A DNA stretch of 64,000 nucleotides, from assembly GCA_030295235.1 (NCBI GenBank), contig AP026128.1:682001-746000 (forward strand), in the 5' to 3' direction. A model generated the notes under the pieces. It made no database searches. It saw only the letters and a program-made list of their open reading frames with translations, and was not told the DNA's origin. A program made the translations under genes and the position numbers. The first letter of the stretch is position 1. Each line of letters opens with the position of its first letter. The DNA comes from Fistulifera solaris (taxonomy: Eukaryota). Below are positions 1-64,000 of the stretch, piece by piece.

Positions 1-582
1 ACATCAATCCGTCTTACCGTTCTGAGAGGGAAAGGCCTCTTTTGATGTCTTCGGATGTCCCATACTGTACGGTGGACGAACAATACTCCGGTAAGTTTGA
101 TCGCTATCAATTGCCAGAATTCCACGCAGATGTCGCGTATTCCTTAGCGAGAGACACCATCTACGTGATCCTTTTGTTTCGATCTATCCTTGCGTGGTCT
201 GTTAGGCCACAGTTGACGAATCATGGCATATGGCGGACCCTTTCTTCGATCGAAGGGCTCGTCGTTGACCGCTTTGTTTTGCGGCGTCGTTCGTGAAAAA
301 AGATGTCCTTTACGGCCGCTGGAGCAGGCTCTGGCCTCACTTTGGTTCGCCGCACCATGAATAGCTTCGACTGACATTGTTTCGTCTACTTTCTCTTCGT
401 AAGGGTCCTCAGGAGAACAGAAGACCACGGATCGGACACTTGGTTCACCATGGTCGTCGTCCTTTTCCGCGTGCGGCCCATCAGAATTGAATGTCGTAGA
501 TTCCAAATTCCCTGGACTGACTTTTCCATTCACGTTTACCGATAAGGAAATTTTGGATAGAGGGACAGACGTTGACGCAGCT

Positions 583-3500
583 ATGACGACGACGCCTACC
601 ACGACCATAGTTACTCGTCGCGAATCATCAAAGAAATGTACATCGGAGGAAACCGATCTAACCTTTGATTCGTGGGTCAAAGCAGTCTGCCAATGGCAAG
701 CTGAACAGCAATTGTCTATGAAGCAGACGCAGCAGCAACCGCGACGCAAAGCTCATGCCACGAAGAAGCGCGCTCGGCCAGACGATGACGAACTGCCTCT
801 CCCTAAGCGTGCTGCCATTATGGACAATGATGGACAGTCGTGTCAACGCGTTTGGTCGCAGTTTGTGGCACTAGGTGGGGGTCGAATGTGTTTTGCTCGA
901 CGACACAAAGCGAAGCCGCGTTCTTGGCAAGACCTTTCGGAGCCCGTTGGAATTTTGGGCGATTATCGTTCCGACTCAACACCACCGCTTTTACATCATG
1001 AAAAAGTGCGCATTGATAATGCTGAGGATGTTTGGCAAGCTGTATTGGCATTGTGTGAAGCGCTTGTAACGCAATTGAAACAGCCGTCGGAACAAAGCCC
1101 AATTTATTTGTCACAGGTCATGCGTCTCTTGGATTACTGCAATCAATTACCTGATCCAGAGGATGTGTTTGTTGCCCAACCCCATGATACGACCATTAAA
1201 GATATTCATGAAAATCTTGATTTGCTGCTTGCGCATGTCGAAACCGCCCGCTCGCATCAAGCTCGTCTAATTGATTTTTGGTACCAAAAGGGAGCGGACG
1301 TCGACGAACTTCGTAAGCGCCTTGATATATTGATGAAAGAAAGCCCTCTTCAGCTGGACGAAGTCCACGAACTCAAATCCCAGACAGATGCCGTGGTGAA
1401 ATGGCAGGTGCGAGTAGAAAAAGGTTTTGACAGTATAGAAGATGCCGAAGCACTTGTTCGCGAAGGTGAGACTTTGGGCTTTGAATCAAAGGGGCTATCA
1501 CAGCTTAGATTGAGATTAAGCAAAATTTATGAAATCAGAGAGAGTGTCAGAGAGTGGCGGTTTTCTGGTAGAAAGGAATCCACAAAATTCTTGGCTAACT
1601 TGGTCCGAGAAATCCAGCGCGTTCGATGCCCTTTTGAAGAAGCTCAGGAGGTTTTGTCTCTACAACAGGAGTCGGACTCGTGGATTGACAGAGCCAGTAT
1701 TGCTATTCGAACAAAACTAAGCCTGCAAGAGATGGATGATCTTGTGAAACGTGGAGAAGCACTGCCGTTGGATTTGTCTGAGTTTATCGACAAATTGTCG
1801 ACACGTATTGCTCTAGGAAAAAGTTGGCTCGAGCGCTTCGTGGACGCAGTGCAGCAACCTGAAAGTGATCCATCCCAGTCTTCTTCTTTACATATGTATA
1901 AATGGATGCAAAATATACGACTTGCGTTGAATCCTTCAGCTGAGGATGGTGATACTGTCGTTCCTACCTTGCACGAATTGGCGTCTGAGGGTGGAAGACT
2001 TCCCGTTCAAGTTGATTGCGTACAGCTTCTTCAAATTGAGATCGAAGCAAAAAGCTGGTCGGCCCGAGCGAGGAAGTGGGATTCAAAGCGCCCTAAGCTT
2101 GAGGAGCTGCAGGAACACGTATCTAAAGCTACGAATCTTCGAGAACGTTTAACCATACTTAACAGCAACGAAAGAGATTCCTGGCGACTGGAAGGAGAGG
2201 TAGAAGTTCACAAGCTGGTAGCCGAAGTCGAGACATGGCTTGAAAGATATGATTCTCTTTCGGAGAAATCCTGGTCGCTTGAAGACCTTCGAGTTTTAGC
2301 AAGGGATGCAGAAACGATTCCAGCAAACCTGGGGGCAGCTTCGTCTCAGCTAAACAAAGTTTTGATGCAATCTGAAGACTGGTACAAGCAAAACGAGTCC
2401 CTGATTCGCTGCTGTCAGAACGGAGATATCGTCGATATAATAGAGTTACGAGCTGCAGTTGAGTCCGCTGATGGCGACCTGTTGGTCGAGCTAGACGAAG
2501 CATTGCATCTTCAACGCGTACTCGACCAGGTATCAGATTGGATGAACAAAGCATCATTGGTATCTGGCGGTAAGAAAAAGGGAAAGAAGTGCCCTATAAA
2601 TATCGATGAATTGGAAGAGCTGATAAAACAGGCTGATCTATTACCTGTTAATACTTCGAACCAAGTTGATGCGTTATTGAAGGAGATCGACATCACAAGG
2701 AAATGGCAGACAGTCGCTTCGGAATCATTAACGACCATTGCTCGACGGTTTGACGAATTTCGCTTGGACCTGTTGCAAAGATACGGAAGTCCGGAAGTTT
2801 ACGACAGGAAAAAGATTGCTGATGTCAACGGCACTATGAAAGGGCATGAGTCGTCTACTGATGTTAGGGACCCGGTGGATCTACAAGTGTTGGTCGAGGA
2901 GTTTCACAAGGATGCTGCAAATATGGTTGTAGCAACCCCAGAGTCTACACTGGCGCCCACTTTGGAAGCCATTGGTAGATGGTGTATTCGTTCTCAGAAG
3001 TATTTGGAGAGCCAGCGCGATATTTTTGACAAACGCTTCTTTGGTGCTTTTGATCGATTTATTACGGAAGGCAAAAGTTTCTGTGATTGCAGCTTTGAAC
3101 ACAGTTCATCAAGTGTCGTTACCGATGCTCTTGGGATTGTTAGATCCGCCTTTTCTTTGGTTGTTCGTGATCAGCTTGAACGCTTATCTGTTCTGTCCAA
3201 GGACCGTGAAGATTTCATCAAGTGGTCGAAAATTGCTGAAGCTGCCATTTCATCAGGCGAAAAGAAGACAGCCTTAGAGAAATTAAAGGAAATTTCTTTG
3301 ATGGGTGCGGTATTTCCTCCTGAGTGCGAGCTCGTCGAAAGACTACGAACTATTGTTGACGAAGCGATGGAATGGACATCCAATATTTCGGAATTATTGT
3401 CATCGGGAGAAAAGATAAGCATGGCAGAAGCTAGAACGCTTTGTGATGAAGCGGAAAGGATTGGTTTTGTGTCTACTGAGGTTAAAACGCTTCAAAATGA

Positions 3501-5735
3501 AATAAAAGCCGCCCGAGCATGGTCGAACCAAGTAAAACGAAGTAAGGTCGAGCAGGGCTCTGTTCAAGCAAGAAATGTGCAGTCATTGATTGAAGAGCAC
3601 GAGTCGCTTCTTATTCACATGCCAGAAGAATTGACGAAACTTAAGCATGCCGTTAAAAACTATTGCATCTGCCGAAGGCCCTATGAAGGCTTTATGATCG
3701 GCTGTGATGATTGTGGTGAATGGTTCCACGTTGGCTGCGTCGGCGTGACAGAGACAAAAGCAAATAAAGTGGACAAGTATACGTGTGTTCGCTGCTCTGC
3801 GCTACAATCATACAACTCGTGCGCAGCATCTGTGGCTTGTACAATAAAGAAATGGACAAGCGGGCAAGAATTGAAAAGGGCTCGCCAAGTTCTAGCTCAA
3901 AAACATCAACGCAGGGTCAGGAAGGAGACGAAGCAAATTGAAACTTTGGAACTTGAGAAAAAGGAACTTCTTGAAAAGCTTAGCAAACTTGCAGCGGAAA
4001 TACCTGCATTGAACGAAACGACAGAGAGTATTGTAGCACACGGAGCATCCGCAAGTCAGGACCCTACATTGTCAACGTCAACGGAACAAGGCGGAATGGA
4101 CTCTCTCAATGAAGACGGTGCTCCCTCTACATCGGATGCGGTGACAAATGATATGTTAAAACTAGGAAAGGAGCAGATAGCAAGCAGGCTACAAATTATC
4201 GAGGAAAACGTGGAGTTGTGCAAATCCCGTCTCGTCAAATTAGGAAAGGATTTGAACGTCGAAAAGAGAAATATCGTGAAGAAGATCAATCTGCTCCACT
4301 TCTGAAGAAGTGGAGTATTCGTGTGCGGTCAATCTTTTTAGCGCCTACAACGGAGGAGAGAGCTCTGGCAAGTCGTCCAGGTCTTAACAGCGAGTTGCTC
4401 TCTGACTTAGCCAAAGTGTTTACTGAAGCAAGTGATCTCGGACTAACTCGCTTTGATGACGTCGTCTCAACTCATGATGCACTGGCTCGTCTGGCGTGGA
4501 CATTTCGAGTAATGATTATTCTGGCGAGAAGACCGTCCACAGAAGAAATGGCCGCGCTCGTGAAAACTGGAAAGTGCTTGAAAGGTCTGGATGACAAGGC
4601 TCTACGAGTAATGCGCTTGCTGAAAAAGACTCATGAGAAAGCCGAAACGTGGCAAGCAAAGGTAGCGAAAGCCCTGGCACCGATACCTGGCGAGAGTCAT
4701 AGTTTTGATATGAGTAATCTTCGCGAACTTCTTCGAGCTGCCGACGATATTCCTGTGCATCTTCCGTATGAATCACGGCTTGCGACGGTTATCGAAGACA
4801 AAGGGGTCCGTCACTGTGTTTGTGGAGGGCCTAGCGACGGCCGCTTCATGCTTTGTTGCGATCGATGTTCCAAATGGTACCATGGCCAGTGCTTAAACAT
4901 TTCGAAAGATAATATTGATGAGGATGCTGAATGGAAGTGCCCAGAGTGTTTGGGAGTAAAGATCAACAAATCCGTTCTAGATCTCGCTCGTTTCCACGAA
5001 ACATTTGAAATCGATACCGAAATGGAGGATATCACGGAGGACCAGGATGATGTTTCTTCCAAAGCTCCTGATCTCGATACGCTGTGGCCCCCACTTGGTC
5101 TCCTTGGTTCTGAAAAGGCAAAGGAGGCCCTCGGCGAAGTATGCTGCTCCATTCCAGACAGTGTGGGTTACACCAACGTGACACCAGTTCCCTCGATAAG
5201 TCAGGCGACCGGCAACCATGTGCAACTGCCACTCAGTAGAGTAGACACTGCTACCGCGATGGATACGGCCGTTTCTCATGCAGCGCCAACCATGCCTACA
5301 ACAATACATAACTCTACCACCAGTTCATCAACACCAACGGATGATAATTGGCTTCAAAGAGTGCTCAGCGTCCAAAATTCATTGCCACTTGCTTCTGCCA
5401 CGCTGGCGAATACTTCATTCGGAAACGTAGAGGAAATTGCTGCTGCCCTTCGTGTGCAACAAGCCATACCAACATTGCATCCGAATTTTCCTGGAGGAGT
5501 CAGTAATCACGGAATGACCATGCCTTCGCATCTACACGCACCTCATGGTGGCAACGCTTCGAACCACCCGATGGTACATCAGCCGGTCGTCTCGGCAACC
5601 CCTTCTGCGGACAGTATCACTTCCCTGGAACAAAGACTGGCTTTACTCGCAGGCCGAGACCCTATCGACAGTGAGCTGGCACGACAACACGAAATTCTGG
5701 TGAATGCTTTGTCGGATGCACAAAGAAATCCCTAA
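583..5735 (+). CDS. PLU-1-like helical-repeat protein with two PHD fingers (resembles the KDM5/Jarid C-terminal half); one apparent frameshift near 4250
   Basis: ORFs 487..4305 and 4218..5735 join by restoring one base in GATTTGAAC (~4250). PHD1 is YCICRRPYEGFMIGCDDCGEWFHVGCVG...YTCVRC. PHD2 is HCVCGGPSDGRFMLCCDRCSKWYHGQC...WKCPEC. A long Trp-periodic helical region precedes them. First ATG is at 583. Confidence 0.75.
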
Positions 5736-6138
5736 AATGGCATCTCCTTAGTTTTGAATGAGACGTGCTAAGTACTTCCATAGATGCTTCCGTTCTCCGT
5801 TCGGTGCATTCGTCTCTACAGTATCGATTATAGTCAAAGGTATCTTGAATCTTGAATTCTATGTGACGTTCAACTTCCGAGTGAAAAGCTGCCTAGTCGT
5901 CTACTTTAAAATCAATATTAAAACTCAACGGAAATTGTCTCTGGTACCAAACAGTTCAACGAAAGACAATCTTGAATCTTGTCGGTATCCGAGATCTTGG
6001 CATCTTGCATGCAGGCGCGCGGCTCGTTTTGGCTCATTTTCGCGAAAAAGACTCTGCTTCTTTGTCATCGCATATCGCATAAAATAATATTGCGTCGTTC
6101 TTTACCTTTGTCTTTCTGTGAAAACACACTTTGCAAGA

Positions 6139-7410
6139 ATGGCGGATACAGTAACGGAAGTGACGACGCAAAGCTACGGCTCGCGCGTGAAAAATTCGTG
6201 TTCCGGATTGTGTTGGGGACCGGTGATGATTGTGGCGGGGATCGTGTTGTTGATCTGGAACGAAGCCAACGCCGTGGCGCACCATCGATCGCTCGATCAA
6301 GGCGAATCAAATACGATCTCTGTGCCCAACATTACGTCGCTTAATACAGCGAACGAAGGAAAGCTCATTCACGTGACGGGTTCGGCGACGACGAGTGCCA
6401 CCATTCAAGACGATGTGTTTGGTGTCACCGCCCCGGCTGGTGAATTCTACATCAAGTTGCAGCGATCGTCCATGATGTATCAGTGGACCGAGTCATCGCA
6501 GTCTCAGACGGAAACAAACTTGGGAGGATCGACGACCACTACCACGACGTACTCGTATGAAAAGCAATGGATGCCAACCTTGGTGTCCAGCAGTTCGTTC
6601 AACAAACCGCAAGGCCATGAAAATCCAACGGTCTTTCCTTATCCTGCCGACACGTTTACCGCGAGTCCGGTTAACTTTGGTGCCTTTGTCTTGCCGGAAG
6701 CGATTGTGGATCGCATGTCGTGGCTTTCCAATTACGACGGGCAGTTGAATGTGAGCCAGATTGCTGATTCGAAATTAAGAAATCAAACCACTGTCATTAC
6801 GGGTCCTGCTTTTTATGTGGGAAATAACTCCGCCAACCCACAGGTCGGAGATACTCAGGTGTCCTTTACTGTCCTGAAGGCTCCACAGACCATGTCGATT
6901 GTCGCCGTGCAGATAGGAAATACCTTTGCGCCGTATACGGCCAAAGCGGGACGTGAAATTCTGCTCGTTCAACCCGGAGTCAAAACACAAGCCCAAATGT
7001 ACGAAGAAGCTCACGACAATGTCACGACCGTGGCGTGGGTGCTTCGTTTCGTGGGATTCTTGGTGATCTGGTTTGGTCTCATCCAGATTATGGAACCTTT
7101 GACGACCATGGCCGATGTCGTACCGTTCTGTGGTAACATGTTGGAGACCATCACGTGTTGGATTTTGTTGCCGGTGGCGCTCTTCATTTCGCTCTTTTTC
7201 ATTTCCTTGGCGTGGTTGGCGGTACGACCGTTGCTGTTGGTCCCGATCTTGGCGGTGGTGGGCGGTGGTGGTTATTTGCTTCACCGACACAACAAGCAAA
7301 AGGGAGCGGATAAGAATAGCAGAGAGCTTCCGGAGGAAGATTTGGAGAAGCCTAGTAAGAAGGAGGAAGAACCGAGAGTGCAAGTTGTAGAAGGCGACGA
7401 AAAGGTTTAA
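6139..7410 (+). CDS. TMEM43: TMEM43/LUMA-family membrane protein
   Basis: N-terminal TM ending LLIWNE, NEGKLIHVTG, MYQWTE...TTTYSYEKQW, FNKPQGHENP, NPQVGDTQVSF, and C-terminal TMs (WVLRFVGF...LAWLAVRP). ATG is at 6139. Confidence 0.85.
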   Translation: MADTVTEVTTQSYGSRVKNSCSGLCWGPVMIVAGIVLLIWNEANAVAHHRSLDQGESNTISVPNITSLNTANEGKLIHVTGSATTSATIQDDVFGVTAPAGEFYIKLQRSSMMYQWTESSQSQTETNLGGSTTTTTTYSYEKQWMPTLVSSSSFNKPQGHENPTVFPYPADTFTASPVNFGAFVLPEAIVDRMSWLSNYDGQLNVSQIADSKLRNQTTVITGPAFYVGNNSANPQVGDTQVSFTVLKAPQTMSIVAVQIGNTFAPYTAKAGREILLVQPGVKTQAQMYEEAHDNVTTVAWVLRFVGFLVIWFGLIQIMEPLTTMADVVPFCGNMLETITCWILLPVALFISLFFISLAWLAVRPLLLVPILAVVGGGGYLLHRHNKQKGADKNSRELPEEDLEKPSKKEEEPRVQVVEGDEKV

Positions 7411-7705
7411 TTATTTCAGTGCAGCTTGTTGTTACGATGTCTTTGCAACGGGTAGAACGTGAGAGTGTTAATGGGGATTCAAGTCTTACCCTTTTGGTAG
7501 TTGTAAATGTGTTCCATACAAAATTGTTTTCTAGACTAGTTACAAATACATTTCCTTACTGGTATGATCAATACCTGAAATCTATTCGAAGCGACACATC
7601 ATTAGTTCCGTCAGCTTTATGTTTTCAAGACGGCGGCGGTCATGGCTTCCCGATACAAAGCAAATAGGGTGTGCAAGGAAACATAGACACAGCATTGTAG
7701 ATCCA

Positions 7706-8891
7706 AATACAATTTCCGGGTTCTCCTACAGAGATAAATTTCCTACGGCGGACACGTAATATGCGCGTAGACACTGGAAACTGGAAGCGTCGTATCTTTT
7801 TAATGTTTTACGTTTCACTGTAAAAGCAAAGTCGAATAATGTTTCATGGGTCGCCGAAACGATAAACGATGTTGGGCAAAGTATTGTTGACATTGTGTTC
7901 TCGGCAAGACACGAAAAATGGTGTGATCGGAATTACACGATTTCCGGGTTCCCCCTCTGTCGATAAATTTCCCTACGAGAGCTACGTGAAGACTACGTGG
8001 ACATTCGAAGCGTTGCATCATTCGTTCCATCAACGTTTTCTTTTCAAGTCGATAGCGGTTATTGCTTCCCGAGATGAAGGCAATACGGTGCGTATGAAAA
8101 CGTTGACATCTGTACACTTTTTAAATGCAATAATTGGATGATGGTGAAAATACAATTTCCGGGTTCCCCTACAGAGATAAATTTCCCACGGCGGATACGT
8201 AAAATGCGCGTTGACACTGGAAGCGTCGTATCTTTATAATGATTTATGTTTCACTGTAAAAGCAAAATCGAATAATGTTTCATGGGTCGCAGAAACGATA
8301 AACGATGTTGGGCAAAGTATTGTTGACATTGTGTTCTCGGCAAGACACGAAAAATGGTGTGATCGGAATTTACACGATTTCCGGGTTCCCCCTCTGTCGA
8401 TAAATTTCCCTACGAGAGCTACGTGAAGACTACGTGGACTTTCGAAGCGTTGCATCATTCGTTCCATCAACGTTTTCTTTTCAAGTCGATAGCGGTTATT
8501 GCTTCCCGAGATGAAGGCAATACGGTGCGCATGAAAACGTTGACATTTGTACACTTTTTAAATGCAATAATTGGATGATGGTGAAGAATACAATTTCCGG
8601 GTCCCCTACAGAGATAAATTTCCCACGGCGGCTACGTAATATGCGCGTAGACACTGGAAGCGTCGTATCTTTTTAATGTTTTACGTTTCACTGTAAAAGC
8701 AAAGTCGAATTTTATTTTATGGGTCGCTGAAACGATAAACGATGCTGGGCAAAGTATTGCTGACATTGCGTTGTCGGCAAGACGCGAAAAATGGTGTGAT
8801 CGAATTTACACGATTTCCGGGTTCCCCCTCTGTCGATAAATTTCCCTACGAGAGCTACGTGAAGACTACGTAGACATTCGAAGCGTTGCAT
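7706..8891. repeat. Tandem array, family A: ~440-bp unit, ~2.7 copies; each unit has two related ~220-bp halves
   Basis: The unit start AATACAATTTCCGGG occurs at 7706, 8149 and 8587 (periods 443 and 438). The core TTTCCGGGTT..GATAAATTTCC.ACG..G.TACGT recurs twice per unit. Confidence 0.95.
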
Positions 8892-9235
8892 TTGTCATGC
8901 GTTTGACGTATTGCAATCAATTTTCACGAAGGTCAAAGCGTTTTGTGCCAAAGAGAGAGTGTCTTTCAATTCGGATCATCACCATGCCGGTCAAACTTTC
9001 CGTTATAGAGGCGTCAGCGGTCGGCGACAAGTGTTGGAGTCGGGAGGTCTAGAACCTACACTTCATGCGACACAGTTATTGATTTCTTCGTCTTTTCGTC
9101 TTGCTGTCGACAGCCTAAGATCTGATCTGACCGCCACCAAAAAAATGGAAGCAATAGATTATTCAGAAAGAAATCATTCAGTCAAGTACTTGTTAACCAT
9201 TGACGACAATATCTTCGTAACATAAGCATCGAGCA

Positions 9236-12200
9236 ATGTCTCTCTCTACCTTACAAGCCCAGTTGGCAGCTTTGTCGGGTCGGAGCAAGAATCCTGGGTC
9301 GGTGTACGCCAGTAGTAAGAAGCACGATCAGGCGGTCGGTCGGGGCTTACACTTCTCGACGCAACATGGACACAGTATCCAGACGAAATTCGCCCAGCCT
9401 TCATTGCTAGCAGCAACAGCGAAAGAGGCTGCAGATACACCGTTGCAGGCGTTGACCGAAAACTGTCGAATCGCTTTAACGGAATTGAGCTCGACGAACC
9501 CACAGGAAGCTCAGTTTTGGCTCAACGCGTCGCGTATCTGCAACAAGGACAACGTTCAGTACAAAGTTGTTCAAGAGGTTCTGGTGCACTTGTCGGCAAG
9601 TCTTCGTAAAATCTCCTCCGTAAACGCATCGTGGCATGTGCTGGAGTATCTGCTGCGTCGCTACGAACTTCACGTGAGTCACTTTGAGGATCTCCTGTGG
9701 ACGCTTTGGCCCAGTGCGGATCAGTATCCCGCCATGTTCTTGCGAGCACTCAAGTGCATCGATTTGGGTGAGCACCCATCCTACATGTGGCTACGCGCCT
9801 ATACGACGTCGGAAACCATTCCACCTAGGCAACAGCTGTCGCAGCACGTCATGAAGCACAAAGACCTGCTCAAGAAAGTGTGTACATGGAGCAACCTTGT
9901 GGCTGATTTGAGTGGCGCAGCTCCTGTTCTCAGCTTCACCGCTGCCATTCTCGTAGAGGGTTTGGCTTGGACGCAAAAACAAGGACAGGAAGACTTGGAA
10001 GGAATTTCGAAGATCATTTTCCAGACCGTGTTGAGCGCGTGCGAGGGAGCGTCCCAAGAATGGAAAGGATGGGGTTGGGTTATTTCATCGGTTCTTGTTG
10101 AAACCATGCCTCTTTCGTCGAAATATCTAGGGATTTTGACGGAGAAAATCTTGGAGGATTCTTCGAGCTCGGCAGTAATGGTCGTGATCAGTTTGTTGTC
10201 ACAGCATACAACAGAGCTCTCTTCAGACAAGCGCACTCATTATCTTCCATTGGGAAACGGATCTCACCTAGGTTGCGCGGTGCTACCGAAGGACACCAGG
10301 GAAAAGCTAGTTCAGATTCCTGGGCTACCGTCAATGCTGGGAGAGCTTCAGCGAGAAATTGTTATCGCGCCATTTTTGGCTTCATTTCTTGTCGGCTGTT
10401 TAGCACACGGTAACAGCGGCATTGTAATTGAAATGATTCGTGAAAAATCATTGGAGCTGTTCTGGATAGGAGATTCCGAGATTGATATGGTGGCTTCCCT
10501 TTCTAGTTTTATCGTCCATCAAGTTCTCACTCAGATTAAAGGTTCTCTTGATTCTTGCAAGGCGGTCCTTGATGAATTGCATAGATTCGATCCAGTGGCC
10601 TGCGAACGCGGGATTGGACGAGGTATACAGTGGGGGAATGGGGATCAGGAAGGACCGGCTGACGTCAACCGGAAGAGGCTCTTATCATTGCTAGATGGGA
10701 TCATCGAATTGACCCCAACGACGGAGGACCCCTCGGAAAGGATCAGTCTAGACATATTACCCGCCCGTGTTGGTATCGAGCATGCTGATTCAGCAGTGAG
10801 ACTTCAGGCAATAGCTCGACTTGTCCGCGATGATGTCCAAGGTGACTTATTGGCAACATTCCTTCGGCGATGGGCCAGCGAGGACGATAATCAGTCAGTG
10901 GCGCTTGCTGCCTGCAATGCTACGATAGACTGCTTACAAAAAGATATCAATCAATATTCGATCGAGAAAGAACAAGCATTGCAGTGGACTTTGGAGGCTT
11001 GTTGCTTTTGGGCTAAGGAGTTTTCTGCAAAGCCAAGTGCTTCTGGTGTCAAGGAAATCTTGTGCAAGAGTGTAGTTGCGGCAGGACTGCTATGTGGAAA
11101 GCTCTTCGCATTCCATCACTACCACCAGTGGAAGAGTATCGTTCAATTAATTGTTGCTCACATTCGATGCAAAGAAAACGACGTTTCCATTTTGTCCCAG
11201 CAATCGTTTGTAACGGCATGTGGCAGAAGCGTCGGTTTAAGTGGTGATCTGCCCCGTGATGCTTTCGATCGTGCTCTGGTCGAAGACATGGGTAAATGGA
11301 TGTCCATCATTCCTCCCTCATGGTATAGAAAAAACGGAGCGAATCATGGAATTTATGTTTCGACACACATCAATCGCTCTTCTGATTGAAACGATCACCA
11401 ACTCCAATGACGTTGGTCAAGGAAAGGAGAGTGGAGACATGGTTTTTCGTTTTTGTGTGGAGCTCTTGAAAGCTCCCCAACCTTACCATGAAGTTATTTC
11501 GAAAGGCTTGAAATGGTGCATCGAAAAGCAAGAATACTCAAACTTAGAAATTGTTAAGAACTTGACGACGCTATGCTCTGCCGGATCCGAAGAGGCTTTT
11601 GAAGAAGCTGTGGCGCCGTCGATTGAAAAGCTCTTATCGAGTGTCTCTGATGATTCCAATCAGCCTGTTTCGCCTTTAGCGGTGGCGCTGGAAGTGGCGA
11701 CACGTAGTTCGGTATCTTCAAAGGCGTCAGTGAGACTTTTGAGACTAGCAAAGCGTATGGTTGAAGACAAAGTTGATGGTCCCTGGCTGTGTCTCGTTCC
11801 TGCCCTTTCTCTGATAGAACAATCGGATCAAAGGATTCGAGAAGCATCAAAAGAGCTACTTTTAGTTGTGGCAGAAAGAATGGAATTTGACAGTAGTGAA
11901 TGGAAATCGGTTTCCCTGCTGTGCAGGAGCGTCTTAAGCTCGGTCACGTGGACTGGTGAATCCATCGTATCTAGAGGGTTATCCGCTTGCTCAGGCGGTG
12001 AGCACTTCGACGATACAAGAAGAAAACTGTTAACGCTTTTGTTTTATACTGCGATAGGGATCGGGAACGCACGTTGCACCTCATCCTCCAATAATATTCT
12101 CAGGTCGACGTGGCTTCCCTGTGGAGCTGCCACTGGGGGTGAAACCGCTTCGTCAAATCTTTTTAAAGCGCTTGAAACTACCAGTGAAGAGGTCCTACCT

Positions 12201-15200
12201 CTGCTGATTCAATGGGAATTATTCGGACGTCCGATAGTGGATCTATGGCTCGGCGCTGGCGCTGACTATCGAATCGGGAAATCTTGTCTTGTCCATGTTA
12301 TTGTCCGAATCCTCTTGGAGGCGCATCGTTCAAGCTCGTCACTCATGATAGTGTCAGGCCCTGGTCATTCTGGACGACGAACAAGATCTTATTCTTTTAG
12401 TAAAGGAGATGAATTGCCATATCCCCGAGACATGTTGAAGTCGATAATAGCTCTTCTCTCCATCGAGAACGCTAGCGAGTTGGTGCGGTCCTTTGCTATT
12501 GCTGTTGTTAAAGGAGTTGTTGCTCAATCTTCATGGCAAGAACACGTTTACAAAAATCTGCCCCGTGAAGATAGGAGTGAGCTTTCTTTGTCGATTTTAA
12601 AATGCGTTGGCAATAGTGCCTTCATGGTGCCAGATGAGTTTTTCACGAATTTTCCGCTTGATTGCACTGACGTTTTGCATCTGGTAAACGTATCTAAGGC
12701 AAGTATGACTTCCCTCATATTGCTCGCCGACTTCATTCGGGTTAATGCGACCAGTTTGTTTGTCGGAGCCAATGCCAGCGAGCTTTGCAAATCACTTTTA
12801 ATGGTTCTTTCTGATCTTCACAAGGAGGACGTTTCAAATGGCAGAGAAGACCTCGACAGGATGGATTTCGCCCTATATTCAGTTCTTCGTGCAATCAATG
12901 AAGCCATTATTTCATCCAAAAGCTCAATACGTTTTGACAAAAGGATTTACAGACGCTCGCCAAATGTATCTCGACAATACTTGCCACTAATGAAGCTATT
13001 GATAGCCCTTCGTCCAGGACGAGATTGGCATCTCAGGAACTTTTAACGTCCATGTGCGGTTTATATCCTCTAGAGAGTGTCCCTCTACTCATTCCTGTCA
13101 TTCTCTCTGCTTTCGAGTCGTGCGAGCCAACGAACAAAAGCCAGGCAAAGGCAGAATCTGTTATCTAATTTGGTGCCAGTGTACATGCAGTGTGCAAGAT
13201 CAGCTAGAATGACTATGCATCAGTTGCTGGGAAAAGTAGTTCGCGTCATCCGCAAGATGAAAGAAAATGATCAAAAGCGCGTCTTTTATGAGTTATCGGA
13301 TGCAATTGCGACGCACTGTCAACACACCTCGGATAAACAATTTGTGGATACGAATGCCACAATTGGGACATTGGTGACGGAGTTCATCGCATGCGTTGTA
13401 CATTTCAAGGATGATAATGACGAATCACTCGATGCAGATGTCGTCGATTTATGTTTGGGTATGATTTCAAGGGTACCCGTAGTTGCACAAGCTAGTTCAT
13501 TACTCTTGTTGCTTCATTACGTCGAAGCACTTACTGCTGCCCTCCAGGGAGAGTCCATTGAATCAGACTTGATCCCAAGCGACGATACGATTCTACCTTT
13601 GGTGCTAGATATCTGCTCAGTTCCTCTCGGTCAAGGACACGATGAAAGAAATACATTTTTGAAAGTGGCTGTTGGTATTATGAGGACTATAAATGAAGCG
13701 CTGAATTTGCAATCGATTCGTAAGCTTCTTCGAAGAAATAACACGGAATCCTCCTTTTATCTCTGCAATTGTGGCAGAACGTGCTTTCCTTAGAAGCGAG
13801 ATTACATGGCTTGGGAACGGGTTTTGATGGACTACGGAGCTTACTATCGACATTAGTTGATGACTGTCGTGATTCAATGCAGGACATACTCCCAGTTCCT
13901 CTTTTCCTTGCTTCAACGATGTCGGTAATTAGAGAGGCTACTTCAGACCAGCTCCGTGTTAATGCTTTGCGCTTAATAGCTGAACGGTCATTGAACTTGG
14001 ATCCATCTTCAGCTGAATTCTCTCTGTTCCTAGACATTATCCCCGAGGTTTCTTCTCTCATCGGTATTGATAACACATCATCGTCTCCAACTCCAACAGG
14101 GGGCATTTATTCTCGTGGAACACCTTGCACGCGCTCTTCCCGCGAACTATTTCGGTGACAAAGAGAAAGAATTGTGTCAAAACAATTTCTCGAGCTCATG
14201 GCTCGATCGGTGCAAGCGGTCCAGGAACAATTGGCGATGATCACGAAGAATCGACATGAGTTTTCTACAATAGATGCATGTTGTTACTCGTCACTTTGCG
14301 GAGCTTCCTTGGTTCGAATACTGGGCCCCAAATGTTTACCTCTGCTTCCGAAGTTTGTCAAAGCCTTGAACAGTATTCTCGTGATATCAAATTCATTGTG
14401 CGACGAGCTCAAATCTAACATTGTCACAGAAATACGTTTATGTCAGTTGGCAACAATGCGGTCGATTTTGTGCATAACTGAAGCCGTTCCTCAATTTCTT
14501 CCGTCTTATCTCGGATCACTGCTGAAACCAGATAGTTTACTGGCACCCTGCCTCTACGATATCATGTCAGATGAGGCGGACTGTAGAACAGTGATTTCAA
14601 TCAGGGATCGCTTAAGAACAGCTTTATCCACGAAAATACCTCCACGATCCTTTGTTCCTGCGGCTTGCAAAGCCATGGGGGTTGTTCTTTACTAGCGAAA
14701 GTCGCTGTTTTATCCATGTTGAAACAGTCGGTTGAAGTAATGTCTCATTCAGAGTGCAGTGGTCAGGTCATTCCTATTTTTTCTGCGATCGTGAATGCAT
14801 TCGAGTCAAGTTTTTCTTGTGAGGATCGGTTAGATCTGATGCAGCCCGGGTGTGAATTATTCCTTGCAGTGACAATGAAGATTTCTGAAGTTCAGCTTCG
14901 TAAGCTATTCGTTTTGTTTAAGGAGTGGCGTGGAGACTTTAACGCAGAGGATCCGGAGACTGGAGCAGAGAAACGATATGCTTACTGGTTTGTTTGCAGT
15001 CATTTGAGCAAGGCGCTTAGAGGCATTTTCTTACCCTGTTTGACCATCACTTATACTGACGCGGTATCAGAGCTCGAAGTTGCTACTAAAGTTATGTGCA
15101 AGGCGACAGACGCTGAGAAGCGCGGAAACAAGCGAAGACGCGTAGAAGATCAAGGTGATTTGAAGTACGGAGTTGAGTCAATTCGGTCTTTGCAACCGCT

Positions 15201-15717
15201 TTGTCTCTGCCTCGAGTACGCGCTTACAGCAGATGCTCACCAGGGCGGAAACTGGGTTCGAGGTGATGACAATCAAAAATACGAATCGTTGCTCACTCCA
15301 CTAGGAAAACTTCTACAAGCTCGCGTCCCGATGGACTTTCCTTTAAAAACTCCGGACTCGAGCGGATTTCAATCCCTTGTCCTCGGTCCTGCACTTCAAT
15401 CAGGATCCGTTATTGGTTCCTTAAAAGCTCTCGCATGTGCAGGAGGTAACGAGCAGCTTTGGAAGCCTTTGAATCATGCCGTTTTAGAAGCATGTGGAAA
15501 CGAAACAAGAAATGAAGTCAAGAGGGCAGGTCTTACTTGCCTTTTGTCTCTTATTGAGTCTTTAGGAGATGAATATTTGGTCTTGATACCAGAGTGTTTA
15601 CCCGTTCTCTCAGAGCTACTTGAGGATTCCGACGAGGATGTGGCTGCTCTTGCGAAGGACATCGTGACTCTTGCGGAAGAGATGCTCGGAGAAAGCTTAG
15701 AAAGTAGCCTACGATAA
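9236..15717 (+). CDS. UTP10: U3 snoRNA-associated protein 10 / HEATR1, split over six ORFs by apparent frameshifts
   Basis: N-terminus MSLSTLQAQLAAL and VLEYLLRRYELH. BP28CT-type C-terminus: MKISEVQLRKLF...LWKPLNHAVL...LGDEYLVLIPECLPVLSELLED...LGESLESSL. Confidence 0.9.
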
Positions 15718-16030
15718 TTGCGGAAAAAAGCAAGACATAATCGCTAGCAAGTTAATGCTAACTAGGTCATTATTCAATGTCTACCTGCACATGCAAAGCT
15801 CAACCTCGACTGTGTCGATCAGACTAGCGAGCAGAGTATCAAAGACAAAGGATGTATCAGTAGAGCAGAAATGATCATCTAAAAACCATCCGAATGAGTC
15901 CCACAAATAGATGCCAACGCTAAGCCGTCTGTGTCACAAGAACAAATCCATCCATCGCTTTACGGAAAGTATTCAGACCCAATGCAACATTTCAAATCGA
16001 AACATATTCGGTCCCTTGCAGCGAGTCATG

Positions 16031-17031
16031 TCACGAAGAACTTTTGTTTCGTCGAATTTCAAATAAGAAAGCTTCCTTCTTTTCTTCGTCGCCATCGACT
16101 TTCACATATTTCCAAGATAAGCAATCCAATTCCCATCCCCGATGACGGACGGCACTTAAAATACCATTCACTGTTGTAAAAGAGCGCTTTCTTTGCGTAA
16201 ATCTCTACGTTGGAAGCTCATGAGAAAGGTTGCGTTGGGAGAAAAGTGAAACAAGCTGGCCACGGTATCCAAAAGCGCATCCAACATTGAAACGAGCCAC
16301 ACGCAATCACTGGCGACGATCAGATCTAAATAGTGTTGTTGTAATTCAGATAGCTGTTCTTGTACGGGTTTGGTCCAGTCCAAGGCAGTGGATCCGAGCC
16401 AGCCCCTTCCAATCGGCACTGGACACGACAACGCCAACCATTCGGGGCAAGGCGAGGATGGGGCATTGTTTTTGTTGCGCTGTTGATTGGGATATATTGC
16501 ATTCTCCACCAAGGTTGGTAGATCTGTCGCTAACACTTCTGCACCCTGCGCAGCGAAAGACGCACTTAGCAGACCCACACCCGATCCCAGCTCTATGATT
16601 CGACACGGTGCCGTCTCTTGCAGACGTCGCTGCCAATAAACAAGACGAGGAGGATCTTGATCCAGAGGCCAGATCAGGCTTTCTAATACAAGTCGCGCCC
16701 CCGCCCATATTTGAAACCCCGTTCGCCCCGCCAACGTGTATCCTTTATCGAAGAAGAAAGGGTCGACCGCCGCAGTGGCTTCTTCTAGCTCTTCGTTGCT
16801 AACAACCGGCTCTTGGTCGTTCAGGACACCCACCGAACGTCCTCGACAACTGAATTCGAGTCGATGATTCGGTGTGGTAGAGAAGAAGACAACCGACCCA
16901 ACTTCACCGCCTTCTTCCAAAATTTCTCCACATTGAAACGCGGGCGGCGAAGGGCGATATTTGGTGTCATCGAGGAGAAACGCATTCTTGGGCTCGGATG
17001 ACGCCTCTGTCTGTTTAGAGACATTCTCCAT
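16031..17031 (-). CDS. Class I SAM-dependent protein-lysine methyltransferase (METTL21/family-16-like); frameshift near 16180
   Basis: Motifs TGFQIWAGA, IIELGSGVGL, VLATD, LDW and IVASDCVW. Restoring one T near 16180 extends the frame (FTTVNGIL...FEIRRNKSSS) to a stop at 16031. Confidence 0.8.
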
Positions 17032-17340
17032 TATCAACAGGTTTAAATGCTACACAGAGCAACAAAAATCAAAGACTCTCAAAGCATCACAGCGCACGAT
17101 ACGACAATACATAGTAAGCGTAGCGTTTCTCGTCATGGCTTTTTGCGTCGTATTTCACAGCCGCTCCTAGCACCCGGATATTGCGCCATGACGTCTACAT
17201 CCATTTGTGGGTCTGATTGTCACAAATGACGATAACAACCCTGACAAAGAAGATAATTGGGTAACATAGATAATGCAAAAGAAAATAGTTTTGTGTTTTA
17301 AAACATCGAAAAGAAGAGAGAAGCAATGTTTTGAACATCT

Positions 17341-17400
17341 ACGTACATTTCACGTAGGCGTCCGTAGGGAAATTTATCGACAGAGGGAAACCCGGATATA
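17341..17400 (-). repeat. Solo core fragment of repeat family A
   Basis: CACGTAGGCGTCCGTAGGGAAATTTATCGACAGAGGGAAACCCGGA closely matches the reverse complement of the family A core CCGGGTTCCCCCTCTGTCGATAAATTTCCCTACGAGAGCTACGTG. Confidence 0.8.
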
Positions 17401-17602
17401 TTTAGTGTGTCAAACATTCAGCATGGTGTCAATGTCAATCCCAAACGAAAGTCAGTCACGAGTTATCACGTCAGAATGCAAAAAAACGCCGACGAACGAA
17501 AAAAATAATAATGATGAGTCACATCAGTTTCTCAGAAAACAGAAAACCATCAACAGCGATAGGTTGCAAGTTGCTACAAAGCACATACTTTAAACACAAA
17601 CA

Positions 17603-18226
17603 ATGAGAATTCAGGCTCTTGTTCTACCGGGTGCACTGGCCCTTGCGTCTGTTTCGGCTTTCGTCCCGAGCCCATCCGCCCGAAAGCACGTGCCATCGCT
17701 TTTAGCCACAACGAGTGACGATGTGATTAGTCCCAATGCCGCCATCAAGGTAGCAGCACAAGGAATGACTCTTCTGAAACCAATCTTCCAGCTAGAAGCC
17801 GAACTCCAAGCCGCCGCTCTCGGTGCTTTGGCCAAGGTCGACAAGGACGAAGTGGCCAAGGAAGTAGCCGATATCGTGAAAGCGAACAAGATTGTCATCT
17901 ACACGTATGCATTGAGTCCCTTTAGTACCGAGGCAATCTCTATTTTGGATTCTACCGGCTACGACTACAAGAATATTGAACTAGGACTCGAATGGTTTAC
18001 GTTGGGAGGGAAAGAGTCCGAAACCAGAGTCGCTTTATCAAAACAAGTCGACAACGGAGCCACCAGTTTGCCCAAAATATTCATCGGCGGAAAATGCATC
18101 GGTGGATATGCCGAACTGGCAGCACTGGTTGAGATTGGTGAATTAGAGGCTGTGCTTAAGAAAGCTGGAGCGAAAAAGAAGGGAGAGAAGGCTGGAGTCT
18201 TTGCCGGATTGCCTTTCGTGAAGTAG
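17603..18226 (+). CDS. Plastid-targeted glutaredoxin-like protein with an SPFS active site
   Basis: Signal peptide followed by VSA-FVP (ASAFAP-like). Grx fold: KIVIYTYALSPFSTEA...TSLPKIFIGGKCIGGYAEL. Confidence 0.8.
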   Translation: MRIQALVLPGALALASVSAFVPSPSARKHVPSLLATTSDDVISPNAAIKVAAQGMTLLKPIFQLEAELQAAALGALAKVDKDEVAKEVADIVKANKIVIYTYALSPFSTEAISILDSTGYDYKNIELGLEWFTLGGKESETRVALSKQVDNGATSLPKIFIGGKCIGGYAELAALVEIGELEAVLKKAGAKKKGEKAGVFAGLPFVK

Positions 18227-18317
18227 ATGAACACGGCTACTGTAACGTCGAAGTGACAGCTTAAGTTCTAGTTACGACAATCTTTTGTGCAAAGCTGATT
18301 AAAACTTTATTAACCCA

Positions 18318-20222
18318 TCAAATAACACTTTTGCCGTCCAAAGATTGAACGACACCATATACTTCCACAAGTCCTACTTGAAAGACGCTTTCGCTCTCGC
18401 CGTGCAAAGGTTCGTTCCCAAAACCTTCTGCAGTGCTGGATTCCGCTACAGTAAAGTCCTCGTTGAATCGCAATCCAGCTGATCCGTCGGAGTTGCCTCC
18501 CATACTGATGTAAGATTGTGTACTGACCATAAATTGCTCCAACAGAGCAGTAGCGTTGTTGCGACTGTAGTCGGTGTCATCCGAATGATCCAAATCCAGC
18601 AGTTTGGATGCGTCCATGTCAGAAGAAACCCGAGGACTCCACTTCCAACAACGCGGATCGGGCTGCACTCGAAACAAAAAGCAACTTCCGTCGCCGTATA
18701 CTTTGGGACTCGGTCGCCACGGCTGGGATGCGTAAAAGCCAACTATCGTCGTTTCTGCCATGGCCGAAGATAACACTTCGCACAACAGAATCGTGTGCTT
18801 CGCTCGCTGTACTCGATTGTAGAACATCTCCAGTGTTCGCCCGTGGCAATTTGTAGAAAACAATAAGTTCAAATTGACCATGCGTAATGTCAATGGCATC
18901 CATGCCGCTAAACTGAGTCTCACGGCTCGCGGCACCGCCAGAACAGGCTCAGGGACCGTTTCGTCAGGATCTAGCAAGAGAGGCGGTATTTGCAAACCCA
19001 GAGGCTCTGAAGGACTGTCAAACAACGATGCAGCCACTTCATCCTCTTCCTCTCCTATAAAAGTAGATTGCAGCGCGCGTTCTTCTTCCATTCGAATAAT
19101 GCGGCGCAAGATATGCCGTCGCGGAAATCGCATGGGTCGTCGCAAACCTGCGCGTCCATGAATTCCGTACGCTTTTCGGACGATCATGTCAAAGTTGAAC
19201 CTGGGACTTTGTGCCCATTGACGCATAAATCGCCACCATTCCTCCGCATTACTGATTGTCATTAATTGCTCCGCGGCATCCTTTTGAACAGAACCAACAA
19301 GGCCACCCCGAAGCGAAATAATACTTTCGATCCTTCGAGTGTGTAAACATCCATGATCCGACAACAAAACTGCAGCGGCAAGATTGTAGTGAAGAAGTGT
19401 CGAAACATGGGACTCAAGTCATCAAAGACCCCGCGATCGTCCAAGTACTCGGCGGTTTGCGGATGCAGCTTTTCCATGACGTCGCCAAACGCTTTGCCCC
19501 AGGCAATTTCTTCTATTTTCGATACGGGAAAATACGCATTGGGAGCGTGCGCCATTTCGCGAAGGGTGCAGAATGCGTACGATTCGGATTGAGCCGTCAA
19601 CAAAACAATCACCAAAAACGGTACTGAAGGCACCAGATCTATTAGACCTAACAATCGTTGCAGTGACATACACACGCGTTTGTGTGCTAATTTTCCGTAA
19701 ATGGTTGTACCCTCTGGATAGGTCATCGTTTTTAGGGGTTGAAAAGAAATATCCAGCCATAATTGTTGTACTCGTTCCTCCCTTTCTCTCCTCGTTTCAT
19801 CGTTAACCTTTTCTACATAAAGAATTTGATCCAGAATTCGGTCATACGCTTGTCCCAATGCTTCCGCCTTTTGTAACGTTCGATATTCGTGCCAATACTC
19901 CGCCGTCTCGCGGGGATGAACCGCTTGAAATACATTCGAAAGCCAGACTGCACATCGTAACGCCGGAGGGATGCCTTGCCGGATCACCTAATCGCACAGA
20001 GCCAAACTAAGCATCCTCCCCAAAAGAATGAAACAACAATACAAGAGGACTTACCCCTTTCAGTAAAAGCGTCGTCTCGGGTGTACCCCGAGGTCCTCGT
20101 AACAAAGGAGGACGATCGTTCCATGTCGGAGGAATGCGGGTCGGTAGTTCTTTCTCTGTCAACGTGTCGACACTGCCGATCACCAGATTGCGGAGACTGG
20201 GAGCATTGTCATCCAAATCCAT
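18318..20222 (-). CDS. Rab-GAP TBC + TLDc domain protein (TBC1D24-like architecture); intron 19988..20054; frameshift near 19285
   Basis: TBC motifs IRQGIPPALRCAVW and RIMDVYTLEGSKVLFRFGVALL. TLDc motifs LLFSTNCHGRTL, YGDGSCFLF, ISMGG, STAEGFGNEPL and VEVYG. A phase-0 GTAAGT...TAG intron joins exon 1. Confidence 0.85.
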
Positions 20223-20848
20223 TATTGTGGAGACTTCTATGAAATTCGATGTTATAATGAGATTTTTAAACAGTTGTTATCATCGACTTCGCATCGTCGT
20301 TGCAACAATCAAAAAATCCTCGCGTCGTCGCATTTGCAAAAATTCCCATTCACGACTGAAACGCAGTCGTGGCGAAAAACGGAGACACTTTGGGCTATAC
20401 TGGTAGTAAATACAATAGTAGCGATACACTATACTAGCAAGAAAGATTTAGTTCATCATTACATCGCTAATGCTCATCCATAAATGAGACTTTTCACTTT
20501 TCTCGTTAAAACGGGACGGCAAATCACAAAATCAATGCTTCTTTCTAGCAAAGAGACGGCTCGTTTACTAATTGAAAACGTATCCGCGATTTCTGCAATT
20601 TGGCCTTTAATGAAATCAATTACCAGTCTAGAATACGTTGAATAAAGTCTATCGCCTTTACTTGTTGAACTAAATCATATACCAACAATAGGTGTCGATG
20701 TAACGTTTTATGAGCCGAAGAAAAACAGTGGGAGAAGAATCATCTGCATCGAATTTGATGATCAAGCGCTTGCTCCTTTTGCGAGTGTGCAAGCAGTGTG
20801 GTTCAGTAATTTCAAATCCTCCAACCGGTGAAACATCATATATAAGTT

Positions 20849-21517
20849 CTAACCAATTCGCAAAATAATATGAAAGCCACTGTTGGTTTCAACAATGTTA
20901 CTCATCTCCCCAATTTGCAGAGCAAAGCTCGCCTTTTCAAATTCCGGCGTCATTTTCTTGGGCCCGAAAAATCCTAAATCCCCTCCACGTTTCGCGGAGC
21001 TGCAATCGCTCTCAGTCTTGGCAATCTCTTCGAACGTTGCTCTCAATTCGTCGGCATCCGAGGCCGACTCCAGCAAAATTTCTTGAAAGCCCTTCATTTC
21101 TTCCAACGCCTCTTCCTTGGTGATTGTAATGGTTGGCATCCTCCAAGAGCTCGGTCGACGACTGTCCTTGTGCTTACGCAGAATATGCAGTGTACGGACT
21201 TTCTGGGGCAGTTTCGCCTTCTTATTGGACGAGGGTATCTCGGGGGCAGCGTCTTCGCTCGCGGCTCGTTTTCGCGGTTGTTCCTCTGATGTCGGCAGTG
21301 CGGTCGTGGTGGCGGCTTGCGGCGCTTGCCATGTGGATTCCCCAGTTTCTTGATGATAGTAGTAATAACAGTCGGGTTGTGACCTCGATTCTTTCAAGAC
21401 CCATCCGGCGGGAAGCGGACGAGGTATGGGAGGAATCGCCCCCGGCGCCGTGATTTGTAGTGCAGCGTTTGCAACCGCTTCGACGGAGTGATCCGGAACA
21501 GCAGGGGCTTCTACCAT
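20849..21517 (-). CDS. PIN1: Pin1/Ess1 peptidyl-prolyl isomerase (WW + parvulin)
   Basis: WW domain LPAGWVLKESRSQPDCYYYYHQETGESTWQAP. Parvulin domain HILRKHKDSRRPSSWR...SDCSSAKRGGDLGFFG...FEKASFAL...SGFHII. Confidence 0.93.
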   Translation of the reverse strand: MVEAPAVPDHSVEAVANAALQITAPGAIPPIPRPLPAGWVLKESRSQPDCYYYYHQETGESTWQAPQAATTTALPTSEEQPRKRAASEDAAPEIPSSNKKAKLPQKVRTLHILRKHKDSRRPSSWRMPTITITKEEALEEMKGFQEILLESASDADELRATFEEIAKTESDCSSAKRGGDLGFFGPKKMTPEFEKASFALQIGEMSNIVETNSGFHIILRIG

Positions 21518-21754
21518 TGGATATGTTGTGTAAACGCGACAAAAAACAAACTTGGAGAGATTATTCAAATGGTAATTCGCCAGAATAATAATTATTCACA
21601 AGCAACGATCGATTTGATTGCCTTTCCTCTTTCCTCGTTCACCGCCAGCCGCGTTCATCTCTATTGTTCCTTGTTTGTTCAGTACGTACGGCGTACGCGA
21701 GAGTTAAGGGCTGATGGCTGATGTACCAGGTATCCAGAATTTCTGGAGGTATCA

Positions 21755-22790
21755 CGCAACGCTTTCAGTGTCTACGCGTAAATGTAGCCGCCGTGGGAAA
21801 TTTATCTCTGCAGGGGTACCCGGATATTGTGTTTTTCTCCATCCTCCAATTCTTGGATCTAAAGTGCCCAGATGTCAATGTTTCCATGTCCACCTTATTT
21901 GCTTAGTATCGGAAAGCAAAAATTGTCATCGATTCTAATAACAAAATGTTGATCGAACGAATGATGCAACGCTTCGAATGTCCACGTTATTTCACGTAGC
22001 TCTCGTGGGGAAATTTATCGACGGAGGAGAACGCGGATATTGTCTAATTTCGATCACACCATTGTTCGCCTCTTTTGGACACCAATGTCAACCATACATT
22101 GCCCAACATCGCTTATGCAAGTAATGAAACAATAATTGACTTTAATCAGACAGTGAATCATGAAGAAGTAAAAAAAAATAATATCAGGCTTGCTGTTTCT
22201 ACGCGTAAATTACGTAGCCGACGTAGGAAATTTATCTCTGCAGGGGTACCCGGATATTGTGTTTTTCTCCATCCTCCAATTCTTGGATCTAAAGTGCCCA
22301 GATGTCAATGTTTCCATGTCCACCTTATTTGCTTAGTATCGGAAAGCAAAAATTGTCATCGATTCTAATAACAAAATGTTGATCGAACGAATGATGCAAC
22401 GCTTCGAATGTCCACGTTATTTCACGTAGCTCTCGTAGAGAAATTTATCGACGGAGGAGAACGCGGATATTGTCTAATTTCGATCACACCATTGTTCGCC
22501 TCTTTTGGACACCAATGTCAACCATACATTGCCCAACATCGCAAATGCGTGCCAAGAATCAATATTCGACGAATATTCGACATCGAAGCATGAAACAGTA
22601 GAAGGATACAACGCCTCGTTTGTCTACGCGTATTATACGCAGCCACCGTAGGAATTTTATCGATGTAGGTAGCAGACTACTTTTTTCAATCATAGCGAGT
22701 AACGATTTTCGCCAACATCCAACTCTTTTATTATTTGCACAGACGTCAATGTTTTATTGCCCACCGTGTTAGCTTCTTACGGAGTACAAA
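21755..22790 (-). repeat. Tandem array, family A (diverged, inverted copy): ~427-bp unit, ~2.4 copies
   Basis: TCTACGCGTA occurs at 21771, 22198 and 22623. The reverse complement aligns by eye with the 7.7-8.9 kb unit (CGATGTTGGGCAA.GTAT.GTTGACATTG; GAGAGCTACGTGAA...ACGTGGACATTCGAAGCGTTGCATCATTCGTTC). Confidence 0.92.
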
Positions 22791-22898
22791 GTATAATGTT
22801 AGCGTTGGCTTTAAATGATATTGATTGTCAAGCATCCTGAGCTATGAAACTCAAACAGGGATCATTAAAAAGTGAGCCGCAAAAGCGTATGTTCATCG

Positions 22899-23721
22899 TC
22901 ACGACCCCGACAAAAGCCGATCCGCAGCTCGTTCGATGCTATTATTGGACGCTTGCAGTGCTTGAATCACTTGCGCACGAGGGAAGCCCATTCCCACAAG
23001 CTGTTCAACCGCAGCTTCTGGAGGTTCCGGCGGTGGCCGTTGCGTGGCCATTTGTGGTCGTGGTCCTCCAGTTCTCTGCGCTGCCATTCCAACCGTGGGG
23101 ACGACGGGAGGTGGAGCCTCTAGGAAGCGAGAACTGTAAGGAGAAACAAAAGTCACCACGGCATCCGGGAAATCGATTATGTTCTCCAGAAAATGACGGT
23201 ATATCACCCAAGCGAACATTCCCAGAACGGCTGCGACTATGCTATTTCTACCTTCGCTACCGGCAATCCATGCAAACCAAAGATATCCAATCGCCTTTTC
23301 AGAGAAAGTAAATCCCAAAATTTGTACAAAGCGAGGGTGAAGGCGCGGAGAGTACATATGAAACCAGACAAAGTACGCCCCCAGAAGAGGGTAGGGGCCC
23401 ATGTAGGGGTATTTCCCCATTACCAAAAGCTGCATGAAATGCTCCATTGCTATCACCAAAAGCTGTATAGCCAAAAGGATAGTTACGAACTTGCGCGAAC
23501 CAGTCTGACGTTCCAAGCCTCTCGACCAATACAGAAATAACGCAGTGCCTAAAAACGATTCACCCGACCCGGGACGGAAAATCCATTTATTGGTGTATAA
23601 TGTCAAGGATCGTTGAGCAGAAGCTTGTCGATACATAATGAGAGCAGTCACGGAACTTAGAGCCAGAAGTTTCGACGCGGGCGCCTTCAAACCACCCCGG
23701 CGATGGAGCAGCTCGTTGCAT
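22899..23721 (-). CDS. UBAC2/Dsc2-like rhomboid pseudoprotease with C-terminal UBA domain; frameshift near 23680
   Basis: TM region with LERQTGSRKF and GPYPLLGA...LGFTFSEK. UBA domain AVEQLVGMGFPRAQVIQALQASNNSIERAADRLL. The upstream ATG at 23721 gives MQRAAPSPGWFEGAP after a one-base correction. Confidence 0.8.
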
Positions 23722-24218
23722 GGTCGATGTCTTTGAATGCTTAACTCGTTAAGACGGCGCGGTGGTTACAGAAAAGCCTCCAGCAGGATCAGGTTATAAT
23801 AGAGTTTGATGAATTTTCTATGAAGGGTGAAACAAGAAAGATTAAGGAATCGATCAACATCAAAATGAAAATGAACATGAAAATGAAACGGCGCGACGGC
23901 GGACGCTTTTTATTCATCGCTCATCGCGTTAGTGTGTCGAATAAGGTTGGGGTACATTTGGTCACAGAGTGTGTGAGAGTAGATGTAAATGTCGCTACGA
24001 CGTCAAATTGTTATGTACAAACGTCCTCTCGGCATCGGAAAATTTTCCGCCGTTTTTCGCGTTGCACGTTGCAATGAGCAATGAGCATACTGTTGCACTT
24101 ATTGCACCGCATGTCGCGACAATAAATGCGCCATCATTGTGACTATATCGGTTGTTGATTTACTTACTACTCACCATATCGCTTTTTAAGAGAAACGAAT
24201 CATCTCCTCATTGTCTGC

Positions 24219-24552
24219 ATGTCGGCCATTTTCAATTTCAGCAGTCTCTTGACTGTTCTTTTGTTGCTCATCTGCACATGTGCCTATCTACGCGAGCTTC
24301 GGCCGGGAATTTTTGACCCTCCTCGAAAGGAAGGGGGAGGTACGTTTGGCAATACTCATGCTGAAATGATGAAATTTACATTGAACCGCCGAGACTCTAA
24401 CGATATCTATGACGAACGGCCGCGTAGACCAAAATAAAAGGGAAGGCCTAACAGGGTTCCTCTGGAAAATGAGTCGCATCGGAGAGCGGCTCAGTCCGTA
24501 CATCGGCTTGGGGTGTTTTATAATGGCGATCCATGTTTTATTCATTCAATGA
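24219..24552 (+). CDS. TMEM167: Protein kish (TMEM167/Ksh1); one intron ~24339..24427
   Basis: [25 protein letters not shown], then after a GTACGT...TAG intron [35 protein letters not shown]. Confidence 0.9.
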
Positions 24553-25282
24553 GTGTTTACGCGCTACGTGATTACTGACTCGGATCTTTACATAGGTACT
24601 GTCTTCGCCGCCTCAAGTCTCGAAATCGACAGCAAGTCATCACAGTGAGCCACCACGACCGAAAATTAGGATACATTTATGACCTTGGAGATGTTTGATC
24701 ACACAAGAATAAATTACTAGTTGTTGCTATTTACTATGTTGTGTCGAGCGCTCACCACCTAAAAAACAATGTAGTTCTTATTTACTAGAAACGAGTCTCA
24801 TGTTCCTTACAAAGGTCGCGATGAACTCTAGCATCCCATGTCACAATAGAGTGGAGAAAGTAAGTTTCTATTAAAAGATATGCATCATTAGCCCATCGAG
24901 CAAGGGAACAACATACTATATTACTATCCAAACAATCCTGTCGCTTTTAGTTGCTCCTAAGGATTTCCCCTATGAGAAAAAGTGAAAAGCTGTAAGTTGT
25001 TCGAATATAGCAAGACAGCACGAAAACAACTCTATGTTTCTCAGATATGGGTTGGTGATAAAGTCGCGGCAAGCGACAGAGATGGTCCTCAACGCTTTTT
25101 AGTTGGAACGTTTTCGCACGTTGTCATGGCACCTTTCGGGGCCTACACAAACTATTCGGACGAAGCTCTATCTTCATTGAAATCGATAAGAACGAGAAGT
25201 GCAACAGTCTTGGCTTACCTGCATGGTGAATCTTCCCTCTACATTTTTTACGATAGCCCCGCAAATCGACCGGAAGCTACAT

Positions 25283-25645
25283 TTATTCTTGCATAGAGTC
25301 TTCCTTCTTACTGTCATCAGCTGGCGCTGCCACGACATAGAGAACATTGTTGCATCGAATGAGCACCTCACCCAGAAATCCGGCGAATTGCCCGTCGAGA
25401 AATTCTTCAGCTTCTGTGAGCTGCAAATTCATGTAAGCATCTGAGGATTGCAGTTTCCCTTGATATTCCATGCCCCATTTTAATTTGACCTTAACGAGTC
25501 TTCCAGTCAAGTCTTGCAAGAACGGCTTGGGATTTACGATGAATTGAGTTGCTCCGGACTGTTGCAAAGGGGGAGGAGTTTAAAGTGAGTTGACGCGATT
25601 ACGACAATGGTCAGATCCAAATTGGATATCATACCGACGTACCAT
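25283..25645 (-). CDS. SNRPF: Small nuclear ribonucleoprotein Sm-F; ATG-only exon 1, intron 25559..25642
   Basis: [67 protein letters not shown]. Splice pattern ATG|GTACGT...CAACAG|TCC. Confidence 0.93.
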
Positions 25646-25899
25646 GTTACTTTAAAGCCTGTGATCTCTTTTCACTTGTTGTCGGCGCTCCTGCAAAATT
25701 GTAAATCGAAATCAAGCGCAAATAAATAAAAAAGATTATGTTAGACTTGTGGAGAACGTTATGATCGCCAACCATCGATTACAACAACCATGGCTCGAAG
25801 ATTCTAAAGGTGCAAAAGCAAAAGGTGCGGCGGCGCTTATTTTTTGCGATGATGATTTTTTGGTGTCACGGTGGAAGTACAGACGTCGCTCCGTTCATA

Positions 25900-28454
25900 G
25901 CTTGAGTCCCGTGAAGCCGGTCCCGGATCTGAATTTTTATTCGGCCGGAAATGAAAATTAGGTCCTAGGTCACGGGAAAGTTTCTTTTCGCCTGAGATGC
26001 GAGTTGGCTCATTGGACAGAATGGCTTGCAAATCACAGCCCTCCATATGCTGCAATTCGGGCCCTACTAAATGCAAGACTTATTGGTTTAGACAAAAGCC
26101 CGGAGTTCGCCCCTATTGCAATTGAAGAAATCTTCCGTCGCTTAATGGCCAAAACGGTTGCTATTCTCAAGGGTGACTCGGCAGCAGAAGAATGTGGTAA
26201 CCTTAACCTTTGTACGGGACTCTCCTCAGGCACCGAAGGATCCATTCACGCAATGCTAAAATTCCTGGCGTCACCCAACCAAGAAGCACTTCTCGAAAAG
26301 ACCATTCTTCTTGAAATGGGATTCACTGATGAAGAAGCCCAAGATCTCGAATCTAACCTAGAAGAGGTCCAAAAAGAAATCACTGAAAGACTGCTGGACT
26401 ATGAGGATGATCTCAACCGAAAAGAAAATTATGACGAAAATGATCCCGAAGCAGTGCTCCTAATTGGCGCAAGAAAACGCATTTAATGAACTCAGCAGAT
26501 TTTCAATGCTCTGGACGGTTCGGCACCTTTGGCCAGCTGGAGCAAGATTTGTTTTCAATTGCTACAGACATGCATCTACTCTATTTGTACGCAGAGACTT
26601 TGACTTCTGTGAAGAGATCCTAAGCAGGGAAGGAATAGCCCAAGGCGATCCTCTAAGCATGATCCTTTATGGTTTAACTCTTACTCCTATTGCAGAGAAA
26701 ATCCGAGAGAATGTCAAAGACATTGTTCAGCCCTTCTATGCGGATGATGTTGCTCTGGCTGGAAAATCCTCTGACATTTCTAAAGCAATGGAAATCCTAA
26801 TGCAGTACGGTCCCGCTTCGAGGCTACTTTCCAGAACCAAGCAAAGTGTTGTTGTCTGTCGACAGAGCGATGAAGAAAAGTGCAACGAAATTCTGTCCAA
26901 ATATGAATTTGAATACGTTCGGCGGACACAGATACCTTGGTGGCTTTATTGGTTCAGCAGCTGCAAGAGATGAATACGTCAAAGAAAAAATCAAAAATTG
27001 GACACGCACAGTCAATCTGCTCTCTGAAGTTGCCAAGAAATATCCCCAGTCCGCTTATTCCGGCTTTCGTCACTCTCTTCAAATGGAATGGCAATATATC
27101 CAGCGAGTCATTCCACGCATTGCACCGCTATTCGAACCCTTAGAATCCGCGAATTCAAAACAATTTTCTTCCAGCGCTCCTTGGACAAAAAGAGCCAGTC
27201 ACCGGAGAATTGCGCAAAATTCTGGCTTTAGGAACCAAAGCTGCTGGTATCGGAGTCTGGAACCCAGTGGAGACATGTCGTCACAATTTCTCAACTTCGG
27301 AAAAGTCACGAAGCTCATTTCAGGCAGTTTGCTCGAGAACCTTAATTTAAACTTCCGACAACATCAAGAACGAGCAAAAACCGAAAGAGCTGCGGCTTCC
27401 GCAAGTCGCCACGCTAGTGAACTCCAGACCCTGAAAGATATTTAAGCTGCGAAAGGAGACGATGAAAAAGGCAAACAAGAAAAGCGACGTCTTTTGCGAG
27501 CAAAATCGACTGGAATTTGGCTTTCCGTCAGACCGAAAACTCTCACAGACACTGATTTGTCTAAAGATGAGTTCCGAGACAGTCTTCGCATTCGCGCAGG
27601 TCTACCTATCCAAGCACTTCCCCAGAAGTGTGACGGATGCAACAAACCTTTCTCGGTAGAACACGCTCAAACATGCAAACACGGCGGTCTTGTCATCCTT
27701 CGACACGACGATGTCAAAAACGAATTCATGTCTCTTTGTGCGCAGGCGTATGGCCCAAAAGCAGTACGCAACGAACCGACAATCCACACTTACAGCACTG
27801 ACAATCGGAATGCACAAAAGAACAAGAACTTCGCGGCGACATTTCTACTTACGGTTTCTGGAGAGATCGGAAAACAACCATCTTTGACGTCCGCGTTACC
27901 GACACTGACGCCCCTTCGCACAAGAATCGCGAGCCAATGAACGTTCTTGCTTCCCAAGAACTTGAGAAACGAAGACTTTACGGTAAGCCCTGTATGGACC
28001 GCCGCCGTGATTTCACGCCTCTTGTTTTTTCTGTCGACGGGCTCATGGGTAAACAAGCTGTTGCGGCCTCACGCCAGCTTGCAAGAAAGCTGCAAAAGAA
28101 ATGGAAGAGACCGTACTCAGAAATTTGTGGGTTTATCCGATCTCGTTTGAGTCTCTCGTTGTTTCGATCGGTGAGCATGCTATTGCGAAATCCGAGAGAT
28201 GGCGCGCCACAGCGCAATCCTCCGCACTGGGAAACCGGCGCAGGTTTGTCGCTTTACTACTAACTGTGGTACAGTGATTCAGAAATCGGAGTTTCTGAAA
28301 GAAAGAAAAAAATATTTGTGCCAAAAGAGAAAAACCAGTGGAAAATTCAGTCAAATGTCGAAAAAGCATCCGCATTTCAGGAAAATTAGGAATAAATATT
28401 TAGGATATAGTGACCCTTTAATTAAATATTTAGCTTGTGTTTAAAAAAAAAAAA
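25900..28454 (+). mobile_element. 5'-truncated, degenerate CRE-clade non-LTR retrotransposon (RT + CCHC knuckle + restriction-like endonuclease) with a poly(A) tail; 5' boundary approximate
   Basis: RT motifs RLIGLDKSP..PIAIEEIFRRL, NAFNELSR, GIAQGDPLSM, FYADD (26734-26748) and RYLGGFIG. Zinc knuckle CDGC...HAQTCKHGG..ILRHD. RLE motifs RGDI...GFW...IFDVRVTD and EKRRLY...FTPLVFSVDG. Stop at 28263, AT-rich 3' UTR, A12 at 28443-28454. Confidence 0.88.
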
Positions 28455-28829
28455 CAACGGATAACGGAGGCTTTTTATTATTTAATACTTCCTGACTGTA
28501 CCTGTCCGTTGTCTGTATCGCGTTTCGAGATATACATTCCATAAAGCTACTTTTGAGACCATACTCTTTATTTTGTTTCTGATGAAACGGTAATGGGCGG
28601 TACTTGTGATATTTTCCGCAGGGGGAGCTAACAAAGCGAAAGCGCAAGCCAAAAGCCAAAAACTCCGCCGTTGTCCGTTGTTGCTCGGCTCGCATCTCCG
28701 ATCTGTGCATTCTCTGCACTTCAAAAGCATCGAACAAGTGGGGGCTTGCATCTACCGTCAACAAAGGTACCCGCAAACGAAAATAATCACAGCAATTTAG
28801 TCATTTTTTTCAAAGTTTCGATCGAGAAG

Positions 28830-31800
28830 ATGTTTGATATTGACAAAAAGGCTGTCAAGCGAAAGCGACAAGTAAATGCGCAGTCGACCAAGGAGGAACA
28901 ACAATTGCAGCCTCCTCCTTCCAAGAGTGAGAATGAAACGGTGACTGATTTTCCTGAAGAGTTAAACGGTTCAGCCACTACCTGTGGATTATTCAAGTCA
29001 GCTCCTACGGTACACGATTCTTGTTCGCCCACCGAGTCTTCCTCGGTCGAAGTGTCAACTGCTACATCTCACCACGGTCCTCTTGAAGCTTCAGAAAAAG
29101 TGTCTGCTTTAGATACTTTTGATGAATTTACCAGTCGTAGTCGAATAAAAACGCAGCCGCAAACAGACAGCTCGGCTCTAGCTAGCGATCGAGAGGCTGC
29201 ATTACGAGGTGACGTCTCTGGCGACGCCTCGAACGTCAGCAGCTACAGAAAAGTGCCCAATACCAGATCAACAATTGATGTTGGCCCTACAGAGGCGGAA
29301 GATGCTTCACAATCAAATAAACGACAAGGAACCGCAAATGTTGAAGGATTGCCCGTGAACAGCCCCACTCCTCAGTCGCCTCAATATGCACCTCGAATAT
29401 ACCACAGGGATCTTGGATCTCCGGGTCTAGTTGACGGACAACGATGGGATAGCTCTGGACGGCGGAACGCTTCCGTTACATCGCAAAGTCAATCGCCGGA
29501 ATATCATATTGTCGCCGATCATGAAAACGCTTCTCTACTTAGTGGCTTGGACTATTCAATTGTCAGCGGAAGAAAAATTCAATTCGGAAGTGTTGCAGAA
29601 CAACCGAAAGCGCAGAAATCAAGCATGCCTACACTCGTCGACAGTTTCAGTGACACGTCTTCGAGATCTGAAGATGCACTCGTGTCTCTAGCCAGGGCGA
29701 TGCGAGAGCAAGCCGCTGTTATTCAAGCTATGGCTGGGCAAAGTAACGAAGACGAACTCTCGAGACTCGCTATGGAAAAAGGGATCTTGCACAACAAGTA
29801 CTTAGGCTGCAACAGGAAATTGAGAAGATGGGTGGGAGTCGACATAGTTCCATGACGTCTGTATCGTCGCGTGGGTCAGGTCGGTATAGCGCGAGAAGCG
29901 CCCGAAGTCAGCGTAGTTACAAATTTGGTCAACTGGGCCACATACCAGAAGTTGTAACGGCTGACGAAATGACAACATTTTCTTCGATACGAGGCCCGAG
30001 CGTTCCTGGTAACATGACGATCCCTAGAAACTCGTACCGCCTTGGATCCGTAACCACCGATGAATTGACAGAGGGCGACTTGAGCACGATCCCCAGCTTC
30101 GAGAACGCGAGTGTGTTTGACAGCGCCAGTGTTCGTAGCGGTGGTTCAAGAAGGAGTAAAAATAGTCGAATCTCTAACAGCAGTCGACCAAGCCGGGCTT
30201 CACGAAACAGTTTGATTAAAAGAAGTCGAATGTCCAAAGAAGGTTTCGAACCAGATCTCCCTGACTATTTACGCCCCGAGTCGCCACTAGGATCACAGTT
30301 TTGGCGATCGCTAGCGTTTTTGGTCACATTTTTATCCCAGACGTATGCATTCCTGTTGCCGGAGGTGGTGCAAAGCAAGCTTGGCGGTACGTCTCTTGAG
30401 TGGTCAACCCCCAGCATTTGCACAATGATGGATTGAATTTTGCTCACCTAAACCTTAAATTCACAGCGAGAAGGTTTTGCTCTGCATGCTCATGTTTCTC
30501 TCATCCGCGATGGTAGTAGGTGGTATTGGTTTCTTGCCTATCTATTTCTGCCGAAACAATGGAGTTTACTCAAAAGAAGATATCTGGCAACAGCAAGGCG
30601 AAGCATGGGTTACCATTTTCGGCAAGGTATACGATATGAACACATTCATTGATTCACACGTAGGAGGCCGCGACGGTATATTGCAGTTTCTCGGAGGCGA
30701 CGCTTCGAAACTATTTCCGAGACTACCCGCGGCTCGACTCCCGTCGTTTTGCTTGAACCTTGACAAGGGGGGAATATTTCGCGCAGAACTCCAGTCCGAA
30801 CTGCACGGAACTTACGGACCTGGATATTGTTACAGACGTACCATGTCACGATAGTTTGGTTGGAGTAAGAGAGGTCCGAAATAGGATGAAAGATTACAAA
30901 ATAGGCGACCTAGTAATCCCAGGCTGGCAACTGGGAGACGATGGAATGCAGTGGATTCGAATTGGTAGAAGTATTTATAATGTCACGCAGTACGTGAACG
31001 GTCTGATGTAAGTACAAGCTCACTATTGCCTTGCACGGACTTTAGTCTCACAGGTCTCGCAGAAACAACAAGACACAAGAATTCGACTTCGACGAGCAAA
31101 ATCCGAACGCATATCTTTCGTCTCCATTACATCGGCTTGTCACCATCAGATTAAACAGTGATGTCACCTCCATTTACGATCAGCTGTTTAGCACAGAAGA
31201 TTTCAAAGCGTAAGAATCAGACAAGTGTACCACTTTAACAATATTCCGATGGCTCTCACCACATTGTGTTACTTTAGGTGCCTTGATGAATTGTTTTACG
31301 AGGCTGACTACGACGAACGATATTATCCAGCTTGCGAGAAAATTGGAATAATGATGTACACGTTTTTATTTGTCGTTACGATTGTTCTCGGGGTTCAAGT
31401 TTTCTGTTCGCTCGTTTTCGTTTTTCGCAAGCCACGCACGTTTACGGCGAAAGATATGGAAGCAGGTGTAGTTGTCATGATGCCTTGCTACAATGAGGGG
31501 CCACACGAGCTTCAAAAAACCATTGACTCTGTTGTGATGACAAAGGTGAGACATAATAGAAGAGGATATCCATCGTGTCCCATTCTTCTTCCCCGCACCC
31601 CGCATTGATACTCAACTGTGTTTCTTTTCGCAGTACCCAGAAGAGAATCGAGTTATGATTATCGTAGCGGATGGATGGGTCACTGGCGCTGACAACCGAC
31701 TAAGTACTCCCGAGATTCTTTCCAGTTTGCTCGGTTTCGAAATGGACACCGAAGAGGATACACTGTTTCATTACAGAAGTCTGGGCAAAGTGCGGAATAA

Positions 31801-33417
31801 TTTTGCAAACGTGTACGCCGGGGTCTATGAGAAAGAAGTCGGAGAAGAAACGAAATCGCTTAAATATTTAGTAATTGTGAAAAGAGGCGGCCCTGAAGAG
31901 GCGGGATCCAATCGAGCTGGAAACAGAGGAAAACGCGACTCGCAACTTATACTTCTCGGTATGTACAACAGGATCCATCACAATCGAAAGCCGAGTGAAC
32001 TTGACATGGCTATTGTGAAAGGACTCTTCAGCCTCGGGCTGCCGGCTAAGGATGTTGAATATTTGATGGCCATCGACGCGGACACACGAGTTGACGAAAA
32101 ATCCATACCACATATGATTTATTCCATGGAGCACGACAAGAAGATTCTTGCGTGTTGCGGGGAAACTCAAGTCGACAACAAAGCACAATCGTGGGTGACG
32201 ATGATTCAAGTATACGAATATTTTTCTAGCCACCATCTGAAAAAGGCATTCGAAAGTTTGTTCGGTTGCGTTACCTGTTTACCTGGTTGCTTCACGATGT
32301 AAGTTTGATGTTGGGTACGAAGAAGTGTTTGAGCTACTTGTAACTGATCTGTTGCCATTCTTTTAGGTACCGAATTTTGACGACAGATATGCGACCTTTG
32401 ATTGGGCACGATGACGTCTACCAGGACTATGCACGCAACGATATCCCCTCTCTTCACGAAAAGAACTTGTATGAATTGGGCGAAGACAGAATGCTTACAA
32501 CTCTACTTCTCCGACATTTTCCGGCAATGCGGCTATCATTCGTACCGGAAGCCCTTTGTTGGACGATTGTTCCCCACAACTTGACTATTCTTTTGAGTCA
32601 ACGCCGTCGATGGATTAACTCGACCTTTCACAATATGTACGAGCTTCTAAAAATCCAAAGCATGTGCGGGGTCTTTCTCTGCTCGATGAAGCTCATTGTG
32701 TTTATGGATTTGTTGATCACCATGATTCTACCTGCCAGCCTTGTCTATATCAGCTACTTGACGTATCTCTTTATTACCGAGCCTCAGACGGTGGATCGAT
32801 TTGTCCTCATATTCTATGCAATTACATTCAGTCTTCAAATGGTATCGTTCCTGAGCCGCTCCCGATGGGATTACATGCTGTGGTTCCTTTGCTTTTGTGT
32901 CTTGGGGATTCCTGTCTTCTACTTCCTTTTGCCAATCTACGCATTTCTGCATATGGACGATTTCAGTTGGGGTAAGACAAGGGCGGTCGGCGCCGAGGAG
33001 AAAGCAGCACGGAGCGCCACCACTGTAGATGGAGATAACTCCACTCATTCGGACAAAGGAGAAAACGATGAGGACGACGAGGACGGGGACGAATCCGAAG
33101 GATTGTCCACTTTTATTTCGAGTCTTAATACCCCCTCCACTGCATTAATGTCGCATATGCACCGAGGTGGTAGTGTATCAGGAATGGAAAGGGAAAGTTC
33201 GTTCAGCGCATCATCCGATCGAAGTGTGAAAACGTGGAGTCCAGGAGATAGTGTCGGCAAAGGGCCCAATAAAGGCGATTCACTGAGCCGTTCAACCAAA
33301 ACAGCAGGCGACAACACGAATCTGTCACCTTCATCAGCTTCCGGTGTCTCGAAACTGACAATGCCTTCGGGAATCAATCCGAAGAAAGATTTTGATACAT
33401 TTCGGTTTTTAATCTAG
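28830..33417 (+). CDS. CHS: Chitin synthase (division-2 type) with a cytochrome b5-like domain; about five short introns and several frameshifts
   Basis: b5-like WVTIFGKVYDM...HVGG...GGDAS. Catalytic motifs MPCYNEG, IIVADG, GNRGKRDSQ, IDADT, CGET, QVYEYFSSHHLKKAFESLFGCVTCLPGCF, LGEDRMLTTL, SQRRRWINST and MDDFSWGKTR. Attachment of the Ser-rich N-terminal region is inferred. Confidence 0.9.
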
Positions 33418-33828
33418 AAATGCTCTTTTACTGATAAGCTTACAGTTTTCTACAACCCTCTTTGTAATCGTTGTTAGAGCTTCGCTCAAACTTGACGTCT
33501 CTAGCTGAAACAACTTCTTCAGCAGCTCAATTACCGCTACGATAAAAGGGTGTTTCGTTCACGTACTACAGGAACTAACATAATAAAAAGGTAAACTACT
33601 TCTTGATTCTACTTACCAGTGGCACTGTGACGATGATCGTGTTTTTCAACCAAAATGTTGCCGCAGACATCGTCAGCAAAAACGTATCCTGCTTTTTTTT
33701 TGTTGGCGTGGTGTCGTGTTGTGTCGGCAGGCGGATGATTCATTAAGGTGAAACAGTCAGCAGATAACGAGCCTTCTTTTGATAGTTTTCAGTGTGTCAC
33801 AAACCACCAGACAAACGATCTTGAAAGT

Positions 33829-34424
33829 ATGCGAAGAGCAGTGTTAACTTTAGCAACGTGCCTCACCGCCGTCTCCGCATGGACGACGCCGCAGAACTCC
33901 GTGGTAACACGGCAAGCGTTTTGGCAGAGTGCCGCGGCAGTCGCCGTAGTCGCCGCGAGCGCTCCGGTGCAAGCGGAAACTCTTCCGAATGGTGTTACGT
34001 ATGAAGTGAAGAAGAAGGGAGACGGCCCGCAACCCGAAATTGGAGAACTGGCGGCGATTCGCTTTGCGGCCTACAATGGCGCCAACAAAATCGATGACAT
34101 CTTTGAAACACCCGAGCCATACTACACACGCATCGGCAGTGGAGGATTGTTGAAGGGTGTCGAGGAAACTTTGCCGTTGATGAGACTCGGGGATCGTTGG
34201 GAGTTGACTATTCCGGTAAGTGGATGCCCCTTCTCGTTGCCGAGTAACCCGCATTCCCATTTCTCACCGGTTATCTGTAGAGCGAATTGGCTTTTGGTAA
34301 GAAAGGACGCCCCGCTTCTGCTGGAAAGCCTCGTATTGCCGGAGATGCCGTAATTACTTTCGATGTCGAAATGGTAGGCCTTCCTGGACGTGAAATCGAA
34401 CTCATTGAACTCATCGGTGATTAG
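33829..34424 (+). CDS. Plastid (probably thylakoid-lumen) FKBP-type PPIase; intron 34216..34280
   Basis: Signal peptide + VSA-W, then TRQAFWQSAAAVAVVAASAPVQA. FKBP core LPNGVTYEVKKKGDG...LLKGVEETLPLMRLGDRWELTIP|SELAFGKKG...ITFDVEMV. Confidence 0.85.
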
Positions 34425-34735
34425 ACAAGACAAGTCGGCATCAAAGTAGCAAGCGCAGACCGTAAAGTGTCACTAAAGGATACATTATAGATTATGAATT
34501 TATGATCATTATTGACGTTTGTTTCTGTATGAATAAGACGACCAGGAATTAGTAATTTTCAAGCGGAGCAAAGACAAAGCGCAAAGACGATGCGTTCTTT
34601 CGACTCTGACACAGCCAAGGTGATTATCTACACGTTCTCTTTCGGAAACTCTAGTCCGATATCTTATGAATCTTCACTGTCGATGAACAAGACACACGCA
34701 ACGTTGAACAGCACACATAGAACTCACCTCAAAGA

Positions 34736-37681
34736 CTACCTCGTGACGGAGTTTTGCAATGCTGCGCTGTTGGTCGACAAAAACTTTCCAAATCGCTGTG
34801 TTTGCAATGGCTCAGCAAGTAGCCTCTTGAGAAGCGCTTTTGCTTGTTTACCTTCGCGAAGACGGCTGAGGTCTCGCTGATCGCTGATCTCTTCTATGAC
34901 TTCGTCCTCATCCAAATCGATTCCCGCTTCGTCTGCTTTCTCGCGGAACCAAGCATTCCGTCGCTGAGTCTTTGATTGCATGTCTTCGGCCACAACAATC
35001 TTAGATGCTAGATTCACTCGTTCTTGAGCTCTGCTCAGGAGTCTACCGTCAATGTGCACAGGTTCAAATCGTGTCGACAGATCCTTCATTATCTTTGCAT
35101 ACATTTTGTCCTCGTCGGACGCAATCAGTGACACACTACACCCGACCGCATCTTGACCAACACCGCGCTGCACGATGAAAAAACAAATAGCACGAGTTAG
35201 AGACGCATAACGTAGTATTTCCACTAAAAGTCAAACTTCGTAGCTCAGACAGCCAAGGGAACAATGTTTTGTCTCTACATAATGTTTTCAGAGACTCTAG
35301 TCCATACACACACTGTGTTCATCAACGCCAAACCCTGCAAAGCTTTACGAACAACAAGATGCTTACCGCCGTACGACCGGATCGATGAACAAAGGTATCA
35401 ACTTTTCGCGCAGCATCGTAATGAACGACAGTTGAAACCGAGGGGATGTCCAAACCGCGCGCTGCCACATCGGTTGCAACAACGACAACATTCCCTGTAG
35501 CGTTACGAAACGACTCTAATACTTTGATACGTGCTCGCTGTAATGATGATAAATAGATAGCAACTTGTTAGAATCCGCATAAACAACTCATGGAGCACAA
35601 ATGTGTCAAAGGCTCAGAGATTGTTCACATGACCCTCACGGAAGCGACATTGACAAGTCTTTTGACGAGCCATTTGTCTCAAGAAACGGTTATTTTCCTC
35701 ACAGCCGCATGACAGAGGAAACTGGCATCCCAGCCAACGTACCTGTTGCATGTTTGCATGAAGCATTTTAGTTTGTATACCCAACGTCTGCAATGTTGTA
35801 CCGACACGCTTCACAGCGGCAATCGAATTACAAAATACCAAGCAGGGCCCCGATCTGCCTTCTTTCGTTGTCATTAAATAAGCGTACAAATGGGAATCCT
35901 TGTGCAACTGTGTGCACTTTATTTGCTGCAGGCGGAGACCCGGTGGCAGGCGAAATCTATCATTGGGGTCTTTCTTTTGCTTCTTCTTTTCATTGCCTAC
36001 GGTCACTTTCGTAGTTGGTTTCTCACTGTGGGAGAGGTCAACAATTTTTGTTTTTCCGCCTGCGTGAGCAATTTCGACAAGTTGAGCGATTGCCCCGTCA
36101 AGACCGGATGTATCAGTCCTCTTTCGCTTCTTGGATATTTCCGAACCGGGTAAAGTCAGCGTCGCGGAAAAGATGAAAGTTTGGCGATGCACAGGTGGGG
36201 ATGAAGGTAAACTAATCGCATCCTCATCAGACTCGGGCTCATATTCATGCTTTAACTCTTCTTCATATTCGTCATCTATGAGTTCCTTCACCTCTGCTGG
36301 TTCTTGGCGCTGTTTCGCCAACTCACTCAAGATATCATCACTTAGCATTGTCACTTTGGCTTCGCCTCGAATTCCTGGCAAACCCAACATGCGATCGCAA
36401 TCTTCTTCATCAACGTCATCCATGTCCTCATCGTCGGATTCTGTCATAGGGTTCGCTCGGTGTACCGCATCCAGAATGCGTTTCAATTGTGCGAACGACC
36501 CTTGTTGAATCATGCGATCAGCTTCATCCATGACCAAGAAGCGCAATTGAGATAAATCATTTAAATGAGGGTGCTCACGACTCGACATCTGTTGAAAGGC
36601 AATGAATGGTAAGATACGCGTAGAAGTGCGAGCCACAAATAAGAGTATAAAAAGTCTCCGACAACGATCGACTCGACATTGTTGGAACTCCGACGGATGT
36701 CTAGATTGCGATGTAATTTCTTCTTTGACATGAAAAGCACTCTTTTCATATATTACAGACTTACCAACTCCCACAGTCGTCCAACTGTTCCCACCAGAAT
36801 AGCTGGCCTATCGACATCCAGCACACGAGCCTGTTTGGCTTGAGCTAGCCCTCCCACTATACATCCAATCGATGCGAACGCCTTCCCGACCTTTTCAACT
36901 TGCAGTGCCAGTTCTCTCGTTGGTGTCAAAATAAGCGCTTGAAGCGGTGAATGTCGGGGTAAATCGGCCTCCAACAAATGCTGTACAATCGGCAGCATAT
37001 AGGCCAGAGTCTTACCCGACCCCGTGGGGCGGCGCCCAAGATATCGCATCGCCCAAGAATTGCAGCCGGAAGCGTTGCGGCTTGGATCGGCGTGGGGGTC
37101 CAAAATTCGTCCTTCAGAAGTGTATTGCAGATCTTTGGATGAAGTAAGACCCCACCAGTTGCACCACACCACGATGATTGCAGAGAAATTGCCTCCTCCG
37201 ACGTTTCGCCTGTGCTTGTGGCATTCTTTTCAGGGTCGTCGCTCGACGAATTGTTCTTACTCTTCTTCTTCTTCTTCTTCTTGGTTTTCTTATTTTTCTT
37301 TGCGTCAACCTTTGAAGAGGAAGTATCTGTTTTGAAGTCCCTGTCTTTCTTGTCCTCAACAAGCCCTCCTCCTGTATTTCCGTCGTCTTGCTTCAATTCA
37401 ACCTGCTTCTTTGCCTTCTTTGATGTCTTTTCTGCAATTTGTTTTGTATCTTTTTCGTTTGCTGATGAATTATCCAGTATTGTAAATGATGTTTTCCCGT
37501 CTATAATTTCAACTTTGTAAGAGTCTCCGCTGAGCACTTCTAACCCATTGAAAATGGCTACCTGTTCGCCGGGCTCGACCGGTAAATCTCTGGAACTAAT
37601 TTTGACGTTTGAGTCATCGTAATGATTCTTTTCCGAGTCTTCTAGGTCATCCAGAGAGACGTTTACTTTCTTCCAAGGCAT
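34736..37681 (-). CDS. DDX24: DEAD-box RNA helicase MAK5/DDX24; introns 36589..36764, 35538..35742, 35168..35366; frameshift near 37025
   Basis: Q-motif [54 protein letters not shown] and HRSGRTAR. The C-terminus [16 protein letters not shown]...LKRLLAEPL is typical of MAK5. Confidence 0.88.
35241..35330 (-). ncRNA. Intronic box C/D snoRNA with two LSU rRNA guides (SNORD53-like and SNORD52/snR78-like)
   Basis: Box C TTGATGA (35325-35319). Box D' CTGA is preceded by GGACTAGAGTCT. Box D CTGA (35248-35245) is preceded by GTTCCCTTGGCTGT. Terminal stem TGGC/GCTA. The guides are complementary to the conserved LSU sequences GACUCUAGU and ACAGCCAAGGGAAC. Confidence 0.88.
35599..35730 (-). ncRNA. Candidate intronic H/ACA snoRNA; target not assigned
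   Basis: Hairpin TTTCCTC/GAGGAAA, with an ANANNA box AGACAA 14 nt downstream. A second hairpin closed by GTCAAA/TTTGAC is immediately followed by ACA+TTT. It lies in a 205-bp intron. Confidence 0.5.
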
Positions 37682-38267
37682 TAGTCTAGTAACAATTCAG
37701 TTTAGTTACAAAGGATCGTCAAGCAAATGCATGGCAATTATTACTGTAATTTTTTATGAAAGCTTGCAGAATTAGTTCTGGATGGATGCAAATAAAGTCG
37801 TCTGTCAATCCATCGGGGCATCCTCTTATCTCGCTCATCGTCGTGCGCAGACATTTCCCGGGACTGGATTAGATTGAGTCATCCGATAAAACTACATTTA
37901 ACCCAGGTAAGGTTAGTAAATTCAATAACGACGCAGTGGATGTAATCGCTTCAACGACACTGCTCAAAGGCATCAACACGTCCACAATGGTAGAAAATCG
38001 ATATTAAAGCTTTGAAATAGATATTAAAATAATAGATATTCTATGATGTGCAGAGGCATTTCGATCGTAATAATTCCGCGAGCAGAGTCCGGGACTCTAG
38101 AGAACGACGTAAGGAGGTGATACAGGAAAAGGAATGTATTACGGAGTATCTGATACATGATGCTATTGGATGGGGATTGTTTCTCGTTCAATAAAACAAA
38201 TGGAAGGCCACAAGAGTACTGCTTCATCGGCAGATATGAAATGGCAATAGGAAATCATTGTTTCATC

Positions 38268-41243
38268 TCAGTCATCTTTCAAAACAACCTTTGAAAGAGT
38301 TGGACCAAGAAACAAAGCAGCAGCACCTTCGGACAGAAAATCAGCGTCTTGACGTGAAGATGGCTTGCTTTTCTTCTGCCGACGTTGATTCATTCTCGGC
38401 GATTTGCTTTTATTATTGCTGCTTGGTCCCCACCACCATGAACTAGTCCTATTCATCGGTTGGAACTGAGGGAAAGTGGCAGATCGGATTCCCAGCGCAG
38501 CCTTCACTTGGTCTAGAAACAGTGAAACTCGACCGTCACTCATCCATGGATCATAGAGCTGCTGTTTTGGGTTATCAGCGCTGTCGAAATCAAGCTGTGA
38601 CATGGTAGGAATGCTTCGAGCCCATCTCTGCAAAGAAAGTATCGGCTCCTTAGTCTGTTTGTCGATAGGAAGAAGGGATTCTGGAAGACCTTTTCGCAAT
38701 AGTAAGCAGACTCGCAATCTATCTGCCATGTCGCTCAAAAAATGATGAATTTCCAAATCACTTAGCTGTTGGCGTCTTAAGCGTCTATTTGAGTCATCGT
38801 CGTCTTTCTTTATCATCAAAACCAACGTCGTCCATTTGCTAATCGACACTAAATGAAACGAAGTTGTACTCAATGCTTTGTCTGAACTAACATAATCTTC
38901 CAGTGGAGAGACGGTCACGAAGGGGAAGACGGGATCGCAACTCAAACACTGATCCGCAGGTCCCGATCCTGCTGTAAACGATGCACCCTGTCCAAGATGA
39001 AAGAATGTTGGTGGATGCTCGTGCGCCGTCAAATCATTTTCTGTAGCATCATGTACTGTGGTATCTCTGAAAGTGATTGGATTAGGGTAAATCAGCTCGG
39101 ATAACGGATTCTTTACAAAAGACATGTTTGTCTCGTGAGTGGAGATTTTATCATGACCCTCTTCTTTCTGAGCAGACACGATGTGGGGCGCTTCGTCATT
39201 TCGAAGATATCGTTGTTCATGGTCCTCTTTTGGAGTACCATCATTGTAATTTCCTTCATCGACAATGTCGATGCGGCATGATGAGCACGATGCAAGTTGT
39301 CATCCTCGTCGTGGAAAGCTTGTTCGAGCAATTCGGTCAAAGTTTCCCACTCTGAATGTGGCCAGGGAAGAGGAGACTCCGTGACATCTTGTAAATATTC
39401 CATAGCAGTGGTTGCTATTTTTGACCTTCAAACGTTTTGCGCCCCGAAAGACGTGCATGAGGACTAGGGACTGGTGTGCCATTTGAATGAGTTCCAGGCA
39501 AAATAGTTTGCAAGCTCGAAGTCTTCGAAGACGCCGAGTGAATTGTGCTCCGAATGAAAACTGGCGGCCAGCGATTTTGATCTTTGCTCGGACGAACAAT
39601 GTTGGTCGACAAACAAACTCCTTCCTCTGGATAAAAATTAGATGTTCCTTCAGCATCCAAGATGACTGCTACTGCTACAGGAGGCCCCGATAACTTTTCT
39701 TGGCGACGAAGAAATTCCAGTATTTCATTTTCCAGATCATCGTAACTGTTACTGATTGGAAACTTGGTGTTCACCAGCCCGTACGCCGATGACGCGTGAA
39801 CCCGAGTGCGATCCAAAAATACTGGCAGTGTTGCCAGAATTCTTTTGAAACAAGATTCAAGCCAAAGAGTTTGGCGTGTCTCCTTTGACTTATCAAAGTG
39901 TGACATACTGTGTTGCCATTGACGCATAAGTACAATACTTTCCAAGAACCTGCAGTTTTAACAGACGTAAATTAGTTGAATGTCGAGACGAATGACGGCT
40001 TGCAAGGCGCTGGAAATGATGCGCCATCACAAGTGCTTTTTATCGCATCTGATACTATGTGCAGGGTGGATTAGAAGGTAAACCAGGTGGGTGGTTTCCT
40101 TCCGAGTACGAAATACAATAATAATCACCCCGCAATGAAATACAAAGCAAATCATGTTACTCACAAACACTGTTCCACCGCAAGTGAAGCCTCCAGAGCG
40201 AATTTCCAAGCTTGCACAAGTTGATAGGCGCGTTGAAATAGCGTAGAAAGAGACGGATCTTCAATGGCGTCCAGTCGAGCCAGGACCGTCCCCATGTTGG
40301 TAGCTGCTTTCGCCACTGTCACAGTATCCGTCGATTCATGCAAAGATGACTGAATTCGGATGAACTCACTTTGTGCCGCAACAAACAAGAGCACGGCGTC
40401 GAGTAGCGCACGAACTTTCTGTGCTGCCACGAGAACATCTCCTTGCGAAGACTCGGTCGCCATGACGGGCTCGCACAATAAATGTTGCAAACGAAACAGA
40501 TCTTGGGTGCATCGTTGGTACAAGCCAATCAAAGAAGGATCACGACAGCAATCTGCCGTAAACAGTTCGGCCGCCGCCAATAGCCAGAACGGAGCAGCCA
40601 CGAGGCGTTCCCATTCTTTCTCTAACGCCAAAGCAGAAGGTGAATATGGTGCGGAAACAGATGAAGAAGGGGACTCGGAAGGGGACGAAAAGGGTGACAA
40701 TGAGTGGGATGATATGGGGCTCGCAGTCGATAACATCTGTTGAATGAGTTGCAAAGGCTGAAACACTGGACTTTTCGGCTCACTCAAGTGCCCCCTCTGT
40801 GATTTTGGCGTCGAAGCCGGGCTTTCTGTCTTTTGTAGCAGGTGGCCCGTAGAACGCGGGGTCGCCATGGATTCGAACCGCGCGCAGGCCTTTGCGACTG
40901 AAGATGCGGTCGGCGTCGCCAGATCGTCGAGAAAATCCGGTAGAACTTGTGCCAACTTCAAGAGAGCCAGTGTCAGAAATGGCCTTGCGCTTTTCGGTTC
41001 ACTATTCTGAGGAGAATGGAAAGCTTGATGGGCGCGCGGATAAACATTGCTCTCTAGGGGACGCAACACAACATACGATCCTCCACGTCCGGATGTATCC
41101 ATGCTATTCTGTCGAACTAGTAATGATCTCCCCATAGAAGGAGTAGGAGGATTCACTACACCGAACTGTCGCTTCGATTTCATGGGTAGTTTCCATGAGG
41201 GCGAAGCAGGAGCGGCCGGTATTGTATTTGTGATAGGCGACAT
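38268..41243 (-). CDS. KICSTOR subunit 2 (C12orf66/KICS2)-like protein; intron 39950..40164; frameshifts near 39420 and 39180
   Basis: Colinear similarity to recalled human C12orf66 blocks: WERLVAAPFWLLAAAE, LLFVAAQSEF, DPSLSTL...[29 protein letters not shown]...VAVILDAEGTSNF, WPPVF and TSFHLVSISKWTTLVLMI...FLSDMADRL. Confidence 0.6.
39978..40135 (-). ncRNA. Intronic H/ACA snoRNA, SNORA21(ACA21)/snR10-like, with two LSU pseudouridylation guides
   Basis: Hairpin 1, box H ATAGTA (40058-40053), hairpin 2, box ACA (39983-39981). Pocket GGGTG + TAATCCA matches LSU UGGAUUG-UU-CACCC. Pocket AAAAAGC + CGTC matches GACG-UU-GCUUUUU. Each pocket lies ~15 nt from its box. Confidence 0.85.
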
Positions 41244-41562
41244 GAGTGCGTCGAATGCAGGAGGCAGTGACCCGTAGTTTCAGTCAAAACTTTGCAGCAT
41301 TGCACTTTCTATCAGAGCGTATGATTGAGCAGCATCTCGGTATACCTTCCTTCAGCGGCGACCGTTGCAGCGTTTATATCAAGAATAACCACTGGTAGGT
41401 ATTCAAAGTCATTGTACCAGTAATGCGAGGATGAGCAGAACAGTTGCCGCGTTCATTGTTTATTTTTTCTTTCCTCGCGTCTGCCGCGATGAAAGCCGGC
41501 AGACGATCGAACCTTCCGAAAAATGCCTGTCCGTTGTCCGCAAATGAATTCCTAGCGGTTAA

Positions 41563-41830
41563 CAGGTCACTATAGCCAAAAGTGTAGCCTCACTTTTCCA
41601 CGACTGCATTTCAGTCACGATGTACAATATTACCGAAGCAGACTGCTATCTACCCTCCATTCGTTCCGCCAATAAAATCAGCAATTATTGTTCATATCGC
41701 TTCGGAATATGTTGCAACAGCACTTTCACTGCAAATCTTGGTATTTTGATGTCGAAAAGTGCTAGATGCATTTACTATAGACCAAAAGTGTTGTCCGTTT
41801 TCGCCACGACTGCATTTCAGTCACGAAACA
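41563..41830. repeat. Imperfect ~60-bp direct repeat (family C), two copies ~205 bp apart
   Basis: CTATAG.CCAAAAGTGT...CCACGACTGCATTTCAGTCACGA at ~41570 and ~41775, with a 23-bp identical core. Confidence 0.8.
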
Positions 41831-42164
41831 AAATTATGGCAAGGGAATTTTTTTATAAAAAAATCAAGTGCAAGTGACCTTACTCCATTTCAAATTGCCG
41901 GTACAGACTACCTTTTGCAGTCTGATCTTCCCTGAACTTGATGGGCTTATTTCCCTACCATATACTTGTCAGATACCTGGTATGCTATGTTCGACTAAGT
42001 CTCGTTGATTTAGCTACGGCTAATACTGTACTGGGTTTCTAAGCCTATAATAGTTTCTTTTGCATCATCCATGAAAACATATATGAACCAATTCAACCAT
42101 TAGACGTCGAGCAAAATTTAAGGGAAAAACGTTTCGTTTTAATCAATCGTTTTCAGCCAATAAA

Positions 42165-42797
42165 TCACTCATTATGCTCTTCTCCTGTAAGTAGACGAAG
42201 ATGCCCCTTTCGAACCCACTCCTCCACGTCATTCCAAGGCAAGAAATGAGTTGCCCCAACACGAAACTCAACCGAAACGCCGGAGGCAAGAACGACCGGT
42301 CCTTCCGTCGGCACAGTGACGACACGAAGAAGCACGCGTTCTGTATTGAGAGGAGGAAGACCCGCATGAGCCCTCAAGTCATCCACGAATGGCAAAGTGT
42401 TTTGTGCGTATCTTTGGTGTAGTTGCTGGTAAGCTTGTAAAAATTCTTCCTCTGCGGGTCCGAGTTGCTGCTGTTCCTCGTTATCTTCTTGTCGCGGACT
42501 CCAGTATTGCTTTTGTATTCGCTGTAATCGTACCCAGTGATATGTGAGCAAACATCGTTTGTTGCGATGAATTGCTGCCTCCTGAAGTAAAATACTCGGT
42601 CGGACAGACATACTCAACTTTGGCTTTCCGTCTGTGCTGGCCTCTTGGTCTCGTGATGCGGCAGCCACTTGATCTCCCAAGGCGCGAACGTGTAAATTCA
42701 AGTCTTGTAAACATGAAGAAACGAGCGTGTCATTGTAGGCAGCATTACTACGCTTCAGTTCGAGCAATAGTTCTCGTCCGTATCGACCAAAGTCCAT
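42165..42797 (-). CDS. PSF1: GINS complex subunit Psf1
   Basis: FGRYGRELLLELKR..AAYN, IHRNKRCLLTYHWVRLQRI, LGPAEEEFLQAY, PP...VLLRV, and THFLPWNDVEEWVRKGHL. Confidence 0.88.
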   Translation of the reverse strand: MDFGRYGRELLLELKRSNAAYNDTLVSSCLQDLNLHVRALGDQVAAASRDQEASTDGKPKLSMSVRPSILLQEAAIHRNKRCLLTYHWVRLQRIQKQYWSPRQEDNEEQQQLGPAEEEFLQAYQQLHQRYAQNTLPFVDDLRAHAGLPPLNTERVLLRVVTVPTEGPVVLASGVSVEFRVGATHFLPWNDVEEWVRKGHLRLLTGEEHNE

Positions 42798-43354
42798 TTT
42801 GAGCGTTGACTGTAATCACAGAATGTCTTGTTGCAGTAGACGATTCGGTACGATATCCTCTGAAAGCCACTTGAACTGTTTCAATTAATACGAAAACACG
42901 ATCTTCTCCGCTTATTGCACAATCTTTTGGCGAGAAGAGCGACTTGACTTCTGTTGTTGTCATTGCCATTCAACGAAGAAACGGCAGCAATGCGCGAAAA
43001 AGGGTGGAGTTTTGCGCTGTGTGGGAATTATAGTACGCAGGCAGGCTTTATTCAAGCACTGTTTACCCTATACTAATAGCCGATGTGCGCTAACACTAAC
43101 ACTGCTCTGTTCATCGCCCGTCAGTTGCTTCGCCTTTCCATTTGAGCTGCACCGCATCGCTTCACACAAAAAATAAAAAAAGCGTCCTTGCAATCGTCAA
43201 AGAAACCTGCAACAAACGGCAGTGATCAGCTCGATTGTACAGTAAAAGTCTCCTTTCGAAGTATAGTCAAGAATAAAAGCGTTCACCGCACGGAACGCGC
43301 TCGCCCTTGTCGATCAATCGCCCTTCCAACATGCATGCCTCCAATCTCGTTGCA

Positions 43355-43528
43355 ATGGCCCGAGGGAAGGGCAAAACGATTCCCATCAAACTATTGAGCT
43401 CTGCCGGTACAGGGTTTTTCTACACCACACGGAAAAATGTTTCCAAAACGCCTGAAAAGGTCTCGTTCATAAAGTATGATCCGGTAGTAAGACGTCGTGT
43501 GATCTTCAAGGAAGGGAAAATCAAATAA
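43355..43528 (+). CDS. rpl33: Organellar (probably mitochondrial) ribosomal protein bL33
   Basis: [28 protein letters not shown]...[18 protein letters not shown]. Confidence 0.9.
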
Positions 43529-43613
43529 GCCACTCGTCCGTATGGCCTACTGGAGAAATCAAAGGATGATATAAAAAGACACAGAGGAATGTAAAATATT
43601 GATATAACAATTG

Positions 43614-45169
43614 CTATCTTTTATCACTCTTCGTCACCGGAATCCTCGTCGCTAGAGGATGACGAAGCATCACTACATGTGACGCTCGCTTTAGTACTAT
43701 TCTATCCCCCGCGAGAGCGGCGAATGCCTTCTCTTCGTCGTCAAGTAACTGATCCAGATCTTTACCTTTTGGCTTGTCTGGCTGTTTACTTTTCTGCTTC
43801 TTTTCCGGTGGTTCGTGTTCCTTTTCCTGGCTTTCGTCGGCGAGTTGCTGGAGATTCGGATCGACCCACTGATTGGTGGACTCCAATAGTCGCACGAGGT
43901 CGGGCGCTAGTTTTTGAAAATTTCGCGTGAAAAAGCTGTAGACCGTGCCATCGGACTTTCGTCCCACCCTCCCACAACGATGTATGTAGGTCTCTAGGTT
44001 CCCCGGAAAGTCGTAGTTGACGACAAATTTGGCTTCTTCCCAGTGGATGCCTCGCGCACACAAATCGGTTGTCAACACAATCCCTTGTAAAGGCTTTTCA
44101 CGTTCCCTCTGCGTGAGTCGACTGTGGTACTCCATCACTTTTAATTGACTCGACCTTTTCAGTAGCGCTGAGATGTACTGCAGCGTAGTAATCTTGGCAA
44201 AAAGATGAGCCCCGGGCCGGACACCTTCGACAATGTTTTGATCAATTTTGGGGGCTTTTTATGGTGAGCACATACGTGAACAACTTGCGTAACTCGACTG
44301 GGAATCTGGGACCAAATTTCCGTTCCCTCCAAACGTCGTTTTTTGGGTTGATCCGCTTCGTCCTCGACTTGTTGCAAGTCGGTTGTAGGTCCTTTTCGAG
44401 TGGACACGACCTGAACTACAGTGACATTTGGAACCCTTCCGAATGCCGATTCCATCCATTGCGTCCATACATCTCGAGAATTTGAGCCTTGTGTTGCACT
44501 GCAGAGTATAACTTTCGTTGGTTTGAGAGCTTTGGCAATATTGTGCACTTGCTCTGAGAGTTCTGCATTCAGAGCTAAACGGTCCGCTTCGTCAAGGACA
44601 AGAACGGACAAATCGAATTCGCTATCCGGAAAGCTCTGCAATATATCCCACATCCGACCGGGAGTAGCAACTATGATTGCGGAAGACCCTCGCCGATGTT
44701 TGAATTCTGTGAATTGTGACTTCTTATCCACAGTTCCACCATACCAAGCCTTTATTGAATGATGTGAATGCGCCATTCTTTGACATTCCTGCTGCACCTG
44801 TCTACACAATTCCCGTGTAGGAACCAGGACGACACTCAATTTCGTCTGCAGTAAAGGAAGTCCGTAAGCAACGGTTTTCCCGCTTCCTGTCGGCGCCACA
44901 ATTTGTATGGCAGATTCTTTCCAGGAACTCCAAATGTGTAGCTGAAACAGACTAGGCGACCAGCCTAGCTGCTTCCAGCAATCTCTCCATGCCGACCAGT
45001 GTGAAAATCCTTCTGGCTCATCATTTGTTTCGAAATGATGGAGCGCAACCAACGGCTCTGATGCTACTCCTTCATTTTCTCCCCCTGTATTCCACGAAGA
45101 GACGACGCACTGTTCTTCGATTTGTACTTTGGATCTCCTGTTCTTCCTGCTGCCGCGTCTTTTTCCCAT
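43614..45169 (-). CDS. Divergent DEAD-box RNA helicase; frameshift near 44200, 3' end uncertain
   Basis: Motifs APTGSGKT, PTRELC, ATPGR, LDEADR, SAT, TTDLCARGI, VVNYDFP and YIHRCGRVGR. Confidence 0.85.
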
Positions 45170-45835
45170 GCTACTAATCTGTTTCTGTTGTGCTCTCAGT
45201 GTTCCGCTACCACACGAGGACCAGCTTAATCGCTTGGAGGATGGTCGAGAAATAATATGAAAAGCAACGACGATGTGGGTTGTTGTCAACTTCATTTTCT
45301 TTGGTTTCTGGTTTCTGTCGTGAGTTTGTGACGGAGGGACAGACGCTCAATTATGTGACGTGGCAGTAGACAATTCGTAACACACTTTTTGCTCCATAGT
45401 AACTTATCCCTGCCGCATTTTCCTCCTTTTTTGCGGTTGCACGGTTGCACGCTTTTTTGCCCCGCCCCCATCATGCGCGCAGTTTTCCTTTTCCTCTTCA
45501 CTCAAAGCAAAGTTCCTTCGAAAGAATCAGAGTAAAGTTACTTTGCACAACAAAAGTTCTTGACTTATTGAAGGGTCAATTGAGTGCTGGCTGGCCGCGA
45601 AGGAGAAGAGGGAAGTGGCTTTGTAGCCGAAACTAATAATTTGACGAATTTTCAATAAATCAGAGTTTTCGGTTAAGTGGGTGACGCTTTTCTCAACCCA
45701 GCAACGAACCTTTCAAGTTGGTTATTAGCGAATCTGTTTGCGTATTTAGAAACCAAAACAATTCAACGAGTAATTGGTTTCTTTAATTTTTTTTGATTCC
45801 GCAACCAATCAGGTATTACTGAAACATTAAGCATC

Positions 45836-46753
45836 ATGTCGACTTCACCGATATCTGCAGTTACTGAATCCAAAATACCCCCAACCGACGGAGATACTGT
45901 TGGTATTGATTCAGCTCTCATGTCTGCTTTGAGAGATCCTCGGGAGCGCCTGCCGCTCTTTCGTCTGGAAAAGACACTCGTCGAGTGGATGCAAGAAAGC
46001 GATGGAGAATGGATCGAAGTGGGCGGCCCCTTCAATAGTCGAATATGGAAACAAGCAGAATTTCCACCGAACGATGATATGGTACGAAACGGATCGAGTA
46101 CGTCGTTCCAGAGATGCGTTCTGCATCGCTTGGCGGATCGCTTTGGAATTATTCGCGAGCAAGGCTCGTTTGACATGATTCGATTAATTAGACTCCCCGA
46201 GAGCCGAATACCCAACGAACTATTACAAGATTTAGATCCTGCTGTCTACAGCACAGCTGAAAGTGAGGTCAAGATAAAACCTAGGAAGATGAAGATTATG
46301 AAGCGTAACAAGAACCCTGCGGATGGGCCACCGCAACCTTCGAATCAAGATGGCAATAGGGGAACGAGACAGTCTTTATCGGATAAAGAAAAGGCTTATG
46401 CTGAAGCTAGAGCCCGTATATTCCAGGAGTCAGAGTCAGAAGATTTGAGTAGCCGAGACACGACTCTTGACAGCATAACACAGGGCCTCTCCGACCTCAA
46501 CACTCATGAGATTCAGATAGAACGACAAACGTCTCGGAACAGCACAGGATCACTGAATAGCAGTACATCCAGCAACAACCCTAGCAGCAACACGAACGGC
46601 AACATCAATAAGGCTGTTTATCGAAACTATGCCGAAGAAGTAGCCGATCCTGATTTCCAAAGGTCATATATTCCAAGGGTCCCTAATTCTAATTTGATGG
46701 CGTCGGCGCCGGTATTTACACCCGGTAGCTGGCGACCTATGAATGGGAATTAA
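45836..46753 (+). CDS. R3H + SUZ domain RNA-binding protein with a C-terminal PAM2-like motif
   Basis: R3H SFQRCVLHRLADRFGI; KMKIMKR; SUZ SLSDKEKAYAEARARIF; PAM2-like SNLMASAPVFTP. Confidence 0.85.
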   Translation: MSTSPISAVTESKIPPTDGDTVGIDSALMSALRDPRERLPLFRLEKTLVEWMQESDGEWIEVGGPFNSRIWKQAEFPPNDDMVRNGSSTSFQRCVLHRLADRFGIIREQGSFDMIRLIRLPESRIPNELLQDLDPAVYSTAESEVKIKPRKMKIMKRNKNPADGPPQPSNQDGNRGTRQSLSDKEKAYAEARARIFQESESEDLSSRDTTLDSITQGLSDLNTHEIQIERQTSRNSTGSLNSSTSSNNPSSNTNGNINKAVYRNYAEEVADPDFQRSYIPRVPNSNLMASAPVFTPGSWRPMNGN

Positions 46754-46799
46754 TTTGTAAAATTTATAGATCAATTTCATCGCATTGATTTTTCAATTT

Positions 46800-47570
46800 T
46801 ATTGGAATGGTGCACTTTCTGTCGTTTTGATCAAACCACAATTTCCAGAATTTCTGGAACACGCACTCTCTTTCGTTTTATGATCCAAATACTCTGTCCA
46901 GAAATTTTGGAATGTGCATAGCATTGCGAATTGCGGTAGACTTGGGTCGAAAAGACAGGTCCAGAATTTCGGGACCACGACAGAATTTCTAGATGATAAG
47001 CAATAACGGTACCGGTAGTCCAGAAGTTCTGGATCGTGCACATTCTTTCGTTACGATCAAAAAAACAGTTCCCGCAAAATTTGGAACGCCCACTTTCTTT
47101 CGTTATGATCCAAAACACCGTCTTAAAGAATTTTTGAAACGTCCACAGCATTGCGGTAGGATCGAAAAAACTGGTCCAGAAATTCTGGACCACCACAGAA
47201 TTTCTGTATGACAATCAATAACGGTAGTCCAGAATTTCTGGAACGTGCACTTTCTTTCGATACGATCAAAAATCAGTTTCCGGAGCTTTTGACACGCGCA
47301 ATTTCTTTCGTCATGATCCAAAGACCGTCTCCAGAATTTCTGAAACGTCCACAGCATTGCGGTAGGATCGAAAAGATAGGTCCAGAATTTCTGGAGAACA
47401 ACAGAATTTCTGTGTGACAAGCAATAACGGTAGTCCAGAATTCCTGGAACGTGCACTTTCTTTCGTTACGATCATAACACAGTTCCCGGAGTATTTGGAA
47501 AGCGCACATTCATTCGTTATGATCCAAAGACCGTATCCAGAATATCTGGATCTTGCACAGCATTTTGTTA
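46800..47570. repeat. Tandem array, family B: ~210-bp unit, ~3.6 copies, built from short subunits carrying the palindrome TCCAGAAnTTCTGGA
   Basis: AATAACGGTA occurs at 47002, 47217 and 47423 (periods 215 and 206). More than 12 perfect or degenerate palindromes are present (e.g. 46844, 47019, 47175, 47228, 47381). Confidence 0.93.
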
Positions 47571-47807
47571 GGACGTCCTTGAGAGCATGCGATGCATGGG
47601 GCGGTAGCAAAATGGTCTGTCCGTATGCCGTAGAAGGAGAGAAATATTCCCCTCCTCTCATTCTTTTTCAAGTTTCAGTCCAGTCCCGAACTCCAACCTC
47701 CACAATAACGAAAAGGCGCAGTAACCAAAGTTCACTCCTTCATTTACTTATTTGCAAGGTGTTGCGTTTTTATTTGTTTGCCTTGTGCATTTATTACTTT
47801 ATTCAAC

Positions 47808-48510
47808 ATGTCAGACAACGAAGATGACACGAAAGATGAAGAGACGGAGATGATGGATATGTTGGATTTGACGTCGAAGAAAAAGAAAAAAAGCCCAAGA
47901 AGGACGGGGAGAAGGCTGCGGCCTCCACGGAAGGAACCTCCGCGGCCACGTTGAACGAACAGCAGGCTCTTCTTCAACAGCAAGATGAGGATCAGGAGAT
48001 GGACGACGGCAACGATCGGCGGGCGGACTACTCGTACGACGAGCTCCTCGATCGTGTGGTGGATTTGTTGCAAGCCAACAACCCGGATTTGGTGGAGAAG
48101 AAGCGCACTCGTATCAAACCGCCGCAGCTACAAATGATTTCGAGTCGAAAGACTCTTTGGGTCAACTATCAAGAGATCTGCAGTATGATGCAACGTGACC
48201 CTCTCCATGTTTATCAGTTCTTCATGGCCGAGCTCGGAACTGAAGGATCGATCGATGGTAACCAGCGTTTGATCATCCGCGGACGATATTTGAGCAAGTA
48301 CATCGAGTCGCTGTTGCGTAAATATGTGGTGGAGTATGTTACCTGTGAAATGTGCCGTTCGGCGAATACTGATTTGGTGAAAGACTCCGGCAGTCGTTTG
48401 TACTTTGCAATTGTCGCGACTGTGGTAGTAGCCGTTCCGTTGCCGTCATCAAGTCGGGTTACCATGCGACGAGTCGTGCGGATCGTCGTGCAGCACGAAA
48501 CAACAAGTAG
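47808..48510 (+). CDS. EIF2S2: Translation initiation factor eIF2 subunit beta; two homopolymer frameshifts (~47890, ~48405)
   Basis: Lys box DLTSKKKKK, DYSYDELLDRV, FFMAELGTEGSIDGNQRLIIRGR, and zinc ribbon EYVTCEMCRS...CRDCGSSRSVAVIKSGY. Confidence 0.92.
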
Positions 48511-49091
48511 TAAATGCTTATTAATGCAAGCCTGTGACAGCTTAAGGTGTGCGACTCTTAACTTTGTTGTTGTGTGCTATCTCCGTACGAAATACAAAAT
48601 GTGGTTGAAGGCCCGTTCTTGCTTAGCTAAGTTATCATAATCCGCCGCAATAGGTCCCCTACCATGACAATACGATATGCTTTGGTCTTACCCTCAATCG
48701 CTTGTGTTTTTTCGTTGAGCGTCCGCTATATAAAAGCACTTAAGTCGTTTTAACTTCAAACGCCGCGAGAAAACTCTAATAACAACTGCTGGCATCAATC
48801 TCTCGACTAAACGTCATTGAATCGCACCTGATCCTAGTTTAGGCGAAAGCCTTCTGCTTCTAGTTCGAACTATTGGAGTAGAAAACTAGGGCTGAGGATT
48901 GAACTGAACCATGAACGCTCAGAGGACCGAAAAGTAAAACTCGACGCAAGCCCATTTAGATTCGGATTTGATAAATAGCAAGATGAAGAGAGAGTGCATG
49001 TAAGTTGTAAATGCTGTAAAATAAGTTATGGATTAAGATCTAGCCGTTATCGTCAGGTGCAGGAGTCTTTAGCCTAAAAACGCCTCACGAC

Positions 49092-49150
49092 TAATGACTG
49101 AAATCCAGTCCTGCGAAAAAGTAATCTACAATTTGGTACTATAGTGAACC
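49092..49150 (-). repeat. Inverted, diverged copy of repeat family C
   Basis: The reverse complement GGTTCACTATAGTACCAAATTGTAGATTACTTTTTCGCAGGACTGGATTTCAGTCA aligns with 41565 GGTCACTATAGCCAAAAGTGTAGCCTCACTTTTCCACGACTGCATTTCAGTCA. Confidence 0.65.
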
Positions 49151-49296
49151 TTTGATGTGCAAAAGAAGATCGCGCATTGGATCGAAGAAAACGTTCAACA
49201 AAAATTGATGATGTATCATTGTTGCACTTCATCATCTTTCATTTATGAATCAAACAACCAATTAAAAATTTACTTTCTTCTACGGTATCAGAAAAT

Positions 49297-51156
49297 ATGA
49301 CGATATTGAGGATCATTCTTTGTGCACTACTTTGTCTTGTCGTGTTCAATTCAACTGTCGATGCTTCCGTCGAAGAATGCCCCGCGCCGAGCTCGATGTT
49401 CGAAGCAATGGATAACGACGAAAGTGACGAGAGAAGGAGGATTGCGCAACAAGAGGTCGAATGTGACTTGTACTTGGCTGAGTCAACTATTCCCGGCGCT
49501 GGGCTAGGGATATTTTCCGCTGTTGAGAAAAGACCGGGTGACAAGGTCGGGCATGGAGATGTTTGTATTCCGGTCATTGATCTGTACTGGCATAATTACA
49601 ACTTGGAACCAAACCCTCTCAAGGATTACTTCTGGGCGGGGAAAGCGATGGGAATGCACACAGAGACTGCGACGGAAGATAAGGAGGCATACTGTCCAGG
49701 ACTGGATTGTGCTATTAATTGTCACCTCGGTCTCATCAATGTGGGAAAGTCAACTCCTCAGTACGATGCCGATGCCGGTGATTCCAGTACTCCCTACCAC
49801 AATGGTACAACGGAAGTAACACGGTATATTCCAGCTGGAGGAGAGCTATTCAAATTTTACGGAGATAGTTGGTTCGTATCACGAGAACGGATCTTTGGGA
49901 AGATACCCTTGTCGGGGAGCTATGACATTGCTATGAAAATACTAAAATCCCTCAGAAGGCTCCCGTTTGACGACTCGCTTCATGAAGCCATTTTTGATTT
50001 GATTCATAAAATAAATACTGGGCCTTTTGAATCCCGACAGCTCAACGCATTTCCACCGACGTGGCAACAAGTGAAAGACGCTATGAAAATCGATGACTTG
50101 GCCAGTTGGCAGCAACCACAACACACTCGGTCCGTCGACTGGCTGAAAGACAACGGTCGATGCATCGATCACATTCGGCCGGGAAGATCAGAAATTGCTG
50201 GTCGCGGTGCCTTTGCTACTCGTTTCTTGCCAAGAGACACTATCATAACGACTTCTCCTCTTCATCACTTTCCCGACAACAACGTGATGAAACTCTATAA
50301 CATTACGCTCTACGACGGAGATTGGATACGACTTGTTGATGAGGTAGTGGGACAACAACTACTGGTAAATTATTGTTTTGGTCATCATGAGTCGACGCTC
50401 TTGCTTTGCCCCTACGGCTCTGGAGTGAACTACATCAACCACAGCCGGGAACCCAATGTCAGGATCCAATGGGCTACGACTTTCGAGGCTGCACACAATC
50501 ACGACATTGTTACCCAGGGAACGATTGAAAGTTTCAAGGATAAGAAACCAGTTGTTGCTTTCGACTACGTCGCGATTCGTGATATTCAAGAAGGCGAAGA
50601 ATTATTCATCGACTACGGCGATTCATGGCAACAGGCATGGGAGGATCACCAAAAGAATTTCAAAGTACCTGACACTTCCATGTTGGCGGTTAAATACAAC
50701 GAATTGGTTGAGGATACACCGCTTCGAACTGTAGAGGAGCAGCGGCATGACCCATATCCATCCAATCTGCAGATGCGATGTCACAAAGTGCTGGTGTATG
50801 GAAAACAGAAGAAGGGTCTAGACTTCCGTCGATACTTGTGGCAGGTTACCGATTATGGAGAATCTTGTCGCGTACTGGAACGATTCGAAGAAGAAGGCGT
50901 CATTTGGTACACAATCGAAGTGGAAGTGTGGGATGCTCGCAAAGATGAAGACAGCACGAAACGAGAAGCCGAGTTACCAGCGGATACCGTTACGCAGCTC
51001 ATCCGAACCGACGTTCCTCGGTCAGCCATTCGGTTTTTCGATATACCACAGACAACTCCGGTCTATGCCCAAGACGCTTTTCGTCATTTCATTGAAGTCC
51101 CCGACGACTTGTTTCCGAAGCAATGGCGGAACCTCGTCCAAACCAACGCTTCATGA
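49297..51156 (+). CDS. Signal-peptide-bearing tandem SET-domain protein (diatom BacSET-like)
   Basis: Signal peptide MTILRIILCALLCLVVFNSTVDA. SET1 LYLAESTIPGAGLGIF...GGELFKFYG. SET2 SEIAGRGAFATR...NYINHSREPNV...IQEGEELFIDYG. Confidence 0.8.
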   Translation: MTILRIILCALLCLVVFNSTVDASVEECPAPSSMFEAMDNDESDERRRIAQQEVECDLYLAESTIPGAGLGIFSAVEKRPGDKVGHGDVCIPVIDLYWHNYNLEPNPLKDYFWAGKAMGMHTETATEDKEAYCPGLDCAINCHLGLINVGKSTPQYDADAGDSSTPYHNGTTEVTRYIPAGGELFKFYGDSWFVSRERIFGKIPLSGSYDIAMKILKSLRRLPFDDSLHEAIFDLIHKINTGPFESRQLNAFPPTWQQVKDAMKIDDLASWQQPQHTRSVDWLKDNGRCIDHIRPGRSEIAGRGAFATRFLPRDTIITTSPLHHFPDNNVMKLYNITLYDGDWIRLVDEVVGQQLLVNYCFGHHESTLLLCPYGSGVNYINHSREPNVRIQWATTFEAAHNHDIVTQGTIESFKDKKPVVAFDYVAIRDIQEGEELFIDYGDSWQQAWEDHQKNFKVPDTSMLAVKYNELVEDTPLRTVEEQRHDPYPSNLQMRCHKVLVYGKQKKGLDFRRYLWQVTDYGESCRVLERFEEEGVIWYTIEVEVWDARKDEDSTKREAELPADTVTQLIRTDVPRSAIRFFDIPQTTPVYAQDAFRHFIEVPDDLFPKQWRNLVQTNAS

Positions 51157-51621
51157 GTACTATTCTGTCGCAGCACTTGCTGAACGCATGTAATCTGTTC
51201 GACTTGATCTAATGCCAAGAAACGTCGGTGATAGATTGGGCCACGAAACCTCCAGCCACGTTTGTCGTGGTTGCAGCGTCCACCTGCAGCTCTATATCAC
51301 ATCTCGCAGAGGCGTATTTGCTCTGAATAATCTAACAGTCTTGGAGGCGATTCTATATCATTGCACTCTAAGGTTAATGAGGACCCTAATTTAATATTAA
51401 AGTTTATGTTTTCTGTCAAGTAGATGCAATGGGCTCCGTTGCAACTTATTCATGTCCCAGGAAAAATAGCTGTGCGGTCGGATCACAACACAAAAGTGGA
51501 AACCCAGCCGTGCCGTTCAAGTGGGTGCGAGAAAGTGGCTGCAAGCATCGATGCTGAAATCTCACGGATATGATCAAGAAAAAGGCAGAAAGTGAAACGA
51601 TTGATCAAACACTGACAAATT

Positions 51622-52106
51622 TTAGAAGGGATCCCCACTGTCGACCGTCAACGCTGACAATACGCTGAGGGGAATGACTTGATCTTGTTCGATTACTTCA
51701 TCGCGTTCTTCTTCGTCTTCATCGAAGGGATCTTCCTCTTCGTGGTCTTCGCATTCGCCATTAAGATCACAAAGCAAAGGTGACTTTCCGGGCGAATTTT
51801 CTCGAAATTCTGCCCACTGCAGCAACGATGATGCTTTTCTTCGAATGGCTTCTTCCTCGTCCTTATCCTGTGTTCGTTCAACCCATTCCGTCTTCTTTTC
51901 TTCTTCTGCATAGTCGTCAGTTTCGTTCCGTTGCTGCATGACCTGACTTCGCAGACGAAGAATCTCGTTCGAAGCTAGCTCCAATTGTTTCTTCAAGGCC
52001 TCAATCTCTTTCACTTGTTCCGTATATTTCGACTGAAAAAGTTACGCTCTTCTCGCAGACAGAAGAGCTGATCTTTCAAGTCGTTGTGCTGATTGAAAAA
52101 GTTCAT
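51622..52106 (-). CDS. Small coiled-coil/acidic protein of unknown function; frameshift near 52038
   Basis: MNFFNQHNDLKDQLFCLREERNF joins FQSKYTEQVKEIEALKKQL by adding one T to a T-run. Confidence 0.6.
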
Positions 52107-52592
52107 TTTCGCAGTTGGAGTGAGTCGAGGTATCAATAAGCGAATCAACGAGCAGTCTGTTTGAATGTTATGTTACAACATTCATGGACGAGGCAGTGAA
52201 GGCATGCAATGGAGTTAAAGGTCGACCGGGCAAAATAACGATGGAATGAGAAAACGCCCACGTATCGAGCGGAGTATGAATTTCCGTTGATATCCGTTGG
52301 TCATATTATATAGGTATGTGGGACTGGACAACGGAAAATAGGCCTCGCTTTTCTTGGAATTCGCAGATCCTGAACCCCAATCGCCTCCATTTTGTCGGAC
52401 GAGAGGACAGACAAAAGAGTGGACGAAAATATAAAAAAAAGAGAGATCAGAGATCAGCGGTTGCGGTTGCGAGTTTTGCGAAGCAAAAGAGATGATGATT
52501 GATGATAGCTCTCTCTTAGGTCGTCGCTCAACATCCTCTTACTTCAAGCATCAAACACTGTAATTAGAATTATACTAAAGAGGAACAGAAGA

Positions 52593-53782
52593 ATGATACG
52601 GTTGCGTCCCTTCCAACAAAGGCTCCTGTCGACTGCGGTGGCGGTCGAGTTGCCCATCCAACACAGCCGGAAACAACTTCCCCCCGTTTGCACAGATCCG
52701 GTGCAACTTAAGGAAATGACGAGCGAAATACTTCAGGCACCGATGGGTTCTCTATTCTCTTATGACATGCAAGTCACGCAGAAAGATATCGATCGACACC
52801 GTGACGAAGCGTGGAACAAGGCCGATTTGACCGTACAAAAGTAGAATTTCTTCTGCGGGGTCACGCGGCCGGCATCGAGGGCACCATCTGGAACCGTTGG
52901 CTGGAACAAAAAGCAACTCATGATGATTCTAAACCGATGCAAAGTTTGCTGGATCGAATATGGCGAGAAGGGCAGGTGTACATGACCATACGAACGCAGC
53001 GTATGGAAGAGCTATTCGGGCAGGAAGAAGACAACGAGGAAGATTTAGAAGGTATTCACAAAAATATTGAAGAATTAGCTAGAACGGGAACGCTCGAATA
53101 CGATGGATCTAGTAGTGAAAGTGAAAGCGATAGTGATTCATCCAGTGATGAGGAGGATCCAACTGCTTCGTACGATAACGAATTTGCCTTCCCTGGACCA
53201 ACCACTGCCATGTACGAGACAGTGCTTGATTCATTGGCATGTCAGGGCCGTGTGATTCACGCCAGCTGGGATCTTTTGCAAGATGTGCTCGGAAGACATA
53301 ATCTTGATGGGGGAGATGAGTTCAATACAAATGAATTTACTCGTCCATCGGTGCTGTGCTTCAACGCTCTGATTCGAGTCGCAGCCAATCAAAAATATGA
53401 TGCTAAGAAATCAGATGTACAGGACCGCGATCATGCGCTTCTCCTGGCCTTTCAGTCATACGATGCTCTCAAGCAATGTAAACTGGTGGAAGCGAATAGT
53501 GCCACTTATTGTTATCTGCTCCAGACTGTGTCCAAATACTTTCCGCCCTCGAAAAGCCGAGGGAATATCGCGCACGGGATGTGGCATCAGGCTTGTACGC
53601 AAGGCTTGGTGGATGATTCGGTTATTCAAGCTTATTTAGATGTCAATAGCCCGAGTAATGGAAGCGAATTTGACGAGTACATCAAGAATCATTTGGAAGG
53701 AAAAACAAGAAAGTCGGTTCCACAAAAGTGGACGCAAATGAGCCGAAAGCTAAGACATGATCCCAAAGATGCTTTCTATTAG
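52593..53782 (+). CDS. Probably mitochondrial helical-repeat (PPR-like) protein; frameshift near 52830
   Basis: Presequence-like MIRLRPFQQRLLSTA. PPR-like units PTTAMYETVLDSLA, PSVLCFNALIRVAA and ANSATYCYLLQTV. Confidence 0.55.
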
Positions 53783-53899
53783 AATGTAATTGAAGGCAAT
53801 AAAGTAAATACACTAAAATTGTTTGCACTTTACTTTCACAGTATAGCGAGTATCTGCTGGATCTCCATCTTATAGCTTCTCAATGACATATTCATGTTG

Positions 53900-56733
53900 C
53901 TAGCGTTGGGTTAGACGAGTGATCAAATCTGACTTTTTCCCAGAGACCGAGAGTCCTCTCTTTCGCAGCTCATCTTTTAACTGGGCAACGGTCATGGCGG
54001 AAAAGTCTACGACTGGGCTCTCTGGTACACTTTCCTCGATCTCCCAGAATGCACCTTTTTCGCTTTCCTCAATCTCCATCAACGCTTCGTCGGACGGTTC
54101 TTCATCGGGGTCGAATCGTAATGATATTTCACGAGTTGTCCGTGCTAGTTGCTCTTGATCGATTTCGTTTTCGTCGTCTTCATAAATTTCATTTACTTCA
54201 TTCTGTCGAGAAAACTCAAACGCCTCCAAGGCGGCAATAAGATCGGCTCTTTTTCCTTTTGTGGAGAGACCTCTTGTACTTAGTTCCCCTCGTAGTTCGG
54301 CTAAACTCATTCCATACCAATCTGTTGTTTCTTCGTTTTCAGATTGCGCAAACGATTCAAACTGAGTTTCTTTTCGGCCAGCTTCTGTGAAAACCTCAGA
54401 TTCAAACATTTCTACAGCCGCCCGGGCTGCTGCTGCAAGCGCCTCTTCGTCAAACTCGTCGTCAAGATCCGGATATGTCTGATCAGATAGCACATCAAAC
54501 ATATCCTTTGATTCTTCAAGTGGCGTGATTTCTTCATCGTTGTCGACATCCATATCATTTTCATCAAACAAATCAATACTATACATCTCCACAGCTGCTC
54601 TAGCAGCTGCAGCAATGTCGTCCTCGAAGCTATTCACTTCAGTGTTCTCCGCCCATAGTTCCTCATCGCTGAGTGAATCTGTTGAGCTTAAAGAAGCAAA
54701 GGATTCAAGTCTAGCGATAAGCTCAGATTTTTTCCCTGCTGTAGCCAGTCCTCTGCGGTTTAATTCTTCTTTTAGCTGAACCACAGTAAGTTTTGCCCAT
54801 TCTGCTCCCCCCTGCAACTATCTCATCCTCTGCATTGCCCTCGTTCACCATAATTCCTTCTCCTTGGACGTCAGATTCCTCCAATCTCGTCACAAGATCA
54901 GCCTTTTACCGCGAATAGGAAGACCGCGAATTGAGCATTCTTCGCGAAGCTTTGCTACCGTCATCTTCATGTAGTTGGAGCCGACCTCCGCAGTTATGTC
55001 ATTTGTCATTTGAGAGTTCCACTCGCTGCGTGTTGCAAGTTTCTCTTTTGTCATTTCATCCTGTAGCTCTTCGTAACTGTCAACGGCGGCTCGTGCCGCG
55101 GCCGCAAGGTCCTCGATGTCCAGTTCATCCTCGTCATCATCCATGACATCAGACAACGAAGATGCTAGTTTCTCCGCGGCATTCCATTCCGCTTTCTCGT
55201 CCTCGTCCGCCATTGCTTCCGCTAAGTTAGCTATTTTCGCTTCTAAGCTCTGTTGCGCTGCACGAATTGAAGCCTGCCAATCATCGTCGCTAAAATCATC
55301 ATCAAAAGCGCGTCCTCATCTTCTTCAAGAAGCGCCGCTTCCCTTGCTTCCTGTTCCGCGATTAATGCATCTTCAGCTAGCTTCTTCTTCGCACGTGCGA
55401 TCTCTGCCAATCGCGCTTCTTCCACAAGACGGGCTTCTTCGGCCACTCTCTCCTGCTCAATTCGTGCCTCTTCCGCTAATCGCGCTTCTTCCGCTATGCG
55501 TTCCCGTTCGACACGCGCTTTTTTCTGCTCGTTGAGCCTCTTCTGCGGCTCTCTCCTCTTCCATTCGTGCCTCTTCTGCCATCCGTGCTTCTTCTGCAAT
55601 GCGCGCCTGCTCAATACGAGCTTGTTGCGCGATTCTCGCCTGTTCAGCACGAGCTTCTTCTGCTAGTCGCGCTTCTTCTGCAAGTCTTTCCTTTTCGATT
55701 CGGGCCTCATCCGCCAAACGAGCCTCTTCGGCTATTCTTTCCTCCTCTAGTCGCTTTTCCTCGGCAATTCTCGCCACCTCCTCTAATCGAGCTATCTCAA
55801 TACGCTTGGCTTCTTCTAATCGAGCAGCCTCTAGCGCAAATCTTTGTTTATCCAGCGCTTCATAACGGAATCGTGCTTCCATGAGGGATCTAGATGCTAA
55901 TTCTGCTTTCCTCTGAGCAGCTTTCAACGCTGCTTTTTGTTTATCACGAGTTTCGTAGCGAAAGCGGGCTTCCATCAGCCATCTCGCTGTTAACTCCACT
56001 TTTGCCGACGGCGCAATTCCTGTTCTTTTGCTTCGGCTTCCATCCGTCTTTCTCTTTGTAATCTTCTTTGCTCCGTAATGGCAGAAATCGCAGCTGGGAG
56101 TACGGATTTATCCATCTTGAAAAGCAAATCAGATGTAGCTTTTGCAGCATCAAAACTAAGACTTCCCAGTAAACGAATGACATTTCCCGCCGCGCCTGGT
56201 AAAATTGCTGCCACGGCTCCTCCTACGCTGGCGACACCGGCTGTGACGATCCCTTTCCCTCCAATGGCTCCCAATATAGCTGCCGCCAAAGCTGCGCCCT
56301 GGATTGTTTTCGCCGGAACTCCTTTTTCAAAATCCGTGGCGGCGAGACTTTTGATCCACTCCCCAAATTGTGTCACGACGGTGCGGGCATCATCTTCCTC
56401 GAGTCGCGCCACCAACGTTTCTTTCGGGCCATCCGTGGGCAAATCTCGACTGGAAAGCTCTTCGCGCAAACTGCGTTCGGTAAAATCTTCCCATTTCAAT
56501 TCGTATGTCTCGCGCTCTTGAATGAAAAATAGTTTGTCGGGTGGCGTCTCGGGCGGGGACGGTTTTCGCCGAGGGTCTGACGCGGGAGGCCGCGGAGAAA
56601 ACCGGCCTTGTGGGTCACTGCGCAACGGCGTACGTCTCGGAGGACGATATAATTGGCTTTGTCGATTTTGAAACGCAGCTGTATTTGATATTAGTAGCCA
56701 ACACACGGTGGCGAATTGAATGAAAGTTCTCAT
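53900..56733 (-). CDS. Plastid-targeted multi-SAP-domain protein with a hydrophobic segment and an (E/A/R)-rich coiled coil; about five frameshifts
   Basis: Signal peptide + TAA-FQ. Five SAP-like motifs (e.g. LTVVQLKEELNRRGLATAGKKSELIARL and MTVAQLKDELRKRGLSVSGKKSDLITRL). AEEARL repeats. Five abutting same-strand ORFs. Confidence 0.7.
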
Positions 56734-57364
56734 GAAGAAAGCGGTCCCCTCTGAAACTCGTCTCTGTATTGTTGTATGCGTCTACTGCACTCTTCCGGCT
56801 GAAACTAGGTAATCTTCTTTGTCGATGCTGGCATGCCCAAGCCGTTTTGGCTGTTACAGTTCTTACCTCTCTCTTATGAATTGATAAAGGATGGAAGCTT
56901 TGTCATTCCAGCGTCAGCGCTCACAAAAACAACAGTTTTGTTTTCAAACTTGAAATGGCTGTCCTCGATCCTTGATCTTGGACTTGGATCGGCAACTGGT
57001 TTTTCTACTTCCCTCTCCACAGTCATTATGCTGTCCGACAGGTACCGGATGACATCATGATCTTTCTTCAACGACAAAACGGAGACTATCCCCACTCTTA
57101 ATGATAATGAATTCTTTAGGGCCGAGAACATTACCAACGGTCAAGTCTGCCGGATATTTAACGTTCATTTGCTTAAATTAACACTAAAGCCAATACTGAC
57201 GGATGAATCTTTGGTCACTTAGAGGATTGGAACTGCATGCTTGCAAGTGGCGAAAGCGCAACGGATATGATGTGGACGTAAAAAATATCACACCGCAAGA
57301 TTGCATTATTTCCTTGCCCCTGGAATGATACAGTTTGACGACTTGTAAACTCGTTGCAAGGAGA

Positions 57365-58326
57365 ATGACATCAACGATGTTACTTCATATCTTATTGCTA
57401 TCATTCCTCGCTATCCCCGCCGCTCATGGACAGGGATGCACGCTTTGTGCGGACGGATCGGAGCCGAGCGGGACAATTGGTGCGGACGATTGCGCGGTCC
57501 TCGCGGAGCAAGCCTTGGCCAATGTTCCCAGTATTTCGAGTATTTGCACGGATCTACAAACCAGAGGCTTCCAATATTGCAATTGCCCGACACTTCCGGA
57601 GGGTGCTAGTTGCTCGCTGTGTGCCGATGGCTTTTTCGAAATTGATAATCCGAATCGCGCAATTCCCACCTTCAACACAACCTGCGGAGATGTCCTTTTT
57701 CGGTCGAACCCGAACAGTGTCAGCGCAATGTGCGGGCACAGTACTATTGTGGATGTCCCGAAGCTGTCCCGTCCACGAATTGCTCGCTCTGTCCGCTGGA
57801 TCCGGAAGCGTTTGCACCGGATCAAGTCCTTTCGAATCCCGATCGCCGAGTACCTCCTACATTTGAAAATACTTGCCAAGACTACGATGATGCCACATCC
57901 ATGTTCGACGAGGAGACTTGCGGGCAGTTGTCCGAGAATTTGCCGATTAATCTGTCGGGCTACTGTGGTTGCCCCGCTGGGGATGCTTCCTCCGAAATCT
58001 GGTGTACGCTCTGTCCGGAAGGAAGCCCCGTCAAGACCGATACAGTGGCCTCTACAGCGGGAGGTTTTCAGCAAACCTGCGGCGACATGGCGACGGTGGC
58101 GGAATTTGTGACGGATCAACAATACTGCGACTCCCAAATCGTTTCATTGCGAACGACGTGTTGCGAAGGACAAACCGAGAGTCCGACCGGGGCGCCCGTG
58201 GGTTCGCCACCGACCAGCGAGCAAACGAGTCCGACCGCCGAAACACCCGTATCCGAAAGCAGTGGAGCTTCGCATGTGTTGACTTGCTTTGTGTGGGTGC
58301 TAGTCGCTCTTTGGTGGACGTTGTAA
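57365..58326 (+). CDS. Secreted Cys-rich repeat protein with a predicted GPI anchor; frameshift near 57700-57725
   Basis: Signal peptide ending AAHG. Four C(T/S)LC(A/P)xx...TC...YCxCP-type repeats. S/P/T stalk (ESPTGAPVGSPPTS). SSGA followed by a hydrophobic C-terminal tail. Confidence 0.75.
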
Positions 58327-58463
58327 TAAAGAATGGATCGCTTAGAAAACAGAAGATACGTCCAGCAACTTCTTACGCCACCTTGTCGATGGGCTTGGTA
58401 TTTAATTTATTCATAAAAGAAAACATATGTTTTTATGCTTTAGACATTTGGATGATCATCTAA

Positions 58464-61352
58464 CTAGTATTGCATCTCAAGGATAGCCAATAGGCATGTC
58501 GTTTCCATGATGGACTTGAGGTCATCGGGGCCAAGTACAGACTCAATTTTGTCTTTCTCGCTGGAAACAATATTCAACAATTCGATGCCCCGGTTCGCCC
58601 AGTACTTTGGCGATACGGCAGAATCCAAACCTGCACTCGTCTCGTCCAAAATTTGTAGTGCCGTCTGGCGTTTCTGTTCCAATTGCAGGGTTAGATCGTC
58701 CAAGGACTCGGCCATCCATTCCGCAGTCGACGAGCATACGCTCTGACACAATTTGACGATACCGGGGATGAGATTTGATCTTAAAGTTCCGAGCTCGAGA
58801 AGCCGCTTCGTATCGGCATCGTTCTCAAGTACAACCTCGTCCTCCGTAACGAGCCAACCACCGGGATGTTCCAGAACTTCGCGAAGAGCTGACTGAGCGG
58901 CATTGGCAGCTGATACGACGTTGCCACTCACGTCGCGCTTCTGCGAAATCAGCTGACGGTGTTTCTCCCTTCGTGCGATTTCAAGCTCCTTACTGTTCAA
59001 CCTGCTTTCATCAAATGTGTTAGCACCGACAGGTGTTGTTGTCGCAGAAGTTGTCTTCACATAGTTCCACTGGTTGTAAGCATTTAAAGCATTGAAGTAT
59101 GCTTTAAATGCGATAAATTCAGAGTGGGCTTGTTTCATTCGTAATCGCTTCACTTCTTGATCGACCGCAGTAACTTCAACCGCTTCTAGAATCTCAACAA
59201 ACTTGGACACGTTGTCAAGAATTTCGAGTGAAAGATCGTTGATAAAGGTATTCGCGCTAATCGTTTTATCAGCCAACAGAAACTGACGCAGCAAACGATT
59301 TGCAGCAACCAAGGCTTCAGCGCAATGTCGATCATCGAAATTGAGCCAGTCCACGGCCTTCATCTTGAGGAGATCATTCGGAGTTACATTTTTCGGGTCT
59401 ACCGATTCGTCTTCTTCCTCAAAAATGATAGAAACAACTCGCTTCAGAACATCCGAGTCCCAGTCGTTGCCAGGAAGAAGTTCACGGAGTTGGCGGACGA
59501 CAACCTCTCTTTCCTGCGGGCTTTCTATAGATGTCAAGTACATTGGAAGTGTTTCGAAAATAAAGGTGTCCGGTAGAAGAGAAGCGTACAATACAATCAT
59601 GTACCAAAGATCTTCGCGGGAGGCAAGATGTTCCACATAACGGCTCAACAACTCATTCTTCCATTCAGTAGAACCGTCTAGTGATGTCTGATTGATCGAA
59701 GACGAGAAAGAATCAAGGTAGAGAGCTAGGTGTGTCAAAAATCGGAGACTTGAATCGTCCACTACCTTGCTCATGGCTTCCGACATGAACTGCGAAATAG
59801 ATTCTCTGCCAATAATGAAGCTAGCGATTGCCCGTTCGATAATACCAGTACCCTGCATGCATTCGAAAGGGGCGATCTTGAGAATATGAATGACATCCGT
59901 TTCATTCCATCCAGCGACTTCAGTAGTGCTTCTCAGATAAGCCGATTCGACTTCCTCGTGTTCTGCAACGGGAAAGTAGGGTATCATTCGACGGCGATTG
60001 TTATTGCGAAGATGTAACAAATCGTCTTCGGTGCGATCCAGCATCGCTCGAATGGTCGCGTAAAGGCCGTGCTGCCAGGTTCGACACGAAGCATTGCTTA
60101 GCGCCACAGATAAATTCGATGAAAGCAGCGCCGAAATCGCGGTTTCTTCAGCTAACCCACCCTTCTGCTCGGAGAGCTTTTCCGCTTGAATCCACATCAT
60201 TCGCTTCCAAAGAAAGCGACGCGGGTTACCCGTCGATGCACCGTCCTCCGGCGCGCCACCACCCCAAACGGCAGCTCTCCAGGGAATTCCACTATTACGG
60301 GCCAACGATTTTGCGTCAGCGAGACGACCAGAAAGAATGAGCCCCAAAGCGTTTTTCAGTATTTCTGCATCTTTGTCGGTTTCTGGCAAGCCTTCCCGTG
60401 TAAGCTTGGTATTAATAATGTACTTTGTCTTGCGCGGACGTGTGGCGTCGTCGGGCAGCACATCTTCGAAACATTTCTCTAACCATGTGAGAATGCGCTG
60501 ACGTCGCTTTAAGACCAATGGACATCCTGTCCCATTGCAGTACAGTACATCCAAGAGTTCCTTATCACTGCGTTTGATGAAACTAGCTTGGCTTTCCAGA
60601 TACGATGAGATGATGTTATTGTAGCTATGCAAAGCCGACTGACTGTCATCCCAAAGCAACGAGGTAGTTCCTTGTTGACGCAGGAAATACAAAAGCAGCC
60701 AAAAGTTTCCTTCCTTACGAAAGGAGTCATCGACCGCATTCGTAGATCGATCCCAGCAGGCATAGTTCAATGCACGGAGGAAATCCAATTCAACCTGCGT
60801 TTCGTCCTTGATCAATTTTTGGTCGACTTGCGAGTCTGATCCTTCATTCTCGTCGACAATTATCATGGCGTCTTGCAGAAGTTCGGCTTTTTCGTTTTGT
60901 AAAGCCATGCGCTCACTCAAGCGGCGACGATCGCGAAGGTAGGTCAGAGAAGCATCGTAGTATCGCTTATAATCCGTGTGCGAGCTTTGGAAGGAAGGGT
61001 TGCTGCGACGAATAATAGGAGTCGCATCTTTTACTGATCGAGATACCCACGGAGATTGAATGTCGTGAGGAACGTAGTCATCCTCATCTTCCATCTTGTC
61101 GTCTTCCGTCCAATTCGGATCCGAGTTCATACTAGCAGCTGGCGTGTCCATACGCTTCAGTAAGCTCAGTGCAGGCGTTGCGGGAGCAGGAGCAAAGCTG
61201 ACATGCCGATCATTTGTATCCTCTTCCATCAAATAGCGATTCGTATCCTCTTCAAAGCTACGACGTCCTTGGCGTCCCGTGTGTTCGAAACGAGGTGATT
61301 GCCAACGGTCAATCTCAGCCGAAATTTTGGCTGCCTCATCTTCGTAATCCAT
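58464..61352 (-). CDS. NUP107: Nucleoporin Nup107/Nup84
   Basis: Intact 962-aa ORF with EGNFWLLL, ILTWLE, LILSGRLADAKSLARNSGIPWRAA, GNPRRFLWK, ETAISALLSSNL, TWQHGLYA and LRFLTHLALYL. Confidence 0.85.
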   Translation of the reverse strand: MDYEDEAAKISAEIDRWQSPRFEHTGRQGRRSFEEDTNRYLMEEDTNDRHVSFAPAPATPALSLLKRMDTPAASMNSDPNWTEDDKMEDEDDYVPHDIQSPWVSRSVKDATPIIRRSNPSFQSSHTDYKRYYDASLTYLRDRRRLSERMALQNEKAELLQDAMIIVDENEGSDSQVDQKLIKDETQVELDFLRALNYACWDRSTNAVDDSFRKEGNFWLLLYFLRQQGTTSLLWDDSQSALHSYNNIISSYLESQASFIKRSDKELLDVLYCNGTGCPLVLKRRQRILTWLEKCFEDVLPDDATRPRKTKYIINTKLTREGLPETDKDAEILKNALGLILSGRLADAKSLARNSGIPWRAAVWGGGAPEDGASTGNPRRFLWKRMMWIQAEKLSEQKGGLAEETAISALLSSNLSVALSNASCRTWQHGLYATIRAMLDRTEDDLLHLRNNNRRRMIPYFPVAEHEEVESAYLRSTTEVAGWNETDVIHILKIAPFECMQGTGIIERAIASFIIGRESISQFMSEAMSKVVDDSSLRFLTHLALYLDSFSSSINQTSLDGSTEWKNELLSRYVEHLASREDLWYMIVLYASLLPDTFIFETLPMYLTSIESPQEREVVVRQLRELLPGNDWDSDVLKRVVSIIFEEEDESVDPKNVTPNDLLKMKAVDWLNFDDRHCAEALVAANRLLRQFLLADKTISANTFINDLSLEILDNVSKFVEILEAVEVTAVDQEVKRLRMKQAHSEFIAFKAYFNALNAYNQWNYVKTTSATTTPVGANTFDESRLNSKELEIARREKHRQLISQKRDVSGNVVSAANAAQSALREVLEHPGGWLVTEDEVVLENDADTKRLLELGTLRSNLIPGIVKLCQSVCSSTAEWMAESLDDLTLQLEQKRQTALQILDETSAGLDSAVSPKYWANRGIELLNIVSSEKDKIESVLGPDDLKSIMETTCLLAILEMQY

Positions 61353-61742
61353 CCTTTCCAGAACTATGTCGACAAAGTGATAAACGAGTGCAAATTGCTG
61401 AAGATGTAATAGTATATCAGAAGAATGGATGCTTTACATCTCTTGGTTTTGTGTCCATGCGGTCGCAGTCGCAGAGATTGCGCATTGCGCACAGCACCGC
61501 GTGTTTTGCGTGTTTTGCGATTGTTTGCTGGAGGGGACAGAAGGACAGGGTGAATGATAGTTAGTCATGAGTCCCTAATGAGTCGCGAACGACTGAGTCA
61601 CATCAAAAAAGTTCGTTCGATTTTTTTTCTTTTTCCTTGCTCATCGCACATCATCGCAGATCCGGCAGATCGCATTGATGGGCTTCTCTATCGTCTGAAC
61701 TAGTTGTATTGACCATTTTCATCAAGCAAGATAAGATTACGA

Positions 61743-62857
61743 ATGAGTGCGGCGGAAGATCTAGCGCGGTTGGTTCAAGGGGGAGAAACAGAACACGAAA
61801 AATTCAGCTCTTTGTTGGACGACCTCGGGAAGAAGATTGAGAAGAAGAAAGTACGAGTCGGAGACGTTGCTACAATGATCAAGAGTCTATCTGCAGCTGA
61901 GAGGCATTTTCGAGCTCAGAAGAGAAAAGGGTCTGATCCGAACACATGGAATATTTTGTTGACGCGCTCGCAACAGTTCTTGAAACTTGCACATGAAATG
62001 AACACATTGGAAGTGCCCACGAACCGAGAAGATGAAGAAGACAACTCAGCAGACGGTGAGAATTGTCTTCCGAAAAATGTTTCTCAGTATTTGAATCGAT
62101 TGAAAAGGACAAGAAAGAGCTGTACAAAAACCCTCCGGTGCTGCCTCCTCCCAAAGTCGTCGTGGAGGAAGACTTTGTGAAGTCACCGTCCCGCGACGCG
62201 AAAACAGGTCGATTGACTTTTCCAGCCGGAAAAGACTCTTCTTTGAAAAAAGCTGTTGAAAGACTTTCATCCGAATCAAACTCCGGCCGAAGTACTTCGT
62301 GGTGGTAGCTTTGGAGGAACCTACTTTCGGACCATTAAATCTTCGGTCAACAACAAGACATACAACGGAAACGAAGTATTAGCCGATACTATCCCCGTAG
62401 ACTGGATCAAAGGATTAGACAAGAAACGAATGCTCACTTCTTCAACTTATAAAGTTGACGTTAATCGATACGGGGTTAAGTGCGGTGGTTCTCTTGGGAT
62501 GTGGGAGGTAAGTATTTGCTCAGCACGGTGTTGACATGTGGTTGATGATGTTATCTAACGACTTTCACTCAGAGCTCTGGTTGGATCTCGGACATAGATC
62601 CTTATGGGTGGTTCCAATGGTACTGTCGCTTCTATCAAGGTCGAAGGTGTTCGGACGATGCTAGACAAGTATCTCGATGGCTTGGTGTTGCCGGCCCGAA
62701 AGGTCGCTTTCGAAGTCAACTTTGTAATAAGATTCTCAGCGCAAATACCTCGGTCGACGATGCAAAAATATCTCCGGTCATCCGCCAGACTCTATTTCAT
62801 TGGGGTCTTTCGATAACCAATGATATTTTAGAGGAACACAAGAAGCGCAATAAATAA
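61743..62857 (+). CDS. Conserved hypothetical protein; intron 62508..62572; two frameshifts
   Basis: C-terminal domain FHPNQTPAEVLRGGSFGGTYFR...YGVKCGGSLGMWE|SSGWISDIDPYGWFQWYCRFYQGRRCSDDARQVSRW...GPKGRF...SPVIRQTLFHWG. Confidence 0.75.
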
Positions 62858-63234
62858 GTAAACAGACAACCAATCTTTCAAACTAATTTATATAAATACA
62901 TAGACTATGTCTCGAAATACATCTTGTCTATCTTGTGTCCTTTCACATAGCCCATAAAAAAAGTGTAGAGAGCGGGCGTATGGTTGGTTTGTATTAGGGA
63001 AAAAGTTACATGTCACTATCGGCATTTCTTATTTGCTGTTTAGACAAGGTGGTTTTGAGCACGTTTTCTGAAATCGTAGCTTCACTTTTTGAAACCCAAC
63101 GTCGCGATTTCAATGCGTAACAAAATAATGACAACGAATAAAATATTTGAAAGCACGACGAATGCGAAGAAAGACATCAATTGTGCCAACAAGATCTCGC
63201 TGCAATTCTATTATTTCAAAACCTCTTCATTGAA

Positions 63235-63633
63235 ATGATCCATTTATTCCAGGCCATCGGGTTCACGATCTTCTGGCTCATCAATGCAAGACTCGCTTTT
63301 CAACTGGTGCCGGTCAAGCATGTTGTCATGTTTTCGTTCCGACCAGAAGTCACTCGAAGTGAGATCAGAAAGGTCGAACAAGCCCTCTTCAATTTACCAA
63401 AAGAAATACCACAAATCCAAGAATTTGAACTAGGAAGTGACTTGAAGCTGATTGCTGGGCAGATAAATCCAGCAGGAAAGAATCGTGAATTGTGCTGGTC
63501 GGCAACCTTTAGTTGCGCATCGGATTACAAGAAATACGATCGACATCCCTCTCATGTGGCATTTCTGCAGACGATAAAACCTCTTATCTTACCAGGATCA
63601 CGCGCAGCGATTCAGTATAACATCAGGCAGTGA
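63235..63633 (+). CDS. Stress-responsive alpha/beta-barrel (Dabb) protein, probably plastid-targeted
   Basis: Signal peptide + LA-FQ. VKHVVMFSFRP...LPKEIPQI..FELG...F...DY..Y..HPSH. Confidence 0.8.
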   Translation: MIHLFQAIGFTIFWLINARLAFQLVPVKHVVMFSFRPEVTRSEIRKVEQALFNLPKEIPQIQEFELGSDLKLIAGQINPAGKNRELCWSATFSCASDYKKYDRHPSHVAFLQTIKPLILPGSRAAIQYNIRQ

Positions 63634-63861
63634 CACATTCGAGACGTAATGATTGCGTGATGTCAATCACTGCTTCTGTGTTATCTTCGTTACATAGTGT
63701 CGTGGTAATAAGTCGTCTAATAGGGAATGTCTCTTTGACGGATCAATTGGATACCGTGCGCCTGTTGTTGCAAGATGAAATTGTGCACGTGTAAACGTGC
63801 CGAGATTATGTTTCTATAAAAAGAAAAAATTGTATAGTTCAATCAATCATTCATAATCTGG

Positions 63862-64000
63862 TTAGATGTAAGAGGACGACTCGTCCCCGTCCCCAGCTGA
63901 TTCTTCCACAGGATCAGGTAGAGATATCTGCTGCCAAGCCTGAATAGTGCCGGGTGAAAACGTATGCCCAAAACGTTGCTCGGCCATGACAAGGAGATTG
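63862..64000 (-). CDS. Probable 3' end of a gene entering from beyond the window
   Basis: Open frame NLLVMAEQRFGHTFSPGTIQAWQQISLPDPVEESAGDGDESSSYI* followed by an AT-rich stretch. Confidence 0.35.
   Translation of the reverse strand, partial: NLLVMAEQRFGHTFSPGTIQAWQQISLPDPVEESAGDGDESSSYI

Follow-up and report, generated by a model that had tools for sequence, protein, structure and literature searches.

A snoR37-type box C/D snoRNA with two predicted LSU guides, and an apparent paralogue with a shifted guide, in the introns of a diatom MAK5 gene

Can one intronic RNA of a diatom carry two rRNA methylation guides that belong to separate snoRNAs in human? The question is raised by a stretch of Fistulifera solaris DNA, the window, which comprises 64,000 nucleotides of contig AP026128.1 (assembly GCA_030295235.1, positions 682,001 to 746,000) and whose own numbering is used throughout. 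In the first-pass annotation of this DNA, a box C/D snoRNA in an intron of the helicase gene DDX24/MAK5 was proposed to direct the methylation of both a U and a C of the LSU rRNA, with the reservation that a similar double guide might exist in plants as snoR37. The snoRNA of that intron is called copy 1 here, and a relative in the following intron copy 2. Statements about published work refer to the accessible parts of each source.

The host gene and the snoRNA in its third intron

The host gene lies on the minus strand, with the coding span and introns given here:

34736..37681, minus strand: coding span of the DDX24/MAK5 DEAD-box helicase, the host gene (Pfam DEAD and Helicase_C, similarity)
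36589..36764, minus strand: MAK5 intron 1, after GRLWEL (spliced contig in run X3)
35538..35742, minus strand: MAK5 intron 2, after HANMQQ (spliced contig in run X4)
35168..35366, minus strand: MAK5 intron 3, after HRSGRTA, host of copy 1 (spliced contig in run X4)
34525..34727, minus strand: MAK5 intron 4, in the 3' UTR, host of copy 2 (203-nt skip in contigs of X3 and X4)

The exons carry the Pfam domains DEAD and Helicase_C, exon 2 shares 94% identity with DDX24/MAK5 of Fistulifera solaris, and diatom proteins lead the match list. Judged by domains and protein similarity, the host gene is DDX24/MAK5, as had been proposed. A PDB search with exon 2 returned only Prp28. Yeast Mak5 works on early pre-60S particles (PMC3846774).

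Splicing was read from contigs of four public runs aligned to MAK5, of which X3 and X4 show skips; the splice joints are seen in individual contigs, and the runs, which belong to one study, are presumed to be RNA. All four intron joints in the X3 and X4 contigs show CT..AC ends, which places the introns on the strand of the snoRNAs. Intron 3 has the ends GTAAG...GCAG, and one X4 contig omits exactly its 199 nt, across a joint flagged "between: not known"; the boundaries first given for this intron are thus exact. Its description as the last MAK5 intron was wrong, since it is the last coding intron, and a fourth, which begins 8 nt past the stop codon, is spliced in both X3 and X4. Read depth is low over the introns in X3 and X4 and is uninformative on snoRNA expression. 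An apparent frameshift in the first exon near 37025 is attributed to an assembly error, because one extra base is present at 37025 in all four runs.

Within intron 3, copy 1 is composed of the following elements:

35241..35330, minus strand: copy 1, box C/D snoRNA of the snoR37/RF00333 type with a double guide (sequence, Rfam, HMM)
35330-35327, minus strand: 5' stem arm TGGC
35319..35325, minus strand: box C TTGATGA
35303-35292, minus strand: D' guide GGACTAGAGTCT, predicted target the LSU U
35291-35288, minus strand: box D' CTGA (guide and box together span 35288..35303)
35274..35280, minus strand: C'-like box ATGTAGA, between D' and the second guide
35262-35249, minus strand: D guide GTTCCCTTGGCTGT, predicted target the LSU C
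35248-35245, minus strand: box D CTGA (guide and box together span 35245..35262)
35244-35241, minus strand: 3' stem arm GCTA

Every element named in the first-pass annotation is found in the sequence at its place. A short terminal stem (TGGC/GCTA, 4 bp with one G-U) closes the RNA, box C following its 5' arm and box D preceding its 3' arm, and the internal boxes, D' CTGA and the C'-like ATGTAGA, fall in conserved columns; the aligned TG..GA columns of the C'-like box are invariant across 11 copies. The first-pass annotation had passed over the C'-like box, and likewise the paralogue in intron 4 and a snoRNA in intron 2.

The two-guide pattern has two matches in the window, the second 650 nt downstream of copy 1, against none in 100 dinucleotide shuffles. 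As a control, 500 random 200-nt pieces of the window were compared with conserved LSU rRNA: a complement of at least 12 nt occurred in only 2 of them and one of at least 10 nt in 32, while copy 1 has 14 + 10 nt. The folding energy of copy 1 is unremarkable (z 0.69), as is expected of a C/D RNA, and folding of the window snoRNAs is uninformative. Copy 1 is confirmed by its sequence as a real box C/D snoRNA feature.

From the end of box D to the 3' splice site, the three window snoRNAs measure 76, 77, and 80 nt (77 nt in copy 1), and the nearest copies in relatives 76-105 nt. A box D located 70-80 nt before the 3' splice site favours the processing of intronic C/D snoRNAs. Since copy 1 lies in an intron of MAK5, its co-expression with a 60S factor follows. 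SnoRNAs commonly sit in ribosome-related genes, and the tie between copy 1 and MAK5 may reflect no more than this habit. No report of DDX24/MAK5 as a snoRNA host was found in the open-access literature, among the matches listed.

Predicted LSU targets and affiliation of copy 1

The guides were mapped on a set of at least 30 LSU loci from prokaryotic assemblies, chosen for the complement of both guides. These loci represent contaminating eukaryotic rDNA of other species and not the rRNA of this diatom, and the five that were tested all proved to be eukaryotic LSU (RF02543). The complements are present in them by construction, which does not hold for register and spacing. The D+5 rule assigns the D guide to the C in ACAG[C]CAAGG in all of the 30 LSU loci listed (16 pairs including G-U). 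It assigns the D' guide to the U in GAC[U]CUAG, which lies 56 nt downstream of the C in 27 of the 30 (12 pairs); in one of the exceptions the distance is 57 nt, and in two the best site lies elsewhere. Both antisense elements thus stand directly before D' or D and, with 12 and 16 pairs to eukaryotic LSU of other species, fall within the 10-21 nt range. A search for rRNA in viral contigs gave 0 loci, and then 16 loci without an Rfam match.

The predicted U is equivalent to yeast Um2421, Arabidopsis Um2422, and human Um3925 (old 3904), and the predicted C to Arabidopsis Cm2366 and human Cm3869 (old 3848). The same spacing of 56 nt separates Cm2366 from Um2422 in Arabidopsis and Cm3869 from Um3925 in human (PMC8583080). 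The two LSU targets first read from the guides are therefore upheld by the D+5 mapping on the 30 loci listed, and the accessible site tables bear out their human and yeast equivalents, SNORD52 and snR78 for the U and SNORD53 for the C. Predicted pairing need not yield modification (bioRxiv 2021.07.15.452550).

A check against Rfam covariance models, which had been proposed together with the first-pass annotation, gave a divided answer. No Rfam match at gathering scores was found anywhere in the window, while at permissive settings the best match of copy 1 is RF00333 (snoZ157/R69/R10; 34.4 bits, E 1.6e-5), with both guides aligned to the consensus. The gathering threshold of this family is 55 bits, and copy 1 as well as copy 2 (27.4 bits) falls below it. 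Also at permissive settings, Caenorhabditis ceN44 and ceN28 match one guide element each. A homologue HMM trained on 75 unshifted copies from non-MAK5 loci, a training set that shares the guides by selection, recovers both window copies, with E 6.8e-13 for copy 1 and E 2.7e-9 for copy 2, and the next match has E 4.8. In a tree of 11 copies, which has no supported branch, copy 1 is on a long branch. As far as these comparisons go, copy 1 is a divergent snoR37-type homologue that lies below the Rfam threshold and is no formal member of RF00333.

In Rfam, Arabidopsis snoR37 corresponds to RF00333 and shares clan CL00063 with U52, U53, and snR78 (PMC3511168). AtsnoR37-1 has a 5' guide for Um2422 and a 3' guide for Cm2366, equivalent to human Um3925 and Cm3869 and, for the U, to yeast Um2421 (PMC8583080); the assignment to both sites agrees in PMC8053127 and PMC6461891, and both methylations have been experimentally mapped in Arabidopsis by RiboMethSeq (PMC8583080, PMC8053127). 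Copy 1 likewise has a D' guide for the Um2421-equivalent and a D guide for the Cm2366-equivalent on one RNA, and it resembles snoR37 in the order of the guides (D' for Um2422, D for Cm2366), in register, and in the 56-nt spacing of the targets. It differs in being intronic in a DEAD-box helicase gene, in scoring below the gathering threshold, and in being accompanied by a paralogue whose D guide is shifted. In plants, the snoR37 genes sit in polycistronic clusters. The doubt about novelty was justified, as AtsnoR37 is exactly such a double guide (PMC8583080, PMC8053127, PMC6461891); a double guide on one RNA is already known from plants, and the diatom case is not new in kind.

Other systems share parts of this arrangement. 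The Rfam consensus of the Tetrahymena RNA TtnuCD15 (RF02291) also has the two guide elements, placed ahead of D' and D (E 0.04), although TtnuCD15 is shorter than copy 1 and is not mentioned in the accessible text of PMC6315972. Human SNORD52 (U3904/3925) and yeast snR78 (U2421) have the U target, the D' guide, and the Rfam clan in common with copy 1, but they are credited with the U site only, whereas copy 1 is predicted to guide the C as well. In human this C has a guide RNA of its own, and the comparison table of PMC8583080 gives no equivalent Cm for yeast.

We consider it very probable that copy 1 is a diatom member of the snoR37 group (RF00333, clan CL00063) and guides methylation of both the LSU U and the LSU C. 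In the C/D pathway, the snoRNA is released from the intron lariat, assembles at the kink-turn, and directs methylation five bases from D and D'. By analogy with this established mechanism and with the Arabidopsis data, copy 1 would be transcribed within the MAK5 pre-mRNA, freed from intron 3 by splicing and debranching, trimmed by exonucleases as far as the C/D kink-turn, and loaded with Snu13, Nop56, Nop58, and fibrillarin. 2'-O-methylation would then be directed by the D' guide to the LSU equivalent of yeast U2421, and by the D guide to the C located 56 nt upstream (Arabidopsis C2366, human C3869).

Two other readings of copy 1 deserve weighing. A fortuitous match within the intron, or a relic that is not expressed, would agree with the lack of a window Rfam match at gathering score and with the unremarkable folding, itself expected of a C/D RNA; the pattern is absent from all 100 shuffles, however, the HMM separates copy 1 widely from the next unrelated match, and the guides are kept in the orthologous intron of five other diatoms although the rest of the intron sequence differs, which leaves this reading a nearly negligible probability. 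It is somewhat less remote, and still distinctly improbable, that only one guide is catalytic, for example D for the C, with the U methylated by copy 2 or another snoRNA and the other element serving in chaperone or accessory pairing. C'/D' boxes are often degenerate, but copy 1 retains both of its guides intact as well as a canonical D' CTGA; the U guide is common to two copies, so that one may be redundant, yet no column of the D' guide varies among the 11 aligned copies. There are documented cases of non-productive antisense elements, the overlap of SNORD53 and SNORD92 correlating with hypomethylated A3846 and C3848 in human (bioRxiv 2021.07.15.452550), while AtsnoR37 speaks for two productive guides, having been assigned both sites (PMC8583080, PMC8053127).

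Copy 2 and the shifted guide in the fourth intron

The second match of the two-guide pattern lies in intron 4:

34600..34683, minus strand: copy 2, paralogue of copy 1 (RF00333 27.4 bits, HMM E 2.7e-9)

RF00333 is its best Rfam match (E 0.0015). The permissive list for copy 2 has no RF00325 row, two same-clan overlaps being hidden from that list. Copy 2 has a terminal stem of 5 Watson-Crick bp (TCGAC/GTCGA), and its boxes C GTGAAGA, D' CCGA, and D CAGA all three depart from consensus. The D' guide is identical to that of copy 1, and its predicted target is the same LSU U. The 3' guide, CCTTGGCTGTGT, stands before box D CAGA and includes two extra bases (TG) that extend the rRNA pairing. As a consequence of the D+5 rule, its predicted target is the A of CCAC[A]GCC, 2 nt 5' of the C, with 11 pairs, in 27 of the 30 LSU loci listed. 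Copy 2 therefore appears, from its guides and boxes, to be a duplicate of the copy 1 type whose D guide has slid by 2 nt onto the neighbouring A. The tandem duplicate in intron 4 would retain the U guide, and the two extra bases before box D would make the A two nt upstream of the C its second target.

A counterpart exists in human. SNORD53, SNORD53B, and SNORD92 (RF00325) form one family with three members in one host gene (PMC8178906), and SNORD53 targets C3848 and SNORD92 A3846, two nt apart (bioRxiv 2021.07.15.452550; PMC9941101). The human equivalent of the A predicted for copy 2 is Am3867/3846, guided by SNORD92 (PMC9941101). By the D+5 rule, copy 2 is aimed at the same A as SNORD92, 2 nt upstream of the C that SNORD53 targets, and the human pair SNORD53/SNORD92 mirrors copy 1 and copy 2 in MAK5. 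The human SNORD53 family RNAs differ in that they are not credited with a guide for U3904, and their host gene is not MAK5. The host gene of SNORD53 and SNORD92 is WDR43. For the plants Arabidopsis, tomato, and tobacco, the site table of PMC11542601 has no entry for a methylated A at the position 2 nt 5' of the C, and it pairs human Am3867 with Arabidopsis Am2362, four nt before the C. A literature search for a precedent of the guide shift gave nothing on point among the matches listed.

The shift recurs outside this window. A metagenome scan gave at least 125 loci, 80 of them with full flanks; among the 125 listed, 111 hold only unshifted copies, 3 only shifted ones, 1 both, and 10 neither. 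Among the matches listed there are 91 distinct cores, of which 77 have box D in the register of copy 1, 4 have it shifted 2 nt on, and 10 have no box D by the rule used and were set aside, leaving 81. One of the ten, L050, looks real (ATGA). An internal TAGTAG loop, which copy 1 does not have, occurs in 15 of the 81 distinct homologues among the matches listed.

Five of the 125 loci listed match diatom MAK5, with L029, L048, and L077 closest to centric proteins and L037 and L067 closest to pennate ones, and all five carry a snoR37-type RNA in the intron after HRxGRTA. In L048, which is cut short upstream, this intron holds two such RNAs. The intron-3 copy of L067 has D' CTAA and was missed by the pattern, but was recovered by intron comparison and HMM. 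The same 2-nt shift was seen, among the matches listed, in L029, L036, L037, and L067. Two of these, L037 and L067, are arranged like the window, with an unshifted copy in intron 3 and a shifted one in a fourth intron, which lies 7 codons before the stop in L037 and 23 nt after it in L067, the introns of both loci being inferred from splice motifs. L029 has only a shifted copy, in intron 3, and the shifted copy of L036 belongs to a cluster of C/D-like RNAs that is not part of MAK5; no shifted copy occurs in L077 or L048. Grouping the shifted copies as one clade gives p-AU 0.164 in the tree of 11 copies, which is without branch support. No diatom or stramenopile snoRNA catalogue or set of rRNA methylation guides was found in the open-access literature, among the matches listed.

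Copy 2 could instead be a decaying duplicate whose 2-nt shift arose as neutral damage, with copy 1 the sole working RNA and the A unmethylated. We regard this as unlikely, though it is a more serious contender than either alternative raised for copy 1. The departure of all three boxes from consensus is in line with decay, but copy 2 retains a fully Watson-Crick stem, intron 4 is spliced, and the TG insertion restores rRNA pairing. Most distinct cores listed are unshifted (77 of 91, with only 4 shifted), yet the shift recurs in four other loci, in two of them within an intron at the end of MAK5 as in the window. The plant site table is without a methylated A at this position (PMC11542601), whereas the equivalent A is methylated in human (PMC9941101).

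MAK5 introns as hosts of further predicted LSU guides

Intron 2 contains a further snoRNA:

35611..35706, minus strand: intron-2 C/D snoRNA with box C GTGAGGA, D guide GTGAACAATCT, and box D CTGA

Its guide and box D are kept in the same intron of all four MAK5 loci listed that hold intron 2. No Rfam match of this RNA is better than E 0.19, and none is to snR52. By the D+5 rule the target is the second U of GGAU[U]GUUCAC, in 11 of the 12 long LSU loci among the matches listed. This U lies 554-558 nt from the C in four LSU loci (two of them from one contig) and 519-1492 nt in the rest, a spread put down to insertions and group I introns; 556 nt is the distance from the C to Arabidopsis Um2922, equivalent to yeast Um2921. 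The intron-2 snoRNA is thus predicted to be a candidate guide for the A-loop U (yeast Um2921, the snR52 site; Arabidopsis Um2922). Yeast snR52 and Dictyostelium CD25 point to the same U; the intron-2 RNA differs in its lack of an Rfam match to snR52. In yeast, Um2921 is made by snR52 or Spb1, in human the methylation of the A-loop U uses FTSJ3, and the accessible text reports no Arabidopsis guide (PMC11542601); the Dictyostelium guide is CD25 (PMC8817022). Two other assignments in intron 2 were rejected. A second guide, CAATGTCGCT, is absent from four orthologous introns and has no conserved LSU complement, and identification of the D guide with plant snoR64 fails on distance, as the target is 554-558 nt away from the C in four loci, which fits Arabidopsis 2922 and not 2884.

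Copy 1 adds a diatom to the known snoR37 family and is a useful annotation because the Rfam threshold misses it; the shifted paralogue and the candidate A-loop guide matter more than copy 1 itself. Copy 1 and copy 2 form a natural pair on which the origin of a new rRNA methylation site through duplication and a 2-nt register shift may be tested, and the intron-2 RNA is a candidate snoRNA guide, in a lineage distant from yeast, for the A-loop methylation that is conserved universally. A wider reading, to which we give about even weight, takes diatom MAK5 as a conserved four-slot host for LSU guides. Under it, the pennate duplicate in the end-of-gene intron would have gained a working A guide by the 2-nt slide, repeating the vertebrate SNORD53/SNORD92 case independently in another host; the double guide of plants, ciliates, and diatoms would likely be the older form, from before the split into SNORD52 and SNORD53; and the same gene would supply a snoRNA guide for the A-loop U, a site without a reported guide in plants.

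Intron 1 of the window has no LSU complement of at least 9 nt, no Rfam match under E 2.5, and no stable fold. In four relatives, intron 1 carries TTGCACGTCAGT followed by CTGA, an element that the window intron does not have. Its target, the A of CUG[A]CGUGC, is located about 1.4-1.9 kb upstream in 6 LSU loci among the matches listed. We infer that this site corresponds to Arabidopsis Am885 and yeast Am876 (snoR72Y/snR72), which it fits in the accessible site tables (PMC8053127, PMC3511168, PMC11542601).

Predicted guide RNAs within the MAK5 introns

Two further C/D RNAs lie in the introns of MAK5 in the window, in addition to the snoR37-type double guide of intron 3 (copy 1):
34600-34683, minus strand: snoRNA paralogue (copy 2), inside a spliced 3′UTR intron (34525-34727)
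35611-35706, minus strand: C/D snoRNA of intron 2, predicted to target the A-loop U, the position of yeast Um2921/snR52

The D guide of copy 2 is shifted by 2 nt, such that the SNORD92-type A becomes its predicted target. Its host intron begins 8 nt after the stop codon in the window and 23 nt after it in the diatom MAK5 locus L067. Under the 50-nt rule for junction-dependent decay, the 3′UTR intron is close enough to the stop codon to escape this pathway.

The intron 2 snoRNA, for which no Rfam family was found, is also kept in the diatom MAK5 loci L029, L037, L067, and L077. In these same relatives (L037 on the plus strand, the other three on the minus strand), MAK5 intron 1 contains a C/D RNA with the guide TTGCACGTCAGT, which is predicted to address an Am876/885-type site. 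This RNA is missing from intron 1 in the window (36589-36764), which has lost it. The window intron features degenerate box-like words (AAGAAGA and two CGGA) as well as a hairpin near 36640-36700.

Many homologues of the double guide carry a hairpin between D′ and C′ (L001, L003, L018, L025, L029, L031, L048, L049, L058, L060, L077, L114, L115, and intron 3 of L067), and its loop, GGTAGTAG, can pair, through a complement that includes one G-U, with LSU directly upstream of the C predicted as the copy 1 D-guide target. Judged by this complementarity, the loop is likely an accessory pairing element; a hairpin with this loop is missing in both window copies.

Sequence variation and assembly at the MAK5 locus

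At the GKT motif, the MAK5 reading frame is broken by a one-base assembly error at 37025, where all four sequencing runs (X1-X4) have an additional base. Run X2 shows a variant at 35290, together with loose ends at 34659, 35243, and 35244 and a joint between 35261 and 34642. A wetland metagenome contains copies of the snoR37-type snoRNA from other organisms, one with CCGA as D′, and the 35290 variant may derive from such a foreign copy rather than represent an allele. One X1 contig skips 94 nt at 37682-37777, just 5′ of where MAK5 starts, and the ends of this skip are non-canonical. The runs show a second, about 7% divergent gene copy throughout, and the skip is probably a deletion in that copy.

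Related loci and neighbouring genes

A metagenome locus from a eukaryote of 57% GC contains a C/D-like cluster adjoining a kinase gene:
L036:2150-2900: at least four RNAs, three with LSU complements, including one shifted snoR37 copy

Within the genome collection, 30 or more prokaryotic assemblies are contaminated with eukaryotic LSU rDNA (L142-L171; confirmed in 5/5 tested); L143 and L168 feature group I introns.

Two putative genes neighbour MAK5, their features identified by eye:
29747-33417, plus strand: chitin-synthase-like gene exons, with a QxRRW-like motif (SQRRRW) and a cytochrome b5-like stretch
33739-34353, plus strand: gene resembling FKBP-type peptidyl-prolyl isomerases, its N-terminus similar to a plastid-targeting sequence

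The former is two genes downstream of MAK5, and the latter runs convergent with the MAK5 3′UTR.

What the first reader, a model, noticed from the sequence alone, without database searches (positions are those of the whole stretch)
53900..56733. Plastid-targeted, membrane-anchored five-SAP protein: candidate nucleoid-to-membrane tether
Seen: five abutting minus-strand ORFs read as one ~940-aa protein. The order is signal peptide + TAA-FQ transit peptide, SAP1 (FTERSLREELSSRDLPTDGPKETLVARL), a Gly/Ala hydrophobic stretch (~56180-56300), a duplicated LMEARFRYE motif and a ~200-aa AEEARL-type coiled coil. Four more SAP motifs follow, interleaved with acidic linkers carrying a repeated AAAARAAV(D/E) motif (three copies plus the degenerate LARTTREI). 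Knowledge: SAP domains bind DNA or RNA; plant plastid nucleoids use a SAP protein (pTAC3) and a membrane-anchored coiled-coil protein (MFP1). Inference: this may be an undescribed architectural protein organising the diatom plastid nucleoid.
Basis: partly seen in the sequence, partly recalled or inferred. Interest (0 to 1): 0.72.

Follow-up and report, generated by a model that had tools for sequence, protein, structure and literature searches.

The report
Diatom plastid membrane-hairpin SAP protein family
This diatom gene, broken only by sequencing errors, encodes a chloroplast-directed protein that joins a conserved membrane-type hairpin to several DNA-binding-type SAP modules, and it is an untested candidate for holding the ring-shaped chloroplast DNA of diatoms against a membrane.

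Summary
Six frame segments (five one-base breaks, all in homopolymers) form one gene of about 945 codons. Independent contigs correct three breaks directly, the sister copy in this genome lacks two, every segment is under purifying selection (dN/dS 0.13-0.28), and intact relatives exist. All five SAP motifs pass Pfam; SAP1 is degenerate.

The gene belongs to an unnamed family of about 150 distant proteins, defined by a Gly/Ala helical hairpin with no Pfam or PDB match. 91 of 151 carry 1-6 SAPs, 87 of those ending in one, and most complete members have a plastid-type presequence.

Corrections: the long helix is single-alpha-helix-like, not a heptad coiled coil; the hairpin is only moderately hydrophobic; the protein is strongly acidic; there is no homology to pTAC3 beyond SAP; MFP1 is a weak analogue.

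Best reading (0.45): a stroma-facing, membrane-inserted adaptor tethering plastid DNA, beside a separate plastid HU. Rivals: RNA/transcription adaptor, non-nucleic-acid scaffold, soluble nucleoid protein. Location, membrane insertion and DNA binding are untested.

The parts
53900..56733 (-). Whole coding sequence, about 945 codons, in six frame segments
   Evidence: dN/dS 0.13-0.28 in the assigned frame of each segment against the sister copy L002, 0.9-3.7 in the other two frames
56674..56733 (-). Signal peptide (residues 1-20), cleavage TAA-F
   Evidence: home-made test; F also at +1 in L002 and P0014
56554..56673 (-). Transit-peptide-like basic, Pro/Ser/Arg-rich stretch
   Evidence: 6 K/R versus 1 D/E in the first 25 residues after cleavage; net +7 over residues 1-50
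56398..56493 (-). SAP1, degenerate (core net charge -1)
   Evidence: Pfam PF02037 31.5 bits, 34.6 bits; charge; dN/dS 0.06
56098..56382 (-). Family-defining unnamed domain: amphipathic helix, GVP turn, two short uncharged helices (56257-56304, 56200-56253), then an amphipathic helix with near-invariant G, R, G (56143-56199)
   Evidence: 151 representatives by profile search; column conservation R 100%, G 98%, G 99% of 156 domains; AF2 pLDDT 80.9; dN/dS 0.02; hydrophobic moments
55859..55978 (-). Two LMEARFRYE motifs (55952-55978, 55859-55885); the motif is repeated many times in the SAP-less paralogue L043
   Evidence: found in only 12 of 151 family members by a strict pattern
55327..55852 (-). 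AEEARL-type charged helix, single-alpha-helix-like spacer
   Evidence: period 5.7, not 3.5; 46 i,i+3 and 28 i,i+4 opposite-charge pairs in 180 residues; 33-nt indel between the two copies
55163..55288 (-). Conserved Trp-containing helices (DWxAS..AQ at 55253-55288; W(D/N)AA..LA at 55163-55189)
   Evidence: family consensus; strict patterns in 16 and 35 of 151 members
55079..55102 (-). AARxAV amphipathic helix motif, copy 1
   Evidence: A, R, A, V conserved at 90% or more in 86 SAP-bearing members
54880..54973 (-). SAP2, crossed by the break near 54905
   Evidence: Pfam 30.8 bits for positions 1-25; 44.3 bits over the whole motif with X at the break on a local profile
54704..54799 (-). SAP3
   Evidence: 48.0 bits; net +3
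54587..54610 (-). AARxAV motif, copy 2
54410..54433 (-). AARxAV motif, copy 3
54224..54319 (-). SAP4
   Evidence: 40.5 bits; net +2
54068..54148 (-). Degenerate AARxAV copy (54125-54148) and conserved EPxxxL element (54068-54100) before the last SAP
   Evidence: EP pattern in 40 of 151; the degenerate copy was not found by the motif profile
53912..54004 (-). SAP5, C-terminal, the most conserved and most basic SAP
   Evidence: 58.5 bits; net +4; no amino-acid change between the two copies; 87 of 91 SAP-bearing members end in a SAP
55995..56005 (-). Break 1: one-base assembly error in an A run
   Evidence: absent from L002; corrected at full depth in runs X1 and X2
55515..55526 (-). Break 2: one-base assembly error in an A run
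   Evidence: absent from L002; corrected at full depth in X1 and in one of two X2 contigs
55299..55309 (-). Break 3: one-base assembly error in a T run, shared with L002
   Evidence: corrected at full depth in X1 and X2
54900..54910 (-). Break 4, in an A run inside SAP2, shared with L002
   Evidence: indirect: X2 record 10 spans 54038-55082 with exactly 2 gap letters, places not displayed; selection continues on both sides
54803..54814 (-). Break 5, in a G run, shared with L002
   Evidence: indirect, same X2 record

Best explanation
A nuclear-encoded diatom plastid protein that works as a membrane-to-DNA adaptor. (1) The bipartite presequence takes it through the four plastid membranes into the stroma [inferred from sequence, conserved in the family]. 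(2) The short Gly/Ala hairpin and its flanking amphipathic helices insert from the stromal side into a thylakoid (girdle lamella) or the inner envelope, leaving both ends in the stroma [inferred]. (3) A charged single-alpha-helix-like spacer of variable length holds the C-terminal part away from the membrane [composition shown, role inferred]. (4) Basic SAP modules, one of them always terminal, grip plastid DNA without sequence specificity; extra SAPs add avidity [SAP identity shown, binding inferred from CreCNS and pTAC3]. (5) The AARxAV helices between SAPs bind a protein partner or each other [co-occurrence with SAP shown, role inferred]. It would position the nucleoid rather than compact it: it is strongly acidic and the genome has a separate plastid-directed HU.
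For: One gene. SAPs pass Pfam and match solved SAP folds; terminal SAPs are net-basic in 99% of 86 and internal ones in 93% of 68. Presequence test passed by 50 of 92 members versus 53 of 1840 shuffles. Hairpin is the most constrained part (dN/dS 0.02), uncharged over about 33 columns apart from one loop position, modelled as two helices of 15-17 residues between amphipathic helices. SAP and hairpin occur together in 91 of 151 family members; 16 of 91 have a SAP on the N-terminal side of the hairpin too, which fits a topology with both flanks in one compartment. Plastid-type HU in the same genome. Precedent: CreCNS SAPs localise to nucleoids and bind DNA non-specifically (PMC4758235). Diatom plastids have a ring nucleoid (PMC6492006), associated with girdle lamellae in chromophytes (10.1101/632240).
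Against: No experimental location, membrane or binding data were found. Hairpin hydrophobicity is moderate: family medians 1.55 and 1.31, with 58 of 147 and 19 of 156 reaching 1.6, and P0003 has no window above 1.2 there. SAP number varies from 1 to 6 and 60 of 151 members have none (many are fragments, but 23 are long). SAP1 of this gene is net-acidic. The protein is acidic overall (pI 4.5; 89 of 91 SAP-bearing members net negative). The closest solved SAP folds include RNA-binding (3'-exonuclease with histone mRNA stem-loop) and protein-binding (CDNF with BiP) cases. At least three other genes of this genome put a SAP on a plastid-directed protein of unrelated type. The hairpin is also used without SAP (L043, L051).
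Confidence: 0.45

Rival explanations
1. Gene-expression adaptor at the membrane: the SAPs bind RNA, ribosomes or DNA at the plastid RNA polymerase, coupling transcription or translation to thylakoids, and any nucleoid location is secondary.
For: pTAC3 and the four-SAP Chlamydomonas PEPS1 are polymerase subunits. RNA-binding SAPs are among the fold matches. Membrane association of plant nucleoids follows transcription (PMC11252823). Another plastid-directed SAP protein of this genome carries tRNA-synthetase anticodon-binding modules.
Against: No similarity to pTAC3 outside the SAP motif (E 0.14, SAP columns only). Core and peripheral plant polymerase subunits are described as soluble. Beads-on-a-string model, pTM 0.32, shows no large folded docking region.
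Confidence: 0.22
2. Membrane scaffold or membrane-shaping protein in which SAP and AARxAV helices are protein-binding modules; nucleic-acid binding is incidental, as happened with MFP1.
For: The hairpin, not SAP, is the family core; SAP-less relatives exist in this genome (L043 with two hairpins, L051) and form a separate supported clade of 14 domains. MFP1, first described as nucleoid-binding, positions starch-granule initiation (PMC10801857). A SAP-like fold binds BiP in CDNF.
Against: Terminal SAPs keep basic residues at K97%, R90%, R81%, K100%, R100%, and 87 of 91 SAP-bearing members end in one, which is hard to explain as incidental.
Confidence: 0.13
3. Soluble stromal nucleoid protein like CreCNS; the hairpin packs against a partner protein or itself rather than entering a membrane.
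For: Moderate hydrophobicity and short helices; near-invariant G, R, G suggest a specific packing or binding surface.
Against: About 33 consecutive columns almost free of charge, flanked by amphipathic helices; the domain model has no globular core to bury them (pTM 0.55).
Confidence: 0.12
4. Not stromal: an ER, periplastid or nuclear-envelope protein working like LEM/HeH chromatin tethers.
For: It has a signal peptide; relatives score weakly to HeH/LEM and Ish1 profiles; in related algal classes the outer plastid membrane is continuous with the nuclear envelope.
Against: F, L, W or Y follows the cleavage site in 57 of 67 members with a signal-like start. SAPs occur on both sides of the hairpin in 16 of 91, which a single-pass topology would split between lumen and nucleoplasm.
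Confidence: 0.06
5. Separate genes or a pseudogene.
For: Both genomic copies are broken; three breaks are shared; two breaks have only indirect correction; no transcript was seen.
Against: Three breaks corrected by short-read contigs of two studies; all in homopolymers and selection in frame on every segment; intact five-SAP relatives P0003, P0033, P0117; the neighbouring gene is broken the same way and intact in L002.
Confidence: 0.02

Closest known systems
CreCNS (Cre15.g635650) of Chlamydomonas, probably the same protein as PEPS1
   Same: Plastid-directed, several SAP domains; SAP region localises to nucleoids and binds DNA non-specifically (PMC4758235 passages and section 28; 10.64898/2026.06.23.732312 passages). 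That CNS and PEPS1 are one protein is my inference from size (about 280 kDa) and four N-terminal SAPs.
   Different: CNS has its four SAPs at the N-terminus and a large polymerase-binding body; here SAPs are mostly C-terminal behind a hydrophobic hairpin and a charged helix. Green lineage versus secondary red plastid. Sequence homology outside SAP was not tested.
pTAC3 / PAP1 of land plants
   Same: Plastid SAP protein associated with nucleoids.
   Different: Polymerase subunit; the family profile matches it only over the SAP columns (E 0.14-0.16).
MFP1 (and PEND, TCP34, pTAC16) of land plants
   Same: General plan of N-terminal membrane anchor plus long stromal helix (PMC10801857 passages); listed as candidate nucleoid-membrane binders (PMC11252823 passage).
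   Different: MFP1 has a Tat signal, one short transmembrane domain and a coiled coil, and its demonstrated role is starch-granule initiation. This protein has a two-helix hairpin, a non-heptad helix and SAP domains. No sequence comparison was possible.
LEM/HeH inner-nuclear-membrane tethers (Heh1/Src1, LAP2, Ish1)
   Same: SAP-like helix-extended-helix module joined by a long linker to a membrane anchor (architecture recalled; Pfam HeH and Ish1 hits).
   Different: SAP scores far above HeH (221.9 versus 44.1 bits in P0003); plastid-type presequence; different membrane domain.
Pfam SAP domain PF02037
   Same: All five motifs pass the curated cut-off.
   Different: Only names the module; the hairpin domain and AARxAV motif have no Pfam family.

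Membership tests
SAP domain (PF02037) | Score above the curated cut-off of 23.9 bits | tested here: met
   34.6, 30.8, 48.0, 40.5, 58.5 bits
SAP domain (PF02037) | Two-helix SAP fold | tested here: met
   On relative P0058: pLDDT 92-98 over SAP blocks; Foldseek probability 0.98-1.00 to solved SAPs but E 0.3-0.8; profile match to Tho1 SAP E 5.5e-12
SAP domain (PF02037) | Basic surface for nucleic-acid binding | tested here: inconclusive
   SAP2-5 net +2 to +4, SAP1 net -1; charge is not binding
Diatom stromal plastid proteins (bipartite presequence) | Signal peptide, then F/W/Y/L at +1, then a basic transit peptide (rule recalled from ASAFind) | tested here: met
   Home-made heuristic, not SignalP/ASAFind: window passes; 50 of 92 members versus 53 of 1840 shuffles
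Diatom stromal plastid proteins (bipartite presequence) | Observed location in the plastid | not testable with these tools
   needs GFP or proteomics
CreCNS/PEPS1 | Several SAP domains behind a plastid presequence | tested here: met
CreCNS/PEPS1 | Four SAPs clustered at the N-terminus, about 280 kDa | tested here: not met
   one N-terminal and four C-terminal SAPs, about 106 kDa; CNS described
CreCNS/PEPS1 | Sequence homology outside SAP | not tested
   no CNS sequence was available from a tool
pTAC3/PAP1 | Homology over the polymerase-binding body | tested here: not met
   only SAP columns match 8qma_E and 8w9z_D
MFP1 | Long heptad coiled coil | tested here: not met
   period 5.7, negligible signal at 3.5 over residues 291-470
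MFP1 | Tat signal and one transmembrane segment | tested here: inconclusive
   two short moderately hydrophobic helices; no Tat predictor was run
Integral or monotopic membrane protein | Segments hydrophobic enough to insert | tested here: inconclusive
   19-residue means 1.44 and 1.78 in the window; family medians 1.55 and 1.31
LEM/HeH nuclear-envelope tethers | HeH (PF12949) above its cut-off as the best family | tested here: not met
   window HeH 15.9 bits against a cut-off of 28.9; where relatives pass, SAP is far higher
DnaJ-domain proteins (database name of the Seminavis relative P0014) | DnaJ domain | tested here: not met
   Pfam finds only SAP-type families in P0014

The most novel reading that the evidence does not exclude
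The family is the dedicated tether that holds the ring nucleoid of diatom plastids on the girdle lamella or envelope: a LEM-like chromosome-to-membrane link built independently inside a secondary plastid from a eukaryotic SAP module and an unnamed membrane hairpin, with the AARxAV helices oligomerising it along the rim.
Probability: 0.3. Interest if true: 0.8.

Novelty: new variant of a known kind. Interest (0 to 1): 0.52.

Why it matters
Diatom plastid DNA forms a ring at the organelle rim (PMC6492006, PMC2110427, 10.1101/632240), and how plastid DNA is recruited to membranes is called unknown even for plants (PMC11252823). Nine literature searches found no protein described for the diatom ring. 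This family offers one concrete, apparently single-gene candidate per subgenome that can be tagged and knocked out, and it defines an unnamed, strongly conserved hairpin domain. If it proves to be an RNA adaptor or a scaffold, it remains an undescribed family of more modest interest.

Tried and rejected
Introns as the cause of the breaks: all five are in homopolymers and the only joint in the contigs was the 33-nt deletion of the sister copy. Expression: no RNA holder listed; run X1 covers the flanks as deeply as the gene and has a 24-kb record, so I did not treat it as transcript evidence. Pfam on the hairpin: nothing near a cut-off. PDB sequence search with the hairpin: best E 1.1. Fold searches of the hairpin model: best Foldseek E 1.9, best VIA Z 4.9, none at 5 or more; the weak top rows are mostly membrane hairpins and carry no weight. 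ESM Atlas: no usable hit. Word-index protein searches with the hairpin found only P0003/P0005 or nothing. Prokaryotic genomes: no close relative of P0079 (finds close relatives only). Hairpin homodimer prediction gave no verdict. Taxonomy of the family could not be obtained; only P0014 (Seminavis robusta) and P0012 (Attheya sp.) carry names. The hairpin tree was the quick tree on 86 columns and is mostly unresolved. The idea that diatoms lack HU was rejected: a plastid-type HU is present. The name 'dnaJ domain-containing' on P0014 was rejected.
Full report

2. The modules. All five SAP motifs pass the Pfam cut-off individually. SAP1 is degenerate (core net charge -1), SAP2-5 are basic (+3, +3, +2, +4). 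The presequence passes a home-made signal-plus-transit test (the F/W/Y/L rule is recalled from ASAFind, which I could not run). The AEEARL tract has its periodicity at 5.7 residues and almost none at 3.5, with many i,i+3 and i,i+4 opposite-charge pairs; this fits a single alpha-helix spacer (a class recalled from memory) better than a coiled coil. A similar, longer tract occurs in an unrelated plastid-type protein on the same chromosome pair (L003), so it is not diagnostic.

3. The family. A profile of the Gly/Ala region from four sequences found 151 proteins at E up to 0.001 among 1.84 billion 50%-identity representatives, 150 of them listed. My working set was those 150 plus P0012. With a local SAP profile, 91 of 151 carry SAP domains: 37 have one, 37 two, 5 three, 8 four, 3 five, 1 six; 60 have none, many of them fragments, 23 with 250 or more residues after the hairpin. 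Pfam confirmed SAP in 31 of 51 hand-picked members and found no other recurring domain. 87 of 91 end in a SAP, and 16 of 91 also have one before the hairpin. Of 92 members with a usable N-terminus, 67 look signal-like, 57 have F/L/W/Y at +1 and 50 also have a net-basic transit stretch, against 53 of 1840 shuffles. The AARxAV helix is found in 75 of 91 SAP-bearing members and 3 of 60 SAP-less ones (2 of the 23 long ones); its profile was built from this same set, so the figure is partly circular; 0 of 200 shuffles of the window's acidic region hit it. Only two members carry names, Seminavis robusta and Attheya sp., so 'diatom family' is an inference and its reach into other ochrophytes is unknown.

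4. The hairpin domain. It is the most constrained part (1 nonsynonymous against 18 synonymous changes). Over 156 domains, about 33 columns are nearly free of charge apart from one loop position, followed by G (98%), R (100%) and G (99%). AlphaFold2 gives an amphipathic helix, two helices of 15-17 residues and a further amphipathic helix, mean pLDDT 80.9, pTM 0.55. No Pfam family or solved fold matches. Hydrophobicity is moderate: 1.44 and 1.78 in the window, family medians 1.55 and 1.31, and P0003 has no window above 1.2 there. A re-entrant or monotopic hairpin fits better than two full membrane spans, but this is not shown. The same genome uses the domain without SAP: a plastid-type paralogue with two hairpins and many repeats resembling LMEARFRYE (L043/L044), whose domains fall in a 14-row clade without SAP (support 97, quick tree), and a small protein with no signal peptide (L051; hhalign probability 93.8). 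A full-length model of relative P0058 is beads on a string (pTM 0.32).

5. How it most likely works. Shown: one gene, SAP identity, conserved coupling of hairpin, AARxAV helix and terminal SAP, conserved plastid-type presequence. Inferred: import into the stroma; insertion of the hairpin from the stromal side, which keeps SAPs on both flanks in one compartment; non-specific DNA binding by basic SAPs at the end of a variable spacer; partner or self binding through AARxAV helices. The strong acidity argues against compaction, and a nuclear HU gene with a plastid-type presequence is present, so positioning is the more likely role. I put this at 0.45. Against it: SAP folds also bind RNA and protein; of 38 SAP matches in this genome, 10 belong to this gene pair, and among 21 other SAP loci examined, 15 gave a readable frame and 4 of these, from three genes, have a plastid-type start, among them a CysS_C-repeat protein and a hydrolase-like protein. 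SAP is therefore a recurrent accessory on diatom plastid proteins. Rivals: membrane-side RNA or polymerase adaptor (0.22), scaffold with incidental SAP (0.13), soluble nucleoid protein (0.12), ER or nuclear-envelope tether (0.06), pseudogene or separate genes (0.02).

6. Comparison with known systems. CreCNS of Chlamydomonas has four SAPs that suffice for nucleoid location and bind DNA non-specifically (PMC4758235; passages and section 28 read). PEPS1, a 280-kDa four-SAP subunit of the Chlamydomonas plastid polymerase (10.64898/2026.06.23.732312; passages), is probably the same protein (my inference). pTAC3 matches only over the SAP columns. MFP1 is thylakoid-anchored with a stromal coiled coil, but its demonstrated role is starch-granule initiation (PMC10801857; listing and passages). 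How transcribed plastid DNA is recruited to membranes is stated to be unknown (PMC11252823; passages). Chromophyte plastids have a peripheral DNA ring (PMC2110427; abstract) associated with girdle lamellae (10.1101/632240; passages), and diatoms have a ring nucleoid (PMC6492006; passages). So it works like a multi-SAP plastid nucleoid protein with an added anchor, but is not a member of the CNS, pTAC3 or MFP1 families on the features tested.

7. Novelty. Searches of open PubMed Central and bioRxiv full text listed no paper on a diatom plastid SAP protein or on this family; most hits were seen as listings only. Subscription papers and supplements were not searched, and diatom plastid proteome tables could list an orthologue by identifier. 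The scan's own notes hold nothing on this family apart from a different plastid SAP protein. Verdict: a real, apparently undescribed family with an unnamed domain and a testable link to the ring nucleoid; function unproven. New variant of a known kind, interest 0.52.

Noticed in passing
L043:2128-5544 (+) and L044 (G000 C9/C10): SAP-less paralogue of 1138 aa with a plastid-type start, two copies of the hairpin domain and many repeats of an R-x-x-(L/M)-M-x-x-R-F-x-L-E helix motif; no Pfam match. An intact form of the L044 copy appears to be P0100.
   Followed up: partly
L051:1384-1809 (-): Small protein (142-aa frame) without signal peptide that is a distant relative of the hairpin domain (hhalign probability 93.8); suggests a wider unnamed Gly/Ala-hairpin superfamily.
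   Followed up: partly
L052:1222-1779 (+), L053: Nuclear-encoded HU (PF00216, 101.8 bits) with a plastid-type presequence: the likely compacting protein of this diatom's plastid nucleoid.
   Followed up: partly
L003/L004 (G000 C14 about 1.318 Mb, C13 about 1.373 Mb): Plastid-type protein with an extremely long AEEARL tract; no hairpin or SAP hit in the fetched stretch.
   Followed up: no
L021:61-1605, L016:1090-2649, L033: Three other SAP proteins with plastid-type starts: CysS_C repeats plus SAP; SAP plus dienelactone-hydrolase-like domain; and a protein with a C-terminal SAP. L009/L010 have a mitochondrial-looking start.
   Followed up: partly
window 57329-58326 (+): Secreted-type cysteine-rich repeat protein gene, frameshifted in the window and intact in the sister copy (L002:4994-6013); no Pfam match for its second half.
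   Followed up: partly
window 58464-61433 (-), 49249-51156 (+), 52805-53782 (+): Neighbours: Nup84/Nup107 nucleoporin, a SET-domain protein with a signal-like start, and a convergent gene of unknown family ending 118 bases from the SAP gene's stop.
   Followed up: no
P0014: The Seminavis robusta relative is named 'dnaJ domain-containing protein' in databases but has no DnaJ domain by Pfam.
   Followed up: yes
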